Virus genome (UHGV): UHGV-1586850
From: a virus
Reading direction: 5' to 3' (one strand)
DNA length: 11,751 nucleotides
The translations under genes and the position numbers were made by a program. The notes beneath the pieces were generated by a model. That model made no database searches. It saw nothing but the letters and a program-made list of their open reading frames with translations, and was not told the DNA's origin. How positions within the stretch are numbered: the first letter of the stretch is position 1; each line of letters begins with the position of its first letter. This document shows, in pieces, positions 1 to 11,751 of the stretch.

Positions 1-1
1 T

Positions 2-406
2 GCCACCATTGCGGCACTGATGACAGTTTACGATCAGGAGCTGCTCATGAAGGAGCTACGTAAACTCACCGGTCAGCCAACAGAATGTTTTTCTGCCCCG
101 AAGTACGGGAAACAGGAACACATCCCGGTGAACACGCTCCCCGTTAACCAGCCTCCCCGGTTCTTCGACGAATACATTCTGACACCGGAAAATAAAGCTG
201 AGCACGAAGAGATCAAAGCGGCGTTGTTCCGGGAAATCAGGAAGATTGCTGAAATGCAACTGGGGGGCGGGCTGGACAGAGTGATGGCGAGAGGAGAATG
301 GGAGTCGCTGTTTGAAAGAGTTTCCCCGGAATTACTTCCCCTCGCACTGGCTATCGGGATTATGCAGACAGCGGATAAACCTCACTTACGTTCATTAAAC
401 ACGTAA
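2..406 (+). CDS. Hypothetical protein, 5'-partial (frame open to the left window edge)
   Basis: No in-frame stop between position 2 and the first ATG at 20, and no Shine-Dalgarno before ATG 20, so the gene probably starts upstream of the window. Stop TAA at 404-406. No motif recognised. Confidence 0.4.
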   Translation, partial: ATIAALMTVYDQELLMKELRKLTGQPTECFSAPKYGKQEHIPVNTLPVNQPPRFFDEYILTPENKAEHEEIKAALFREIRKIAEMQLGGGLDRVMARGEWESLFERVSPELLPLALAIGIMQTADKPHLRSLNT

Positions 407-783
407 CGCATAATCCGGGATACGCATTCAGCGATGACTGCATTTTCACCGGTTTTTACTGCATCCAGAAGTGACTCTTTAAATGGTGCGGGCCGGGGCT
501 GCAGAAGGGTCGGCGTGGCATTGAGCAGACGGAGCGTTTTTTCCGTGAGGACGACATCAGCCGCTCCCACAGCCAGCAACTGAGAGTAACGAATATAGCT
601 GTTATCCCGAAGCCATATCAGCGTATCAATAAAATACCGGCACTTTTTCTGGTCGTGATCAACCTGGTCCGGGATATCGAAAAAACCAGAATAAATCAAA
701 ACCTGAGGTGCCGGATGCGTGTTCAGTAATCGGCAGAATATTTTGCCGGTGAGTGCATAAAAATCATCATTTAAGGAGTGCAT
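382..783 (-). CDS. Hypothetical protein (about 133 aa)
   Basis: 134-codon ORF on the minus strand with tandem ATGs (complement of 781-786). GGGGA SD-like element (complement of 790-794) lies 6 nt before the second ATG. Convergent 25-bp overlap with the preceding ORF. No motif recognised. Confidence 0.4.
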   Translation of the reverse strand: MHSLNDDFYALTGKIFCRLLNTHPAPQVLIYSGFFDIPDQVDHDQKKCRYFIDTLIWLRDNSYIRYSQLLAVGAADVVLTEKTLRLLNATPTLLQPRPAPFKESLLDAVKTGENAVIAECVSRIMRYVFNERK

Positions 784-784
784 C

Positions 785-1000
785 ATGAATCCCCGATTAA
801 CGTTAACAGAACATCAGCGCCGTGCTGAAGCAGTGAACAATGTTCTGGAAGATATTATCCGGTTACATCGCGGAGAACTGAGTGTCTGTCGTGCCGCTTT
901 TCATTTTCAGGGAATACAAAAGCAGTTTGATACTTCTGTTTTTGCAGAAGGTATTACTTATGCCCTGGACCGGATAAGGTCAGAAAATCGCCCCGGATAA
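785..1000 (+). CDS. Hypothetical small protein (71 aa)
   Basis: Strong SD AAGGAG (773-778) 6 nt upstream of ATG 785. Product unrecognised. Confidence 0.45.
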   Translation: MNPRLTLTEHQRRAEAVNNVLEDIIRLHRGELSVCRAAFHFQGIQKQFDTSVFAEGITYALDRIRSENRPG

Positions 1001-1056
1001 TCCCTAAACCACATTAACAGAAATCCCACTATCCCTGCCGCATCATGAAAGAACGA

Positions 1057-1087
1057 CCAGCCCGGTGCTTCGGACCCACCGGGCTGG
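1057..1087. other. GC-rich stem-loop (11-bp perfect stem, 9-nt loop) without a T-tract
   Basis: CCAGCCCGGTG (1057-1067) pairs perfectly with CACCGGGCTGG (1077-1087). No U-run follows on either strand, so it is not a canonical intrinsic terminator; could be an RNA structural element or REP-like hairpin. Confidence 0.3.
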
Positions 1088-1131
1088 CCATCGTCCCACA
1101 GAAGTGGCTGTGAGCCGACCGAGGTTCAGTC

Positions 1132-1143
1132 AGTCTCGCGAGA
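1132..1143. promoter_or_regulatory. Perfect 12-bp palindrome GTCTCGCGAGAC about 50 bp upstream of the methyltransferase start; candidate operator
   Basis: The sequence equals its own reverse complement. It sits just upstream of the AT-rich putative promoter region (1160-1180) of the Dam-like gene. Confidence 0.25.
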
Positions 1144-1191
1144 CCAGACTAGCCTGCCATATTTTTAATAATTGTAAAAGGCTTACAGATT

Positions 1192-1956
1192 ATGAAAATG
1201 AAGACATTACCCATCGTTCCATGGATTGGTGGCAAACGTCGCCTGGCAAAACACATCCTGCCGCTGTTTCCGGCGCATGAATGTTATGTGGAGCCGTTTT
1301 GTGGGGCAGCAGCGCTCTATTTTCTTAAGACACCCGGCAAGATCGAAGTCATCAATGATATCAACGGTGAACTGGTGAATCTGTACCGGGTGGTAAAGCA
1401 TCACCTGGAAGAATTTGTCCGCCAGTTCAAATGGGCGCTGGTCAGCCGTCAGATCTACAAATGGCTGCAGATCACCCCGGAAGAAACACTGACGGATATC
1501 CAGCGTGCGGCACGGTTCTACTACCTTCAGAAGCAGGCGTTTGGCGGCAAGGTGGCAGAGCACAGCTTCGGTACCTCCACCACATCCCCGCCACGCTTCA
1601 ACCTGCTGCGTATTGAAGAAGAACTGTCAGCAGCACACCTGCGGCTTTCCAGAACAGTCATAGAACACATGGACTGGCAACAGTGCATTGAGCGTTATGA
1701 TCGTCCGCACACACTGTTCTACTGCGACCCACCGTACCTGGGTACGGAAGGCTATGGTGTGGATTTTCCTGAAGGGAACTACTCGCGGCTGGCAGAGCTG
1801 GCCCGGTGCATCAGAGGAAAAATGATAATTTCGGTGAACGATATCCCACAGATGCGCGAGGTGTTCACTGGACTGAACATACAGACAGTGAACATCAACT
1901 ACAGTCTGGCGGGGAAATCTACGCCGCGCCGTGAACTGGTAATCTGCAACTTCTGA
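1192..1956 (+). CDS. Dam-family (D12 class) N6-adenine DNA methyltransferase, apparently orphan
   Basis: N-terminal VPWIGGKRRL (the xWxGGK signature of Dam-like enzymes), EPFCGAAALYF AdoMet-binding motif I variant, and catalytic DPPY at residues 179-182 (nt 1726-1737) in the Dam-typical position. No restriction endonuclease candidate adjacent. Confidence 0.9.
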   Translation: MKMKTLPIVPWIGGKRRLAKHILPLFPAHECYVEPFCGAAALYFLKTPGKIEVINDINGELVNLYRVVKHHLEEFVRQFKWALVSRQIYKWLQITPEETLTDIQRAARFYYLQKQAFGGKVAEHSFGTSTTSPPRFNLLRIEEELSAAHLRLSRTVIEHMDWQQCIERYDRPHTLFYCDPPYLGTEGYGVDFPEGNYSRLAELARCIRGKMIISVNDIPQMREVFTGLNIQTVNINYSLAGKSTPRRELVICNF

Positions 1957-1963
1957 AACAAAA

Positions 1964-1986
1964 CCGGAAAGCACAATGCTTTCCGG
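1964..1986 (-). terminator. Intrinsic terminator for the leftward repressor transcript
   Basis: Stem CCGGAAAGC (1964-1972) / GCTTTCCGG (1978-1986), loop ACAAT. On the minus strand the hairpin is followed by TTTTGTTTC (complement of 1951-1963). On the plus strand no T-tract follows, so it is a weak terminator at best for the methyltransferase. Confidence 0.5.
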
Positions 1987-2072
1987 TAAACCAAACAACT
2001 TCCACTATGTCACTGGCGATGTTTTCTGAAAGCATCCAGATCAACCACCTGTCCTTTGTGTCCAGGTCAAAA

Positions 2073-2411
2073 TCAGCCTGCGAGTTTGCTTGGTTTGGGT
2101 TGAATGAAGACTTTGCCGACCTCAAGAATTGCCCTCCGTTGTTCGGGGCTCATTTCGTCGAATGCATCCATTAACTCTTTCTTTTCTTGTGACACATAAG
2201 GTGCAACAACAGGCTGACTCCGCACCCCAGTAACTACATACAAAATATCTACACCGATTTCTGATAGTGCAGATAACTGCACTGCAGTAGGAGAAGTGCG
2301 ATCTTTTTCCCAATCAATGAAAGTTCTCTTTGCCACACCTATAGCATCAGCCAACCCTTGCTGTGTAAGAGATAGACGCTCTCTTTCTTCTTTAATACGT
2401 AACCCGATCAT
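2073..2411 (-). CDS. XRE-family HTH transcriptional repressor (prophage c/CI-like), about 112 aa
   Basis: Helix-turn-helix LSLTQQGLADAIGVAKRTFIDWEKDRTSP near the N-terminus if translation starts at the ATG at 2411. Leftward orientation, divergent from the early operon. The longer ORF-track model (GTG at 2564) would overlap the ner-like gene by 53 bp and lacks an SD. Confidence 0.7.
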   Translation of the reverse strand: MIGLRIKEERERLSLTQQGLADAIGVAKRTFIDWEKDRTSPTAVQLSALSEIGVDILYVVTGVRSQPVVAPYVSQEKKELMDAFDEMSPEQRRAILEVGKVFIQPKPSKLAG

Positions 2412-2458
2412 GTGAGTTTTTCTGCACTCTTTAAGTTGACTGGTGAGGTAATCTGCAC
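2412..2458. promoter_or_regulatory. Two 16-bp operator-like repeats GTGAG-N4-TCTGCAC (2412-2427 and 2443-2458)
   Basis: Direct repeat with 31-bp centre-to-centre spacing. Each copy is an imperfect dyad (GTGAG versus the complement of CTGCAC, i.e. GTGCAG). Copy 2 lies in the -35/-10 spacer of the early promoter. Confidence 0.4.
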
Positions 2459-2464
2459 CATAAT
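2436..2464 (+). promoter_or_regulatory. Candidate early promoter (Pe-like): TTGACT-N17-CATAAT
   Basis: -35 TTGACT (2436-2441), 17-bp spacer, -10 CATAAT (2459-2464). About 45 bp upstream of the ner-like start, whose SD AAAGGAGA is at 2499-2506. Confidence 0.5.
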
Positions 2465-2511
2465 CTATCACACATAAGGCAAACATCATTGCATCAACAA
2501 AGGAGACAACG

Positions 2512-2700
2512 ATGACTGCAGAACAAGTCAAAGCTCTCTTCCGCCAGCGCGGGATCACTTTCACCCGCTGGGCAGAAGAAAACGGCTACAACCGCAATGA
2601 GGTATACCGCGTTCTCAATGGGCAGACCAAAGCCCGTTACGGTAAATCCCATGAAATCGCCGTGAAGTTGGGGCTGAAATCAACAGCTCAGGCAGCCTGA
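2512..2700 (+). CDS. ner: Ner-like small DNA-binding regulator (Ner/Nlp family)
   Basis: 62 aa. The pattern of conserved residues (GY, Y/F-R-hL, IAxxLGL) aligns with my recollection of Mu Ner. It is the first gene of the rightward operon, divergent from the repressor, with a good SD. Confidence 0.7.
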   Translation: MTAEQVKALFRQRGITFTRWAEENGYNRNEVYRVLNGQTKARYGKSHEIAVKLGLKSTAQAA

Positions 2701-2752
2701 AGATTTTGAGTCTTTGTAAAAGGTTATCACATATCGCAAAAGAGGTATGCAG

Positions 2753-3061
2753 ATGAGTAAGACGAATGTTTCAAGCTCCGGCAGTCGCATCCTCCGGGTA
2801 CTCAAAGCGCTGCGCGGTCATGCCCTGAACGGTATTTCCAACGGTGAACTGGCGGCAGCACTGCACGAGTCACCGGCAAACATCAACCGGGCACTCAACA
2901 CCCTCATTGAAGAAGGGTTGGCCCTGAAACTGGAAAACGGGCGTTTCGCGCCGGGCATCCAGTTACTGCAGATCGCTATGGCCCACAGTAACGAGATGGC
3001 ACGTGCACAGGATCGCATTAACGAAATCAACCAACGTGTCATTTCAGGTAGTCGTTTGTAA
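2753..3061 (+). CDS. Hypothetical winged-helix-like DNA-binding protein (about 102 aa)
   Basis: SD AGAGG (2741-2745) is 7 nt before ATG 2753; the ATG at 2747 is too close to the SD. The N-terminal region ILRVLKALRGHALNGISNGELAAAL resembles IclR/MarR-type wHTH. Confidence 0.6.
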   Translation: MSKTNVSSSGSRILRVLKALRGHALNGISNGELAAALHESPANINRALNTLIEEGLALKLENGRFAPGIQLLQIAMAHSNEMARAQDRINEINQRVISGSRL

Positions 3062-3071
3062 GGAGTAATAA

Positions 3072-3983
3072 ATGGGACGCACCAAATCACCGATTAACAC
3101 TGAACTGAACGCCGAGGTACCGCTGTCGGATGATCTCAATGTCAGTCTGAACGCCATGACACAGCATCGTATGGAGATCATGCAGCAGTTTGGCGATGGT
3201 CAGCCCTATGAGCGTGATCGCATAGTTCATGAGGCTCGGTTTTATATGGCACAGAGCGCTGAGGCCATGCTGGAAGCAGGTAAACGACTTATTATTCTCA
3301 AAGAAAATGAACCTCACGGGGACTTTGTTGGAATTGTAGAAGAACAACTTGGTCTGCATGTGCGCGCAGCACAACGAATGATGAAAGCATCTTTGAAATA
3401 CCTTTCACCAAAACTAGAGCCAAAAGCGACAACGTTGTCGCTTTTAGGTAAGGCAAAATTATTTGAACTTGTTGCTGAAGATGACGACGACCTTGCTGAA
3501 CTGGCCGACGGTGGCACAGTTGCCGGACTGACGCTTGACGATGTTGATCGCATGTCAGTACGTGAATTGCGTCAGGCCCTGCGCGAAGCGCGCGAAACCA
3601 ACGCAGCACAACAGCGCGTACTCGCCGACAAAAATGAAAAAATAGATTCACTCTCCACCAGACTGGAGAAGAAATCCCGTATTCAGCCGCCTGAGCCTGA
3701 TGAGGAGGTTAAGAAGCTGCGGGCGGAAGTAACAGCATTAGCGGTTGAGGCGGAATCTGCTATCGCCGTCCGACTGTCCAGCGCTTTTGAGACGCTGTGC
3801 GCATATTGTGCTGAAAACATGATTGATACCCCCAGAGACTTCATGGCAGGCCTGGTCTGTCAACTGGAAAGCACAGCGCGTAGCCTGCGCTCCACATTTG
3901 ACCTGCCGGACGAGCCAACAGGCAATGCAGCGCCTTCATGGCTGACTGAGCCGACGCCACAGATTAACGGGCTGGAGGCATAA
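3072..3983 (+). CDS. Hypothetical protein (303 aa) with an acidic stretch and predicted coiled-coil
   Basis: SD AGGAG (3061-3065) 6 nt before the ATG. Acidic run AEDDDDLAELADGG and a heptad-like charged helical region. Stop is 3 nt before the transposase start (translational coupling). Confidence 0.65.
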   Translation: MGRTKSPINTELNAEVPLSDDLNVSLNAMTQHRMEIMQQFGDGQPYERDRIVHEARFYMAQSAEAMLEAGKRLIILKENEPHGDFVGIVEEQLGLHVRAAQRMMKASLKYLSPKLEPKATTLSLLGKAKLFELVAEDDDDLAELADGGTVAGLTLDDVDRMSVRELRQALREARETNAAQQRVLADKNEKIDSLSTRLEKKSRIQPPEPDEEVKKLRAEVTALAVEAESAIAVRLSSAFETLCAYCAENMIDTPRDFMAGLVCQLESTARSLRSTFDLPDEPTGNAAPSWLTEPTPQINGLEA

Positions 3984-3986
3984 CCA

Positions 3987-5756
3987 ATGAATGCTGCCCT
4001 GACTGAACGACTGGTTTATGTCGCCCGCGCGGCACGTGACGCGGGGCATGGTAAACGCGGCGCAGTATACGACGCTGCCTGTGCTGAACTTGGCATGTCC
4101 CGCGCCACTCTGCTGCGCAGGCTGAAGGAGGTATCTGTGACTGATAAACGCAAAAAACGCGCCGATGCCGGGCGCAGCGCCCTGACCCGCGACGAAGCCG
4201 CGCTGATATCTGCCACACTGCGTGAGGCCACCCGCAAGAACGGTAAGCGTCTCTATTCCATCGCGGATGCAGTGGAAACCCTGCGGGCTAACGGCTTTAT
4301 ATCCGCAGGCAGAACAGATGAAACCACCGGTGAGTTTTTCCCGTTGTCCGAAGATGCCATCAGCCGAGCCCTGCGTAACTATGGCCTGCACCCGGAACAA
4401 CTGGATGCCCCTGCACCGCATACCGAAGTGGCCAGTCTGCACCCCAATCATGTCTGGCAGATTGACGCCTCACTCTGCACGCTTTACTACCTGAGCAATG
4501 GACATAAAGGGCTGCAGGTGATGGACAGCGCGAAATTCTACAAAAACAAGCCCGCTAACCTTGCCCGTATCGCCAGTGACCGCGTGTGGAGTTACGAGAT
4601 TACCGACCATGCCAGCGGCTGGATTTACGTTGAGTATGTGACGGGTGCGGAATCCGGTGAGAACCTGTGTTCTGTGCTTATCAACGCCATGCAGGAGCGT
4701 GGCGGCGCAGACGTGCTGCACGGCGTGCCAAAAATACTCTATCTCGACCCCGGCTCGGCAAACACCGCGGGTATGACGAAAAACATGTGCCGCTCACTGG
4801 GCATCGACCTGATAGCGCACAAGCCGCATAACGCCCGCGCCACCGGACAGGTGGAAAAGGCGCGTGACATTATCGAACGCAAGCTGGAGCCGGGTCTGAA
4901 GTTCCGGCCGGTTCACAGTCTGGAAGAACTCAACGCGCTGGCCGCGAAATGGCGCAGCCACTTTAACGCCACGGCTGTTCACAGCCGCCACGGTAAAACC
5001 CGCACGGATATCTGGCTGAAGATTACTGCTGAGCAGCTGAAAAAAGCGCCTTCCGTTGAGGTATGTCGTGAACTGGCTGTGGCGGCACCAGAACTCCGCA
5101 AAGTCACGCCAAAACTTCGTGTCTCGTTCCGGGGCACTGAATTTGACGTATCAACGGTACCGGGCGTACTGGTCGGTGAAAAACTGATGATTACCCGTAA
5201 CCCGTGGCGCAGCGATGTGGCACAGGTGGTTCTGACCGGTGAGGACGGCCACGAGACGTTCTTCCTGGTCGAAGAGGTCAGAAAGAACGAGTTTGGCTTT
5301 GCTGAAGGCGCGGCGGTATTTGGCGAAAGTTACAAAGCCCTGCCGGAAACCCCGGCGCAGATGGCGGCAAAAGAAACCGAAGCGCTGGTCACCGGTACAG
5401 ACAACGCCGCAGATGCAGCTGCCGCACGCAAGGCGAAGGCGCTGCCGTTCGGCGGGCGGCTTGACCCGTATAAACATATTGATGACGCCACACTTCCGGC
5501 CTGTATACCGAAGCGTGGTCAGGCCTCTGACGTACGCGGGCCGCGCACTGAACAACGTCCCATGACTTATGTGGAGGCCGCGAAAGCCCTGCGCGATAAG
5601 TTCAGCGCCAACGGCTTTACCTGGACGCCGGAACATTACCGCCAGTTAACGGCACAGTATCCGGACGGCGTACCGGAAGCCGCACTGGATGAAGTCATGG
5701 CCACGCTGACCACGCCGGCCCGCAGCAGCGTTATCAGTATTGTTAACGGCAACTGA
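3987..5756 (+). CDS. DDE transposase/integrase-fold protein (Mu A-like; DD(35)E catalytic core)
   Basis: 589 aa, SD GGAGG (3974-3978). Candidate catalytic triad D160 (HVWQIDAS, nt 4464-4466), D254 (ILYLDPGS) and E290 (ATGQVEKA), with the 35-residue D-to-E spacing typical of the rve/retroviral-integrase superfamily. HTH-like N-terminus. Followed directly by an ATPase gene, as in Mu A/B. Confidence 0.85.
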   Translation: MNAALTERLVYVARAARDAGHGKRGAVYDAACAELGMSRATLLRRLKEVSVTDKRKKRADAGRSALTRDEAALISATLREATRKNGKRLYSIADAVETLRANGFISAGRTDETTGEFFPLSEDAISRALRNYGLHPEQLDAPAPHTEVASLHPNHVWQIDASLCTLYYLSNGHKGLQVMDSAKFYKNKPANLARIASDRVWSYEITDHASGWIYVEYVTGAESGENLCSVLINAMQERGGADVLHGVPKILYLDPGSANTAGMTKNMCRSLGIDLIAHKPHNARATGQVEKARDIIERKLEPGLKFRPVHSLEELNALAAKWRSHFNATAVHSRHGKTRTDIWLKITAEQLKKAPSVEVCRELAVAAPELRKVTPKLRVSFRGTEFDVSTVPGVLVGEKLMITRNPWRSDVAQVVLTGEDGHETFFLVEEVRKNEFGFAEGAAVFGESYKALPETPAQMAAKETEALVTGTDNAADAAAARKAKALPFGGRLDPYKHIDDATLPACIPKRGQASDVRGPRTEQRPMTYVEAAKALRDKFSANGFTWTPEHYRQLTAQYPDGVPEAALDEVMATLTTPARSSVISIVNGN

Positions 5757-5766
5757 GGAGGGAAAC

Positions 5767-6933
5767 ATGCTGGTACTGAAGCAGCAACTGAAAGAGGCCC
5801 GTATTCCACAGGCGGTGGTGGCGAGAGCTGTCGATGTTTCTGAGGCCACGCTGGCCCAGATTGTGAATCATAACGCGTGGCCCCGCACCAGCCCCGGAGA
5901 AGTGCGCCGGCGTCTTGCGTCCTGGCTGGAAAGTCAGGGGATTGATACAACGAAGAGTTTTGATGCTGTACAGGGCGCGGCCACGCCCCGTACAGCGGGT
6001 ACCACAGATAAAACGAGCCTCAGTGAGGAAGAGAATATGTTACTCAAAAAACAGGTGTTATTTCCAGCAACCAAAAAAGCGTTTGGTCTTTTCCGTGACC
6101 CGTTCGCCGACGAAGCCATGCAGGGTTCTGATGATGTGTTCACCACCCCGGATATTCGCTACGTGCGTGAGGCGTTGTACCAGACAGCCCGTCATGGTGG
6201 GTTTATGGCCGTCATCGGTGAGTCCGGTGCGGGTAAATCCACGCTGCGCCGCGACCTGACTGAACGTATCAACCGCGAGAATGCGCCGGTAATTGTTATC
6301 GAGCCATACATCATCGCTATGGAAGACAACGATGTGAAAGGGAAAACCCTGAAGGCAGCAGCGATTGCCGAAGCCATTATCAGTACCATCGCACCACTGG
6401 AAAGCATCAGACGCAGTCAGGACGCCCGCTTTCGCCAGTTGCATCGCGTCCTGAAAGACAGCAGCCAGGCGGGGTTCAGCCACGTTCTGGTGATTGAGGA
6501 GGCCCACAGTCTGCCCATTCCGACACTGAAACACCTCAAACGCTTTTTTGAGCTGGAGTCCGGTTTCAAAAAACTGCTGTCCATCGTGCTGATTGGCCAG
6601 CCGGAACTGGCGACAAAACTGTCTGAACGCAATATGGAAGTCCGTGAAGTCGTTCAGCGCTGTGAGGTGGTCGAACTTCTGCCTCTGGACAATAACCTTG
6701 AAGAGTTTCTGACGTTCAAACTGCAACGGGCCGGTAAACAACTGACGGACATTATGGACGCCAGCGCAGTGGATGCCATACGTGCCCGCCTGAGCAATCC
6801 GGGAAGTCATCGTAAAAATATGGTCAGCCTGCTGTATCCGCTGGCCGTCAGTAACCTGGTAATAGCCGCCATGAATCTGGCCGCTGAAATCGGGGTTCCA
6901 CAGGTCAACGCTGACGTTGTCAAAGGGGTTTAA
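5767..6933 (+). CDS. AAA+ ATPase transposition helper (Mu B-like / ExeA-type)
   Basis: Walker A GESGAGKST and Walker B VLVIEEAH; N-terminal HTH-like segment. Start placed at ATG 5767 with SD GAGGAGGG (5754-5761), not the TTG at 5740 used by the ORF track. Confidence 0.8.
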   Translation: MLVLKQQLKEARIPQAVVARAVDVSEATLAQIVNHNAWPRTSPGEVRRRLASWLESQGIDTTKSFDAVQGAATPRTAGTTDKTSLSEEENMLLKKQVLFPATKKAFGLFRDPFADEAMQGSDDVFTTPDIRYVREALYQTARHGGFMAVIGESGAGKSTLRRDLTERINRENAPVIVIEPYIIAMEDNDVKGKTLKAAAIAEAIISTIAPLESIRRSQDARFRQLHRVLKDSSQAGFSHVLVIEEAHSLPIPTLKHLKRFFELESGFKKLLSIVLIGQPELATKLSERNMEVREVVQRCEVVELLPLDNNLEEFLTFKLQRAGKQLTDIMDASAVDAIRARLSNPGSHRKNMVSLLYPLAVSNLVIAAMNLAAEIGVPQVNADVVKGV

Positions 6934-6935
6934 TA

Positions 6936-7205
6936 ATGAAATCCACCACAGGTATCAACCAGCAAATCAGCAAAGTGCAGTCAGCCATTATGGCGCTTAA
7001 GGCGACGAACACGGATGTACAAAGCATCACCATCAGGGGTAACAAACCTGTCATCCGCGTTTCCCGGAGTGCGCATTGCATGCGCATGCTTGAGCAGGGA
7101 AAGGCCTGTTATCTGTATACCGGTCATGACCACAGGGGACATTTCCGTCAGGGCGTTTTCGAACTGCACGGCTGTCGCGTCGTGTGGCCGGAATCTTTGT
7201 GGTAA
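6936..7205 (+). CDS. Hypothetical early protein (89 aa)
   Basis: SD AAGGGG (6923-6928) 7 nt before the ATG; begins 2 nt after the B stop. Unrecognised. Confidence 0.55.
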   Translation: MKSTTGINQQISKVQSAIMALKATNTDVQSITIRGNKPVIRVSRSAHCMRMLEQGKACYLYTGHDHRGHFRQGVFELHGCRVVWPESLW

Positions 7206-7232
7206 TCAGCACAACAGGAGGAGTCATAAAAT

Positions 7233-7763
7233 ATGGCAAAAAGTACAAAAGGGGCAAAACGTATCAAAGCCGCAGCAGCACTCTGGGTGCCGGGGACACG
7301 CGAAGAGGTCATTGAGGGAATCAGACTGCTTGGTGACGCGCAACGTGAACTGGTCAGGGCTGAAACAGAAATGAATGACACCATTGGCGACATCACCGCA
7401 CGTTATGCCCCGCTCACCGAGAGCCTGAAAAAACGCATGGCCGAACTGCAGTCCGGTATTCAGACATGGTGTGAGGCACACCGTGATGAACTGACCGGCA
7501 ACGGGAAGGTGAAGTTCGCTAACCTCACCACCGGCGAGGTGCAGTGGCGAAACCGTCCGCCGTCAGTCAGTATCCGTGGGGCGGATAATGTTATTGAATT
7601 ACTGAGACGTCTGGGGCTTGAGCGCTTTATCCGTGTAAAGGAGGAAATAAATAAAGACGCCATCCTGAATGAAAAGGACGCCGTGAAAAATATTCCCGGT
7701 ATTACCATAAAAAGTGATATTGAGGATTTTTCAATAATTCCTTTTGAGCAGAATGTGCAGTAA
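7233..7763 (+). CDS. gam: Gam-like host-nuclease inhibitor (Mu Gam family, Ku-like DNA-end-binding protein)
   Basis: 176 aa. Conserved blocks matching my recollection of Mu Gam: AKRIKAAAA, ETEMND, WCEAHRDELT, RPPSVSIRG, GLERFIRVKEEINKDAIL, IEDFSIIPFEQ. Strong SD AGGAGGA (7216-7222). Confidence 0.9.
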   Translation: MAKSTKGAKRIKAAAALWVPGTREEVIEGIRLLGDAQRELVRAETEMNDTIGDITARYAPLTESLKKRMAELQSGIQTWCEAHRDELTGNGKVKFANLTTGEVQWRNRPPSVSIRGADNVIELLRRLGLERFIRVKEEINKDAILNEKDAVKNIPGITIKSDIEDFSIIPFEQNVQ

Positions 7764-7859
7764 AAACAGCATATAAGCTATTTAAAACAGCCTTTTCTTT
7801 TTTATTCCGGCATCAGCGCCGTGGGCTTCTGCACGCCGGAAACAGAGGAGAATTAAATC

Positions 7860-8054
7860 ATGATATTTAAATGTATTCAGTGCGAGAGGGATATAACAGC
7901 CCTGCGTTTTCACAGCGCCATCGCCGTGATGTCCGGTAAATACCACATCCCTGCGGTACGCGTCACCCTGGTCTGCCCGTACTGCAGCCAGCATTTTTCG
8001 GCAGACGTGCCCGTCATGGAATTCTCCCGCCCTGACAGGGAGGACTCGCAATGA
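7860..8054 (+). CDS. Small zinc-ribbon-like protein (64 aa)
   Basis: Two CxxC pairs (CIQC near the N-terminus, CPYC near residue 40). SD GAGGAG (7844-7849). Confidence 0.5.
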   Translation: MIFKCIQCERDITALRFHSAIAVMSGKYHIPAVRVTLVCPYCSQHFSADVPVMEFSRPDREDSQ

Positions 8055-8323
8055 TTACCCCACAGGAAGCACGACAGCGCACCCGAACCCTTGTTGAACA
8101 CTATGTCAACGAGTGTGAATGCCGCGACCTCACCGATGTGAAGCACGTCCTGACGGCGCTAATCAGCATGACCGCTCAGGCCATTGTGGCGACCAACGGA
8201 AAGGCGGCTGCCCTGCAGGTACTGGTGAACACACTCACCCACACGGCAGAGCACGATGTGCCGTACCGGATGGAAACCACTGCAGAAGGCGGCCTGAACA
8301 TCACCGTCGACCGGAAACACTGA
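8051..8323 (+). CDS. Hypothetical early protein (90 aa)
   Basis: ATGA start/stop overlap with the upstream gene (8051-8054). Unrecognised. Confidence 0.55.
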   Translation: MITPQEARQRTRTLVEHYVNECECRDLTDVKHVLTALISMTAQAIVATNGKAAALQVLVNTLTHTAEHDVPYRMETTAEGGLNITVDRKH

Positions 8324-8332
8324 GGGCGCGGC

Positions 8333-8638
8333 ATGACACGGAACACCGAACTCACCCGCACCGCCCTCTACCGTCTGGCCCTGCAGCGTTTCGGGCCGGA
8401 CGCACAGGCCCTGAAACTGACAGAAGAGGCCGCTGAACTGGCGGCCAGTGCCGCCCGCAACCTGAACGGACAGGGCAGCGAAAGTGACCTCGCGGCAGAG
8501 CTGGCAGACGTGGAAATCATGACAGAGCAGCTGCGCCTTCAGGGAATGGACCGGCTGATTGACTTCCACAAACAGAAAAAACTGGAACGCCTTGCCGCAC
8601 GGCTGGGCGTCATGTACACCGGAGATACTGAACAATGA
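8333..8638 (+). CDS. MazG-like all-alpha nucleotide pyrophosphohydrolase (putative)
   Basis: 101 aa with EExxE (TEEAAEL) followed by ExxD (AAELADVEI) acidic motifs in predicted helices, as in MazG/HisE-type NTP-PPases. SD GAGGG (8322-8326). Confidence 0.5.
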   Translation: MTRNTELTRTALYRLALQRFGPDAQALKLTEEAAELAASAARNLNGQGSESDLAAELADVEIMTEQLRLQGMDRLIDFHKQKKLERLAARLGVMYTGDTEQ

Positions 8639-9318
8639 CAGACCAGGATAAACACATTGAGAAACTGAAAAAGTTGCTGGCGCTGGCCGCATCCGGCAAC
8701 CCTCACGAGGCCGCTCTGGCACTGCGCCGTGCCCGTAAACTGATGGATGTTCACGGCATCACACATTCCGACATCGCCATGAGTGATATTGATGAAACCA
8801 TCAGTCACTACTGGCCGACAGGCAGCCTCCGTCCACCGCGCTACATGCTGGGCCTGATGAACATCATCCGCGAGGCATTTGGTGTTAACTCCATCATTCA
8901 CCCCGGCACATATCCGGGTGTGGGGTTCTACGGCAACCGGGAACGGGCTGCACTGGCTGCGTACACCTGGGAAGTGCTGGCCCGTCAGCTGAAAAAGGCG
9001 CGTCAGCAATATATCAGCGCACAGAACAAAAGAATAAAAACTGCCACCCGTACCAGCCGTGGTGACCAGTTTGCTGAAGGCTGGGTGCTGGCCGTTATCA
9101 GTGAAATACAGTCCTTCGCCCTGACCGATGACGAACGTGAACTGATGCAGCAGTGGCTGGAACATAAATACCCGCAGACGCAAACCACCAGGGCGCGTAA
9201 ACCGGGAAGAAGCCGCAATGGCGACGCCTCGCGCTATGCGGGGTTTCGTGAAGGGCAGAACGTCAGACTGCACCGCCCGGTCAGTGGGCAGGAACAACAG
9301 AAACTGGAGGCCAGATGA
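8635..9318 (+). CDS. Conserved phage early protein with DUF2786-like N-terminus (227 aa)
   Basis: ATGA overlap with the upstream gene. N-terminal KLKKLLALAASGNPHEAALALRRARKLM resembles the DUF2786 motif common in prophage early regions. Confidence 0.65.
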   Translation: MTDQDKHIEKLKKLLALAASGNPHEAALALRRARKLMDVHGITHSDIAMSDIDETISHYWPTGSLRPPRYMLGLMNIIREAFGVNSIIHPGTYPGVGFYGNRERAALAAYTWEVLARQLKKARQQYISAQNKRIKTATRTSRGDQFAEGWVLAVISEIQSFALTDDERELMQQWLEHKYPQTQTTRARKPGRSRNGDASRYAGFREGQNVRLHRPVSGQEQQKLEAR

Positions 9319-9545
9319 TTACGCTATCAGGTAAAAGCCGGAAATTAAAAGCCTGCCGAATATCTGCCAGATACCTTTTTGCCCGCGCCTTTTTTAAGAA
9401 CGTCAGGCCGGGGATCACAATTGGTGTTATTGCCGGACGCGAACAGGTTGAAAAATACATGTCAGGTGCATGGTGGAATAACGACCCTGTCATTGCTGCC
9501 CGTAATATTCATATCAGTTGGGGGGATATTCAGAATGACGGCTGA
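9315..9545 (+). CDS. Hypothetical small basic protein (76 aa)
   Basis: ATGA overlap with the upstream stop (9315-9318). Unrecognised. Confidence 0.45.
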   Translation: MITLSGKSRKLKACRISARYLFARAFFKNVRPGITIGVIAGREQVEKYMSGAWWNNDPVIAARNIHISWGDIQNDG

Positions 9546-9750
9546 ATCTGTTGTATGTGCCCTGTTCTGGTATTGTTTTGTCGGTTGGTGTACTGCTGAA
9601 CTGCACCGCCGTTCAGGGTTTTATTCACGTTACAGTGGTGCTGGCTACTGGATTAGCTGGTCGGTGATGTTCCTGTGCTGGCCTGTGGCGCTTCCTTTAT
9701 ATGTCGATTATATCGGTGGCGCAGGTAAAAGGAGCAACGATGATGACTAA
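9535..9750 (+). CDS. Small membrane protein (71 aa, two predicted TM helices)
   Basis: In-frame ATG at 9535 preceded by GGGGGGA (9520-9526). Hydrophobic segments VVCALFWYCFVGWC and WISWSVMFLCWPVALPLYV. The ORF-track start at 9379 is unsupported. Confidence 0.5.
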   Translation: MTAESVVCALFWYCFVGWCTAELHRRSGFYSRYSGAGYWISWSVMFLCWPVALPLYVDYIGGAGKRSNDDD

Positions 9751-10192
9751 ACAACGTCTTATCCAGCTCATTCATATTGCCCGTAATGAACTGGGTATGG
9801 ATGAAGACACCTACCGCCAGATGTTACAGGGGCTGACCGGTAAAGCCTCAACCAAAGGAATGGATACCACACAACTAAACTGCGTGCTGGAATCCATGAA
9901 AAGGAAAGGCTTTCGCGTTAAGCCTGCCGGAAAAGCCAGCTCCGGTTTACCGCTGGATAACCATCCGCAGTCCAGGAAAATCCGTGCGCTATGGCTTGAA
10001 ATGGCTGCTGCCGGCATTGTTCGTGACCGTTCAGAAAATGCATTAGCGAGGTGGATCAAGCGGGAAACGGGCATCAGCGCCCTGCGCTGGCTCAGTACTG
10101 AACAGGCAAGCAGTGTTATTGAGAAACTGAAGAAGTGGCAGCGCAGAGCTGCGGGAGTCAAACATGAGCGACCTGAATCAGTTTCGAAGTAA
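9740..10192 (+). CDS. gemA: GemA-like protein (Mu gp16 / DUF1018 family)
   Basis: SD AAAAGGAG (9727-9734) 5 nt before ATG 9740. N-terminal TKQRLIQLIHIARNELGMDEDTYRQML matches the gp16/GemA signature as I recall it. Sits immediately upstream of mor, as in Mu. Confidence 0.65.
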   Translation: MMTKQRLIQLIHIARNELGMDEDTYRQMLQGLTGKASTKGMDTTQLNCVLESMKRKGFRVKPAGKASSGLPLDNHPQSRKIRALWLEMAAAGIVRDRSENALARWIKRETGISALRWLSTEQASSVIEKLKKWQRRAAGVKHERPESVSK

Positions 10193-10562
10193 AGGGCCGG
10201 AACTCCTGGTGGAGCTGGCACAGCATACCTCTGAGACCGTTCGCGAGATTATTGATATTGAGCCCGCAATTGCCGACCAGATTGGTCAGGCCGTCGCGAA
10301 CCGAATGATGCAGGTCTGGGGCGGGCAAAACGTTTATTTCCCGATGGGCATGGTATGGAAGGTCAGTCAGCGCGACCGGGAAATCTTCAGGGAGTTTAAC
10401 GGACGCAACCACCACGAACTGGCCCGCAAGTTTGGTGTTTCGCTTCAGTGGGTCTACAGCGTGGTTAAGCGGGTCAGAAAAGAAGAACTGGATCGGATGC
10501 AGGGCAGGTTGTTTGATGAAGATCTGCCAGAGGAGACGAAAGACGTTAACAAATCCAGATAA
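10164..10562 (+). CDS. mor: Mor-like transcriptional activator (Mor/C family)
   Basis: 132 aa. C-terminal GGQNVYFPMG ... FREFNGRNHHELARKFGVSLQWVYSVVKR matches the conserved Mor/C HTH region (compare Mu Mor GGGQVYIP ... FNGRN ... YGV ... VYK). Last gene before the intrinsic terminator. Confidence 0.85.
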   Translation: MSDLNQFRSKGPELLVELAQHTSETVREIIDIEPAIADQIGQAVANRMMQVWGGQNVYFPMGMVWKVSQRDREIFREFNGRNHHELARKFGVSLQWVYSVVKRVRKEELDRMQGRLFDEDLPEETKDVNKSR

Positions 10563-10605
10563 TTCCTGCTTGTTAAAGTCCTTTCAAAAATCTCCTTATT
10601 GTATA

Positions 10606-10638
10606 AAAGCACGGTAGACCCCTTACCGTGCTTTTTTT
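10606..10638 (+). terminator. Rho-independent terminator ending the early operon
   Basis: Stem AAAGCACGGTA (10606-10616) / TACCGTGCTTT (10624-10634), 7-nt loop GACCCCT, then a run of T's to 10638. Confidence 0.8.
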
Positions 10639-10676
10639 ATGCTCTCTCTTTAGTATTCAGGATGCAGGGAGAAAAT

Positions 10677-11309
10677 ATGTTTGACGTTTCGTTGTTAAAT
10701 CTGCCATGGGCAACACTGGTGACCCTGACCAGTGGCTATATTGGGTATTTTATTGCGAATGTGGGACTGAAGGATCACCACAAGCCCATTGAGGTGACTT
10801 TTTCTTCGCTGATTTTTGGCCTGACAGCAATGATGGCTTACCAGGCTGTTATGTGGGCAGGTCTGAATGCCTGGCTGGCAACACCACCAGCACTTCTGTG
10901 TGCCGTTACATGCGGTGCGTGGTGGCGCAGGTACGGTCGCAAATGGATGTACAGATTACTGTGGAATAATGATATTTCATGGTCTGACGATACCAGCTCA
11001 GCATGGCAGGCAATGTTTGATCAAACAGGCTTCAGCGTTACCGAGGTCAGAGTGATTCTTCGCGATGGTTCCGGTATGATGTCACGGCTGCCAGGGAACT
11101 TTGAAGAGTGGCCTAACGGTCCGTTTACCCTGGGGAATAAAGGCGATATGGTTCTTTACGTCACGCACAGCAGCCCTTCAGGCAGTAACGAATGGGAAGA
11201 GTATAAAGGCGTGGTTGATAAGTACTGGGGAGCTCTGGCAACCTATATTCCAGCAGATCAGATTGCCAGAGTGGAGATCAGGCGCGTTCGTGCAACGAAC
11301 GATGAATGA
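10677..11309 (+). CDS. Integral membrane protein (210 aa; three N-terminal TM helices plus a soluble C-terminal domain of about 125 aa), function unknown
   Basis: SD AGGGAG (10665-10670) 6 nt before ATG 10677. Hydrophobic segments at about residues 9-31, 40-63 and 68-83. The ORF-track start at 10599 lies inside the terminator hairpin and is rejected. Confidence 0.7.
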   Translation: MFDVSLLNLPWATLVTLTSGYIGYFIANVGLKDHHKPIEVTFSSLIFGLTAMMAYQAVMWAGLNAWLATPPALLCAVTCGAWWRRYGRKWMYRLLWNNDISWSDDTSSAWQAMFDQTGFSVTEVRVILRDGSGMMSRLPGNFEEWPNGPFTLGNKGDMVLYVTHSSPSGSNEWEEYKGVVDKYWGALATYIPADQIARVEIRRVRATNDE

Positions 11310-11312
11310 TGT

Positions 11313-11474
11313 TTATTTTTTCCCTGGGGCAGGGGCTGCCGGCATAGTGGTTTTATTGGCAGAGGAAGACGATTCTCCTTTTCTACCGGAATCGCGCTCG
11401 AACGTCACGATGTGCTTGCTTTTGGGCTTTTCTGAGTAATCCAGGCTATCATGCTTATTGTTTTGAGTAGTCAT
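11313..11474 (-). CDS. Possible small hydrophilic ORF (53 aa), speculative
   Basis: ATG (complement of 11472-11474) preceded by AAGGA (complement of 11483-11487) at 8-nt spacing. Low-complexity product MTTQNNKHDSLDYSEKPKS... Below the ORF-track size cutoff. Confidence 0.2.
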   Translation of the reverse strand: MTTQNNKHDSLDYSEKPKSKHIVTFERDSGRKGESSSSANKTTMPAAPAPGKK

Positions 11475-11549
11475 TGGAATCATCCTTTTTGTTGCGGGTC
11501 ATGTTTCAGCAAACTCGATTCTAAGTTGCCAGGAAGGATGATTTCAATG
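11472..11549. repeat. 16-bp inverted repeat (15/16 match) with 46-bp spacer
   Basis: CATTGGAATCATCCTT (11472-11487) versus the reverse complement of AAGGATGATTTCAATG (11534-11549). Each arm read outward contains AAGGA-N8-ATG, an SD plus start codon. Confidence 0.45.
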
Positions 11550-11629
11550 CCCGACTTATCTATCGTATAGCGGAAAAGAATTTCAGTTCTGTTCACCAGA
11601 ACCCATGTTAACCCACTCCAATTCGTTAT

Positions 11630-11751
11630 TTATCTCACGGATCCCCCTTCATTTATCTCATGTCTGATCATGTAATCCAGCAGATGATGCTCCGCAAGAA
11701 TCACAATGTGCTGGACTTCAGTCACCACATGCATATTAATGCCGCGATCGT
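11630..11751 (-). CDS. Possible 3' end of a minus-strand gene entering from the right window edge, speculative
   Basis: 39 sense codons open to the window edge, ending at TAA (complement of 11630-11632). Too short to assess. Confidence 0.2.

Follow-up and report, generated by a model that had tools for sequence, protein, structure and literature searches.

The stretch of DNA analyzed here (11,751 nucleotides; hereinafter the window) very probably comprises, from position 1 to 11670, the arm with the regulatory, transposition and early genes of a transposable prophage of the BcepMu/B3 type (genus Bcepmuvirus; PMC2628397; PMC5977238; PMC8705779) inserted in the yjjP gene of Escherichia coli. 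Prophages of this kind are common and already known, and no new biology is implied. Many prophages in E. coli genomes show 99.7% nucleotide identity across window positions 1–11670, an equivalent prophage is found in ~12% of complete E. coli genomes (e.g., in ST131 strains; NZ_CP147551.1, 108037–146376), and Escherichia phage PhiKM (Bcepmuvirus; PQ738613) is 95.3% identical to the window at the nucleotide level across 84% of its length. The main value of the analysis is a correction: a sequence-only reading had applied the template of phage Mu to a BcepMu/B3-type prophage, whose repressor has an internal position and whose early operon finishes at the genome terminus, and this led to a false call of a truncated or rearranged element.

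An intact early arm with a single Mor/C-family gene

The early operon runs outwards from the repressor, with the stop codon of its last gene, mor, at 10562 and the genome terminus at 11670. Its features are:

2512–2700, plus strand: first early gene, a small HTH DNA-binding protein in the Ner/Cro position (phrog_925, E = 3.8e-33)
2747–3061, plus strand: IclR-type winged-helix regulator (Pfam HTH_IclR, E = 3e-6), in the position of BcepMu gp12 and B3 ORF14
3072–3983, plus strand: DUF3102 protein (Pfam DUF3102), like B3 ORF13
3987–5756, plus strand: DDE transposase TnpA with an rve core, related to those of B3, BcepMu and Tn552
5767–6933, plus strand: transposition ATPase TnpB, ExeA-like AAA+ (Pfam AAA_22, E = 3.8e-20; phrog_296, DNA transposition protein)
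7233–7763, plus strand: Gam host-nuclease inhibitor (Pfam Phage_Mu_Gam, E = 7.8e-41)
7860–9750, plus strand: semi-essential early region of small ORFs, including a DUF2786/DUF7168 protein (8635–9318)
9743–10192, plus strand: GemA (Pfam GemA, E = 1.3e-40)
10164–10562, plus strand: Mor/C-family transcription activator, the last gene of the operon (Pfam Mor, E = 1.1e-43)
10605–10635, plus strand: strong intrinsic terminator (13-bp stem and T-run) closing the operon

The first early gene occupies the position of BcepMu gp16 and B3 ORF17, and the DUF3102 gene is conserved directly upstream of the transposase among BcepMu/B3-type phages. TnpA shares 68% identity with BcepMu gp09 and 56% with the B3 TnpA; a Pfam scan recovered only the rve domain in it, with no MuA-specific DNA-binding or C-terminal domains. 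Among all 69 records matched by TnpA in a tblastn search (E ≤ 1e-3), no Mu-group name appeared in the organism or host tallies, the organism tally listing PhiKM and Phi06_2974 B as the only Escherichia phages and zero Shigella phages. The window TnpA departs from that of the nearest complete-genome copy by three substitutions (T501A, Y506C and M507I), and an exact look-up of this variant returned no record.

The sequence-only reading was right that C and the late genes are missing from the window: the ORF map and Pfam scan revealed no head, tail or lysis genes, nor is there a second Mor/C-type gene. The lack of a separate C gene is nevertheless no defect, since complete relatives do without it too. 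Searches for a second Mor/C paralogue yielded a single match each, and none beyond it, in the window, a complete E. coli prophage, BcepMu and B3, and judging from these sequences a lone activator of this type is the normal state of BcepMu/B3-type phages; the single Mor-family protein presumably activates the late arm. In BcepMu/B3-type phages, the repressor lies ~9.6 kb inside the genome, flanked by two divergent arms. Transcription of the early arm (Ner-like HTH protein, IclR-like regulator, DUF3102, TnpA, TnpB, Gam, small ORFs, GemA and Mor, in this order) proceeds outwards as far as the genome end, at 11670 in the window copy. The other arm, running in the opposite direction and, in the window copy, expected to the left of position 1, holds a variable cargo slot, followed by genes for holin, endolysin, terminase, a Mu-like head, a P2-like tail and an invertase.

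The early arm in the window is intact. Alignment with one complete prophage copy was gap-free (36 SNPs, with 22 of 22 ORFs open), and the window likewise aligned without gaps to full-length relatives of 37.6–38.3 kb (up to 99.7% identical), in which the complete late region is present (lysis, Mu-like head and P2-like contractile tail genes). The earlier suggestion of a remnant or a rearranged element does not agree with this collinearity. For the window copy itself, completeness to the left is extrapolated from these relatives, because its left junction and late region (26.7 kb) lie beyond the window. A deletion of the late arm or the left end to the left of position 1, leaving an intact early arm, would fall on the side beyond the window; we nonetheless consider such a remnant improbable, as the window shows no decay, the cargo ORF found ahead of the holin in complete copies is already matched by its first 406 nt, and in complete E. 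coli genomes the early modules are nearly equalled in number by the late ones (709 places in 640 genomes and 715 places in 641 genomes, respectively).

The right terminus and its junction with yjjP

The right-hand part of the window, beyond the early-operon terminator, contains:

10677–11474, both strands: end-proximal cargo of two ORFs, located between the early-operon terminator and the terminal repeats
10677–11309, plus strand: 210-aa protein with a hydrophobic N-terminal part
11313–11474, minus strand: 53-aa ORF, convergent to the 210-aa gene
11628–11636 and 11651–11659, minus strand: two copies, 23 nt apart, of the sub-terminal repeat GAGATAAAT, presumed TnpA-binding sites
11627–11670, minus strand: early-side prophage terminus, ending ...TGATCA, with the terminal CA at 11669–11670
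11671–11751, minus strand: 5′ portion of the host gene yjjP, reading towards the prophage (100% identity to the core gene yjjP)

The prophage ends had been reported as not found; one of them is in fact in the window, at 11670 against yjjP. The match to the prophage copies of other E. coli genomes stops after this base (...CATTTATCTCATGTCTGATCA|tgtaat), and the segment that follows (11671–11751) is matched in 5422 of 5426 complete E. coli genomes. The right boundary is thus exact, the disrupted host gene is yjjP and, with the right end present against it, there is no sign of rearrangement or truncation. The earlier proposal that the element extends on both sides with accessory genes accordingly holds for the left, where the element continues and the methylase region described below is accessory, and fails for the right, where it ends at 11670.

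The terminus of the window's end variant adjoins unrelated host DNA at seven other loci (L002–L008) and at five additional ones (L011–L013, L016 and L019), and that of a short end variant does so at 5 more; together with the window, both variants give 18 distinct host flanks for the early-side terminus, as with near-random insertion sites. A junction query found no place covering the prophage/yjjP junction in the 5426 complete E. coli genomes, exact junction patterns had 0 matches in GTDB species genomes and JGI metagenome contigs, and a look-up of the DUF2786 protein recovered ten other insertions, none of them in yjjP. Although this absence from complete genomes and searched contig collections would fit an assembly chimera at 11670, we regard a chimera as very improbable because the break coincides to the base with the conserved terminal CA, the point at which the 12 other same-variant loci also pass into unrelated host DNA, and a random chimera would not do this; given the near-random insertion of transposable phages, a private site is to be expected.

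The two GAGATAAAT copies lie 12 and 35 nt inward of the terminus; no other position in the window fits GMGATAAAT, for which 0.12 occurrences were expected (two matches were reached in 1 of 200 shuffles). Six independent full-length copies (37.6–38.3 kb) have TG...CA termini, G[A/C]GATAAAT repeats at +12 and +35 from both termini, inverted between the ends, and, in 6 of 6 cases, perfect 6-bp duplications (CCAATA, GTTATC, TTAAGC, GTATGT, TTGGAC and TCAGGC). The ends of BcepMu and B3 align gap-free with those of the E. coli prophages; B3/Tn552-family transposases produce 6-bp duplications (PMC8705779), and relatives of BcepMu combine TG...CA ends with a Tn552-like transposase of the rve type (PMC2628397). 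Of the features that the sequence-only reading had proposed to look for, inverted sub-terminal motifs are present at both ends of the relatives, while the duplications are of 6 bp instead of 5. Terminal inverted repeats and a target duplication enclosing a complete late region, which it had named as evidence against its own view, are found in the six near-identical copies, the window copy showing the right end only.

In the window copy, the flank after the terminus is TGTAAT (11671–11676), the left flank being beyond the window, and the empty yjjP site reads CGCCTT-TGTAAT-CCAGCAG; from the six relatives, TGTAAT is predicted to be the 6-bp target-site duplication. The left junction is predicted as ...CGCCTTTGTAAT|TGATGCGCC..., and the late-side end, of the TGATGCGCCGCGCGATAAATG type (TGATGCG...), is expected ~26.7 kb to the left of the window, after the other yjjP fragment (...TCTCTACGCCTTTGTAAT). 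The rve-type TnpA, with TnpB as its likely ATPase partner, would presumably bind the two sub-terminal repeats of each end, cut at the terminal CA and join it to a target cut with a 6-bp stagger. An end signature for finding such prophages is TGA-N8-G[A/C]GATAAAT-N14-G[A/C]GATAAAT together with a 6-bp duplication.

The ~1-kb end-proximal cargo is lacking from the short end variant (e.g., in PhiKM), and neither of its two ORFs has a family match in Pfam or PADLOC; a promoter-like site on the minus strand (11547–11518) is aimed at the 53-aa ORF. Tentatively, and with more doubt than confidence, it might be an uncharacterized lysogenic-conversion or superinfection-exclusion/anti-phage module at the prophage tip.

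The repressor and the methylase slot

To the left of the early operon, the window contains:

1–406, plus strand: 3′ part of a 247-aa accessory ORF (phrog_3787) that starts ~337 nt left of the window; a 744-nt CDS is annotated in relatives
382–786, minus strand: 134-aa accessory ORF (phrog_2266)
785–1000, plus strand: 71-aa accessory ORF (phrog_4490)
1192–1956, plus strand: D12-class N6-adenine DNA methyltransferase, Dam-like (Pfam PF02086, E = 5.9e-29; PADLOC MTase_II)
1963–1987, minus strand: intrinsic terminator hairpin with an 11-bp stem and a 3-nt loop, then TTTGTTT on the minus strand
2073–2564, minus strand: lysogeny repressor with a cI/XRE-type HTH (Pfam HTH_3, E = 3e-7; weak Phage_CI_repr; PHROG repressor families)
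2412–2511, no strand: divergent regulatory region with a promoter-like site and direct repeats

The repressor, which is in the position of BcepMu gp17 and B3 ORF18, could start at 2564 (longest ORF), at a TTG at 2531 (RefSeq) or at an ATG at 2411 (112 aa), the last being the likeliest. In the divergent region, a promoter-like TTGACT-17-CATAAT (2436–2464, plus strand) faces the early operon, and the direct repeats GTGAG-N5-TCTGCAC (2412–2427 and 2443–2458) are candidate operators. The hairpin begins 6 nt past the methylase stop and most likely terminates the repressor transcript. The 86 bp that had been noted between the repressor stop at 2073 and this hairpin, beside the convergent methyltransferase, were measured correctly (2073 minus 1987), but the accompanying expectation of room for transposase-binding sites was taken from Mu, the wrong template here: the gap needs no such sites because in BcepMu/B3-type phages the repressor is internal and no end adjoins it.

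Pfam, PHROGs and PADLOC searches of the accessory ORFs recognized the methylase alone, the others falling in PHROGs without known function (the 247-aa ORF had no Pfam or PADLOC match), and no restriction partner was seen beside the methylase. Other genes take the place of the methylase region in relatives. The region is an internal variable cargo slot between the repressor and lysis genes, and not an end, with the methylase and its neighbors being accessory genes within the element as opposed to flanking host DNA. A Mu-type layout, with the left end just past the repressor, the methylase region as host DNA or an insertion, and the end lost, draws on the boundary-like look of the convergent genes and hairpin beside the repressor, but we give it almost no credence: phage-identical DNA runs leftwards into the holin in every relative fetched far enough left; a Mu-like end was sought in the 86-bp gap and the methylase region, and the end motif is absent there and near 1957–2072, occurring only at 11628–11659; the transposase is not MuA-type (Pfam: rve only); the target duplication is 6 bp, not 5, in all six relatives; and the repressor is likewise internal in BcepMu and B3.

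Relationship to PhiKM, BcepMu, B3 and Mu

PhiKM and the E. coli prophages share with the window the same genes, gene order, termini and sub-terminal repeats. PhiKM differs in part of its repressor/cargo region and in carrying the short end variant, and the yjjP insertion site is the window copy's own, being seen in no complete genome. The layout of BcepMu (Burkholderia phage, NC_005882) is as here, with Mor, GemA ... TnpB, TnpA, a gene in the DUF3102 position and the regulators coming first, followed beyond the regulators, as also in the E. coli relatives, by the repressor, cargo, holin, endolysin, terminase, Mu-like head and P2-like tail. Unlike BcepMu, which is without an invertible tail-fibre segment (PMC2628397), the E. 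coli relatives have a recombinase and inverted tail-fibre pieces at the late end. The BcepMu Mor is 56% identical to that of the window and its ends read TGA...G[A/C]GATA[T/A][T/A]T at +12 and +35; it differs in host, cargo genes and semi-essential ORFs.

The siphovirus B3 (Pseudomonas phage, NC_006548) resembles the window element in its gene order, Tn552-related TnpA, ExeA-like TnpB, DUF3102 neighbor, alignable termini, two divergent arms, and Mor and GemA at the genome end. The two divergent arms of B3, with gemA near an end, and its 6-bp duplication have been described (PMC8705779). Its late arm is without the P2-type contractile-tail genes of the E. coli relatives and has a methylase annotated inside it.

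Escherichia phage Mu is, like the window element, transposable and temperate, with TG...CA ends, Gam, GemA, a Mor-family activator and Mu-like head genes. However, Mu has a MuA-type transposase, a repressor beside the left end with its L1–L3 sites, an early operon running inwards, a 5-bp duplication, and separate Mor and C activators, and none of these traits holds in the window element or its relatives.

The right terminus and its host junction

Expecting a Mu-type layout, the sequence-only reading reported that the prophage ends were not found and that the element might be rearranged or truncated; the right end nevertheless lies in the window. In megablast searches of 5426 complete E. coli genomes, positions 1-11670 aligned at up to 99.7% and never further, and the last 81 bases, which have 95-100% matches in 5422 genomes (100% in the eight listed), belong to the core gene yjjP. 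The terminus (...CATTTATCTCATGTCTGATCA) adjoins unrelated host DNA in 12 other fetched loci with the same end variant, as does a shorter end variant in five further loci. The 771-nt coding sequence of yjjP, a gene for a ThrE-family exporter, is interrupted after about 298 nt (window 11671-11751; 728-1498 in L010, a locus without the prophage), a site occupied by a prophage in 0 of the 5426 genomes.

Six independent full-length copies (37.6-38.3 kb each) were fetched, located at upaG, tnaB, eamA, around cheA/cheW and at two other sites. All six start with TGATGCGCCGCGCGATAAATG... and end in ...TGATCA, and all are flanked by perfect 6-bp direct repeats (CCAATA, GTTATC, TTAAGC, GTATGT, TTGGAC and TCAGGC). 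The search for inverted sub-terminal motifs that had been proposed from the sequence bore out: G[A/C]GATAAAT stands at +12 and +35 from the terminus at both ends, mutually inverted, with the window copies at 11651-11659 and 11628-11636 being its only matches there, versus 0.12 expected by chance. From the empty yjjP site (...CGCCTT TGTAAT CCAGCAG), we predict a left junction at which ...CGCCTTTGTAAT would meet TGATGCGCC...

Gene content, control region and completeness

Features of the window (ORF map and Pfam/PHROG scans)
1-1000: three small accessory ORFs
1192-1956, plus: D12 adenine methylase (Dam-like)
stop at 2073, minus: cI/XRE-type repressor
from 2512, plus: small HTH protein, in the plus-strand operon
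from 2747, plus: IclR-type regulator, same operon
from 3072, plus: DUF3102, same operon
3987-5756, plus: rve-type transposase TnpA, same operon
5767-6933, plus: AAA+ TnpB, same operon
from 7233, plus: Gam, same operon
between Gam and GemA, plus: small ORFs including DUF2786
from 9743, plus: GemA, same operon
10164-10562, plus: Mor, last of the operon
10605-10635: strong terminator after Mor
right of the terminator: 210-aa ORF (plus) and 53-aa ORF (minus)

As the sequence-only reading stated, late genes are absent: the ORF map and Pfam/PHROG scans revealed no lysis, head or tail genes within the window. Its suspicion of a remnant has to be weighed against the state of what is present, since all 22 ORFs are open and the window differs by 36 substitutions and no gaps from bases 26671-38340 of a complete prophage copy of 38340 bases. 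Further, complete genomes contain the transposition module at 709 places (640 genomes) and the portal/terminase segment at 715 (641 genomes), near-equal counts by which remnants retaining only the early arm must be rare. The left 26.7 kb of this copy, lying outside the window, is very probably complete. Relative to the closest complete-genome copy, a five-substitution cluster at 5480-5507 changes three TnpA residues (T501A, Y506C, M507I); this exact TnpA sequence is absent from the protein-position index.

The 86-bp gap between the hairpin at 1963-1987 and the repressor stop is as originally measured. The hairpin (11-bp stem) begins six bases past the methylase stop, and because TTTGTTT comes after it on the minus strand, it reads as the intrinsic terminator of the repressor. 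More than one start codon fits the repressor: with the RefSeq TTG (2531), as with the longest-ORF GTG (2564), it overlaps the first early gene (ATG 2512), and ATG 2411 yields a 112-aa HTH protein, equal in length to a 339-nt annotation in the related locus L004, and leaves a 100-bp divergent control region. This region holds two GTGAG-N5-TCTGCAC repeats and a promoter-like site (2436-2464) that one of them overlaps, an arrangement through which the repressor may control the early promoter. For some relatives (L004, L007), alignment to the repressor/operator segment 2194-2460 is poor or absent although the flanks are 97-98% identical, which suggests heteroimmune alleles.

Variation among relatives

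The methylase slot holds quite different genes in relatives. More broadly, the repressor-to-holin slot (window 1-2072; about 500-3900 in the related loci L011-L020) is a hypervariable stretch in prophages that are nearly identical elsewhere: this copy has three small ORFs and the Dam-like methylase, where others encode a Flk_N-like protein of 328 aa, DUF2441, or an NA37 protein together with a 401-aa protein. Between the terminator of the early operon and the presumed transposase-binding repeats there is a further cargo of about 1 kb (10640-11600); it comprises the 210-aa protein, whose N-terminal part is hydrophobic, and the convergent 53-aa ORF, which has a promoter-like site of its own at 11547-11518. 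It gave no Pfam or PADLOC match, and its PHROGs are of unknown function. The second end variant (Escherichia phage PhiKM and loci L014, L015, L017, L018 and L020) lacks this cargo, its terminus lying about 160 bp past Mor.

The PhiKM deposit (PQ738613; 'partial genome') is circularly permuted, so that its early-side terminus is internal, near 20577 (region about 20200-20740); the adjacent CDS annotated 'Fe2+ ABC transporter permease' probably stems from packaged host DNA or from a join made in assembly and is unlikely to be a phage gene. At the late end of full-length E. coli relatives, a serine recombinase adjoins oppositely oriented tail-fibre gene fragments (L003, 3116-7298), a configuration resembling an invertible host-range switch of the Gin/G-segment kind; BcepMu was reported without such a switch (PMC2628397).

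Relationship to BcepMu and B3

The transposase sites that a Mu template places beside the repressor are not to be expected here: TnpA has an rve core only (Pfam), and the repressor is internal, as in Burkholderia phage BcepMu and Pseudomonas phage B3. With this layout the repressor-side gap is internal DNA in which no transposase sites are required, and the earlier finding arose because the wrong template was applied. The separate C gene is likewise missing from the complete relatives as well as from BcepMu and B3, and the organism/host tallies of 69 records matching TnpA include no Mu-group phages. BcepMu relatives have TG...CA ends and an rve, Tn552-like transposase (PMC2628397); the divergent layout is the B3 organisation, and B3/Tn552-family transposases are credited with 6-bp duplications (PMC8705779). 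By analogy with this family, TnpA, partnered by TnpB as the ATPase, would bind two repeats per end, cleave at the CA and join the ends to a 6-bp staggered target, and a single Mor-type activator would turn on the divergent late arm.

The window holds an ordinary arm, intact in appearance, of a prophage type that is widespread and has been described before. Its TnpA shares 68% identity with BcepMu gp09 and 56% with B3 TnpA, and the ends of both phages align base for base with the repeat-bearing ends described here. In both records, as in the window, Mor/GemA adjoin the genome end and TnpB/TnpA read towards it; the repressor is found some 9-10 kb in from that end, and past it come a few cargo genes and then, in the opposite direction, holin, endolysin, terminase, head and tail.

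What the first reader, a model, noticed from the sequence alone, without database searches (positions are those of the whole stretch)
382..1000. Back-to-back divergent ORFs with start codons 1 bp apart (CAT C ATG at 781-787)
The minus-strand 133-aa ORF and the plus-strand 71-aa ORF each have an SD embedded in the first codons of the other, leaving no intergenic space for promoters. Either one ORF is not real or the pair has an unusual arrangement with promoters inside coding sequence. Neither product is recognisable.
Basis: seen in the sequence. Interest (0 to 1): 0.4.

Follow-up and report, generated by a model that had tools for sequence, protein, structure and literature searches.

The report
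Two phage genes sharing one CATG start
Two real, conserved prophage genes run in opposite directions from start codons that overlap in the four bases CATG, so each gene's ribosome-binding site lies inside the other gene, an arrangement kept across unrelated phages that probably makes their expression mutually exclusive.

Summary
The sequence at 781-787 is CATCATG. The plus ORF starts at 785. The minus ORF starts at 786 (134 aa, 2-nt overlap) or at 783 (133 aa, 1-nt gap). Each Shine-Dalgarno motif lies in the first codons of the other ORF.

The window is a BcepMu-like transposable prophage found in 492 of 5426 complete E. coli genomes. Both ORFs are genuine genes. The 134-aa product is a winged-helix protein from a family of about 198 cluster representatives. 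The 71-aa product is a three-helix bundle.

The same head-to-head junction recurs in several places:
- Serratia (51% identical winged-helix protein).
- A Salmonella BcepMu-like prophage (30%).
- All 46 P2-like prophage loci examined (about 30%). There, dN/dS is 0.08 and 0.15, and only the small-ORF frame is open in 34 of 34 distinct sequences.

No sigma-70-like promoter lies near the junction. The winged-helix gene is always a lone gene antisense to both neighbours. One E. coli strain has lost it, which leaves the flanking genes adjacent.

The most likely mechanism, which is inferred and not shown, is that the two mRNAs necessarily overlap antisense across both ribosome-binding sites, as in an excludon or a noncontiguous operon. 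Protein function remains unknown. I rate this a new variant of a known kind, of moderate interest.

The parts
382..786 (-). Gene for a 134-aa winged-helix protein (133 aa if translation starts at the second ATG, 783). PGAP annotates it as WP_000972292.1. It matches phrog_2266.
785..1000 (+). Gene for a 71-aa three-helix-bundle protein. PGAP annotates it as WP_001069609.1. It matches phrog_4490.
   Evidence: ORF and translation. Annotation. PHROG match at 1.6e-52. Serratia partner of 73 aa at the same position, BLASTP E 6e-11. hhalign to the Salmonella-type 69-aa partner gives E 3e-5, and to a 90-aa partner E 2e-4. AF2 model has pLDDT 91.7 with helices 3-28, 34-47 and 51-67.
781..787 (.). The junction CATCATG. 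CATG at 784-787 holds both start codons (minus ATG at 786-784, plus ATG at 785-787). The second minus-strand ATG is at 783-781.
   Evidence: Sequence. The same CATCATG occurs in Serratia. CATG is present in Midge, Klebsiella phage ST147-VIM1phi7.1, L073, L074 and 46 of 46 P2-like loci. The E. coli alleles compared do not vary between 756 and 825.
773..778 (+). Shine-Dalgarno AAGGAG for the 71-aa gene, lying in codons 3-5 of the winged-helix gene.
   Evidence: Sequence. The equivalent motifs are GGAGG in Serratia and AAGGGA in Midge.
790..794 (-). Shine-Dalgarno GGGGA for the winged-helix gene, lying in codons 2-4 of the 71-aa gene.
   Evidence: Sequence. The equivalent motifs are AAGGGA in Serratia, GAGGT in Midge, annotated there as an RBS, and AGGAG in L074.
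1..406 (+). 3' part of the gene for a 247-aa P-loop protein (phrog_3787). Its last 25 nt (382-406) overlap the 3' end of the winged-helix gene in convergent orientation. It is probably the upstream member of the plus-strand transcription unit.
   Evidence: Annotation: (L002 11663-12406). PHROG match. The N-terminal P-loop domain is 54% identical to the 258-aa gene at the same place in L074. The C-terminal domain is 48% identical to the Serratia 89-aa gene. In strain SCU-105 this gene is followed after 53 nt by the small ORF.
732..747 (.). Near-palindrome GGCAGAATATTTTGCC (14 of 16 positions symmetric) inside codons 14-18 of the winged-helix gene, 38-53 nt upstream of the 71-aa ATG. It is a candidate operator or promoter element. 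This is speculative.
   Evidence: Inverted repeat I1 in the window and I3 in Serratia at the homologous place. The endpoint of the natural deletion in SCU-105 lies here.
1057..1087 (.). Perfect 11-bp stem with a 9-nt loop between the 71-aa gene and dam. It probably marks the right-hand boundary of the cassette and may act as a terminator or processing site.
   Evidence: Repeat I2. The loop varies between alleles while the stems are kept. An equivalent hairpin exists in Serratia. Similarity to other dam-carrying phages starts at 1045.

Best explanation
Shown:
- 382-786(-) and 785-1000(+) are both genuine protein-coding genes of a BcepMu-like transposable prophage.
- They form a conserved two-gene accessory module: a ~135-147-aa winged-helix protein and a 63-90-aa small helical protein (modelled here as a three-helix bundle for the 71-aa member).
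- Their start codons share, or nearly share, the tetranucleotide CATG.
- Each ribosome-binding site is encoded in the first five codons of the partner gene.

Follows from the sequence: if translation is Shine-Dalgarno-led, any mRNA for one gene must carry the antisense of the other gene's RBS and start codon. The overlap is at least about 25 nt, 772-796. So there is no back-to-back promoter region. Each gene must be transcribed from inside or beyond the other.

Inferred:
- The winged-helix gene is a lone antisense gene embedded in a co-directional unit (247-aa P-loop gene, then the 71-aa gene, possibly dam). This is the layout of a noncontiguous operon or excludon.
- Transcription of the plus-strand unit runs antisense over the whole winged-helix gene and delivers the small ORF.
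- Transcription of the winged-helix gene starts within or just beyond the small ORF.
- The two RNAs would then collide during transcription (transcriptional interference) and pair across both initiation regions (RNA duplex, RNase III). Only one of the two proteins would be made at a time.

Most speculative: the winged-helix protein is a DNA-binding regulator, and the small protein is its partner or antagonist.
For: Both are genes:
- In Serratia both ORFs sit at the same junction although DNA similarity is lost.
- Among 37 and 35 distinct P2-like sequences, Nei-Gojobori dN/dS is 0.077 and 0.147 at pS of 0.5-0.6.
- Only the small-ORF frame is open, in 34 of 34 sequences.
- Both AF2 models are confident, with pLDDT 91.6 and 91.7.
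- PGAP calls both ORFs.

The junction is conserved across lineages that are only 25-35% identical to each other:
- E. coli and Serratia: CATCATG.
- L074, Midge, Klebsiella phi7.1 and L073: CATG.
- All 46 P2-like loci examined: CATG.
- L076/77: a 4-nt gap.

RBS-in-partner holds in every lineage.

Embedded antisense layout:
- In all contexts the winged-helix gene opposes both neighbours, and the small ORF is co-directional with the far-side genes.
- In E. coli SCU-105 the winged-helix gene is deleted. The 247-aa gene and the small ORF are then 53 nt apart on one strand.

Promoters: no sigma-70-like site lies near the junction, although the same scan detects the early promoter and the terminator after the repressor gene.

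Hints of extra constraint:
- Third-position variation is lower near the junction and in the 5' half of the winged-helix ORF.
- There is an AT-rich dip in its first 30 nt in all lineages.

Precedents:
- Divergent 5'-overlapping mRNAs give RNase III-processed dsRNA in E. coli, which also describes the excludon and noncontiguous operon concepts (PMC7373196).
- P2-like phages have face-to-face promoters (PMC7498355).
Against: - No transcript, TSS or promoter was seen. All statements about RNA are inference.
- Consensus and PWM scans give only weak candidates whose positions differ between lineages.
- The reduced synonymous variation could reflect recombination mosaics or ordinary constraints on translation initiation.
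- The small partners of the BcepMu-like and P2-like lineages show no detectable homology. Either the partner was replaced, or the pair is not one ancestral unit.
- Remote family members lack the head-to-head partner: NrS-1, a Vibrio filamentous phage, a Helicobacter prophage, L020 and L078. The arrangement is therefore not essential to the protein family.
- The SCU-105 variant shows that the small gene can persist without the winged-helix gene.
Confidence: 0.55

Rival explanations
1. Self-contained toggle. Each gene has its own promoter buried in the other's coding sequence, giving face-to-face promoters as at P2 Pe/Pc or 186 pR/pL but with zero intergenic DNA. The pair would then be an autonomous bistable switch, independent of neighbouring operons.
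For: - The pair travels as a unit between unrelated backbones (BcepMu-like and P2-like) with different neighbours.
- The motif TAGTCA-16-TAAATT, about 96 nt inside the winged-helix ORF, recurs in Midge, Klebsiella and L062. It coincides with a stretch of low third-position variation.
- The near-palindrome at 732-747 is kept at DNA level in Serratia.
- The SCU-105 deletion retains exactly the 53 nt upstream of the small ORF.
Against: - No candidate reaches the 9-of-12 consensus threshold.
- Candidate positions differ between lineages.
- The candidate motifs lie in conserved codons, so DNA-level and protein-level constraints cannot be separated.
- The small protein has no HTH or regulator signature.
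Confidence: 0.25
2. Back-to-back leaderless mRNAs. Transcription starts at or next to each AUG, so the RNAs overlap by about 2 nt and there is no antisense interaction.
For: Leaderless divergent genes exist, for example lambda cI from PRM (own knowledge). The CATG palindrome would place both starts symmetrically.
Against: - Strong SD motifs at proper spacing are kept on both sides in every lineage. A leaderless mRNA would not need them.
- The position where a -10 element would be required is occupied by AAGGAG or GGGGA.
- No -10-like hexamer lies 6-8 nt upstream of either ATG.
Confidence: 0.05
3. One of the two ORFs is a non-coding shadow ORF, as in the first reader's first alternative.
For: - CATG-linked antisense ORFs of at least 60 aa are not rare by chance, at about 7% in held loci.
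- The PhiKM GenBank record omits the minus ORF.
- Close E. coli alleles give uninformative dN/dS. The 134-aa ORF has six non-synonymous and no synonymous differences from the window in the commonest variant allele (L001/L015).
Against: - Conservation of both reading frames at 30-51% protein identity without DNA similarity.
- dN/dS of 0.08 and 0.15 in the P2-like lineage.
- The frame is exclusively open in 34 of 34 sequences.
- The L016 allele gives w=0.30 for the 134-aa ORF.
- Both ORFs fold with confidence.
- The two ORFs do not overlap each other, so neither can be the shadow of the other.
Confidence: 0.03
4. The pair is a toxin-antitoxin or anti-phage defence module, alone or with its variable neighbour (P-loop ATPase or reverse transcriptase). 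The head-to-head layout would serve only to balance doses.
For: - In P2-like phages the pair lies in the gpA-gpQ hotspot, which holds many defence systems (PMC9122126).
- In BcepMu-like prophages it lies in the variable region between the lysis genes and the repressor, next to a P-loop protein.
Against: - No hit to PADLOC models for the pair, and only marginal P-loop hits for the neighbour.
- No toxin-like fold.
- Known type II TA pairs are co-transcribed (own knowledge).
- The neighbours differ between contexts.
- The small gene survives alone in SCU-105.
Confidence: 0.12

Closest known systems
Excludon (Listeria; Sesto et al. 2013, cited in PMC7373196) and 5'-overlapping divergent mRNAs in E. 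coli
   Same: Divergent genes whose transcripts overlap at their 5' ends, so that each RNA is antisense to the other. The expected outcome is mutual antagonism and RNase III-sensitive dsRNA.
   Different: In an excludon the overlap arises from a long 5' UTR that crosses an ordinary intergenic region. Here there is no intergenic region at all: the start codons share CATG and each RBS is coding sequence of the partner. Overlap is therefore obligatory, not optional. No transcript data exist for this locus.
Noncontiguous operon (S. aureus menE-menC-MW1733-ytkD; Saenz-Lahoya et al. 2019, cited as ref. 51 in PMC7373196)
   Same: A gene on the opposite strand sits inside a run of co-directional genes with no spacer. 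The operon transcript would be fully antisense to it. The layout matches in every context seen, and also in the SCU-105 deletion variant.
   Different: Co-transcription of the flanking genes has not been shown here. The embedded gene and the downstream gene form a conserved, mobile pair with a fixed CATG junction. That is not a feature of the S. aureus case.
Face-to-face lytic/lysogenic promoters of P2-like phages (P2 C/Cox, 186 CI/Apl)
   Same: Divergent phage genes whose promoters point at each other, so the transcripts overlap and interfere (PMC7498355). One product is a small protein and the other a DNA-binding regulator.
   Different: In P2 and 186 the promoters are 40-60 bp apart in non-coding DNA, and both products are DNA-binding regulators with mapped operators. 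Here the spacing is zero and there is no homology to C, CI, Cox or Apl. The small protein has no HTH. The module also lies outside the immunity region.
Winged-helix (wHTH) DNA-binding regulators (MarR, Rrf2, IclR, PadR/AspA, YjcQ)
   Same: The predicted fold of the 134-aa protein. There are weak profile hits to AspA and YjcQ.

Membership tests
Excludon | Adjacent genes or operons on opposite strands in divergent orientation. | tested here: met
   ORF coordinates and annotations.
Excludon | A transcript of one gene extends antisense over the other gene. | not testable with these tools
   Geometry implies an overlap of at least about 25 nt if initiation is SD-led. No RNA data are available.
Excludon | Mutually exclusive expression, with related or opposing functions. 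| not testable with these tools
   Needs expression data and functional assays.
Noncontiguous operon | Co-directional genes interrupted by a gene on the opposite strand, without room for separate promoters. | tested here: met
   The order is 247-aa(+), 134-aa(-), 71-aa(+), with a 25-nt convergent overlap and a 2-nt divergent overlap. The same layout occurs in L074, Midge, Klebsiella phi7.1, L076/77 and Serratia.
Noncontiguous operon | The flanking genes are co-transcribed across the antisense gene. | not testable with these tools
   Indirect evidence only. No promoter-like site lies before the 71-aa gene, and the flanks are contiguous in the SCU-105 deletion variant.
P2/186-type face-to-face immunity switch | Homology of the products to C/CI and Cox/Apl, or at least two DNA-binding regulators. 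| tested here: not met
   There are no Pfam or NCBIfam hits. The small protein is a plain three-helix bundle without HTH matches.
P2/186-type face-to-face immunity switch | Two convergent promoters 40-60 bp apart between the genes. | tested here: not met
   There is no DNA between the genes. No consensus promoters lie within about 100 nt.
Winged-helix fold superfamily | H1-S1-H2-H3-S2-wing-S3 topology. | tested here: met
Winged-helix fold superfamily | Sequence-specific DNA binding. | not testable with these tools
   A candidate palindrome lies at 732-747. No binding data exist.
Pfam DUF2513 (the name UniRef gives the Serratia homologue) | A match to the Pfam model above threshold. | tested here: not met
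   No Pfam hit at E<=1 for the window protein. None of 51 family members matches it at E<=0.01.
PHROG phrog_2266 / phrog_4490 | A significant full-length match to the family profile. | tested here: met
   6.1e-44 over profile positions 1-142 of 144, and 1.6e-52 over 1-71 of 71. Both families have unknown function.
Known anti-phage defence systems (PADLOC-DB 2.0) | A match of the component proteins to a system model. | tested here: not met
   No families for either protein at E<=1.
Type II toxin-antitoxin | A co-transcribed pair with a recognisable toxin or antitoxin fold. | tested here: not met
   The genes are divergent, not co-directional. No TA family or fold match was found.

The most novel reading that the evidence does not exclude
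The CATG-joined pair is a self-contained, portable RNA-level toggle. Each mRNA is by construction antisense to the other's ribosome-binding site and start codon, so a cell can translate only one of the two proteins. Prophages would use this to switch an accessory programme between lysogeny (winged-helix protein on) and lytic growth or superinfection (small protein on). The programme could be neighbouring cargo such as the P-loop ATPase, a reverse transcriptase or Dam. The small protein would neutralise the winged-helix regulator.
Probability: 0.2. Interest if true: 0.75.

Novelty: new variant of a known kind. Interest (0 to 1): 0.55.

Why it matters
Divergent bacterial genes normally need an intergenic promoter region. 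Here a zero-length junction, with each ribosome-binding site written into the partner's first codons, has been held through divergence to about 30% protein identity and through transfer between Mu-like and P2-like phages. It therefore looks selected, not accidental.

If the two transcripts do exclude each other, this would be the most compact natural example of an antisense or transcriptional-interference switch. It would also be a ready-made part for synthetic circuits.

There are practical consequences too. The PhiKM GenBank record omits the minus-strand gene and one metagenome gene call omits the small ORF, and a gene of this type could be dismissed as an artefact because of the overlap. 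The pair is also present in about 9% of complete E. coli genomes, many from ST131-type clinical isolates, and in the P2 defence hotspot. Two uncharacterised protein families thus gain a fold, a partner and a testable regulatory hypothesis.

Tried and rejected
- Searching one genome per species with the close-family alignment found no relative. The broad family alignment was too diverse for pattern-based locus search.
- The AlphaFold-database fold library was not available. The viral structure library gave no match at E<=0.001.
- Rfam found nothing in 1-2500.
- PADLOC, Pfam and NCBIfam gave no family for either protein.
- The consensus promoter scans and my own PWM scan over nine lineages did not give a consistently placed promoter. 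I name no promoter.
- I first meant to argue from the rarity of a CATG-linked antisense ORF, expecting about 1.4% under a random model. The empirical rate in held loci was about 7%, because upstream co-directional genes cast shadow ORFs. I dropped that argument in favour of reading-frame openness and dN/dS.
- dN/dS among the close E. coli alleles rests on too few substitutions to decide.
- An uncalled 74-aa ORF at a CATG junction in L021 looked like a further instance. It shows no significant similarity to either small-protein family, so I count it as unproven.
- Profile comparison found no homology between the P2-like small partner and the E. coli small partner.
- Literature searches for the protein accessions and for 'DUF2513' found nothing relevant.
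Full report
**Where the window comes from.** Bases 1-1300 are 95% identical to Escherichia phage PhiKM, which is classified in Bcepmuvirus. They are 100% identical to a prophage in E. coli SK1144 and other strains. The RefSeq annotation of that prophage (locus L002; window position = L002 position minus 12000) shows a BcepMu-like transposable phage. The late and lysis genes, including the holin, are on the minus strand. The gene order that follows is:
- a 247-aa hypothetical gene (+)
- the 134-aa ORF (-)
- the 71-aa ORF (+)
- dam (+)
- an HTH repressor (-)
- the early operon (+), with a ner-like gene, the transposase, the B-like ATPase, gam and mor

In BcepMu itself the interval between the repressor and the holin holds unrelated genes gp18-gp20. 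This is therefore the variable accessory region of this phage type.

**The observation.** Positions 781-787 read CATCATG. The plus ORF is 785-1000 (71 aa). The minus ORF is 382-786 (134 aa) and begins Met-Met. Counted from the first ATG, the two start codons overlap by two bases within CATG (784-787).

AAGGAG (773-778) lies six bases before ATG 785, in codons 3-5 of the minus ORF. GGGGA (complement of 790-794) lies six bases before the ATG at 783, in codons 2-4 of the plus ORF. That spacing favours the second ATG, but I cannot decide between the two starts.

**Are both ORFs genes?**

*Annotation.* It is split. PGAP calls both ORFs. The PhiKM GenBank record omits the minus ORF.

*Close E. coli alleles.* They carry too few substitutions to be informative. 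One allele, L016, gives dN/dS 0.30 for the 134-aa ORF. The stretch 756-825 is invariant among the alleles compared.

*Serratia.* The decisive evidence comes from more distant relatives. A Serratia marcescens-type BcepMu-like prophage encodes a 139-aa protein that is 51% identical to the 134-aa product. A 73-aa ORF sits head-to-head with it, followed by dam. The junction again reads CATCATG, preceded by GGAGG. DNA similarity between E. coli and Serratia is undetectable across the small ORF. The two small proteins nevertheless align over 56 residues at E 6e-11.

*The wider family.* A profile search of 1.84 billion representative proteins found 198 family members at E<=1e-3, nearly all 115-170 aa. 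None has a Pfam family.

*P2-like phages.* tblastn against phage genomes found members about 31% identical in Escherichia phage Midge, Klebsiella phage ST147-VIM1phi7.1 and Salmonella phage FSLSP004. In Midge and phi7.1 the annotated homologue (143 aa) overlaps a divergent 63-64-aa gene by two bases, again in CATG. I then fetched 46 further loci of this lineage, whose winged-helix proteins are 76-99% identical to Midge.
- All 46 keep CATG and a 63-64-aa divergent ORF.
- Median Nei-Gojobori dN/dS is 0.077 for the large gene and 0.147 for the small one, at pS of 0.5-0.6.
- In 34 distinct sequences only the small-ORF frame is open. The other five frames are closed in every sequence.

*Other lineages.*
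- P0032/L074, a Salmonella-type BcepMu-like prophage, has a CATG junction with a 69-aa partner.
- P0030/L073 has a CATG junction with a 64-aa partner.
- P0033/L076-77 has CAT-GGAA-ATG, a four-base gap, with a 90-aa partner.

Both ORFs are therefore genes, and the junction is a conserved trait.

**A caveat on chance.** A CATG-linked antisense ORF of at least 60 aa is not rare in itself. About 7% of ATG-ORFs of at least 100 aa in the loci I held have one, mostly as shadows of an upstream co-directional gene. The case rests on selection and homology, not on occurrence. For the same reason I treat an uncalled 74-aa ORF at a CATG junction in L021 as unproven.

**What the proteins are.**

The 71-aa protein models as a three-helix bundle (pLDDT 91.7) with no specific structural relative.

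The small partners fall into at least two sequence types:
- The E. coli/Serratia type is probably homologous to the L074 partner (hhalign E 3e-5) and the L076 partner (E 2e-4).
- The P2-like type shows no similarity to it.

The winged-helix lineages are all about 25-35% identical to one another. The junction has therefore either persisted through deep divergence while the partner changed beyond recognition or was replaced, or it arose more than once.

The junction is not universal in the family. Members in Nitratiruptor phage NrS-1, a Vibrio filamentous phage, a Helicobacter prophage, L078 and L020 lack it.

**Context.** In every head-to-head case the winged-helix gene is a lone gene antisense to both neighbours. 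The small ORF is co-directional with the genes on the far side.

| Locus | Far-side genes | Embedded gene | After the junction |
|---|---|---|---|
| E. coli (window) | 247-aa P-loop gene | wHTH | 71-aa, dam |
| L074 | 258-aa P-loop gene | wHTH | 69-aa |
| Serratia | 89-aa gene | wHTH | 73-aa, dam |
| Midge | A, hypothetical, DinI | wHTH | 63-aa |
| Klebsiella phi7.1 / L073 | HTH, reverse-transcriptase-like gene | wHTH | 64-aa |
| L076/77 | tail genes | wHTH | 90-aa, baseplate V |

The E. coli 247-aa protein is modular. It shares its N-terminal P-loop domain with the L074 neighbour (54% identity). It shares its C-terminal domain with the Serratia 89-aa neighbour (48%). Its 3' end overlaps the winged-helix gene convergently by 25 nt; the corresponding overlaps are 37 nt in Serratia and 4 nt in L074.

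In P2-like phages the pair lies between gpA and gpQ. This is the hotspot shown to hold many anti-phage systems (PMC9122126).

One natural variant is informative. In E. coli SCU-105 the winged-helix gene is deleted (window positions about 410-736 are missing). The 247-aa gene, 53 nt of remnant, the small ORF and dam then follow one another on one strand.

**Mechanism.**

*What follows from the sequence.* The Shine-Dalgarno motifs are strong, correctly spaced and kept in all lineages. An mRNA for either gene must therefore start beyond the other gene's start codon. The two mRNAs must be complementary over at least both initiation regions, roughly 772-796. There is no room for back-to-back promoters.

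*Promoter scans.* The consensus scan that correctly finds the early promoter (TTGACT-17-CATAAT) and the terminator after the repressor gene finds nothing near the module. It also finds nothing in Midge. My PWM scan gave only weak, inconsistently placed candidates.

*Best reading.* Given the embedded-antisense layout and the SCU-105 variant, I think the small ORF is served by the transcript of the upstream co-directional gene. That transcript would run antisense across the whole winged-helix gene, as in a noncontiguous operon. The winged-helix gene would be transcribed from within or just beyond the small ORF. A conserved hairpin at 1057-1087 probably bounds the cassette. Convergent transcription and RNA pairing over both ribosome-binding sites would then make expression of the two proteins mutually exclusive.

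*Precedents.* These are the excludon, the RNase III-processed dsRNA at 5'-overlapping divergent mRNAs in E. coli (PMC7373196), and the face-to-face promoters of P2-like phages (PMC7498355).

*Hints of extra DNA or RNA constraint.*
- Third-position variation is reduced near the junction and in the 5' half of the winged-helix ORF.
- All lineages share an AT-rich dip in the first 30 nt of that ORF.
- A near-palindrome, GGCAGAATATTTTGCC (732-747), is kept at DNA level in Serratia and marks the SCU-105 deletion endpoint.

None of these is decisive. All RNA-level statements are inference.

**Comparison with known systems, and novelty.** The gene layout meets the structural criteria of an excludon and of a noncontiguous operon. 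The transcript-level criteria cannot be tested here. The pair is not a member of the P2/186 immunity switch: there is no homology, the small protein has no HTH, and the promoters are not intergenic. It also matches no known toxin-antitoxin or defence family.

I did not find a description of a conserved gene pair whose divergent start codons share CATG and whose ribosome-binding sites are each encoded in the partner. Searches for the protein accessions returned nothing. I rate it a new variant of a known kind, an extreme and fixed form of 5'-overlapping divergent transcription. Interest is 0.55: the architecture is solidly established and unusual, but the function of the two proteins and the transcript map remain open.

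Noticed in passing
window 382-406 (L002 12382-12406): The 3' ends of the 247-aa P-loop gene (+) and the winged-helix gene (-) overlap convergently by 25 nt. The corresponding overlap is 37 nt in Serratia and 4 nt in L074. The antisense gene therefore has no spacer at either end.
   Followed up: partly
L083 2380-2800 (E. coli SCU-105, NZ_CP051738.1): This is a natural variant of the same prophage in which the winged-helix gene is deleted (window positions about 410-736). The 247-aa gene, a 53-nt remnant, a 74-aa version of the small ORF and dam are left on one strand. This prophage also has a different repressor, annotated as AlpA family. Only 7 of the 499 matching E. coli genomes have less than 80% coverage of the pair.
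   Followed up: partly
window 1057-1087: A perfect 11-bp stem (CCAGCCCGGTG/CACCGGGCTGG) with a 9-nt loop. The loop differs between E. coli alleles while the stems are kept. A similar hairpin sits at the same place in Serratia. Similarity to dam-carrying phages KP12 and Phi06_2974 begins at about 1045, so the hairpin marks a module boundary. No Rfam match.
   Followed up: partly
window 732-747 and L003 5034-5055: A near-palindrome GGCAGAATATTTTGCC lies inside the conserved GKIFC codons of the winged-helix gene. It is kept at the nucleotide level between E. coli and Serratia, including the rare ATA codon, despite 51% protein identity overall. It could be an operator or promoter element for the small ORF.
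   Followed up: partly
window 797-806: A perfect 10-bp palindrome TTAACGTTAA lies in codons 5-8 of the 71-aa gene. I did not see it in Serratia.
   Followed up: no
window 1-406 / L002 11663-12406; L003 5384-5653; L074 1941-2717: The gene upstream of the pair is modular. The E. coli 247-aa protein has an N-terminal P-loop domain shared with the 258-aa protein in L074. Its C-terminal domain is shared with the Serratia 89-aa protein, which lacks the P-loop. Other E. coli genomes carry a gene annotated 'ABC transporter ATPase' that matches window 1-128 at 93% identity.
   Followed up: partly
L001 3218-3597 (PhiKM, PQ738613.1) and L021 about 284-508: Annotation is inconsistent. The PhiKM GenBank record leaves the 134-aa minus ORF unannotated. 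In one metagenome contig the gene caller leaves the divergent small ORF uncalled. Genes in this arrangement are easily lost by gene finders.
   Followed up: yes
L002 23891-24403: At the far end of the prophage lies a truncated ATP-binding-cassette pseudogene next to ssuC and ssuD. The Mu-like prophage therefore appears to have transposed into ssuB.
   Followed up: no
window 1171-1198 (minus strand): This is the only 9-of-12 sigma-70-like site near the cassette (TTTTCA-16-TACAAT). It points leftward from the start of dam toward the small ORF. The hairpin at 1057-1087 lies between it and the pair, and the site is not conserved in Serratia.
   Followed up: partly
L007 (ENA contig_2371) and proteins P0019, P0022: This related contig carries many single-base indels that frameshift the small ORF and its neighbours. 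It looks like long-read assembly error, not biology, so I excluded it from the substitution analysis.
   Followed up: yes

What the first reader, a model, noticed from the sequence alone, without database searches (positions are those of the whole stretch)
1132..1956. Orphan Dam-family methyltransferase beside the prophage repressor, with a perfect 12-bp palindrome upstream
The methyltransferase has clear D12-class motifs but no restriction partner within 1 kb on either side. It ends 8 bp before a hairpin that also serves the convergent repressor gene. GTCTCGCGAGAC (1132-1143) upstream is a perfect palindrome and may be a control site. An orphan adenine methyltransferase could protect phage DNA from restriction or act epigenetically; in Mu, Dam methylation controls the mom operon.
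Basis: partly seen in the sequence, partly recalled or inferred. Interest (0 to 1): 0.45.

Follow-up and report, generated by a model that had tools for sequence, protein, structure and literature searches.

The report
Structured RNA leader guarding phage methylase
The gene is an ordinary-looking orphan adenine methylase of a Mu-like prophage, but the "palindrome" in front of it is the tip of one hairpin in a roughly 145-base folded RNA leader that hides the ribosome-binding site, matches no Rfam family, and recurs in more than 180 phage and prophage loci in front of unrelated DNA-modification genes.

Summary
A 254-aa D12/Dam-family adenine methyltransferase lies at 1192-1956, and no restriction enzyme is annotated anywhere in the prophage. 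The palindrome is at 1133-1144, one base off. The hairpin after the gene (1963-1987) is the repressor's terminator.

The element is a BcepMu-like transposable prophage of E. coli. It is inserted at different chromosomal sites in different strains, so this is not host dam.

The palindrome alone is not significant: the window has 4 perfect 12-mers against 2.9 expected. Comparison shows it is the apex of hairpin P3 in a conserved leader (1048-1191).

A covariance model finds this leader in about 75 bacterial loci, 5 named phages and 100 IMG/VR contigs, and in no Rfam family. Covariation is strong (0.30-0.38 against 0.12-0.15 in shuffles).

It supports mutually exclusive helices. The Shine-Dalgarno segment (1179-1188) can pair with either of two upstream anti-SD segments, which are themselves competed for by other segments.

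The leader also precedes com-D12 methylase (phage B3), beta-class methylases and com-mom. It therefore looks like a translational lock for phage DNA-modification genes.

A late-promoter-like motif (1004-1019) lies upstream. The effector of the switch and the methylation target remain unknown.

The parts
1004..1019 (+). Late-promoter-like motif CTAAACCACATTAACA
   Evidence: A regex derived post hoc matches only this site and the regions upstream of the four late transcription units (holin, head, tail, baseplate) in the 38.5-kb prophage; 6 hits against 0.31 in shuffles. The motif lies a fixed 26-38 nt upstream of the leader in 21 of 75 loci. Promoter function is inferred.
1048..1191 (+). Conserved structured RNA leader of the methylase mRNA (covariance-model match 1048-1194)
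   Evidence: R1 105.3 bits, E=3.5e-29; R2 102.3 bits. Fold z-score -4.28. Covariation. No Rfam family.
1049..1054 (+). T: 5' tail (AAGAAC) that pairs with M' (helix P0)
   Evidence: Helix T:M' is 88.7% paired, covariation 0.467 against 0.164 in shuffles, with pair types GC 23, CG 21, AU 10. It was not part of the model that made the alignment. It is 91.4% paired in independent viral contigs. In E. coli only 4 bp form (GAAC/GUUC).
1057..1087 (+). H0: GC-rich hairpin CCAGCCCGGTG / CACCGGGCTGG
   Evidence: All 11 modelled pairs show changes on both sides; 83-89% paired.
1097..1101 (+). R1 (CACAG): pairs with the 5' part of R2
   Evidence: R1:R2 is 90.9% paired, covariation 0.285 against 0.118; pair types AU 48 / GC 20 and AU 48 / UA 16.
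1108..1116 (+). R2 (CTGTGAGCC): anti-SD segment that pairs either with R1 or with the SD segment
   Evidence: R2:R3 helix is 86.4% paired, with UA 39 / CG 19 / UG 6 at one pair. It is the minimum-free-energy pairing in E. coli.
1122..1131 (+). M / M' (AGGTTCAGTC): pairs either with T or with the 3' strand of P3 and segment c
1133..1144 (+).
   Evidence: A hairpin at this position in 60 distinct variants. 42 of 60 carry a perfect palindrome of 8 bp or more, against 4 of 60 for H0. 25 of 44 tetraloops are self-complementary.
1151..1155 (+). c (AGCCT): second anti-SD segment; pairs with M or with the SD segment
   Evidence: c:d helix is 87-90% paired. It is the minimum-free-energy pairing in L012 and L026.
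1161..1179 (+). P4: A/U-rich hairpin next to the SD
   Evidence: 66-85% paired, with double changes at all 6 pairs.
1179..1188 (+). d / R3: Shine-Dalgarno segment AGGCTTACAG, 3 nt before the ATG
   Evidence: Positions 1180-1188 have an unpaired probability of at most 0.01 in the ensemble. The segment is more paired than in shuffled-upstream controls across 130 leaders.
1192..1956 (+). Orphan D12-class (Dam-family) N6-adenine DNA methyltransferase, 254 aa
1963..1987 (-). Intrinsic terminator-like hairpin with its T-run on the minus strand (end of the repressor transcript)
2073..2414 (-). Prophage repressor candidate (HTH_3; DicA/CI-like); RefSeq calls a longer form reaching 2531
10164..10562 (+). 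Mor-family late-gene activator, the presumed activator of the late-type promoters
   Evidence: PF08765, E=1.1e-43. Its link to the 1004-1019 motif is inferred.

Best explanation
The region is the DNA-modification module of a BcepMu-like transposable prophage.

A late-type promoter motif (1004-1019) is followed by a ~145-nt structured 5' leader (1048-1191). Next comes an orphan D12-class adenine methyltransferase gene (1192-1956).

The leader is an RNA switch that keeps the ribosome-binding site paired by default. The SD segment (1179-1188) can be held by either of two anti-SD segments: R2 (1108-1116) or c (1151-1155). Each of these has its own competitor: R1 (1097-1101) for R2, and M (1122-1131) for c. 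M in turn is competed for by the 5' tail T (1049-1054). The SD is free only when R1:R2 and M:c/P3 form together.

The biological reading is that the methylase is made only late in lytic growth and in limited amount, as with mom in Mu. It would then modify progeny DNA against restriction.

Shown:
- the gene family;
- the prophage context;
- conservation and covariation of the RNA helices, including the mutually exclusive ones;
- the association of the leader with several unrelated DNA-modification genes.

Inferred:
- that the promoter is Mor-dependent;
- that the switch controls translation;
- what flips the switch;
- the methylation target and the anti-restriction role.
For: Context:
- 100% identical DNA lies at different sites in many E. 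coli chromosomes (635 of 5426 genomes). The insertion interrupts gspL in one strain and yjjI in another.
- Phage PhiKM (Bcepmuvirus) is 96% identical.
- The window encodes a transposase, an ExeA-type ATPase, Gam, GemA, Mor and a BcepMu gp16-family protein.

Gene:
- PF02086 and the TIGR00571 dam subfamily match.
- Relatives at 58-66% identity occur in B3 ORF48, phiE125 gp27, VP882, KS9, MuM16-1 and Acinetobacter phages.

Leader:
- 1046-1191 is more conserved than the coding sequence in KP12, Phi06 and PhiKM.
- The covariance model finds it in about 75 of 80 genome loci, always just upstream of the methylase or of com.
- It is also found in 5 named phages but not in a 49-kb host control, and in 100 IMG/VR contigs.
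- Covariation: model structure 0.307 against 0.146 in shuffles; state-1 topology 0.303 against 0.115 on independent viral data, and 0.377 against 0.137.
- Helices not included in the model also covary: R1:R2 0.285 against 0.118; T:M' 0.467 against 0.164.
- P1 and P4 show G.U far more often than A.C (88 against 33; 25 against 7). This points to the plus-strand RNA.

SD sequestration:
- In E. coli the minimum free energy is -54.7 kcal/mol with R2:SD paired, against -43.9 with the SD free. Unpaired probability is at most 0.01. The nascent RNA first forms R1:R2.
- Other members use c:SD.
- Across 130 leaders the SD segment is more paired than in controls.

Functional association:
- 95 of 105 informative viral contigs have the D12 methylase downstream.
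- The others include com plus a beta-class methylase, a beta-class methylase alone, and com plus Mom (PF25680, E=3.6e-73).

Promoter motif.
Against: - No experiment here shows the transcript, its 5' end or any effect on translation.
- Every predicted equilibrium state hides the SD, so an activating factor or a kinetic window must be assumed, and none was identified.
- One idea was that a ribosome terminating upstream occludes T. This fits only 22 of 68 loci (gap of 10 nt or less), and not this window (48 nt).
- T:M' is only 4 bp in the E. coli version.
- H0 shows more A.C than G.U (71 against 32). That would suit the minus strand better.
- The P3 apex is a true DNA-type palindrome in most variants. 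An RNA hairpin does not require this.
- The promoter regex was derived post hoc.
- Methylase specificity is unknown. In the HMMER alignment to E. coli Dam I read off, by hand, that Dam R124, N120, L122 and P134 align to A122, G118, K120 and S132. That these are the GATC-contact residues is from memory of the Dam-DNA structures. GATC therefore cannot be assumed.
- The silence of such prophage methylases in lysogens is taken from Forde 2015 (PMC4659465). I could not verify that their M.EcoMIV is this gene.
Confidence: 0.6

Rival explanations
1. The leader is a true riboswitch. The three-way junction (T:M', H0, R1:R2), with its conserved unpaired junction bases (..UCAACCCACAG.. and ..GAGCCAA..CCAAGGC..), would bind a small molecule. 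Binding would decide whether segment c is free to sequester the SD. This is a special case of the best explanation, with a metabolite as effector.
For: - Junction nucleotides are highly conserved next to covarying helices.
- The helices are mutually exclusive and involve the SD.
- The state-1 topology scores divergent members better (against 48, 74).
- The element travels with the gene alone, without any linked regulator gene: KP12 and this window have different flanks.
Against: - No ligand is suggested by context.
- SAM or SAH would suit the methylases. It would not suit Mom, which to my knowledge is not SAM-dependent.
- No Rfam aptamer class matches.
- No binding data exist.
Confidence: 0.2
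2. One reading: the palindrome is a DNA operator for a dimeric regulator (the repressor, Ner-like, IclR-like or Mor protein) that controls methylase transcription.
For: - Dyad symmetry runs through the 'loop' in most variants. 42 of 60 variants have a perfect palindrome of 8 bp or more, and 25 of 44 tetraloops are self-complementary against 1 in 16 expected. This is typical of protein-binding DNA, not of RNA hairpins.
- The site lies about 50-60 bp upstream of the ATG.
Against: - The palindrome sequence is different in nearly every relative, while the regulators of unrelated phage types cannot co-vary with it.
- There is no second copy in the window, even with 2 mismatches.
- It is flanked by RNA helices with compensatory changes and plus-strand G.U bias.
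- The module moves between phages with different regulators.
- Photorhabdus versions have a non-palindromic 9-nt loop yet keep the hairpin.
Confidence: 0.1
3. Part of the conserved region acts on the minus strand. H0 followed by CGYUCUUU would be the terminator of a cis-antisense RNA that starts near the methylase start codon and blocks its mRNA, in the manner of ctRNA, SymR or Sok.
For: - H0 has more A.C than G.U on the plus strand (71 against 32). These would be G.U on the minus strand.
- The conserved AAAGAGCG 5' of H0 reads as a U-rich tract on the minus strand.
- There are terminator-like and promoter-like hits on the minus strand at 1076-1059 and 1198-1171.
- One locus gives a sub-threshold ctRNA_pGA1 hit on the minus strand (30.7 bits, gathering score 45).
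Against: - AAAGAGC is explained by the strongly covarying T:M' helix.
- P1 and P4 have a clear plus-strand G.U bias.
- The minus-strand promoter-like hexamers are not conserved among relatives.
- The ctRNA hit is absent from the window and below threshold.
Confidence: 0.07
4. The methylase is half of a restriction-modification or other defence system whose partner is one of the unknown neighbouring genes (20-406, 382-786, 785-1000).
For: - Three tightly overlapping genes of unknown function lie just upstream.
- The 247-aa protein has a weak P-loop-like N-terminus.
- PADLOC's closest model for the methylase is labelled 'Type II methyltransferase'.
Against: - The neighbours match no PADLOC, Pfam or NCBIfam nuclease or defence family, only PHROGs of unknown function.
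- In KP12 and other relatives the methylase and leader keep their place while the neighbours differ.
- In about 180 loci the only constant partner is the RNA leader.
Confidence: 0.03

Closest known systems
com-mom operon of phage Mu (late, C-dependent promoter; mom start site held in a translation-inhibition stem that Com opens)
   Same: - A DNA-modification gene of a transposable phage.
- A late-type promoter motif.
- A start region sequestered in RNA secondary structure.
- The same leader RNA precedes com-mom (L187) and com-methylase operons (B3, L113/L127) in other phages.
   Different: - The window has no Com gene. PF10122 is absent, and the 64-aa zinc-ribbon ORF at 7860-8054 is not Com.
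- The enzyme is a D12 methyltransferase, not Mom.
- Mu itself has no match to the leader, even with filters off.
- Where com is present, the leader lies upstream of com, so it is an additional layer and not the Com target.
- The gene is central in the genome (BcepMu layout), not at the right end.
Pseudomonas phage B3 ORF47 (Com) / ORF48 ('Dam modification methylase')
   Same: - The methylase is 63% identical.
- The same leader RNA is found at L004 2212-2348, ending on the com ATG.
- Both are Mu-like transposable phages.
   Different: - B3 has com between the leader and the methylase.
- In B3 the leader region is annotated as tiny ORFs 45 and 46.
Hia5 / Hin1523 / Nma1821 non-specific adenine methyltransferases at the mom position of Mu-like prophages (Drozdz et al. 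2012, PMC3299994)
   Same: - Orphan, Dam-related m6A methyltransferases carried by Mu-like prophages in place of mom.
- Proposed broad anti-restriction role.
   Different: - That paper states that B3 ORF48 was not among the 1000 sequences most similar to Hia5. This enzyme, a B3 ORF48 relative, therefore belongs to a different subfamily.
- Non-specific activity cannot be transferred to it.
E. coli Dam, T4 Dam and DpnM (GATC-specific D12 methyltransferases with solved structures)
   Same: - Same Pfam family and order of motifs.
- HMMER E-values of 4e-17 to 4e-3 to PDB chains 2dpm, 2g1p and 1q0s.
   Different: - Similarity is distant. The match to the host Dam equivalog model is only 68 bits against a cut-off of 441.
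- The residues I recall as contacting GATC in EcoDam are not conserved in the alignment (read by hand).
- The gene is prophage-borne and not syntenic with host dam.
Attenuator-type leaders with competing hairpins (trp leader logic) and kinetically controlled SD sequestration (MS2 maturation-gene leader); named from general knowledge
   Same: - A chain of mutually exclusive helices (T:M' / M:c / c:SD, and R1:R2 / R2:SD) decides whether the last element, here the SD, is free.
- The local hairpins form first on the nascent chain.
   Different: - The output is translation initiation, not termination.
- There is no conserved leader peptide. The 22-codon ORF starting at 1045 is not conserved.
- The distance from the upstream stop codon is variable.
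'D12-methyl' RNA motif of Weinberg et al. 2017 (recalled from memory only)
   Same: As I recall it, a candidate cis-regulatory RNA found upstream of D12-class DNA methyltransferase genes.
   Different: - I could not retrieve its consensus. It is not in the paper's main text, and no supplement is held.
- No Rfam 15 family matches this leader at gathering score in 20 loci, and only chance-level or sub-threshold matches appear at E up to 5-10.
- Identity with that motif is therefore neither shown nor excluded.

Membership tests
D12-class (Dam-family, alpha-type) N6-adenine DNA methyltransferase | Match to Pfam PF02086 / TIGR00571 above the curated cut-off | tested here: met
   PF02086 102 bits (cut-off 22), E=5.9e-29. 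TIGR00571 117.4 bits (cut-off 114.85).
D12-class (Dam-family, alpha-type) N6-adenine DNA methyltransferase | Catalytic motif IV (DPPY), with the AdoMet motif I (FxGxG) N-terminal to it | tested here: met
   DPPY at residue 179. Motif I at residue 36 reads FCGAA (FxGxA, the last G replaced by A).
GATC-specific Dam (EcoDam / T4Dam / DpnM type) | Conservation of the DNA-recognition hairpin residues of EcoDam (R124, N120, L122, P134; recalled from the Dam-DNA structures) | tested here: not met
   By my own reading of the HMMER alignment to 2g1p, these positions align to A122, G118, K120 and S132. The alignment in this loop is uncertain, so the target specificity stays open.
Host chromosomal dam (equivalog NF008152) | Score above the equivalog cut-off, and the conserved chromosomal context | tested here: not met
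   68.3 bits against a cut-off of 441. The gene lies inside a prophage at variable insertion sites.
Type II restriction-modification system | A cognate restriction endonuclease gene next to the methylase | tested here: not met
   No nuclease is annotated in the 38.5-kb prophage. The neighbours have no PADLOC, Pfam, NCBIfam or PDB match. Unknown folds cannot be excluded.
Mu-type com-mom module | A Com zinc-ribbon gene (PF10122) directly upstream of and overlapping the modification gene | tested here: not met
   There is no ORF with PF10122 in the window. B3 ORF47 and the L187 Com do match (E=4e-22 and 2e-21).
Mu-type com-mom module | Start site of the modification gene sequestered in an RNA stem | tested here: met
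   Prediction only. Positions 1180-1188 have an unpaired probability of at most 0.01. The helices are supported by covariation.
Mu-type com-mom module | Mom-family enzyme (PF25680) | tested here: not met
   The enzyme is PF02086. Mom is found behind the same leader only in L187.
Hia5-like non-specific adenine methyltransferases | Close sequence relationship to Hia5, Hin1523 or Nma1821 | not tested
PMC3299994 reports that B3 ORF48, which is 63% identical to this protein, was not among the 1000 top Hia5 relatives.
BcepMu-like (Bcepmuvirus) transposable phage | DDE transposase plus AAA+ partner, Mor, GemA, Gam and a gp16-family protein; early genes divergent from the lysis and structural genes; insertion at many sites | tested here: met
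   rve, AAA_22/ExeA, Mor, GemA and TIGR04111 BcepMu_gp16 (97 bits). Gene order. PhiKM is classified as Bcepmuvirus. Insertions in gspL and yjjI.
Any Rfam 15 RNA family | Covariance-model score at or above the gathering threshold | tested here: not met
   0 matches in the window plus 19 loci. At E up to 5-10 there are only chance-level or sub-threshold hits (miRNA, sRNA, snoRNA, ctRNA and SymR models).
Riboswitch | Ligand-dependent change of structure or expression | not testable with these tools
   Only the architecture is seen: a conserved junction and competing helices that involve the SD.

The most novel reading that the evidence does not exclude
The 1048-1191 leader represents a previously uncatalogued class of RNA switch, possibly a riboswitch built on a three-way-junction sensor. 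This class would be dedicated to gating translation of phage DNA-modification enzymes. It would have been recruited independently in front of three non-homologous genes (D12 methylases, beta-class methylases, and com-mom) across Mu-like, BcepMu-like, lambda-like and P2-like phages of Proteobacteria, and at least one cyanophage.
Probability: 0.3. Interest if true: 0.8.

Novelty: new variant of a known kind. Interest (0 to 1): 0.62.

Why it matters
Phage-borne orphan methylases are common, usually silent in lysogens, and mostly unexplained.

A shared, portable RNA lock in front of Dam-like methylases, beta-class methylases and com-mom would explain how such potentially toxic or mutagenic enzymes are kept off until late lytic growth.

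It would also give a handle for finding anti-restriction modification genes in metagenomes: look for the leader.

It offers a compact, experimentally tractable RNA with several mutually exclusive, covariation-supported helices and an unknown trigger.

For E. coli epidemiology, the element is present in about 12% of complete genomes, including ST131. This helps explain why methylome studies see the gene but no motif.

Finally, several phage annotations (B3 ORF45/46, and the 285-aa methylase call in PhiKM) probably mis-call ORFs over this RNA.

Tried and rejected
1. Host dam was rejected.

2. A second copy or half-sites of the palindrome as operators: none with up to 2 mismatches.

3. Shared k-mers between the leader and the late intergenic regions gave only weak GTCTC-like matches. 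The useful shared element turned out to be the TTAAAC..TTAATA motif further upstream.

4. A conserved leader peptide: the 22-codon ORF from 1045 loses its frame in close relatives and its ATG in other genera.

5. Com elsewhere in the prophage: the 64-aa CxxC..CxxC ORF (7860-8054) does not match PF10122.

6. A ribosome terminating at the upstream stop codon that occludes T: the gap is 10 nt or less in only 22 of 68 loci, and 48 nt here.

7. My first structure (P2 = AGGCU:AGCCU, with one long P3) is only one of the competing states. In the Paraburkholderia clade segment c changes to GAAUUC and pairs with the SD segment but not with M.

8. Literature on target specificity:
- The phiE125 and VP882 papers are not held.
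- The Shewanella paper tested another enzyme.
- The Photorhabdus methylome paper was uninformative.

9. Linking the gene to M.EcoMIV of EC958: the region I fetched was not the prophage, and the cluster look-up gave only generic names.

10. The 'D12-methyl' motif could not be retrieved.

11. Plus- versus minus-strand bias over all helices together was inconclusive (247 G.U against 197 A.C). Per-helix counts were informative.
Full report
**What is at the coordinates**

The ORF 1192-1956 (+, 254 aa) exists. It is a D12-class adenine methyltransferase. It matches PF02086 (E=5.9e-29) and the TIGR00571 dam subfamily (117.4 bits, cut-off 114.85). DPPY is at residue 179, and motif I reads FCGAA at residue 36.

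The palindrome GTCTCGCGAGAC is perfect but lies at 1133-1144. It is one of four perfect 12-mers in the window, where shuffles give 2.9. It is therefore not remarkable on its own.

The hairpin after the gene is at 1963-1987. Its T-run is on the minus strand only, so it reads as the terminator of the convergent repressor gene (2414 to 2073).

**Context**

The first 3.1 kb are 100% identical to many E. coli chromosomes, at unrelated positions. In all, 635 of 5426 complete genomes have a match.

In strain DA33135 the element interrupts gspL; in AR_0081 it interrupts yjjI. Window and prophages share sequence up to window position 11670, which marks the prophage end.

Phage PhiKM (Bcepmuvirus) is 96% identical.

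The window carries:
- an rve transposase and an ExeA-type AAA+ protein;
- Gam (as annotated), and GemA and Mor (PF08765, E=1e-43);
- a BcepMu gp16-family protein.

Lysis and structural genes run divergently to the left. This is a BcepMu-like transposable prophage. The methylase sits in its central region, between the late operon and the repressor.

It is not host dam: NF008152 scores 68 bits against a cut-off of 441.

No nuclease is annotated in the prophage. The three overlapping unknown genes upstream match nothing informative.

**The enzyme family**

Relatives at 58-66% identity occur in many temperate phages. They include B3 ORF48, phiE125 gp27, phi1026b, KS9, VP882, phiHAP-1, MuM16-1 and Acinetobacter phages. 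They also occur in thousands of bacterial proteins.

Similarity to structurally known GATC enzymes is distant. By my reading of that alignment, the EcoDam residues I recall as contacting GATC are not conserved.

The non-specific Hia5 family described for Mu-like prophages is a different subfamily: the authors note that B3 ORF48 is not among the top Hia5 relatives.

The target therefore remains open. GATC is under-represented in the window (28 sites against 45 expected), which decides nothing.

**The palindrome is part of an RNA**

In KP12, Phi06_2974B and PhiKM, similarity to the window starts at about 1045, and 1046-1191 is more conserved than the coding sequence. The RNA fold of 1040-1215 has a z-score of -4.3 and pairs CUGUGAGCC with GGCUUACAG next to the start codon.

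I fetched 80 genome loci encoding relatives. Almost all carry, in the same place, conserved blocks: AAGAGCGACC, AACCCACAG, CCUGUGAGCC, CCAAGGCU, AAGCCUA and AAAGGCUUACAG. Hairpins of variable sequence separate these blocks.

A covariance model built from 29 leaders finds the element at these places:
- window 1048-1194 (105 bits, E=3.5e-29);
- about 75 loci, always directly upstream of the methylase or, where a com gene intervenes, directly upstream of com; in phage B3 the match ends on the com ATG;
- MuM16-1, VP882, Mae-JY22, phiE125 and AM106, but not in 49 kb of host DNA.

No Rfam 15 family matches.

**Covariation and competing helices**

On the model-derived alignment:
- 80% of cells pair, against 69% in shuffles;
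- the covariation score is 0.307 against 0.146 +/- 0.005, with slid controls at 0.05-0.09;
- 33 of 38 pairs have double changes.

Two helices that were not in that model also covary.

- R1 (1097-1101) with the 5' half of R2 (1108-1112). It is 90.9% paired and scores 0.285 against 0.118. This helix excludes R2:SD. One column pairs with both partners and changes together with both (AU to GC in R1:R2, UA to CG in R2:SD).
- The 5' tail T (1049-1054) with M' (1124-1129). It is 88.7% paired and scores 0.467 against 0.164, with GC/CG/AU and AU/GC alternations. This helix excludes the base of P3 and the M:c pairing.

In the Paraburkholderia clade, AGCC becomes AAUU in both R2 and c, while GGCU becomes AAUU in the SD segment. 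Both anti-SD pairings are therefore kept.

A second model uses the nested topology: T:M' closes a three-way junction with H0 and R1:R2; then comes the P3 apex; then c:SD enclosing P4. It scores divergent members better. It also shows covariation of 0.303 against 0.115 on 100 independent viral contigs, and 0.377 against 0.137 on the genome set.

G.U outnumbers A.C in P1 and P4 (88 against 33; 25 against 7). This indicates the plus-strand RNA. H0 shows the opposite (32 against 71).

**What the leader goes with**

A strict core pattern found 109 IMG/VR contigs.

| Gene downstream of the leader | Contigs |
|---|---|
| D12 methylase directly downstream | 91 |
| com, then D12 methylase | 2 |
| D12 methylase further downstream | 2 |
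| Contig ends within 300 nt of the leader | 4 |
| Other | 10 |

The 10 'other' contigs comprise:
- com plus a beta-class N6_N4 methylase (L113, L127);
- a beta-class methylase directly (L192);
- com plus a Mom-family protein, PF25680, E=3.6e-73 (L187);
- six truncated remnants.

All of those examined have full model matches. Phage Mu itself has none.

The RNA is thus tied to DNA-modification genes of three unrelated families, not to one gene lineage.

**Promoter**

A motif CTAAACCACATTAACA (1004-1019) resembles sequences upstream of the four late transcription units of the same prophage. A post hoc regex hits only those sites and this one in 38.5 kb (6 hits against 0.31 expected).

The motif sits 26-38 nt upstream of the leader in 21 of 75 loci, mainly Enterobacterales.

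In most other phages the leader lies in a same-strand gap after an upstream ORF. There it is part of an operon.

**How it probably works**

In the E. coli sequence the minimum-free-energy fold (-54.7 kcal/mol) pairs R2 with the SD segment. A fold with R1:R2 and a free SD costs about 11 kcal/mol more. SD nucleotides 1180-1188 are unpaired with probability at most 0.01. Prefixes of the transcript form R1:R2 first.

In other members the minimum-free-energy fold uses c:SD instead.

Across 130 leaders the SD segment is more paired than with shuffled upstream sequence (median unpaired probability 0.17-0.19 against 0.33-0.38).

I therefore read the leader as a default-off translational lock with attenuator-like logic. 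The SD is free only when both anti-SD segments are held by their competitors.

What achieves this is not known. Candidates are a kinetic window on nascent late transcripts, a ligand for the three-way junction, a protein, or processing that removes T.

The biological role is late, limited methylation of progeny DNA as an anti-restriction device, analogous to mom. It is inferred from the company the leader keeps and from published work on mom-position methylases (PMC3299994). It also draws on the report that a D12 prophage methylase of ST131 strain EC958 was not transcribed in culture and had no assigned motif (PMC4659465). I could not confirm that this is the same gene.

**Unexplained**

The apex of P3 is a true palindrome through its loop in most variants. 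42 of 60 variants have a perfect palindrome of 8 bp or more, against 4 of 60 for H0. 25 of 44 tetraloops are self-complementary (binomial P about 3e-19, ignoring phylogeny).

An RNA hairpin does not need this. Possible explanations are a DNA-level role, RNA dimerisation, or a mutational bias in which template switching perfects quasi-palindromes where the loop is unconstrained. None was tested.

**Verdict**

The gene is a new member of a known kind. The palindrome alone is chance-level.

The control region it belongs to is a widespread, covariation-supported RNA leader that I could not find in Rfam or in the searchable literature. A motif called 'D12-methyl' (Weinberg 2017), which I recall from memory, could overlap with it. 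I could not check this.

Noticed in passing
window 1133-1144, and the same position in L007-L201: The apical part of hairpin P3 is a perfect DNA-type palindrome, loop included, in most of 60 distinct variants (TCGCGA, CTCGAG, ATCGAT, GTCGAC, ACCGGT, TACGTA, CGATCG and others). The neighbouring hairpin H0 in the same RNAs is not. There is no explanation yet.
   Followed up: partly
window 20-406 (+, 5'-truncated; 247 aa in full), 382-786 (-), 785-1000 (+): Three genes of unknown function (phrog_3787, phrog_2266, phrog_4490) are packed with overlapping ends. The minus-strand gene overlaps the end of the first gene by 25 nt, and its start codon overlaps the start of the third (CATCATG). The 247-aa protein has a weak P-loop-like N-terminus. 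KP12 has different genes here, so this is a variable cargo slot.
   Followed up: partly
window 7860-8054 (+): A 64-aa ORF with two CxxC pairs (a zinc-ribbon-like protein) in the early operon. It has no match to the Com family PF10122 and only faint zinc-finger hits.
   Followed up: partly
window 11600-11670; L003 2696-2769: The prophage ends at about window 11670, where the sequence diverges from other lysogens. Repeated CATTTATC(T/G)C motifs near both prophage ends look like transposase-binding repeats.
   Followed up: partly
L046 (Yersinia pekkanenii) and L070 (Candidatus Pantoea bathycoeliae), about 100 nt upstream of the methylase start at 3501: These relatives (65-69% identical) lack the RNA leader. 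Instead they have clusters of GATC sites upstream (for example GATCGGTTAAATCGATCAATTAACCACAACCGATCTGTGTAACCGATCG). This hints at methylation-dependent control and perhaps GATC specificity in that branch.
   Followed up: no
L009 (Pantoea stewartii) 3386-3503: Only the 3' third of the leader (from AGCCTGCC onward) is kept; the 5' part is replaced by unrelated sequence. This is a natural truncation that should leave the SD without the R2 anti-SD segment.
   Followed up: no
L004 (phage B3) 2079-2304; L002 (PhiKM) 3913-4767: Deposited annotations place tiny ORFs (B3 ORF45/46), or a 5'-extended methylase (PhiKM, 285 codons), over the region that the covariance model identifies as the RNA leader. These are probably annotation artefacts.
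   Followed up: partly
window 2436-2464 (+): The best sigma-70-like promoter in the region (TTGACT-17-CATAAT, 10 of 12) faces the early operon and lies inside the RefSeq-annotated 5' part of the repressor gene. This suggests the repressor starts at the ATG at 2414 rather than at 2531.
   Followed up: no
L124, L156, L191, L128, L157, L200 (IMG/VR contigs): These are leader copies followed by no methylase: remnants, or leaders in front of other genes such as a putative tail protein. They are possible footprints of module exchange.
   Followed up: no
L026 3345-3423 (-): A sub-threshold Rfam hit to ctRNA_pGA1 (30.7 bits, gathering score 45) on the minus strand of H0. Together with the A.C excess in H0, this leaves a small chance of an antisense transcript.
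   Followed up: partly

What the first reader, a model, noticed from the sequence alone, without database searches (positions are those of the whole stretch)
2412..2511. Compact immunity switch: two dyad operator repeats bracketing a near-consensus promoter
GTGAG-N4-TCTGCAC occurs twice (2412-2427, 2443-2458), three helical turns apart. The second copy occupies the spacer of TTGACT-N17-CATAAT, and the first abuts the proposed repressor start codon. The repressor would then have no SD and possibly a leaderless transcript, as for lambda cI from PRM. This architecture suggests direct occlusion of the early promoter.
Basis: partly seen in the sequence, partly recalled or inferred. Interest (0 to 1): 0.4.

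Follow-up and report, generated by a model that had tools for sequence, protein, structure and literature searches.

The report
Mu-like prophage repressor operators and promoter
This is the on/off control region of a Mu-like (B3/BcepMu-type) prophage of E. coli, where a small repressor most likely sits on repeated sites across the early promoter; it is an ordinary kind of phage switch, with a probable third site hidden inside the repressor gene.

Summary
GTGAG-N4-TCTGCAC occurs exactly twice in the window (2412-2427 and 2443-2458), 31 bp apart. The second copy fills the 17-bp spacer of the only strong sigma-70-like promoter nearby (TTGACT-17-CATAAT, 2436-2464). The first abuts the ATG (2411) of a divergent 112-aa XRE-HTH repressor. 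The window is a B3/BcepMu-like transposable prophage: repressor, ner-like gene, DDE transposase, AAA+ B protein, Gam.

Among 122 distinct relatives the layout recurs. A class-specific palindrome lies in the early-promoter spacer, and a weaker copy lies 29-34 bp upstream on the repressor start codon. Within this class the half-sites never vary; only the central N4 does. The segment that differs between immunity classes is 2188-2459: the HTH domain plus the sites, ending at the -10 hexamer.

Repression by promoter occlusion is therefore well supported, though by inference only. Each site is only weakly dyad-symmetric.

Its synonymous positions are frozen, and several other classes have analogous sites.

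The leaderless-mRNA idea is unsupported: there is no SD, but also no promoter-like signal in the right place, and a B3-family phage uses upstream promoters.

Verdict: a new member of a known kind; moderate-to-low interest.

The parts
2073..2411 (-). Immunity repressor gene, 112 aa: five-helix XRE/434-P22-type HTH (residues 2-61), linker, two-helix C-terminal module (75-103), no S24 peptidase domain
   Evidence: Pfam HTH_3 E=1.6e-7. P22 c2 N-terminal domain by sequence E=1.8e-4 and by fold TM 0.84-0.87, rmsd 1.4 A. AF2 model mean pLDDT 83.9. Start codon fixed by aligned N-termini and by a stop 6 codons upstream in relatives L003 and L010.
2412..2427 (.). O1: GTGAGTTTTTCTGCAC, the promoter-distal operator, abutting the repressor ATG; centre about -51.5 relative to the predicted Pe start
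   Evidence: Exact match to the pattern. GTGAG and TCTGCAC are invariant and only N4 varies (TTTT, TATT, TCTT) in class relatives. An equivalent weaker copy lies 29-34 bp upstream of O2 in 67 of 78 relatives.
2436..2464 (+). Early promoter Pe: TTGACT (2436-2441), 17-nt spacer, CATAAT (2459-2464); predicted start about 2470-2472
   Evidence: Only promoter-like site in 1950-2800 and the best in 2400-4000. PWM score 12.7, the highest of all candidates scored in the window. A promoter of at least 9/12 lies within 100 nt upstream of ner in 88 of 122 distinct relatives.
2441..2460 (.). O2: TGGTGAGGTAATCTGCACCA (core GTGAG-GTAA-TCTGCAC 2443-2458), filling the Pe spacer; centre about -20.5
   Evidence: Outer dyad TGGTG-N10-CACCA. 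Within the class only N4 varies (GTAA, GAAA, ATAA, GTTT, ATTT, TTTT). Other immunity classes carry their own palindrome at the same place.
2267..2282 (.). O3 (candidate auxiliary operator): perfect palindrome GTGCAG-ATAA-CTGCAC inside the repressor gene (codons 44-49), 145 bp from O1 and 176 bp from O2 centre to centre
   Evidence: Codons 43-48 show no synonymous variation in 13 diverged genes, while flanking codons vary freely. Analogous distal copies occur in other classes.
2188..2459 (.). Immunity-specific cassette: the only segment without similarity to heteroimmune relatives. It covers HTH codons 1 to about 74, O3, O1, the -35 and O2, and ends at the first base of the -10 hexamer.
   Evidence: blastn of the window against L004, L005 and L006 (breaks at 2187/2194 and 2460) and against PhiKM.
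2465..2511 (+). Conserved leader of the early transcript, with SD GGAG at 2502-2505. It holds CATCA-TTG-CATCA (2484-2496), which is conserved across genera irrespective of immunity class; a candidate site for the conserved Ner-like protein.
   Evidence: Upstream regions of ner homologues listed side by side and compared by eye. Binding by Ner is inference only.
2512..2700 (+). ner-like gene (62 aa), first gene of the early operon
   Evidence: PHROG 925 E=3.8e-33. Weak Pfam HTH_35 hit, below cut-off. The matching gene is annotated 'Ner-like antirepressor' in Pseudomonas phage Bise; the B3 match is annotated only as an HTH DNA-binding protein.
1963..1987 (-). Terminator-like hairpin (11 pairs plus a T run) 86 nt downstream of the repressor stop
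2703..2730 (-). Weak candidate distal leftward promoter (GTGATA-16-CAAAAT) in the ner/IclR-like intergenic region
   Evidence: PWM scan: score 6.7 here and 8-11 at the same position in relatives. Conserved motif GTAAMAGRTTATCACATAT. Possible analogue of Fc02 pC1. Not verified.

Best explanation
The region is the lysis/lysogeny control region of a B3/BcepMu-like transposable (Mu-like) prophage of E. coli.

The 112-aa XRE-HTH repressor (2411..2073, minus strand) most likely binds, probably as a dimer, to 16-20 bp sites with outer GTG...CAC contacts.
- O2 (2441-2460) lies in the spacer of the early promoter Pe. Its occupancy would exclude RNA polymerase and shut off the ner-like gene, the transposase and the rest of the early operon.
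- O1 (2412-2427) is 31 bp away on the same face of the helix. It probably adds cooperative binding and, because it abuts the repressor's own start codon, negative autoregulation.
- A third, perfectly symmetric site, O3 (2267-2282), lies inside the repressor gene. It probably acts as an auxiliary operator that raises local repressor concentration by DNA looping through the C-terminal two-helix oligomerisation module.

What is shown: the sequence features, their non-random recurrence in relatives, the within-class conservation pattern, the mosaic boundaries, and the fold of the protein.

What is inferred: binding itself, cooperativity, looping, the oligomeric state, and the route of repressor transcription.
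For: - The phage context is clear: XRE HTH, DDE transposase, AAA+ B-like protein and Gam; 93% identity to Escherichia phage PhiKM, genus Bcepmuvirus; identical copies at scattered chromosomal positions in E. coli.
- There are two exact copies of a pattern with 12 specified bases, 31 bp apart, and no others in the window.
- Pe is the only strong promoter here, and O2 fills its spacer.
- Among 122 distinct ner-upstream regions, 88 have a promoter of at least 9/12. Their spacers hold class-specific palindromes: median 7 symmetric pairs against a control mean of 4.6, with 55% above the control 95th percentile. A second copy lies at -29 to -34 in 67 of 78.
- Within this class, GTGAG and TCTGCAC are invariant in both sites across 10 distinct upstream sequences from at least two repressor subtypes (112 and 117 aa). 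Variation is confined to the N4 centres and the DNA between the sites.
- The heteroimmune relatives L004, L005 and L006 are 85-97% identical on both sides but unrelated across 2188-2459. The only class-specific protein segment is therefore the HTH domain; the ner-like and IclR-like genes are conserved across all three, and the transposase is conserved in PhiKM, which shares L004's intergenic sequence.
- Operator class tracks HTH identity: median at least 74% identity when at least 10 of 14 outer bases match, and about 30% otherwise. Ner identity does not track it.
- O3: codons 43-48 have no synonymous change in 13 genes. Outside O3, 20 of 27 comparable four- or six-fold degenerate codons vary (counted by hand from the table). 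Distal copies reach shuffle p<=0.05 in 24 of 88 relatives against 4.4 expected, at different positions in different classes.
- The prototype phage B3 has the same O2-in-spacer and O1 arrangement, with its GTG start inside O1.
Against: - There is no experimental binding or transcript data for this element.
- O1 and O2 are only weakly symmetric, which is unusual for a 434/P22-type dimer.
- The operator/HTH correlation could in part reflect simple linkage, because the two are adjacent.
- O3 is absent from B3 and is not significant in most relatives (64 of 88). O1-O3 and O2-O3 distances are not in a consistent helical phase between classes.
- The oligomeric state is unknown. The C-terminal part of the AF2 model has only moderate confidence (pLDDT 46-82).
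Confidence: 0.8

Rival explanations
1. The repressor mRNA is leaderless and starts at the A of the ATG (2411), from a promoter lying back to back with Pe. O2-bound repressor (centre about -39.5) activates it, and O1 (centre about -8.5) autorepresses it.
For: - There is no SD within 17 nt of the ATG in this class, and the sequence just upstream is A-rich.
- In every class the start codon lies within or next to O1, only 9-25 bp from the Pe -35.
- The O2 position in this class would suit a class II activator (own arithmetic).
Against: - The required -10 positions read AGAAAA/CAGAAA and the -35 positions TCACCA. No leftward promoter passes the scan, and the PWM scan finds nothing with the right spacing.
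- The distance from O2 to the ATG varies from about 25 to 40 bp between classes, so the activation geometry is not conserved.
- In the B3-family phage Fc02, RNA-seq assigns repressor transcription to a distal pC1 and to a pC2 overlapping pE (PMC9936078).
Confidence: 0.2
2. The repressor is transcribed with a leader from promoters to the right of the sites. One candidate is an extended -10 (TGaTAGATT, minus strand 2470..2462) overlapping the Pe -10. The other is a distal promoter in the ner/IclR-like intergenic region (2730..2703), convergent with Pe. O2 and O1 would then also act as roadblocks for autoregulation, and translation would be SD-independent.
For: - TGnTAGATT is present in most enterobacterial classes.
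- A leftward candidate about 280-295 nt upstream of the ATG recurs, with scores of 8-11 in relatives, inside a conserved intergenic motif.
- Fc02 offers a precedent, with its pC1 and pC2.
Against: - Both candidates are weak in this window (scores 6.6-6.7 against 12.7 for Pe).
- The sequence carrying the TGnTAGATT element lies in DNA that is conserved anyway, as the start of the Pe transcript.
- An SD-less internal AUG on a long leader is normally translated poorly.
Confidence: 0.45
3. The repeats are bound not by the XRE repressor but by another phage protein: the Ner-like protein (as Cro shares lambda's operators), the IclR-like HTH protein, or the transposase (as Mu's operators double as the transposition enhancer).
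For: In lambda, Cro shares the operators with CI. In Mu, O1-O2 overlap the enhancer bound by MuA (textbook knowledge, not tested here). Three further HTH proteins are encoded just downstream.
Against: ner and the IclR-like gene are 85-97% identical at the DNA level in relatives whose repeats are completely different, and the transposase is 97.6% identical in PhiKM, which shares L004's repeats. Only the XRE HTH domain changes with the repeats.
Confidence: 0.04
4. O3 is not an operator. The palindrome inside the gene is a by-product of coding constraints or of chance.
For: - It encodes the conserved AVQLSAL segment.
- B3 lacks an equivalent.
- Most relatives show no significant distal copy.
- Other short runs of invariant codons exist, for example codons 7-10.
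Against: - Six consecutive codons, five of them four- or six-fold degenerate, show no synonymous change in 13 genes, while flanking codons do vary.
- Unrelated classes each carry a copy of their own operator at different places in their genes, for example TGCTCA-N6-TGAGCA on the WLLTGxS codons and GACATTTTTGGGA on the PKMS codons.
- There is an excess of significant hits: 24 against 4.4 expected.
Confidence: 0.3

Closest known systems
Lysis/lysogeny region of Pseudomonas phage B3 and its family (Beetrevirus; Fc02), and BcepMu-like phages (Bcepmuvirus; Escherichia phage PhiKM)
   Same: - A divergent repressor gene and ner-like gene are separated by about 100 bp, and pE drives ner and the transposition genes.
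- B3 has the same TTGACA-17-CACTAT promoter, with GGTGCAATATTTGGCACC in the spacer and a weaker copy at -33 that overlaps the GTG start of its P22 c2-like repressor.
- PhiKM is 93% identical to the window outside the immunity cassette.
   Different: - This immunity class has its own sites (GTGAG-N4-TCTGCAC) and an intragenic O3 that B3 lacks.
- The Fc02 paper maps promoters but contains no operator analysis: the word 'operator' occurs once, and 'binding site' and 'palindrom' do not occur.
- The B3 genome paper could not be read here.
Lambdoid immunity regions (lambda, 434, P22 c2/OR)
   Same: - The 434/P22-type five-helix HTH.
- Several related operators over divergent genes, with the repressor occluding the lytic promoter.
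- An exchangeable immunity cassette bounded by conserved DNA.
   Different: - There is no S24 autocleavage domain.
- There are two promoter-proximal sites rather than three.
- The Cro analogue (Ner-like) lies outside the immunity cassette, so it cannot share the class-specific operators.
- The sites are only weakly symmetric.
- The element transposes rather than integrating.
Phage Mu c/ner/Pe-Pc region with O1-O3
   Same: The element is a transposable phage with the order repressor, operators, Pe, ner, A, B, gam.
   Different: - The repressor is an XRE HTH, not the Mu c/MuA winged-helix type; no such family was hit.
- The operators here do not co-vary with the transposase, so a Mu-style enhancer overlap is unlikely.
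- No IHF site was examined.
SinR-type repressors (B. subtilis SinR; SinR-like repressors of arbitrium phages bound by AimX)
   Same: Similar size (112 against 111 aa) and architecture: an XRE HTH plus a C-terminal two-helix module. Full-length Foldseek hits: 1b0n_A (E=8e-4, 109 columns), 9sf2 and 9iaq.
   Different: - The match outside the HTH is only architectural: rmsd above 9 A, TM about 0.5, and moderate pLDDT in the C-terminal part.
- Tetramerisation and an antirepressor partner were not tested.
- The host phylum and phage type are different.
Auxiliary or distal operators that act by looping (lac O2 inside lacZ, lambda OL-OR, 186 FL/FR, TP901-1 OD)
   Same: A strong extra site lies 145-176 bp from the promoter-proximal sites, inside a coding region. 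The comparison with these systems rests on my own knowledge.
   Different: Looping is not shown here. The site sits in the repressor's own HTH-coding DNA, so it travels with the immunity cassette.

Membership tests
B3/BcepMu-like transposable-phage lysis/lysogeny region | Transposable-phage gene set next to the switch (DDE transposase, AAA+ B-like protein, Gam) | tested here: met
   Pfam rve, AAA_22 and Phage_Mu_Gam. PHROG transposase E=4e-146 and DNA transposition protein E=1.5e-93. PhiKM (Bcepmuvirus) at 93% identity.
B3/BcepMu-like transposable-phage lysis/lysogeny region | Divergent repressor and ner-like genes separated by a short non-coding stretch that holds pE | tested here: met
   The ATG at 2411 and the ATG at 2512 are 100 bp apart, with Pe at 2436-2464. 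B3 has the same layout.
B3/BcepMu-like transposable-phage lysis/lysogeny region | Repressor promoters pC2 (overlapping pE) and distal pC1, as reported for Fc02 | tested here: inconclusive
   Only weak candidates were found: TGaTAGATT at 2470..2462 and GTGATA-16-CAAAAT at 2730..2703. None passes the consensus scan.
Lambdoid CI/c2-type repressor | 434/P22-type XRE HTH DNA-binding domain | tested here: met
   PF01381 E=1.6e-7. P22 c2 E=1.8e-4. Foldseek 3jxb TM 0.84-0.87, rmsd 1.4 A.
Lambdoid CI/c2-type repressor | C-terminal S24 (LexA-like) autocleavage and oligomerisation domain | tested here: not met
   The protein has 112 aa. There is no Peptidase_S24 hit. The C-terminal part is two helices and a disordered tail.
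Lambdoid CI/c2-type repressor | Cro-like protein encoded within the immunity region and sharing the operators | tested here: not met
   The ner-like gene lies outside the class-specific segment and is 85-97% identical in heteroimmune relatives.
Mu c repressor / operator-enhancer system | Repressor DNA-binding domain homologous to the MuA N-terminal domain, with operators that double as the transposition enhancer | tested here: not met
   The repressor hits only XRE-type families. The transposase is 97.6% conserved with PhiKM while the operators differ completely. Enhancer function itself cannot be tested here.
SinR-like repressors | N-terminal XRE HTH plus a C-terminal two-helix hook that mediates tetramerisation and antirepressor binding | tested here: inconclusive
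   AF2 predicts helices 75-86 and 89-103 (pLDDT about 70-82). Foldseek gives a full-length hit to 1b0n_A at E=8e-4 but with rmsd 9.7 A. Oligomeric state and partner cannot be tested with these tools.
Operator sites of an HTH dimer | Two-fold symmetric half-sites about one helical turn apart | tested here: inconclusive
   O3 is a perfect 6-4-6 palindrome. O1 and O2 share only GTG...CAC (O2: TGGTG...CACCA). Most other classes have clear palindromes.

The most novel reading that the evidence does not exclude
The immunity cassettes of B3/BcepMu-like transposable phages may be self-contained three-operator units. Besides the two promoter-proximal sites, many classes embed a high-affinity copy of their own operator in the repressor's coding sequence, at a different place in each class. 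In this reading, a SinR-like oligomer loops the promoter to this intragenic site, so that DNA-binding specificity and all of its targets move together as one cassette of about 270 bp, ending exactly at the -10 hexamer.
Probability: 0.4. Interest if true: 0.5.

Novelty: new member of a known kind. Interest (0 to 1): 0.33.

Why it matters
This prophage family is common. 595 of 5,426 complete E. coli genomes match the region, and 97 carry this immunity class.

The analysis gives these prophages a concrete map that can be tested: which promoter starts the lytic and transposition programme, which bases the repressor should need, and where heteroimmune phages swap specificity (2188-2459). It also corrects the repressor start that RefSeq annotates for identical copies.

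If the intragenic third operator is real, it is a compact example of regulatory DNA written into the regulator's own coding sequence. It would also give a handle for engineering immunity or inducibility of Mu-like prophages. None of this changes the general picture of how phage switches work.

Tried and rejected
- A fourth site at 2516-2531 (minus strand TTGACTTGTTCTGCAG, 3 mismatches). Rejected: it is the conserved ner N-terminal coding sequence and is present in all immunity classes.
- The 152/163-aa long repressor ORF (PGAP start at window 2531). Rejected: relatives have a stop 6 codons upstream of the ATG, and a 1-nt length difference between O1 and O2 changes the frame in the 117-aa subtype.
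- A promoter at O3. Nothing promoter-like lies around 2240-2300 on either strand.
- A known RNA in 1900-3200. Rfam gives no hit at E<=1.
- A search for a sigma-70 promoter that would give a leaderless start. Nothing was found.
- Literature on operators of B3/BcepMu-like phages. Only the Fc02 transcriptome paper was found. The B3 genome paper (PMC516594) is not held.
- O3 in phage B3. Not found.
- Consistent helical phasing of O3 between classes. Not found: O2-O3 distances are 172-277 bp, with no common phase.

Full report
**1. What the window is**

The window carries a run of genes typical of a transposable (Mu-like) phage:
- a D12-class DNA adenine methylase (1192-1956, + strand);
- a 112-aa XRE-HTH protein on the minus strand (2411..2073);
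- then, on the plus strand, a 62-aa ner-like HTH protein (2512-2700), an IclR-type HTH protein, a DUF3102 protein, a 589-aa DDE transposase, a 397-aa AAA+ "B"-like protein and a Mu Gam homologue.

It is 93% identical to Escherichia phage PhiKM, genus Bcepmuvirus. Its ner-like gene also matches Pseudomonas phage B3 and its relatives. The 2050-2720 segment matches 595 of 5,426 complete E. coli genomes. In 97 of them at least 80% of the segment is covered, and the copies lie at scattered chromosomal positions, as expected for a transposing prophage.

**2. The observation**

- GTGAGTTTTTCTGCAC at 2412-2427 and GTGAGGTAATCTGCAC at 2443-2458, 31 bp apart;
- TTGACT at 2436-2441, a 17-nt spacer, and CATAAT at 2459-2464;
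- the minus-strand ATG at 2411, directly next to the first copy.

The pattern has only these two exact matches in the whole window on both strands. The promoter is the only sigma-70-like site in 1950-2800.

One correction is needed. The sites are poor dyads: GTG...CAC in both, and TGGTG-N10-CACCA for the second. They are direct repeats of each other.

**3. The start codon**

RefSeq annotates identical copies with a 152-aa product that starts at window 2531 and overlaps ner. That start is not credible, for three reasons:
- N-termini of homologues from many immunity classes align at MIGLRIKEE / MSLGERLKEE.
- A close relative is annotated at 112 aa.
- In relatives L003 and L010 an in-frame stop lies 6 codons upstream of the ATG.

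The sequence before the ATG is AGAAAAACTCAC, so there is indeed no SD.

**4. Comparative evidence that the repeats are operators**

I fetched 160 loci around ner homologues from species-representative genomes and from viral contigs, and six E. coli loci of other immunity types. These give 122 distinct upstream regions with enough flanking DNA.

*The layout recurs.*
- 88 of the 122 regions have a promoter of at least 9/12 within 100 nt of ner.
- The promoter spacer holds a class-specific palindrome. Examples: GCTCATAATTATGAGC, TCCCATTTTTGGGA, ATGAGAAC-N4-GTTCTCAT, TATACACGTTTGTGTATA, GTCTAAATTTTTAGAC.
- The median is 7 symmetric pairs, against a control mean of 4.6. 55% of the regions exceed the control 95th percentile.
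- A second, more degenerate copy lies 29-34 bp upstream in 67 of 78 cases, overlapping or touching the repressor start codon.
- The prototype B3 has the same arrangement.

*Conservation within the window's class.* There are 10 distinct upstream sequences, with repressor subtypes of 112 and 117 aa. GTGAG and TCTGCAC never change in either site. Variation is confined to the central four bases (TTTT, TATT, TCTT in O1; GTAA, GAAA, ATAA, GTTT, ATTT, TTTT in O2) and to the DNA between the sites.

**5. Who binds**

The heteroimmune E. coli relatives L004, L005 and L006 are 83-97% identical to the window up to 2187/2194 and again from 2460, and unrelated in between. PhiKM shows the same breaks.

The class-specific segment, 2188-2459, therefore contains only three things:
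- codons 1 to about 74 of the repressor, which is the HTH domain;
- the sites;
- the -35 hexamer.

It ends at the first base of the -10 hexamer. ner and the IclR-like gene are conserved across these classes, and the transposase is conserved in PhiKM, which shares L004's immunity type. They therefore cannot be the readers of class-specific sites. That excludes the Cro-like and Mu-enhancer-like alternatives.

Operator class also tracks identity of the HTH domain. The median is at least 74% when at least 10 of 14 outer operator bases match, and about 30% otherwise. Ner identity is flat. Because the gene and the sites are adjacent, this correlation alone could reflect linkage. The conservation pattern within the class and the mosaic boundaries are the stronger arguments.

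**6. The protein**

- The HTH domain is of the 434/P22 c2 type: phmmer E=1.8e-4, and Foldseek TM 0.84-0.87 at 1.4 A.
- There is no S24 domain.
- The AF2 model (mean pLDDT 83.9) shows five helices (residues 2-61), a linker, two C-terminal helices (75-86 and 89-103) and a disordered tail.
- The C-terminal module (EKKELMDAFDxMxPEQRRAILEVGK...) is shared by several immunity classes. This fits a role in oligomerisation or in induction, not in DNA specificity.
- Full-length structural neighbours are SinR (1b0n) and SinR-like phage repressors. This is a resemblance in architecture only.

**7. A third site**

GTGCAG-ATAA-CTGCAC (2267-2282) is a perfect palindrome built from the better half-site. It lies inside the repressor gene at codons 44-49.

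- In 13 diverged genes of the class, codons 43-48 (A V Q L S A) show no synonymous change.
- Outside O3, 20 of 27 comparable four- or six-fold degenerate codons vary (my count from the table).
- Other classes carry a distal copy of their own operator, each at a different place in the gene:
  - TGCTCA-N6-TGAGCA on the WLLTGxS codons, with only the centre varying;
  - GACATTTTTGGGA on the PKMS codons of an otherwise variable linker;
  - 16/18 matches in L145 and L076.
- 24 of 88 regions reach shuffle p<=0.05, against 4.4 expected.
- B3 lacks such a site, and the spacing is not in a common helical phase.

I read O3 as a probable auxiliary (looping) operator, with moderate confidence.

**8. Repressor transcription**

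The leaderless idea cannot be settled here and is not favoured.
- For a start at 2411, the -10 and -35 positions read AGAAAA/CAGAAA and TCACCA.
- No leftward promoter passes the consensus scan.
- The best leftward candidates are weak. One is an extended -10 (TGaTAGATT, 2470..2462) overlapping the Pe -10. The other is GTGATA-16-CAAAAT (2730..2703), in a conserved motif between ner and the next gene.
- In the B3-family phage Fc02, strand-specific RNA-seq indicates that the repressor is transcribed in lysogens from a distal pC1, and after induction from a pC2 overlapping pE (PMC9936078).

**9. Comparison with known systems, and verdict**

The region works like a classical phage immunity switch: the repressor sits over the lytic promoter, there are cooperative neighbouring sites, and autoregulation at the repressor's own start is likely.

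It is not a lambdoid CI system. It has no S24 domain, and its Cro analogue lies outside the immunity cassette. It is not a Mu c system either, because the repressor fold is different. It belongs with the B3/BcepMu-like phages. For that group I found promoter mapping (Fc02) but no operator analysis in the literature I could search.

It is a new member of a known kind. The extras worth testing are the exact cassette boundaries and the intragenic third site.

Noticed in passing
window 2267-2282: Perfect palindrome GTGCAG-ATAA-CTGCAC inside the repressor gene. It is related to the two promoter sites. Its synonymous positions are invariant in 13 diverged genes, and other immunity classes have analogous sites within their own repressor genes.
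   Followed up: yes
window 2465-2500 (especially 2484-2496): The leader between the Pe -10 and the ner SD is conserved whatever the immunity class. CATCA-TTG-CATCA / AACATCWTTGCATCA is kept from Enterobacteria to Pseudomonas, xanthomonads and Betaproteobacteria. It may be the binding site of the equally conserved Ner-like protein, or an element of the 5'UTR.
   Followed up: partly
window 2701-2746: The ner/IclR-like intergenic region holds a conserved motif, GTAAMAGRTTATCACATAT. TATCACA-ATA also occurs at 2466-2477 just after the Pe -10. On the minus strand the motif gives a weak promoter, GTGATA-16-CAAAAT, which is stronger in relatives. It may be an analogue of the distal pC1 of phage Fc02.
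   Followed up: partly
window 2073-2531 (minus strand): RefSeq/PGAP annotates identical E. coli copies with a 152-aa repressor (WP_224154089.1) that starts about 120 nt upstream and overlaps ner. Relatives have a stop 6 codons upstream of the ATG at 2411, so this is probably a mis-called start.
   Followed up: yes
window 2086-2195 (repressor residues about 73-112): The C-terminal two-helix module (EKKELMDAFDxMxPEQRRAILEVGKxLxQPKPSKFAG) is shared by repressors with unrelated HTH specificities. A second C-terminal type (LLDNYxxLxxxDKxAL...) occurs in the 117-aa subtype. The module may be a common target for oligomerisation, an antirepressor or a protease.
   Followed up: partly
window 2406-2409: A GATC overlaps the repressor start codon (GATCATG) next to O1, and the Ile codon ATC is invariant in all 13 class members. 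The phage encodes its own Dam-type methylase, 117 bp beyond the repressor stop codon (1192-1956). A possible link between methylation and the switch was not examined.
   Followed up: no
window 1963-1987: A strong hairpin (11 pairs) with a T run on the minus strand lies between the convergent methylase and repressor genes. It is a likely terminator of the repressor transcript.
   Followed up: no
window 3874-3995 vs L001 6699-7155: This is the second non-homologous patch against PhiKM, at the end of the DUF3102 gene. PhiKM and some E. coli relatives carry an extra small ORF of about 105 aa before the transposase, which this window lacks.
   Followed up: no

Follow-up and report, generated by a model that had tools for sequence, protein, structure and literature searches.

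A short early gene block of a B3/BcepMu-type Escherichia coli prophage as a probable semi-essential early segment with conserved frame and exchangeable cargo

The eight small genes carried between the transposition ATPase gene B and gemA of a Mu-like prophage of Escherichia coli probably constitute the semi-essential early (SEE) segment of a B3/BcepMu-type element, in which a conserved frame is combined with exchangeable, host-directed cargo; we give this reading a probability of about 0.65. The block belongs to a window of 11,751 nucleotides, i.e. the whole stretch of DNA analysed, which corresponds to the early arm of a transposable (Mu-like) prophage of the B3/BcepMu type. Escherichia phage PhiKM (Bcepmuvirus) is 96% identical to this prophage, which was found in 640 of 5426 complete E. 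coli genomes (about one in eight, ~12%), including that of the ST131 reference strain EC958. As such, the block is an ordinary and already annotated feature of transposable phages, and it represents a typical variable early region. Its genes and the landmarks of the early operon are listed here with the evidence for each:

5767..6933, + strand: B-type transposition ATPase (ExeA/AAA_22 family), left boundary of the block (ORF, PGAP name)
6936-7205, + strand: O1, 89-aa basic protein, pI 9.9 (ORF, PHROG match)
7233-7763, + strand: O2/Gam, 176 aa, Mu Gam/Ku-like DNA-end-binding family (PF07352, phrog_491)
7764..7859, no strand: the sole sizeable intergenic gap, 96 nt, between Gam and O3 (weak hairpin at ~7805-7841)
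7860-8054, + strand: O3, 64-aa predicted zinc-ribbon protein, C5-x2-C8 ... C39-P-x-C42 (phrog_3401, 1.6e-40)
8051-8323, + strand: O4, 90 aa (phrog_3691)
8333-8638, + strand: O5, 101-aa MazG-like (all-alpha NTP pyrophosphohydrolase) protein (phrog_2245, motif)
8635-9318, + strand: O6, 227-aa basic protein, pI 10.0 (DUF2786 4e-11, DUF7168 5e-26)
9315-9545, + strand: O7, 76-aa basic protein, pI 10.4 (phrog_3681, 2.1e-54)
9535-9750, + strand: O8, 71 aa, probable two-pass membrane protein (phrog_6436, hydropathy)
9743..10192, + strand: gemA (gp16 family), right boundary of the block, with the PGAP start (PF06252, 1.3e-40)
10164..10562, + strand: mor, late/middle transcription activator, last gene of the early operon (PF08765, 1.1e-43)
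10605..10643, + strand: intrinsic terminator closing the early operon (13-bp stem, then T-run)

All eight ORFs lie on the + strand and together fill positions 6936-9750, the first being the A of the first ATG and the last the end of the final stop codon. The original prediction had placed seven tightly packed genes in this interval; the packing and the coordinates are exact, but the count is eight, as in the list that accompanied that prediction. The several ATGA joins it described are present at three sites (8051, 8635 and 9315), the overlap is 11 nt between O7 and O8 and 8 nt between O8 and gemA, and the remaining gaps between genes measure 2, 27, 96 and 9 nt. A purine-rich SD-like motif precedes every one of the eight starts by 5-9 nt, and both these motifs and the coupling are kept among relatives. 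RefSeq/PGAP annotates the identical eight genes, most of them as 'hypothetical protein', and this naming, together with the lack of any Pfam family above threshold for six of the ORFs, is what could suggest that some represent annotation noise rather than genes. That explanation is extremely improbable: all eight match PHROG families (E 1e-14 to 1e-77), purifying selection is evident in every gene open to testing with pooled pN/pS below 0.5 for each, SD-like motifs and coupling are conserved, and four cysteines of O3 stay invariant even at 22% identity. Additionally, because dN/dS is only 0.11-0.21 in diverged orthologues of O3, O5, O6, O7 and O8 (measured against a 75%-identical relative), these five are real genes. 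Scans of all eight proteins with NCBIfam and with PADLOC, whose models describe defence rather than anti-defence systems, gave no match, an Rfam scan of the whole window matched no family, and a repeat search in the block returned short chance matches only.

We infer that the eight translationally coupled genes are probably transcribed, with A and B, from the early promoter, and the transcript would end at the terminator after mor. A promoter scan detected no + strand promoter-like site in the block, the Gam-O3 gap (7764..7859) included, and the + strand of 6936-9750 carries no strong terminator, only three weak terminator-like sites with 6-7-bp stems. The hairpin in the Gam-O3 gap was considered as a terminator and ruled out, because its T-run lies 5' of the stem rather than after it; its fold z-score of -1.57 is also not significant.

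By its position, on one strand from the ATPase gene to gemA/mor and free of strong internal terminators, the block corresponds to a Mu-type SEE region, the known analogue of which comprises kil, gam, sot, arm, cim, gemA and gemB/mor (PMC4553209). As in Mu, the block is flanked by the genes for the transposition ATPase and the late activator, is co-oriented with A and B, is accompanied by homologues of Gam, GemA and Mor, and shows lower conservation than the late region. However, the analogy is positional only, because O1, O4, O5, O6 and O7, when searched against the phage collection, had no match in Mu; furthermore, no kil homologue was recognised in the block, and the transposase and ATPase of the prophage are of the B3/BcepMu type (rve + ExeA/AAA_22) rather than close relatives of MuA and MuB. 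The early region instead shares its gene order with Pseudomonas phage B3 (ORF13 to ORF1) and BcepMu-like phages. In B3 the order runs DUF3102, A, B, small ORFs, DUF3164, DUF2786/DUF7168, two ORFs, GemA and Mor, and ORF11, annotated 'DNA transposition protein', is the counterpart of the prophage B, which PGAP labels 'ExeA family protein'. The two regions differ in that B3 has DUF3164 in the slot occupied by Gam in the prophage, and four small ORFs between B and this end-protection slot where the prophage has one; B3 ORF5 has the domain architecture of O6 (DUF2786 + DUF7168) and is merely 34% identical to it.

Comparison of a few dozen loci indicates a conserved frame consisting of B, O1 and Gam on one side and GemA and Mor on the other, with the Gam-to-GemA interval as probable exchangeable cargo. 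Relatives whose B is 80-85% identical retain O1, Gam, GemA and Mor and vary between Gam and GemA. Among E. coli copies of the prophage, some carry extra genes inserted between O5 and O6, some have the MazG-like gene O5 swapped for 69-aa and 169-aa ORFs, some have Gam exchanged for DUF3164, some lack O7, and others have a truncated O6. Brenneria relatives (A and B 81% identical) are devoid of O4-O8 and have intact ORFs for A, B, Gam, GemA and Mor; in Dickeya, a cargo protein matches a 'host nuclease inhibitor' PHROG. O4-O8 are thus probably not universally required, because the Brenneria relatives and some E. coli copies, judged by their gene content, lack them wholly or partly. Mosaicism of this kind is as expected for dispensable accessory cargo. 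In the proposed scheme, the frame layer (O1 coupled to B, Gam, O3 and O6) would serve phage DNA metabolism in replicative transposition, and the cargo layer (O4, O5, O7 and O8) would supply small proteins most likely acting on the host.

Within the frame, Gam is the sole protein of the block that can be securely assigned from its sequence. Its presence, as predicted, is confirmed by a match to PF07352 far above threshold (E 7.8e-41, 139.9 bits, cutoff 28.3) that is full-length, residues 23-169 aligning with profile positions 1-148 of 149; Gam also matches phrog_491 'Mu Gam-like end protection' (3.6e-73) and phrog_18351 'host nuclease inhibitor' (2.3e-70), the latter label being confined to Gam within the block. 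No difference from the Mu Gam/Ku family was detected, the size class being the same, and the protein is conserved in 20 loci of other species. As with every biochemical activity considered here, we infer Gam's function from family membership: this Ku-like protein would bind double-strand ends and shield them from RecBCD and other host exonucleases. O3 likewise conforms to the zinc-ribbon protein originally described, with two CxxC knuckles conserved across the family: five orthologues (22-53% identity), all of them encoded directly after Gam or DUF3164, share C5, C8, C39 and C42 without exception. A 70-aa Brenneria ORF also matches phrog_3401, and the dN/dS of O3 is 0.21.

In every close relative, O1 comes directly after B. 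The structure predicted for it is a minimal alpha/beta fold like that of Pol-beta-type nucleotidyltransferases (NTases); its resemblance to the NTase core (alpha-beta-beta-alpha-beta) is weak (Z <=6.0), and the catalytic carboxylates are missing. Across 36 family members, both the G[SG] motif and the catalytic [DE]x[DE] carboxylates are absent, and the sole conserved acidic column, E86, is situated near the C-terminus; because none lies on the core strands, O1 is not an active NTase. As a catalytically dead NTase-like protein, it could bind a nucleotide signal or modulate B. The profile of O1, compared with B3 ORF10, gave an hhalign probability of only 9%, and a fold search of BFVD returned only uncharacterised proteins. 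Large WD40 and ankyrin matches in an exhaustive search were spurious, being driven by repeats. Sequence searches of the PDB with O1, O4, O5 and O6 yielded nothing meaningful.

In O6, a helical hairpin (DUF2786) at the N-terminus is followed by a DUF7168 domain and then by a C-terminal tail that is conserved. The protein had been called DUF2786-like; both domains in fact score above their gathering thresholds, in N-to-C order at 43.0 bits (PF10979, cutoff 23.9) and 91.4 bits (PF23771, cutoff 25.5). The DUF7168 core is predicted to be KH-like, with a beta-alpha-beta-beta-alpha topology that resembles the KH domain (type I, beta-alpha-alpha-beta-beta-alpha) weakly (Z <=7.4), and the family alignment over residues 58-68 contains no conserved GXXG, G63 being lost in distant members. 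The structure prediction and fold comparison suggested with the original prediction thus yielded NTase-like and KH-like resemblances for O1 and O6, but both are weak and the signature motifs are absent. O6 is probably a dimer formed through the N-terminal hairpin, with the KH-like domain as the probable contact to nucleic acid or to a replication partner. Because conserved counterparts recur in Mu-like phages of Pseudomonas, Ralstonia, Shewanella and Pasteurella and a relative lies in the replication module of the Xanthomonas siphovirus Mallos, where DUF2786 and an NTP pyrophosphohydrolase are found between a Cas4 exonuclease and the DNA polymerase/helicase, O6 looks like a DNA-metabolism helper rather than a counter-defence protein.

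These features raise the possibility, which we consider rather doubtful for the block at large, that most of its genes are helpers of replication, transposition and regulation instead of agents of host takeover or anti-defence. O1 would then be a cofactor of B, O3 and O6 DNA/RNA-binding proteins, and O5 a nucleotide-pool sanitiser for phage DNA synthesis. The fixed place of O1 beside B would fit, as would the conservation of O6 from E. coli to the B3 phage of Pseudomonas and the other Mu-like phages named above, its KH-like core, the Mallos gene pair amid replication genes, and the strongly basic character of O1, O6 and O7 (pI 9.9-10.4). Such helper roles are harder to reconcile with the Brenneria relatives, which keep A, B, Gam, GemA and Mor without O4-O8, with the E. 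coli copies that lack O7 or carry a truncated O6, and with the missing GXXG loop, the KH signature, in O6.

Among the candidate cargo proteins, O5 is probably a MazG-type NTP pyrophosphohydrolase, as judged from its match to the automatically built phrog_2245 ('nucleoside triphosphate pyrophosphohydrolase', 3.8e-34), to which the PGAP name is identical, and from its EExxE...ExxD motif. In six orthologues (down to 56% identity) E31, E35, E56 and D59 are invariant, and E32 is replaced by Lys in one of the six. The MazG-like label, also used in the original prediction, is based on the PHROG match, the sole strong one, and on the acidic motif, because the Pfam scores are below threshold (PRA-PH 14.9 bits, cutoff 21.3; MazG 15.7, cutoff 22), and no NCBIfam model matched; three orthologues score 18.7-19.2 bits against the PRA-PH cutoff of 21.3. 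A profile search of the PDB found no relative of O5, and its dN/dS is 0.15. In other phages, dNTPs are substrates of MazG-like enzymes. For O5, hydrolysis of (p)ppGpp or aberrant (d)NTPs is proposed, whereby the cell would stay permissive and abortive responses that depend on nucleotides or alarmones would be blunted. One published anti-defence precedent for such a gene is Atd1, a phage-encoded pyrophosphatase of the MazG-like kind, which acts on (p)ppGpp and confers protection against TIR effectors (Ho et al., bioRxiv 10.1101/2022.06.09.495361). Like Atd1, O5 is a short, single-domain, phage-encoded MazG-like protein with an acidic motif, encoded among accessory genes. It is, however, probably at best a distant relative, as judged by tblastn against 50,697 phage records, which matched only four, from Escherichia and Klebsiella phages, and no Pectobacterium phage.

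O4 is almost confined to E. coli sequences, its relatives being 62-94% identical, and those of the 40 relatives with a named source are all from E. coli except one partial Pseudomonas entry. It is the fastest-evolving soluble protein of the block and, with O8, the fastest overall: its pooled pN/pS of 0.43 is about twofold that of its neighbours (0.19-0.26), the corresponding value for B being 0.07-0.08. In one locus (L026), O4 is 79% identical when the neighbouring genes are 97-99%; it is missing from another (L024) and from the Dickeya, Brenneria and Symbiopectobacterium relatives, and its N-terminal half resembles a mosaic of two haplotypes. Positive selection cannot be claimed from a pooled pN/pS of 0.43, values near 1 coming from pairs with <12 substitutions; the data document constraint that is relaxed or varies, and a mosaic of alleles. 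That one of the lineage-restricted small proteins, either O4, with variants of 62-94% identity in prophages that elsewhere agree at 97-99%, or O1, is a new anti-defence or host-takeover factor is in our estimation unlikely.

O7, at pI 10.4 the small basic protein foreseen at this place, is a horizontally mobile small accessory gene. Homologues with 64-71% identity occur in a bat-gut siphovirus and in P22-like Salmonella phages, whose ea region carries them next to DNA methylases and TraR; the gene is swapped for a 135-aa ORF in locus L031 and missing from locus L029, and its dN/dS is 0.14 (against locus L024). The P22-like (Lederbergvirus) ea region resembles the block in placing a 71%-identical O7 homologue among small non-essential early genes, methylases and TraR/DksA, but it belongs to an integrase-based rather than transposable phage and has O7 alone in common.

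For O8, the two-TM architecture proposed earlier agrees with two hydrophobic/aromatic segments at residues ~5-21 and ~38-58 (Kyte-Doolittle 1.5-1.65; Wimley-White -8 and -13 kcal/mol), so that the protein is probably a two-pass membrane protein, on a hydropathy estimate alone. Its gene occurs as two alleles, the other form being 67-68 aa long and 39-41% identical in prophages that are otherwise 96-98% identical, and in Dickeya, Brenneria and Symbiopectobacterium the slot holds small membrane or lipoprotein-like ORFs. O8 is accordingly a possible envelope or superinfection-exclusion factor. A wider form of this idea, in which O8, and perhaps O7 too, would act in lysogenic conversion or superinfection exclusion by altering the envelope or barring rival phages, draws on the predicted membrane segments, the alleles at ~40% identity, the lipoprotein-like ORFs (MIIGF(V/I)LLVSAC...) or TM protein in the slot of relatives, and the precedent of small early membrane proteins and lipoproteins, e.g. 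T5 Llp and phi80/HK022 Cor, that block receptors. We regard it as improbable, since O8 overlaps O7 and gemA inside a lytic early operon and has no promoter of its own that could be found, so that expression in the lysogen is not expected, and O8 has no homology to known exclusion proteins.

Host takeover or anti-defence, the function originally proposed for the whole run of genes, is accordingly plausible for part of the block. In its favour are the SEE position, Gam, the MazG-like gene with its Atd1 precedent, the mosaicism from Gam to GemA, the rapid evolution of O4 and O8, and the presence of O7 in P22-like ea regions; against it, nothing ties the six ORFs without a known role to a host target or defence system, the pattern of O6 favours DNA metabolism, and O1 is fixed beside B. 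A literature search on DUF2786, ST131 Mu-like prophages and PhiKM found no functional study of the block genes, and a phage Tn-seq preprint did not cover transposable phages. The main use of the block is as a short, well-delimited list of candidates, O4, O5, O7 and O8 first, and O1 as a possible partner of B. The prophage is present in ~12% of E. coli genomes, and expression of the early accessory genes upon induction is therefore predicted in many clinical strains; should any of the small ORFs prove to counter a defence system or to manipulate the host, E. coli phage-host biology would gain a widespread factor that is simple to test. Transposable temperate phages of the same broad kind do encode host-manipulating small proteins, as exemplified by Aqs1/Tip of DMS3/D3112-type Pseudomonas phages, which disable the type IV pilus ATPase PilB (PMC13436744).

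The interval between the transposition ATPase gene B and gemA is best read, by analogy, as the counterpart of the semi-essential early region of phage Mu. The original prediction had placed a run of seven small early ORFs at 6936-9750; these coordinates are exact, and the run comprises eight ORFs, O1 to O8, which are also exactly the gene calls of PGAP. The window covers the early arm of a transposable prophage, laid out as follows on the plus strand except for the repressor.

1192-1956, plus strand: D12-class Dam methylase (N6-adenine), upstream of the repressor and outside the block
2073-2564, minus strand: HTH repressor, divergent, facing the Ner-like gene
2512-2700: Ner-like gene
between the Ner-like gene and transposase A: winged-helix protein, then DUF3102 protein
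3987-5756: transposase A, rve-type
5767-6933: ATPase B, ExeA/AAA_22-type
6936-7205, plus strand: O1, 89 aa
7233-7763, plus strand: O2 (Gam), 176 aa
7860-8054, plus strand: O3, 64 aa
8051-8323, plus strand: O4, 90 aa
8333-8638, plus strand: O5, 101 aa
8635-9318, plus strand: O6, 227 aa
9315-9545, plus strand: O7, 76 aa
9535-9750, plus strand: O8, 71 aa
9743-10192, plus strand: gemA
10164-10562, plus strand: mor
10605-10643, plus strand: strong intrinsic terminator (13-bp stem and T-run), directly 3' of mor

Sequence comparison indicates that the block ORFs are real genes, since all eight proteins match a PHROG family and dN/dS against L024, a 75%-identical relative, is low (O3 0.21, O5 0.15, O6 0.12, O7 0.14, O8 0.11). 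A purine-rich, Shine-Dalgarno-like motif precedes every start (8/8). The predicted ATGA joints between packed genes are present at O3/O4, O5/O6 and O6/O7, overlaps of 11 and 8 nt join O7/O8 and O8/gemA, and the other gaps measure 2, 27, 96 and 9 nt. A consensus scan detected no sigma-70-like promoter on the plus strand within the block and only three terminator-like sites, all weak with 6-7-bp stems; a hairpin in the 96-nt Gam-O3 gap was not significant. Because the block has no such promoter and only weak internal terminators, and the strong terminator lies beyond mor, co-transcription with A and B is likely, and the block would probably be expressed with them on induction or infection. NCBIfam, PADLOC and Rfam returned no matches for the block; RefSeq already annotates every one of its genes, and all fall within existing phage protein families.

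Comparison with other loci, among them 20 from other species found via Gam, separates a conserved frame from exchangeable cargo slots between Gam and GemA. Prophages of Dickeya, Symbiopectobacterium and Brenneria, whose B proteins are 81-85% identical to that of the window, retain the order B, O1, Gam, GemA, Mor and differ in Gam-GemA content. Brenneria has no more there than a zinc ribbon of the O3 type and a lipoprotein-like ORF of 64 aa; in Symbiopectobacterium the interval holds a zinc ribbon, MazG and two further ORFs, one of 132 aa and one lipoprotein-like; Dickeya carries MazG, a 152-aa ORF (its C-terminal part matching a PHROG labelled 'host nuclease inhibitor') and a membrane protein of 105 aa. 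In a Burkholderiaceae relative, an O6 homologue stands alone in this interval. Pseudomonas phage B3 follows the same plan, with DUF3102, A, B, four small ORFs, DUF3164, DUF2786/DUF7168, two ORFs, GemA and Mor. Relatives from Dickeya and Symbiopectobacterium also have one more gene between B and O1, an ORF of 86 aa (L003 5398-5658) in the first and one for a DUF2528 protein of 119 aa (L004 5294-5653) in the second, so even the B-O1 junction can be broken.

Within E. coli the Gam-GemA interval is itself mosaic. Between O5 and O6 there may be no additional gene, a single one of 71 aa, or a pair of 127 aa and 71 aa; the MazG slot may instead hold 69-aa and 169-aa ORFs with the MazG-like part inside the 169-aa protein, O7 may be absent or swapped for a 135-aa ORF, and O6 is truncated in some copies. 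Two O8 alleles, approximately 40% identical, reside inside prophages that are otherwise 96-98% identical, and the Klebsiella-type variant has DUF3164 instead of Gam and lacks O4. The O5/O6 junction (8638/8635 in the window) is an insertion hot spot, exemplified by L025 3246-3461 and L023 3233-3824; the extra 71-aa gene (phrog_3958) is present there in many E. coli copies, including strain EC958 and phage PhiKM, and the 127-aa gene of some copies matches the C-terminal part of far longer PHROG profiles.

The assignment of O2 as a Mu Gam homologue is secure at the sequence level (PF07352 at 8e-41; PHROGs 'Mu Gam-like end protection' and 'host nuclease inhibitor'). Shielding of DNA ends from RecBCD is established for the Gam family, and O2 would be expected to do the same for this phage. 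Its slot is filled by a DUF3164 protein in L024, a Klebsiella-type E. coli prophage (5085-5696), and in phage B3 (L034 4310-4933), with a DUF2786/DUF7168 gene downstream in both and directly adjoining in B3. This shared position and downstream neighbor suggest that the two proteins, Gam and DUF3164, serve as functional alternatives.

O5 is probably a MazG-type, all-alpha NTP pyrophosphohydrolase. It matches phrog_2245 at 4e-34, a family annotated as NTP pyrophosphohydrolase, which is also the name that PGAP assigns to O5; in its EExxE...ExxD motif, E31, E35, E56 and D59 are invariant across six orthologues, with E32 replaced by Lys in one, and Pfam PRA-PH/MazG matches over this region recur, at sub-threshold scores, in four orthologues. 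Sequence and profile searches of the PDB found nothing for O5. The phage MazG-like protein Atd1, which hydrolyses (p)ppGpp and guards against TIR-STING and retron-TIR toxicity (bioRxiv 10.1101/2022.06.09.495361), is a direct precedent for a host-directed role, and an equally simple explanation is that O5 cleans the nucleotide pool for replication.

O6 combines DUF2786 and DUF7168, and its AF2 model, built with 38 homologues, is confident (pLDDT 87, pTM 0.78). It places a helical hairpin at the N-terminus, alongside a core of beta-alpha-beta-beta-alpha topology, long helices and a basic tail that is conserved; we propose a dimeric, basic helper that possibly binds nucleic acid. Homologues occur in 178 phage records, mostly transposable phages of Pseudomonas (B3 group), Ralstonia, Shewanella and Pasteurella, and also in siphoviruses of Xanthomonas, Stenotrophomonas and Janthinobacterium. 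In Xanthomonas phage Mallos (L033 2160-4675), the homologue (DUF2786) lies in a replication module with an annotated nucleotide pyrophosphohydrolase, the pair flanked by a Cas4 exonuclease and a DNA polymerase/helicase; the arrangement recalls the O5-O6 pairing of the window.

O1 and O4 are the most unusual members of the block. The O1 model is confident (pLDDT 90.6), and a 36-member family alignment shows no carboxylate conserved on the core strands, the only conspicuous positions being C48, C80, W84 and E86; this rules out an active NTase. Searching 1.84 billion representatives exhaustively with HMMER retrieved just 85 clusters; genuine ones span 80-118 aa, and large WD40 and ankyrin matches were spurious. 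O4 is 79% identical in locus L026, where its neighbors are 97-99% identical. Its 40 relatives, all from E. coli where a source is named except for one partial Pseudomonas entry, include full-length variants at 67-92% identity, whose N-terminal half resembles a mosaic built from two haplotypes. With eight or nine loci pooled, pN/pS was 0.07-0.08 for B, 0.18-0.26 for Gam, O3, O5, O6, GemA and Mor, 0.27-0.29 for O1, 0.43 for O4 and 0.45 for O8. The O4 pattern is one of elevated change plus allele shuffling; these data do not demonstrate positive selection on O4.

The four cysteines of O3 are invariant among five orthologues (22-53% identity), as predicted for a zinc ribbon. The basic O7 (pI 10.4) has no recognized domain, and the two hydrophobic/aromatic segments of O8 are consistent with two membrane passes. 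Outside Mu-like phages, O7 homologues are 64-71% identical; the one at 71%, in the P22-like Salmonella phage vB_SalP_ABTNLsp11242 (L035 2471-2692), lies in the ea accessory region, where its neighbors are DNA methyltransferases for adenine and for cytosine and a TraR/DksA gene. O1, O4 and O5 are confined to two to four phage records each, Escherichia or Klebsiella throughout, and none of the five proteins searched (O1, O4, O5, O6, O7) matched phage Mu.

The proposal that the block encodes host-takeover or anti-defence functions is borne out in part: the region is accessory and mosaic, and its products include a nuclease inhibitor as well as an enzyme plausibly directed at nucleotides, but O6, and probably O1 too, resemble conserved components of DNA metabolism. 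The frame of O1, Gam, O3 and O6 most likely supports phage DNA transactions, with O1 a possible partner of B. Better candidates for host manipulation are the exchangeable slots O4, O5, O7 and O8 and the optional inserts; small proteins of other transposable phages are known to disable host machines, one example being Aqs1/Tip, which acts on PilB (PMC13436744). Judged from sequence, the non-Gam ORFs are candidates in these roles, and the value of the analysis is modest, namely a short, well-defined candidate list from a very common E. coli prophage.

The block DNA shares 96% identity with Escherichia phage PhiKM, a member of Bcepmuvirus according to GenBank. Of 5426 complete E. coli genomes, 640 contain the block at 95-99.7% identity, on the chromosome in nearly every case; carriers include ST131 strains such as EC958, and in one genome the prophage interrupts yehQ. 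In NZ_CP196276.1 (H43, strain AH21C062), an IS1 has inserted in the block, apparently splitting gam; a pair of Gam-family fragments is annotated there together with an IS1 transposase. Outside the block, the Dam-like methyltransferase (1192-1956) may have an anti-restriction or regulatory role for the prophage. The 303-aa protein preceding the transposase (3072-3983, plus strand) matches DUF3102 weakly, just under the Pfam cutoff; ORF13 of phage B3, a DUF3102 protein, occupies the equivalent position, and the PhiKM copy is only 77% identical, with neighbors at 98-100%. The terminator at 10605-10643 falls within a mechanically listed 236-aa TTG ORF, and the true downstream gene therefore probably begins at 10677, matching PGAP. 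This gene, encoding a 210-aa protein without a Pfam match (10677-11309, plus strand), and a small ORF (11313-11483, minus strand) lie just inside the prophage end and resemble cargo at the terminus.

Follow-up and report, generated by a model that had tools for sequence, protein, structure and literature searches.

What does a membrane-protein gene do between mor and the end of a transposable prophage, and does it act alone? The window analysed here, the whole 11,751-nucleotide stretch of virus genome UHGV-1586850, carries such a gene, encoding a protein of 210 amino acids (hereafter the large gene and the large protein). A sequence-only reading had set it where a Mu-type phage would carry C and the late genes, at a conserved phage junction, and had described a terminator-insulated single gene of optional cargo followed by low-coding DNA. 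We compared the locus with complete Escherichia coli genomes, phage records and protein families and modelled both of the proteins that it proved to encode; the features are collected in Table 1.

The window carries a transposable prophage of the BcepMu type, integrated in yjjP. In the annotation of E. coli ABU 83972, which carries the same prophage, the early operon comprises a ner-like gene, the transposase, an ExeA-type B protein, gam, gemA and, immediately 3' of gemA, mor, all reading toward the genome end. Holin, SLT lysin, DUF3486, large terminase and DUF935 portal genes lie beyond the repressor on the opposite strand, which places the annotated holin and SLT lysin ~11 kb from the membrane-protein gene, in the divergent late operon. 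Because the late genes diverge beyond the repressor and the related phage PhiKM is classified as Bcepmuvirus, the early operon is inverted relative to Mu, and mor is its terminal gene, adjoining the genome end. An inverted early module was reportedly described for BcepMu and B3 by Summer et al. and Braid et al. in 2004. With mor closing the early genes at the genome end, neither C nor a junction with the late genes is to be expected, and the interval from mor to the transposition end is a cargo slot rather than a mor/C junction. The earlier placement of the gene after mor is thus correct, but Mu was the wrong frame of reference for a BcepMu-type phage, and the premise of a conserved junction with the late genes is not supported: the prophage ends 1108 bp past the mor stop codon. 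The locus resembles BcepMu/B3-type phages in its early operon running outward to the genome end and in lysis and head genes diverging beyond the repressor; it differs in the cassette after mor, found in a minority of E. coli members only.

Two other genes of this prophage were noted. Just 5' of gemA, a short early-operon gene (9535-9750, + strand) has a strongly hydrophobic product (...VVCALFWYCFVGW...WSVMFLCWPVALPLY...), putatively a second small membrane protein of the early region, and a Dam-type adenine methylase gene (1192-1956, + strand) lies between the late operon and the repressor.

The right end was located by megablast of positions 10100-11751 against complete E. coli genomes, 114 of which cover at least 80% of the query. 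Similarity breaks off at 11670 in most of the 30 matches listed, and the host genes that follow vary among these matches (tnaB, gspL, yodD, a permease, an autotransporter and others), which marks 11670 as the terminus of a transposable prophage that inserts at random. This end closes in ...GTCTGATCA and is preceded by two direct ATTTATCTCA repeats with a spacing of 23 nt, probably transposase-binding sites. The same terminal 40 nt are present in L021, and nearly the same sequence ends prophages of Citrobacter, Serratia, Salmonella and symbionts (L005-L011, L018, L021). A terminator-like hairpin on the - strand (11585-11603), whose core TTCACCAGAAC is kept in Serratia loci, lies between the prophage end and the promoter of the second gene described below; it could block transcription reading in from the host, or be another protein-binding site. 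In the PhiKM record (L003, 4650-5907), a host-like gene annotated 'Fe2+ ABC transporter permease' begins ~195 bp after mor and is followed by tail-fibre genes on the other strand, an order which suggests that the deposited record joins both phage ends via packaged host DNA.

Table 1. Features of the mor-to-end interval and its surroundings, in window coordinates.
Feature	Position	Strand	Basis
mor, final gene of the early operon	10164..10562	+	Pfam Mor, 1.1e-43; Mor family protein in ABU 83972 annotation
Variable segment of ~1.1 kb, missing from the majority E. coli variant	10523..11630	.	Similarity to Ecol_867 (L021) ends at 10522 and resumes at 11631-11670
Intrinsic terminator hairpin and T-run, insulating the large gene from the early operon	10605..10641	+	Scan; fold; covariation
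Candidate weak promoter within the terminator: -35-like TAGACC (10615-10620, in the loop), 17-nt spacer, -10-like TATGCT (10638-10643)	10615..10643	+	Comparative conservation
Shine-Dalgarno AGGGAG, 5 nt 5' of the ATG	10666..10671	+	Read from sequence
Large gene, 210-aa inner-membrane protein (phrog_12870, distant DUF6338 branch)	10677..11309	+	ORF, PHROG match, homologues, model, dN/dS
Three predicted membrane helices (residues 11-28, 37-60, 65-97), the third reaching into the cytoplasm	10707..10967	+	AlphaFold
Predicted cytoplasmic beta-rich domain (residues 119-205), putative Sm/SH3-like small barrel	11031..11291	+	
Partner gene, 53-aa disordered proline-rich protein	11313..11474	-	phrog_15726, 1e-41; RefSeq annotation; locus conservation
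Conserved inverted repeat: arm over the -35 (11534-11549), arm over partner SD/start codons (11472-11487)	11472..11549	.	16-nt arms, 94% complementary
Sigma-70 promoter of the partner gene: TTGAAA, 18 nt, TAGAAT, 10/12	11518..11547	-	Scan; conservation
Right transposition end: two direct ATTTATCTCA repeats, terminal ...TGATCA	11628..11670	+	Repeat search; match ends
Host chromosome, yjjP, outside the prophage	11671..11751	.	Annotation; present in 5422/5426 E. coli genomes

The large gene is optional in this prophage lineage. The early region (8635-10560) occurs in 640 of 5426 complete E. coli genomes (~12%), including ST131 and ABU 83972, and 132 of them, ~20% of the lineage, carry the large gene, leaving ~80% of relatives without the cassette. 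In the commonest variant (Ecol_867) the mor stop and the prophage end are separated by 163 bp without any gene, and similarity to the phage records PhiKM, Phi06_2974 B and KP12 is lost at about 10520. The locus is therefore variable among related Mu-like genomes, most E. coli relatives lacking the gene, and the gene matches no core lysis or morphogenesis family; both results agree with the reading of it as optional cargo. In eight Enterobacterales loci (Citrobacter, two from Serratia, Symbiopectobacterium, Pantoea, Arsenophonus, Salmonella diarizonae and Phlomobacter), a homologue 35-69% identical stands directly after mor and is followed by the same terminal sequence, in phages whose transposase is only about 40-56% identical to that of the window; by these comparisons, the large gene is no recent stray. 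Across 50,697 phage records, tblastn returned a Synechococcus phage protein (29% identity) as the sole relative.

Pseudomonas Mu-like phages have regions of genomic plasticity that serve as accessory slots (PMC4378225). The cassette is like the morons of Mu-like phages in that near-identical phages either have it or lack it, a terminator insulates it and it occupies a fixed plastic site. It differs in being a convergent two-gene unit, in having a composition like the rest of the phage and in having kept the same slot through deep phage divergence. Among the usual marks of a moron, we thus found variable presence at one site but no deviant composition (GC 0.46-0.52 for the large gene versus 0.49-0.57 for the early region); as to promoter and terminator, there is an upstream terminator, a partner-gene promoter that matches consensus at 10/12 positions and a large-gene candidate at 8/12. 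Some phages hold other genes in the slot between mor and the cassette, namely an 80-aa ORF with a polyproline end (NPPPPPPKC) or a DUF551 gene (L041/L044 5664-5906; L054 5743-6000), and where the 80-aa ORF occurs the terminator still stands directly 5' of the large gene.

The same pair is also found in other contexts: with a candidate serine recombinase upstream (from its translated N-terminus in L012 and L015, and a weak HTH_7 match in L024-L026), with an adjoining Dam gene at a likely prophage end, or with a DUF4411/M78 peptidase pair two genes downstream. Such settings, away from phage early operons, favour an autonomous module. We also considered a role linked to transposition ends and rejected it, as the pair is found at a distance from Mu-type ends too. 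In one Rhizobiaceae locus (L013 9117-9950), a Dam gene 42% identical to that of the window lies directly 5' of the homologue, beside a seryl-tRNA synthetase-like gene.

The large gene is real and, as first described, starts behind its own Shine-Dalgarno sequence. Its frame is open from 10599, with the ATG at 10677 and the stop at 11307-11309. We weighed the view of the ORF as a chance frame, or as a functionless relic in decay, with which the lack of an annotated function in any library would agree, and consider its probability negligible. It is refuted by conservation: dN/dS against orthologues is 0.10-0.21, a profile search over 1.84 billion representatives returned 522 family clusters (among the 150 matches listed, mostly proteins of 195-245 aa matched near full length), and 24 residues are invariant across 36 homologues. 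The AlphaFold model of the protein is confident (pLDDT 84.7).

That model bears out the three N-terminal transmembrane helices proposed earlier. The N-terminal segment and loop 2 have no lysine or arginine, loop 1 has two such residues and the stretch after helix 3 has five, a distribution from which, by the positive-inside rule, an N-out/C-in topology in the inner membrane is predicted, with the C-terminal domain, a putative Sm/SH3-like barrel, facing the cytoplasm. The C-terminal domain had been called unrecognised, and Pfam, NCBIfam, PADLOC and PDB sequence searches indeed gave no match for the large protein or for its small partner; neither matched any of the 5027 models of PADLOC-DB v2 at E ≤ 1. 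Foldseek against PDB found nothing at E ≤ 0.001, and in BFVD the membrane part was weakly similar to LydA-type holins (E 0.008-0.1). The large protein matched no known family of defence proteins, holins, channels or exclusion proteins. The nearest family is Pfam PF19865 (DUF6338), to which no function is assigned: relatives 55-57% identical to the large protein score 24-28.5 bits against it over helix 2, helix 3 and the linker, and 20 of the 36 homologues match it weakly, with a single one (P0050, 28.5 bits) passing the gathering threshold of 26.5 bits. The window protein itself gave no match to PF19865 at E ≤ 1 and so falls short of that threshold. On these scores we class its family as a distant sister branch of DUF6338. 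A single paper was found to mention DUF6338, and literature searches on the RefSeq and PHROG entries yielded nothing of use.

Two parts of the earlier description had to be given up. In the supposedly low-coding DNA after the large gene lie a conserved minus-strand gene of 53 aa (phrog_15726) and its promoter, before the prophage ends, and the membrane gene, insulated by a terminator as claimed, is not a single gene but one half of a convergent two-gene cassette. The stops of the two genes are 3 nt apart, and the partner gene has an alternative start at 11483. Against an 88.6% identical E. coli allele its dN/dS is 0.107 at a dS of 0.47; both genes are under purifying selection. The pairing itself is conserved: in 54 of 55 distinct loci with downstream DNA, a convergent small ORF ends within -25 to +60 nt of the large-gene stop, and a strict test for a proline-rich, charged C-terminus was passed by 43 of those 54 ORFs versus 4 of 667 control ORFs from the same DNA. 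The partner also accompanies homologues in alpha-proteobacterial islands, gamma-proteobacterial prophages, IMG/VR contigs and metagenomes. It is absent only from degenerate symbiont loci and one other, the large gene standing alone in L009, L010 and L051 (symbiont or degenerate prophages).

The small protein has no Pfam family, and AlphaFold gives it no secondary structure. A sequence search with it returned only near-identical copies from E. coli and Salmonella, and its wider conservation rests on position and motifs. Across the loci, the small proteins begin with an MT(T/E)K-type sequence and contain between one and four [SN][YH]xPxT-like motifs; the enterobacterial ones have DYSExPK plus VTFE, and C-termini read PPxPxKK, PPPSPKKK or similar. 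The lysine and proline codons of this tail differ between lineages, which indicates that the protein itself is conserved.

The existence of a conserved partner bears on two explanations that involve the large protein alone. In the MscS core, an Sm-like beta domain comes after three helices arranged N-out/C-in, the layout predicted here too, and Sm-like folds often form rings; the large protein might therefore be a small MscS-like or other ion channel, acting as a lysogenic-conversion fitness factor with no link to phage. We regard this as very improbable, as there is no Pfam MS_channel match and a housekeeping-type benefit explains neither the small partner nor the restriction to mobile elements. 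Membership of the MscS family was dropped, MscS being in none of the fold-search match lists.

Somewhat less remote, though still improbable, is that the large protein by itself is a superinfection exclusion factor of the P22 SieA type, which would keep DNA from entering at the inner membrane, the small ORF being irrelevant to that function. SieA of P22, an inner-membrane protein of 162-164 aa, is predicted to have three transmembrane domains; lysogens express it from its own promoter, and it suffices for exclusion. SieA proteins are of three types, and FxRYPxEAxxFNK is the C-terminal SieA motif (PMC10883804). The large protein is likewise prophage cargo with a similar membrane layout, an inner-membrane protein of three predicted helices encoded outside the virion and lysis genes. 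It has no sequence relation to SieA, however, and adds ~110 residues (the predicted cytoplasmic barrel) and a small partner gene; the SieA motif is absent from its sequence, and the tblastn search of the phage records brought up no SieA-type relative and no detectable kinship with other named exclusion proteins. Its soluble domain is predicted to be cytoplasmic rather than periplasmic, and the tight conservation of the small partner would be left unexplained.

How the two genes are controlled was examined on both strands. The claim that a strong terminator closes the early operon held up: the terminator scan found a hairpin (10605-10635) of 13 pairs followed by seven T, and the fold of the region has z = -3.6 versus shuffles. 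An A-run 5' and the T-run 3' of the stem mean that the terminator could act in both directions. At the same place, related phages have three unrelated stems (GCACGG.., GCGCAA.., CACAG..), and in the covariation analysis 5 of 9 pairs changed in a compensatory way, 94% of cells were paired and 0 of 500 shuffles did as well, so that the hairpin is conserved in its structure and not in its sequence. While the stems change, the loop keeps T.GA (as TGGATA or TAGACC) and TAT(T/G)CT follows the T-run at a spacing of 17-18 nt. This pattern suggests the hypothesis of a weak promoter built into the terminator that would drive the large gene. The embedded candidate agrees with consensus at 8/12 positions and is degenerate in some loci (L005, Arsenophonus-type); a scan of the + strand for consensus sigma-70 promoters at 9/12 found none for the large gene.

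On the opposite strand, the elements of the partner-gene promoter are kept in Citrobacter, Serratia, Symbiopectobacterium and Salmonella loci. The scan found no terminator-like site on the + strand 3' of the large gene, and with no terminator between the two genes the small-gene transcript should run antisense into the large gene. The inverted repeat around the partner start is also present in related loci and could sequester the partner's ribosome-binding site (as an anti-SD) in transcripts that come from host DNA; its + strand arm creates a mini-ORF of 10 codons (11540-11572). Distant homologues on unrelated contigs (L019, L098, L099, L104) share another block, ATTGCGTC...GCGCTACGTTTTGCGAATGAC, ~45 nt upstream, probably their own promoter or leader, and this distinct conserved block suggests a cassette that moves together with control DNA of its own. 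The mom/com genes of Mu lie at the right end of Mu, mom encoding a DNA-modification enzyme. They resemble the large gene as an optional outward-reading gene beside the transposition end under unusually tight, multi-layer control; the large protein differs in having no sequence or structural relation to them.

The placing of the large gene also suits its main rival explanation, in which the pair helps the lytic cycle of its own phage: only after induction would terminator read-through yield the large protein, which would be holin-like or host-killing and adjust membrane state or the timing of lysis, while the small protein applied an antiholin-like brake. The large gene comes last among the co-oriented genes of the early operon, no consensus sigma-70 promoter was found on its strand, and it has kept its place after mor across diverged phages. 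Paired systems of this kind include lambda S105/S107, P1 LydA/LydB and T4 T with RI/RIII, and class I holins have three helices with N-out/C-in topology. The large protein shares this topology by prediction, as a membrane effector with a dedicated inhibitor would, and the weak LydA-type similarity in BFVD points the same way, although such similarity is generic to helical bundles. Unlike those pairs, the cassette is not beside an endolysin, its large protein is twice the usual holin size and its partner is convergent and disordered. The prophage has its holin and SLT lysin cassette elsewhere, away from the large gene, the two-gene cassette is missing from about four-fifths of close E. coli relatives, and loci outside phage early operons, with conserved upstream DNA of their own, encode the same pair. 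We judge this explanation possible but unlikely.

The small protein and the barrel of the large protein are both predicted to be cytoplasmic, and two observations hint at a link between them. Among 24 de-duplicated pairs, uncorrected for phylogeny, the net charges of the small protein and of the cytoplasmic domain are negatively correlated (Spearman -0.55, p = 0.006). PxxPxK-type tails are a general ligand type of SH3-like barrels. By analogy, the tail of the small protein would suit the putative SH3-like barrel as a ligand.

The account we favour, tentatively and with a little less than even confidence, is that the large gene is the membrane component of a self-contained, convergent two-gene accessory cassette in the mor-to-end slot, specifying a latent membrane effector and a cytoplasmic regulator or antidote for use in phage conflict. 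The large protein would be made at a low level, from the weak terminator-embedded promoter or by terminator read-through, and convergent transcription from the small gene would damp it further. The small protein, disordered and presumably abundant, may bind the cytoplasmic barrel through its NYxP-type motifs and PxxPxKK tail, and the pair would then be a latent membrane effector held by its regulator or antidote. The carrier element could benefit in phage-phage or phage-host conflict, by excluding an incoming phage or by membrane collapse once the partner is lost. On this reading, a membrane effector under tight control would work with a small protein of the cytoplasm, probably in conflicts between phages; exclusion, abortive infection and lysis control, all named in the sequence-only reading, are plausible candidate roles.

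Several points weigh against this account. Homology ties neither protein to any function, the promoter candidate for the large gene is weak and is degenerate in the L005 and Arsenophonus-type loci, and expression in the lysogen is only predicted. A strict toxin-antidote dependence is at odds with the persistence of the large gene without the small one in three loci, and the long-term hold on the same slot in diverged phages also fits a role in the phage's own cycle. Gp30/gp31 of phage Butters form a two-protein prophage defence. With this pair and with abortive-infection modules of the toxin-antitoxin type, the cassette has in common its two genes, its carriage by a mobile element, its pairing of a membrane protein with a small one from the cytoplasm, and a suspected logic of an effector kept in check; it differs in that its genes are convergent and not co-transcribed, in lacking homology to them, and in a large gene that survives partnerless in some degenerate loci.

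A more specific version is rather unlikely as a whole. It envisages a new two-component membrane conflict system in which a constitutive, disordered NYxP-repeat protein would dock its PxxPxKK tail on the Sm/SH3-like barrel and so close a ring-forming three-helix pore. Failure of small-gene transcription or translation, on infection by another phage or on prophage induction, would open the pore, with the terminator-embedded promoter set against the convergent one, and the system would be spread across Proteobacteria on transposable phages, prophages and islands.

The cassette is new, uncharacterised prophage cargo, and its interest lies in its conserved convergent pairing and its control layout. 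If it is a working effector-regulator module, it would add a compact and widely distributed family to the prophage-borne conflict systems, give a first functional handle on DUF6338-type proteins and mark the BcepMu-type slot between mor and the transposition end as a place to seek further cargo. The conserved layout of the terminator, the promoter-like elements embedded in it and the opposing promoter offers a testable case in which a potentially harmful gene would be held low at a mobile element's edge. Even without a phenotype, the genome map of this prophage type is corrected, and DNA once supposed to be low in coding content is seen to hold a real gene.

Follow-up and report, generated by a model that had tools for sequence, protein, structure and literature searches.

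Transposable phages land in random host genes, and genes close to their ends are therefore constantly exposed to foreign transcription. For insertion sequences, protection against such transcription is textbook knowledge. IS10 and IS50 use fold-back logic for their transposase genes, an inhibition reportedly described by Davis, Simons and Kleckner in 1985 and by Schulz and Reznikoff in 1991. In phage Mu, the Com protein opens the structure that inhibits translation of mom, and the Mor and C sites are compact dyads centred near -43, beside a poor -35 element. At the left end of IS200, a terminator acts against impinging transcription, and a stem-loop in the tnpA 5′UTR sequesters the Shine-Dalgarno (SD) sequence (PMC4513863). 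The transposable Burkholderia phage KS10 carries two putative transposase-binding direct repeats at each of its ends (PMC2628397). Our literature search found no description of protection against foreign transcription for cargo genes at the ends of Mu-like phages.

Here, we analyse a window of 11,751 nucleotides from the virus genome UHGV-1586850, and above all its final part from position 11310 onward, where one arm of an inverted repeat covers the ribosome-binding site of a small gene. The best reading of this repeat, one we consider evenly balanced between right and wrong, is that fold-back inhibition of the IS10/IS50 kind protects a small cargo gene.

The end of a BcepMu-type prophage in yjjP

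The original prediction treated 11310-11751 as a single low-coding region and offered an element or recombination boundary as one of its possible identities. The boundary was borne out, and it divides the region: positions 11310-11670 are, with essential certainty, the last 361 bp of a transposable prophage of the BcepMu (Mu-like) type, whereas the last 81 bases proved to be host DNA. Alignment with related prophages and with the host locus, the check that had been proposed, placed the phage-host junction at 11670|11671, the last base of the element being 11670. Of 5426 complete E. coli genomes, 118 contain window positions 10600-11670, at unrelated loci (flanking genes gspL, sfaA, tnaB, fadM, rstB, ybhJ, xylR, EamA and others), and the alignments of all 118 prophage-bearing genomes share one sharp stop, at 11670. 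The phage part is thus not plain host intergenic sequence, and the inverted repeat that it contains is conserved among relatives. The features at this end of the window are as follows.

11628-11637, no strand: inner subterminal repeat ATTTATCTCA, a probable transposase-binding site; GATAAAT core, in register with its counterpart at the other prophage end
11651-11660: outer subterminal repeat ATTTATCTCA, a probable transposase-binding site, 23 bp from the inner copy and 10 bp from the terminus
11665-11670, no strand: prophage terminus ...TGATCA; matches to more than 100 E. coli genomes, at different loci, stop at 11670
11671-11676, no strand: TGTAAT, the expected copy of a 6-bp target-site duplication, as judged from two other insertions
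11671-11751, minus strand: host gene yjjP, nucleotides 218-298 of 771 (gene strand and coordinates from L069)

The 81 bases at 11671-11751 belong to the host core gene yjjP and have a 100% match in 5422 of the 5426 E. coli genomes. In the strain of origin yjjP is interrupted by the prophage; this exact insertion is carried by none of the 5426 complete genomes of the E. coli collection. Transcription of yjjP, a minus-strand gene, is directed from its promoter into the prophage end, and the small 53-codon gene described below has this orientation too. The same prophage was seen to be flanked by 6-bp target duplications at two independent insertions (ACTTCC in sfaA and GTGATT in ybhJ).

The prophage is 38 kb long and its gene layout is that of Bcepmuvirus. 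Among its genes, as annotated in RefSeq for L001 and L002, are those for Gam, GemA, Mor and a DDE transposase together with its ATPase partner. In the window, the transposase is encoded at 3987-5756; Mor matches PF08765 with an E value of 1e-43. Beyond the central regulatory region of the element are lysis, head and tail genes, the latter two of Mu type, with a Gin-like invertase at the far end. Positions 1-10522 of the window are 95% identical to Escherichia phage PhiKM, a phage assigned to Bcepmuvirus, and the match stops at 10522, just upstream of the terminator that follows mor.

Both copies of the 10-bp direct repeat ATTTATCTCA that the original prediction had noticed are present and exact, at 11628-11637 and 11651-11660. 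By itself the pair is only mildly unusual, an exact 10-mer being repeated within 60 nt in 45 of 2000 dinucleotide-preserving shuffles of 11310-11751; it gains its meaning from comparison with the other end of the prophage. Read inward, the end in the window (TGATCAGACATGAGATAAATGAAGGGGGATCCGTGAGATAAAT) and the Gin end (TGATGCGCCGCGCGATAAATGCACTCTATCTTGTGCGATAAAT) both start with TGAT and carry GATAAAT cores at positions 14-20 and 37-43, in the same register. The arrangement of two cores 23 bp apart, inverted between the ends, is kept in PhiKM, in Phi06_2974 B and in all relatives retrieved. Since the same pair recurs, inverted and in the same register, at the other end, the direct repeats are likely to be binding sites of the transposase. 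Other repeats (a 71% direct repeat of 31 nt, matches between phage and yjjP DNA, and inverted repeats of 9-14 nt) were treated as chance. The analysis fixes the prophage boundary to the base, and also the probable transposase sites and the disruption of yjjP.

A two-gene cargo module after mor

In PhiKM and Phi06_2974 B, mor is separated from the terminus by only ~195 bp: the segment from 10523 to about 11590 is missing, and what these phages share with the prophage end is confined to the terminal ~43-80 bp. In the prophage, the corresponding stretch holds the following features.

10605-10635, plus strand: strong intrinsic terminator after mor, a 13-bp stem followed by a T run, which closes the early operon
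10677-11309, plus strand: cargo gene 1, encoding a 210-aa membrane protein (phrog_12870; distant DUF6338)
11313-11474, minus strand, ATG at 11474: cargo gene 2, encoding a 53-aa hydrophilic protein; convergent with gene 1, the stop codons being 3 bp apart

The 53-codon leftward open reading frame (ORF) of the original prediction was recovered on the minus strand at 11313-11474, and it is a real, conserved gene. In RefSeq genomes it is annotated as WP_001571575.1, and its product matches phrog_15726 (E 1e-41), a PHROGs family of unknown function. In the 17 relatives checked, which extend to alpha-proteobacteria, an ORF of 46-57 aa lies at this place in the same orientation. Enterobacterial versions of the protein have the N-terminal motif M..NN..D..DYSE.PK in common, and in most of them the C-terminus is Pro-rich and basic. 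The claim that the region holds no ORF of at least 61 codons does not hold in a mechanical sense, because a 112-codon ORF (11101-11439, plus strand) extends into it; this ORF is out of frame with the membrane gene and has no support as a gene.

The cargo pair follows GemA-Mor in the same order in Salmonella, Klebsiella, Citrobacter, Serratia, Proteus, Symbiopectobacterium and metagenomes, and the convergent pair itself is also found in alpha-proteobacteria. For either protein, Pfam and PADLOC gave no match, and the only families matched were PHROGs families of unknown function. A search of 5.8 billion proteins returned only close, unnamed homologues of the small protein, and a literature search on the accessions and PHROG identifiers of the cargo proteins found nothing. 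These results flag a conserved two-gene cargo module, found in 118/5426 complete genomes of E. coli as well as in several other Enterobacterales.

The inverted repeat and the selection on its arms

The arms of the inverted repeat, 11472-11487 (CATTGGAATCATCCTT) and 11534-11549 (AAGGATGATTTCAATG), are complementary at 15 of 16 positions across a 46-nt spacer, just as originally described. None of 2000 dinucleotide-preserving shuffles of 11310-11751 produced an inverted repeat that matched at 15/16 or better across 100 nt or less. The proposed folding of the repeat segment was carried out for both strands, and in each the minimum-free-energy fold pairs arm 1 with arm 2. Three features overlap here.

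11472-11487, minus strand: arm 1, AAGGAUGAUUCCAAUG, consisting of the Shine-Dalgarno sequence, an 8-nt spacer and the start codon of the 53-aa gene
11518-11547, minus strand: sigma-70-type promoter assigned to the 53-aa gene, 10/12 consensus match
11534-11549, minus strand: arm 2, CAUUGAAAUCAUCCUU, anti-SD plus anti-AUG, overlapping the -35 hexamer and the promoter spacer

The promoter consists of a -35 hexamer TTGAAA (11547-11542), which matches the consensus at 5 of 6 positions, an 18-bp spacer and a -10 hexamer TAGAAT (11523-11518), and it predicts a transcription start near 11511, within the loop of the inverted repeat. TTGAAA-(17-18)-TAGAAT is kept in all 21 variants that we aligned, including those in which the stem has decayed, with a 5′UTR that varies from 29 to 40 nt. 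A real promoter would be expected to behave in this way, with hexamers and spacing that persist while the length of the 5′UTR changes. In 20 of the 21 variants no sigma-70-like promoter was found between the terminus and arm 2, and there was no conserved second promoter. The sole candidate for a terminator between the terminus and the small gene is a terminator-like hairpin at 11603-11585 (minus strand). This hairpin, of 7 pairs including 3 G-C, is weak, with a stem that L004 and other variants do not conserve; we rejected it. An Rfam 15 scan of 11200-11751 on both strands, with E values up to 1, returned no RNA family, which leaves the suggested sRNA locus unsupported as a member of a known family.

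In the original prediction, the arms were mirror-image modules, each with an SD and an ATG. This description applies to the left arm, which is the ribosome-binding site and start of the conserved 53-codon gene, and fails for the right arm, which carries no start. The 7-codon rightward ORF (MPDLSIV, 11547-11570) does exist in the window, yet it is not conserved: it reads MG-stop in L029 and MMSMVV-stop in L035, and its ATG is gone in L076, L041 and L067. We therefore rejected it as a coding start.

To follow the arms through evolution, we used an alignment of 21 distinct variants from E. coli, Salmonella, Klebsiella, Citrobacter, Serratia, Symbiopectobacterium and metagenomes, together with a 12-sequence version. 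Across the 21 variants, 94% of stem cells are paired and 6 of the 16 stem pairs are altered on both sides. Neither the observed covariation score nor the percentage paired was reached by any of 500 column shuffles, and sliding one arm by 1-3 columns lowered pairing to 36-56%. Pair 6/11, for instance, is G.T in the window, A-T in L029 and L112, T-A in L035 and C-G in L066, and pair 9/8 is either T-A or C-G among the variants. L066 has an entirely different SD (GAGGAAAG), which its arm 2 matches, and in L041 CCTT/AAGG has become CCTCT/AGAGG. Positions 1-5 of arm 2 track the SD although they lie in the promoter spacer, where sigma-70 needs no particular sequence. The positions that vary among relatives are spacer positions, altered in step on both arms. 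Such in-step change indicates that complementarity, not a pair of coding starts, has been selected; selection on the complementarity of the arms is well supported by the alignment. Moreover, the stem is kept with compensatory changes where the neighbouring protein is only 56-70% identical.

The stem is, nevertheless, dispensable, as it has decayed in three lineages with an intact promoter (L041, L067 and L071) and is absent in the window's form from the L025 and L027 lineages, where a homologous small gene is present. The retention of the gene where the stem has decayed or is missing would suit a chance or relic repeat without function, in which case the region would be merely a prophage end. 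Such a repeat should hardly show compensatory changes in relatives whose neighbouring protein has diverged this far, and none of the 2000 shuffles produced one; we regard this explanation as very improbable.

The co-variation also bears on the proposal of a binding site for a dimeric regulator, possibly a Mor-dependent middle promoter. A regulator that controls the small-gene promoter might recognise the arms as two half-sites in DNA, be they an operator pair, looping sites or the site of a Mor-type activator: the arms flank and overlap that promoter, and their centres are 62 bp apart, close to six helical turns. A protein site should, however, retain its recognition bases, whereas here the variable positions change together, and the arms of L066 are unrelated in sequence and still complementary; arm 1, furthermore, is fully accounted for as a ribosome-binding site. 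A Mor- or C-dependent promoter of the Mu kind was rejected, because the conserved -35 is good at 5/6 positions, as against the poor -35 in Mu, and because one arm lies downstream of the predicted start. With arms that co-vary at a distance of 62 bp beside a good -35, the regulator-site claim was not sustained, and two half-sites are the least probable of the explanations that we weighed.

Proposed fold-back inhibition and its alternatives

Fold-back is the best-fitting explanation of the stem, with an effect on translation that is predicted from the arrangement of arms, promoter and start codon. A transcript from the gene's own promoter would start inside the loop and, lacking arm 2, would be translatable. 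RNA entering from outside the prophage end would carry both arms, and could fold back and hide the ribosome-binding site of the small gene. In the yjjP lysogen, this would be read-through RNA from the yjjP promoter; more generally, the stem would shield a cargo gene located at the end of the element from transcription of whichever host gene the element lands in. As no sigma-70-like promoter separates the terminus from arm 2 in 20/21 variants, long RNAs should come from the host. For the 16-nt block from SD to AUG, the median of the predicted mean unpaired probability was 0.09 in read-through RNA and 0.51 in own-start RNA, both figures being thermodynamic predictions only.

Two hallmarks of fold-back inhibition were found at this locus: the downstream arm is the SD and start codon of an inward gene beside the end of the element, and the complementarity of the arms has been selected. 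A third, native mRNA that lacks the upstream arm, is a prediction from the conserved promoter, which would put the gene's own start near 11511, between the upstream arm and the gene. The protected gene does not encode a transposase: its product is the 53-aa hydrophilic protein of phrog_15726, and this counts against fold-back, as do the loss of the stem in some lineages that keep the promoter and a stem that is more complete and stronger on the plus strand than on the minus strand.

This strand bias was quantified in the 17 well-aligned variants, in which pairing reaches 97.8% of cells on the plus strand versus 90.8% on the minus strand; of the non-Watson-Crick cells, 20 are G.T on the plus strand and 1 is A.C. 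The fold of the repeat in the window reaches -40 kcal/mol on the plus strand (z -2.4; 5 of 200 shuffles folded as well) and -29 kcal/mol on the minus strand (z -1.4), and in every variant the plus-strand fold is the better one. Most of the G.T excess is to be expected from the composition of arm 1: A or C occupies six of its eight free spacer positions, where a transition yields a plus-strand wobble pair. Counted as independent events, G.T versus A.C is ~7 versus 1, not 20 versus 1. Nearly all pairs at the AUG and SD are of the Watson-Crick kind, and hence equally good on the minus strand, the non-canonical pairs sitting in the SD-AUG spacer. The plus-strand bias is thus mostly explained by arm composition and shared ancestry, and is not decisive.

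The bias is nonetheless what a hairpin acting in plus-strand RNA would leave behind. In that case, the stem would function in the 3′ untranslated tail of the membrane-gene/early-operon transcript, which would run antisense across the small gene and leave through the prophage end. A stem of 16-20 bp in this tail could protect the 3′ end from exonucleases, form an RNase III site, or mask the anti-RBS stretch of the antisense RNA and thereby tune convergent or antisense control of the small gene. The plus-strand fold is the stronger one and stretches to 20 bp with G.U pairs, its non-Watson-Crick cells are nearly all G.T, and no conserved intrinsic terminator lies between the membrane-gene stop and the repeat, so that plus-strand RNA should reach it. 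The composition of arm 1, and AUG and SD pairs that serve either strand, take away much of this evidence. A hairpin that stabilises a 3′ end has no need of a ~45-nt loop, and the coincidence of the arms with the SD-to-AUG block and the -35 region would go unexplained. The stem is not itself an intrinsic terminator, since no variant has a U tract after it. On this balance we consider a plus-strand hairpin unlikely, while taking it seriously.

A stem that occludes both SD and AUG might alternatively serve as a regulated translational switch on a long transcript made by the phage from a non-sigma-70 promoter near the terminus, for example an activator-dependent one, with a phage or host factor that opens the stem. 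Mor is encoded 750 bp away, and mom, the last gene at the right end of Mu, is established to use such a hairpin. No promoter-like site was found between the terminus and arm 2 in 20/21 variants, however, there is no Com-like zinc-finger ORF ahead of the small gene, and the conserved promoter inside the repeat would bypass the switch. We judge it quite improbable.

More broadly, the stem could be part of an undescribed, self-insulated two-gene cargo system at the ends of BcepMu-type phages, a proposal that we regard as distinctly doubtful. Its parts would be a membrane protein that bears an Sm-like barrel in the cytoplasm and, encoded convergently, a disordered partner of 50 aa, and the relative dosage of the two proteins would be set by convergent transcription and a bifunctional hairpin on both strands. 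On inward read-through RNA the hairpin would hide the ribosome-binding site, and on outward antisense RNA it would form the cap. If such a system exists, it might act in superinfection exclusion or defence, with an activity independent of the landing site.

For a 16-bp stem, the comparative signal is unusually clean, combining a promoter in 21/21 variants with compensatory changes in the arms. Should fold-back inhibition fail as an explanation, the locus would be an ordinary prophage end with a conserved hairpin.

Among known systems, the element as a whole resembles the BcepMu group in its DDE transposase/ATPase, Gam, GemA and Mor, its many unrelated insertion sites with a short target duplication, its TG...CA termini with repeated subterminal motifs inverted between the ends, and an early operon directed toward the prophage end in the window. 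The target duplication is 6 bp in the prophage and 5 bp in Mu, and the prophage differs from PhiKM and Phi06_2974 B by ~1.1 kb of cargo between mor and the terminal repeats, which those two lack. As in Mu com-mom, a hairpin would occlude the translation start of the gene nearest the end of a Mu-type phage; mom, however, points outward and needs Com, whereas the small gene points inward, has no Com-like ORF and has a promoter that bypasses the stem. IS200 likewise has an inverted repeat near the element end, a stem that hides the SD and outside transcription as the issue at hand. Its stem lies in the native 5′UTR and represses its own mRNA, whereas the predicted start here falls in the loop, and a conserved intrinsic terminator between terminus and gene is absent here. 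An equivalent of the antisense RNA-OUT of IS10 was not found at the prophage end. The likeness to IS10 and IS50 lies in an inward gene at the element end and in an arm that is upstream of its own (here predicted) start and complementary to the ribosome-binding site and AUG, an arrangement in which the inhibitory stem could form only in RNA initiated outside the element. The differences are that the upstream arm overlaps the -35 hexamer and that the stem would protect a 53-aa cargo protein, not a transposase, in a 38-kb phage. Fold-back inhibition at this locus would therefore place a regulatory principle that is already known in a setting new to it, that of a Mu-like phage with a cargo gene at its end.

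Arrangement and transcription of the cargo genes

The membrane gene and the convergent 53-codon small gene, which together form the cargo module of this prophage, are bounded by the following features of the window:

10605-10635, immediately 3′ of mor: strong intrinsic terminator, consisting of a 13-bp stem and a T run behind it
11307-11309, plus strand: stop codon TGA of the membrane gene
Complement of 11313-11315: stop codon TAA of the convergent small gene

Given that the terminator directly follows mor, expression of the membrane gene would depend either on read-through or on an unrecognised promoter within 10636-10676. At its other end, the two stop codons are separated by 3 bp (11307-11315) with no terminator between them; hence, the membrane gene and small gene transcripts must overlap as antisense partners.

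Variation of the cargo slot among relatives

Judged by sequence comparison, the segment from mor to the terminal repeats (10523-11590) is a swappable cargo slot. Most of the window is held by 494 E. coli genomes, and its cargo version is present in only 118. In PhiKM-type phages (PhiKM, L005 1450-1800, minus strand; Phi06_2974 B, L006), approximately 195 bp occupy the slot between mor and the terminal repeats, and three relatives (L032, L042 and L043) have lost the small gene while keeping the membrane gene and a remnant of the second inverted-repeat arm, AAGATGATTTCAAT. A homologous small gene (MPDKN...VTFES...) was found in two lineages (L025 and L027 from IMG/VR; L062-L064; L073). The region upstream of the small gene is different in the L025/L027-type lineages, lacking both the TAGAAT promoter and the long-range stem; in L025, the Shine-Dalgarno sequence is instead paired within a short local hairpin.

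Subterminal box and a fragment of the prophage end

Almost every BcepMu-type end, with or without the cargo module, has a conserved subterminal box, TTTCACATACTGAAAAnnAATTACA, located approximately 95-125 bp from the terminus in PhiKM, KP12 and the relatives L035, L038, L044, L066 and L067. The window contains a diverged form, CGTATAGCGGAAAAGAATTTCAG, at 11565-11590. The box could serve the transposase as a third site, bind a host factor or act as a packaging signal.

A 145-bp fragment of the prophage end (11517-11661) was also observed in approximately 200 E. coli records, with 109 places on plasmids. It is approximately 88-90% identical to the window and comprises the second arm, the promoter region (with CAGAAT as the −10 element) and both terminal repeats, without the last 9 bp. 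No annotated feature lies beneath the fragment in the E. coli records carrying it; one copy (L003 4001-4144, plasmid NZ_CP019909.1) adjoins a LysR-family gene and IS remnants. The fragment appears to be the end of a related phage, truncated long ago and since spread with plasmid DNA.

Insertion site and comparison with Mu

In this strain, the host gene yjjP (part of it at 11671-11751), encoding a ThrE-family exporter, is 771 nucleotides long and is broken after nucleotide 298. A search of 5426 complete E. coli genomes found none with the prophage at the same site. The target-site duplication of the prophage is 6 bp, namely ACTTCC (L002 1351-1356 and 39687-39698) and GTGATT (L118 4115-4121 and L119 68-73), whereas that of Mu is 5 bp. 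At the far prophage end (L002 37334-39618), a Gin-like recombinase adjoins inverted fragments of tail-fibre and tail-fibre-assembly genes, an arrangement that suggests a host-range switch resembling the G segment of Mu.
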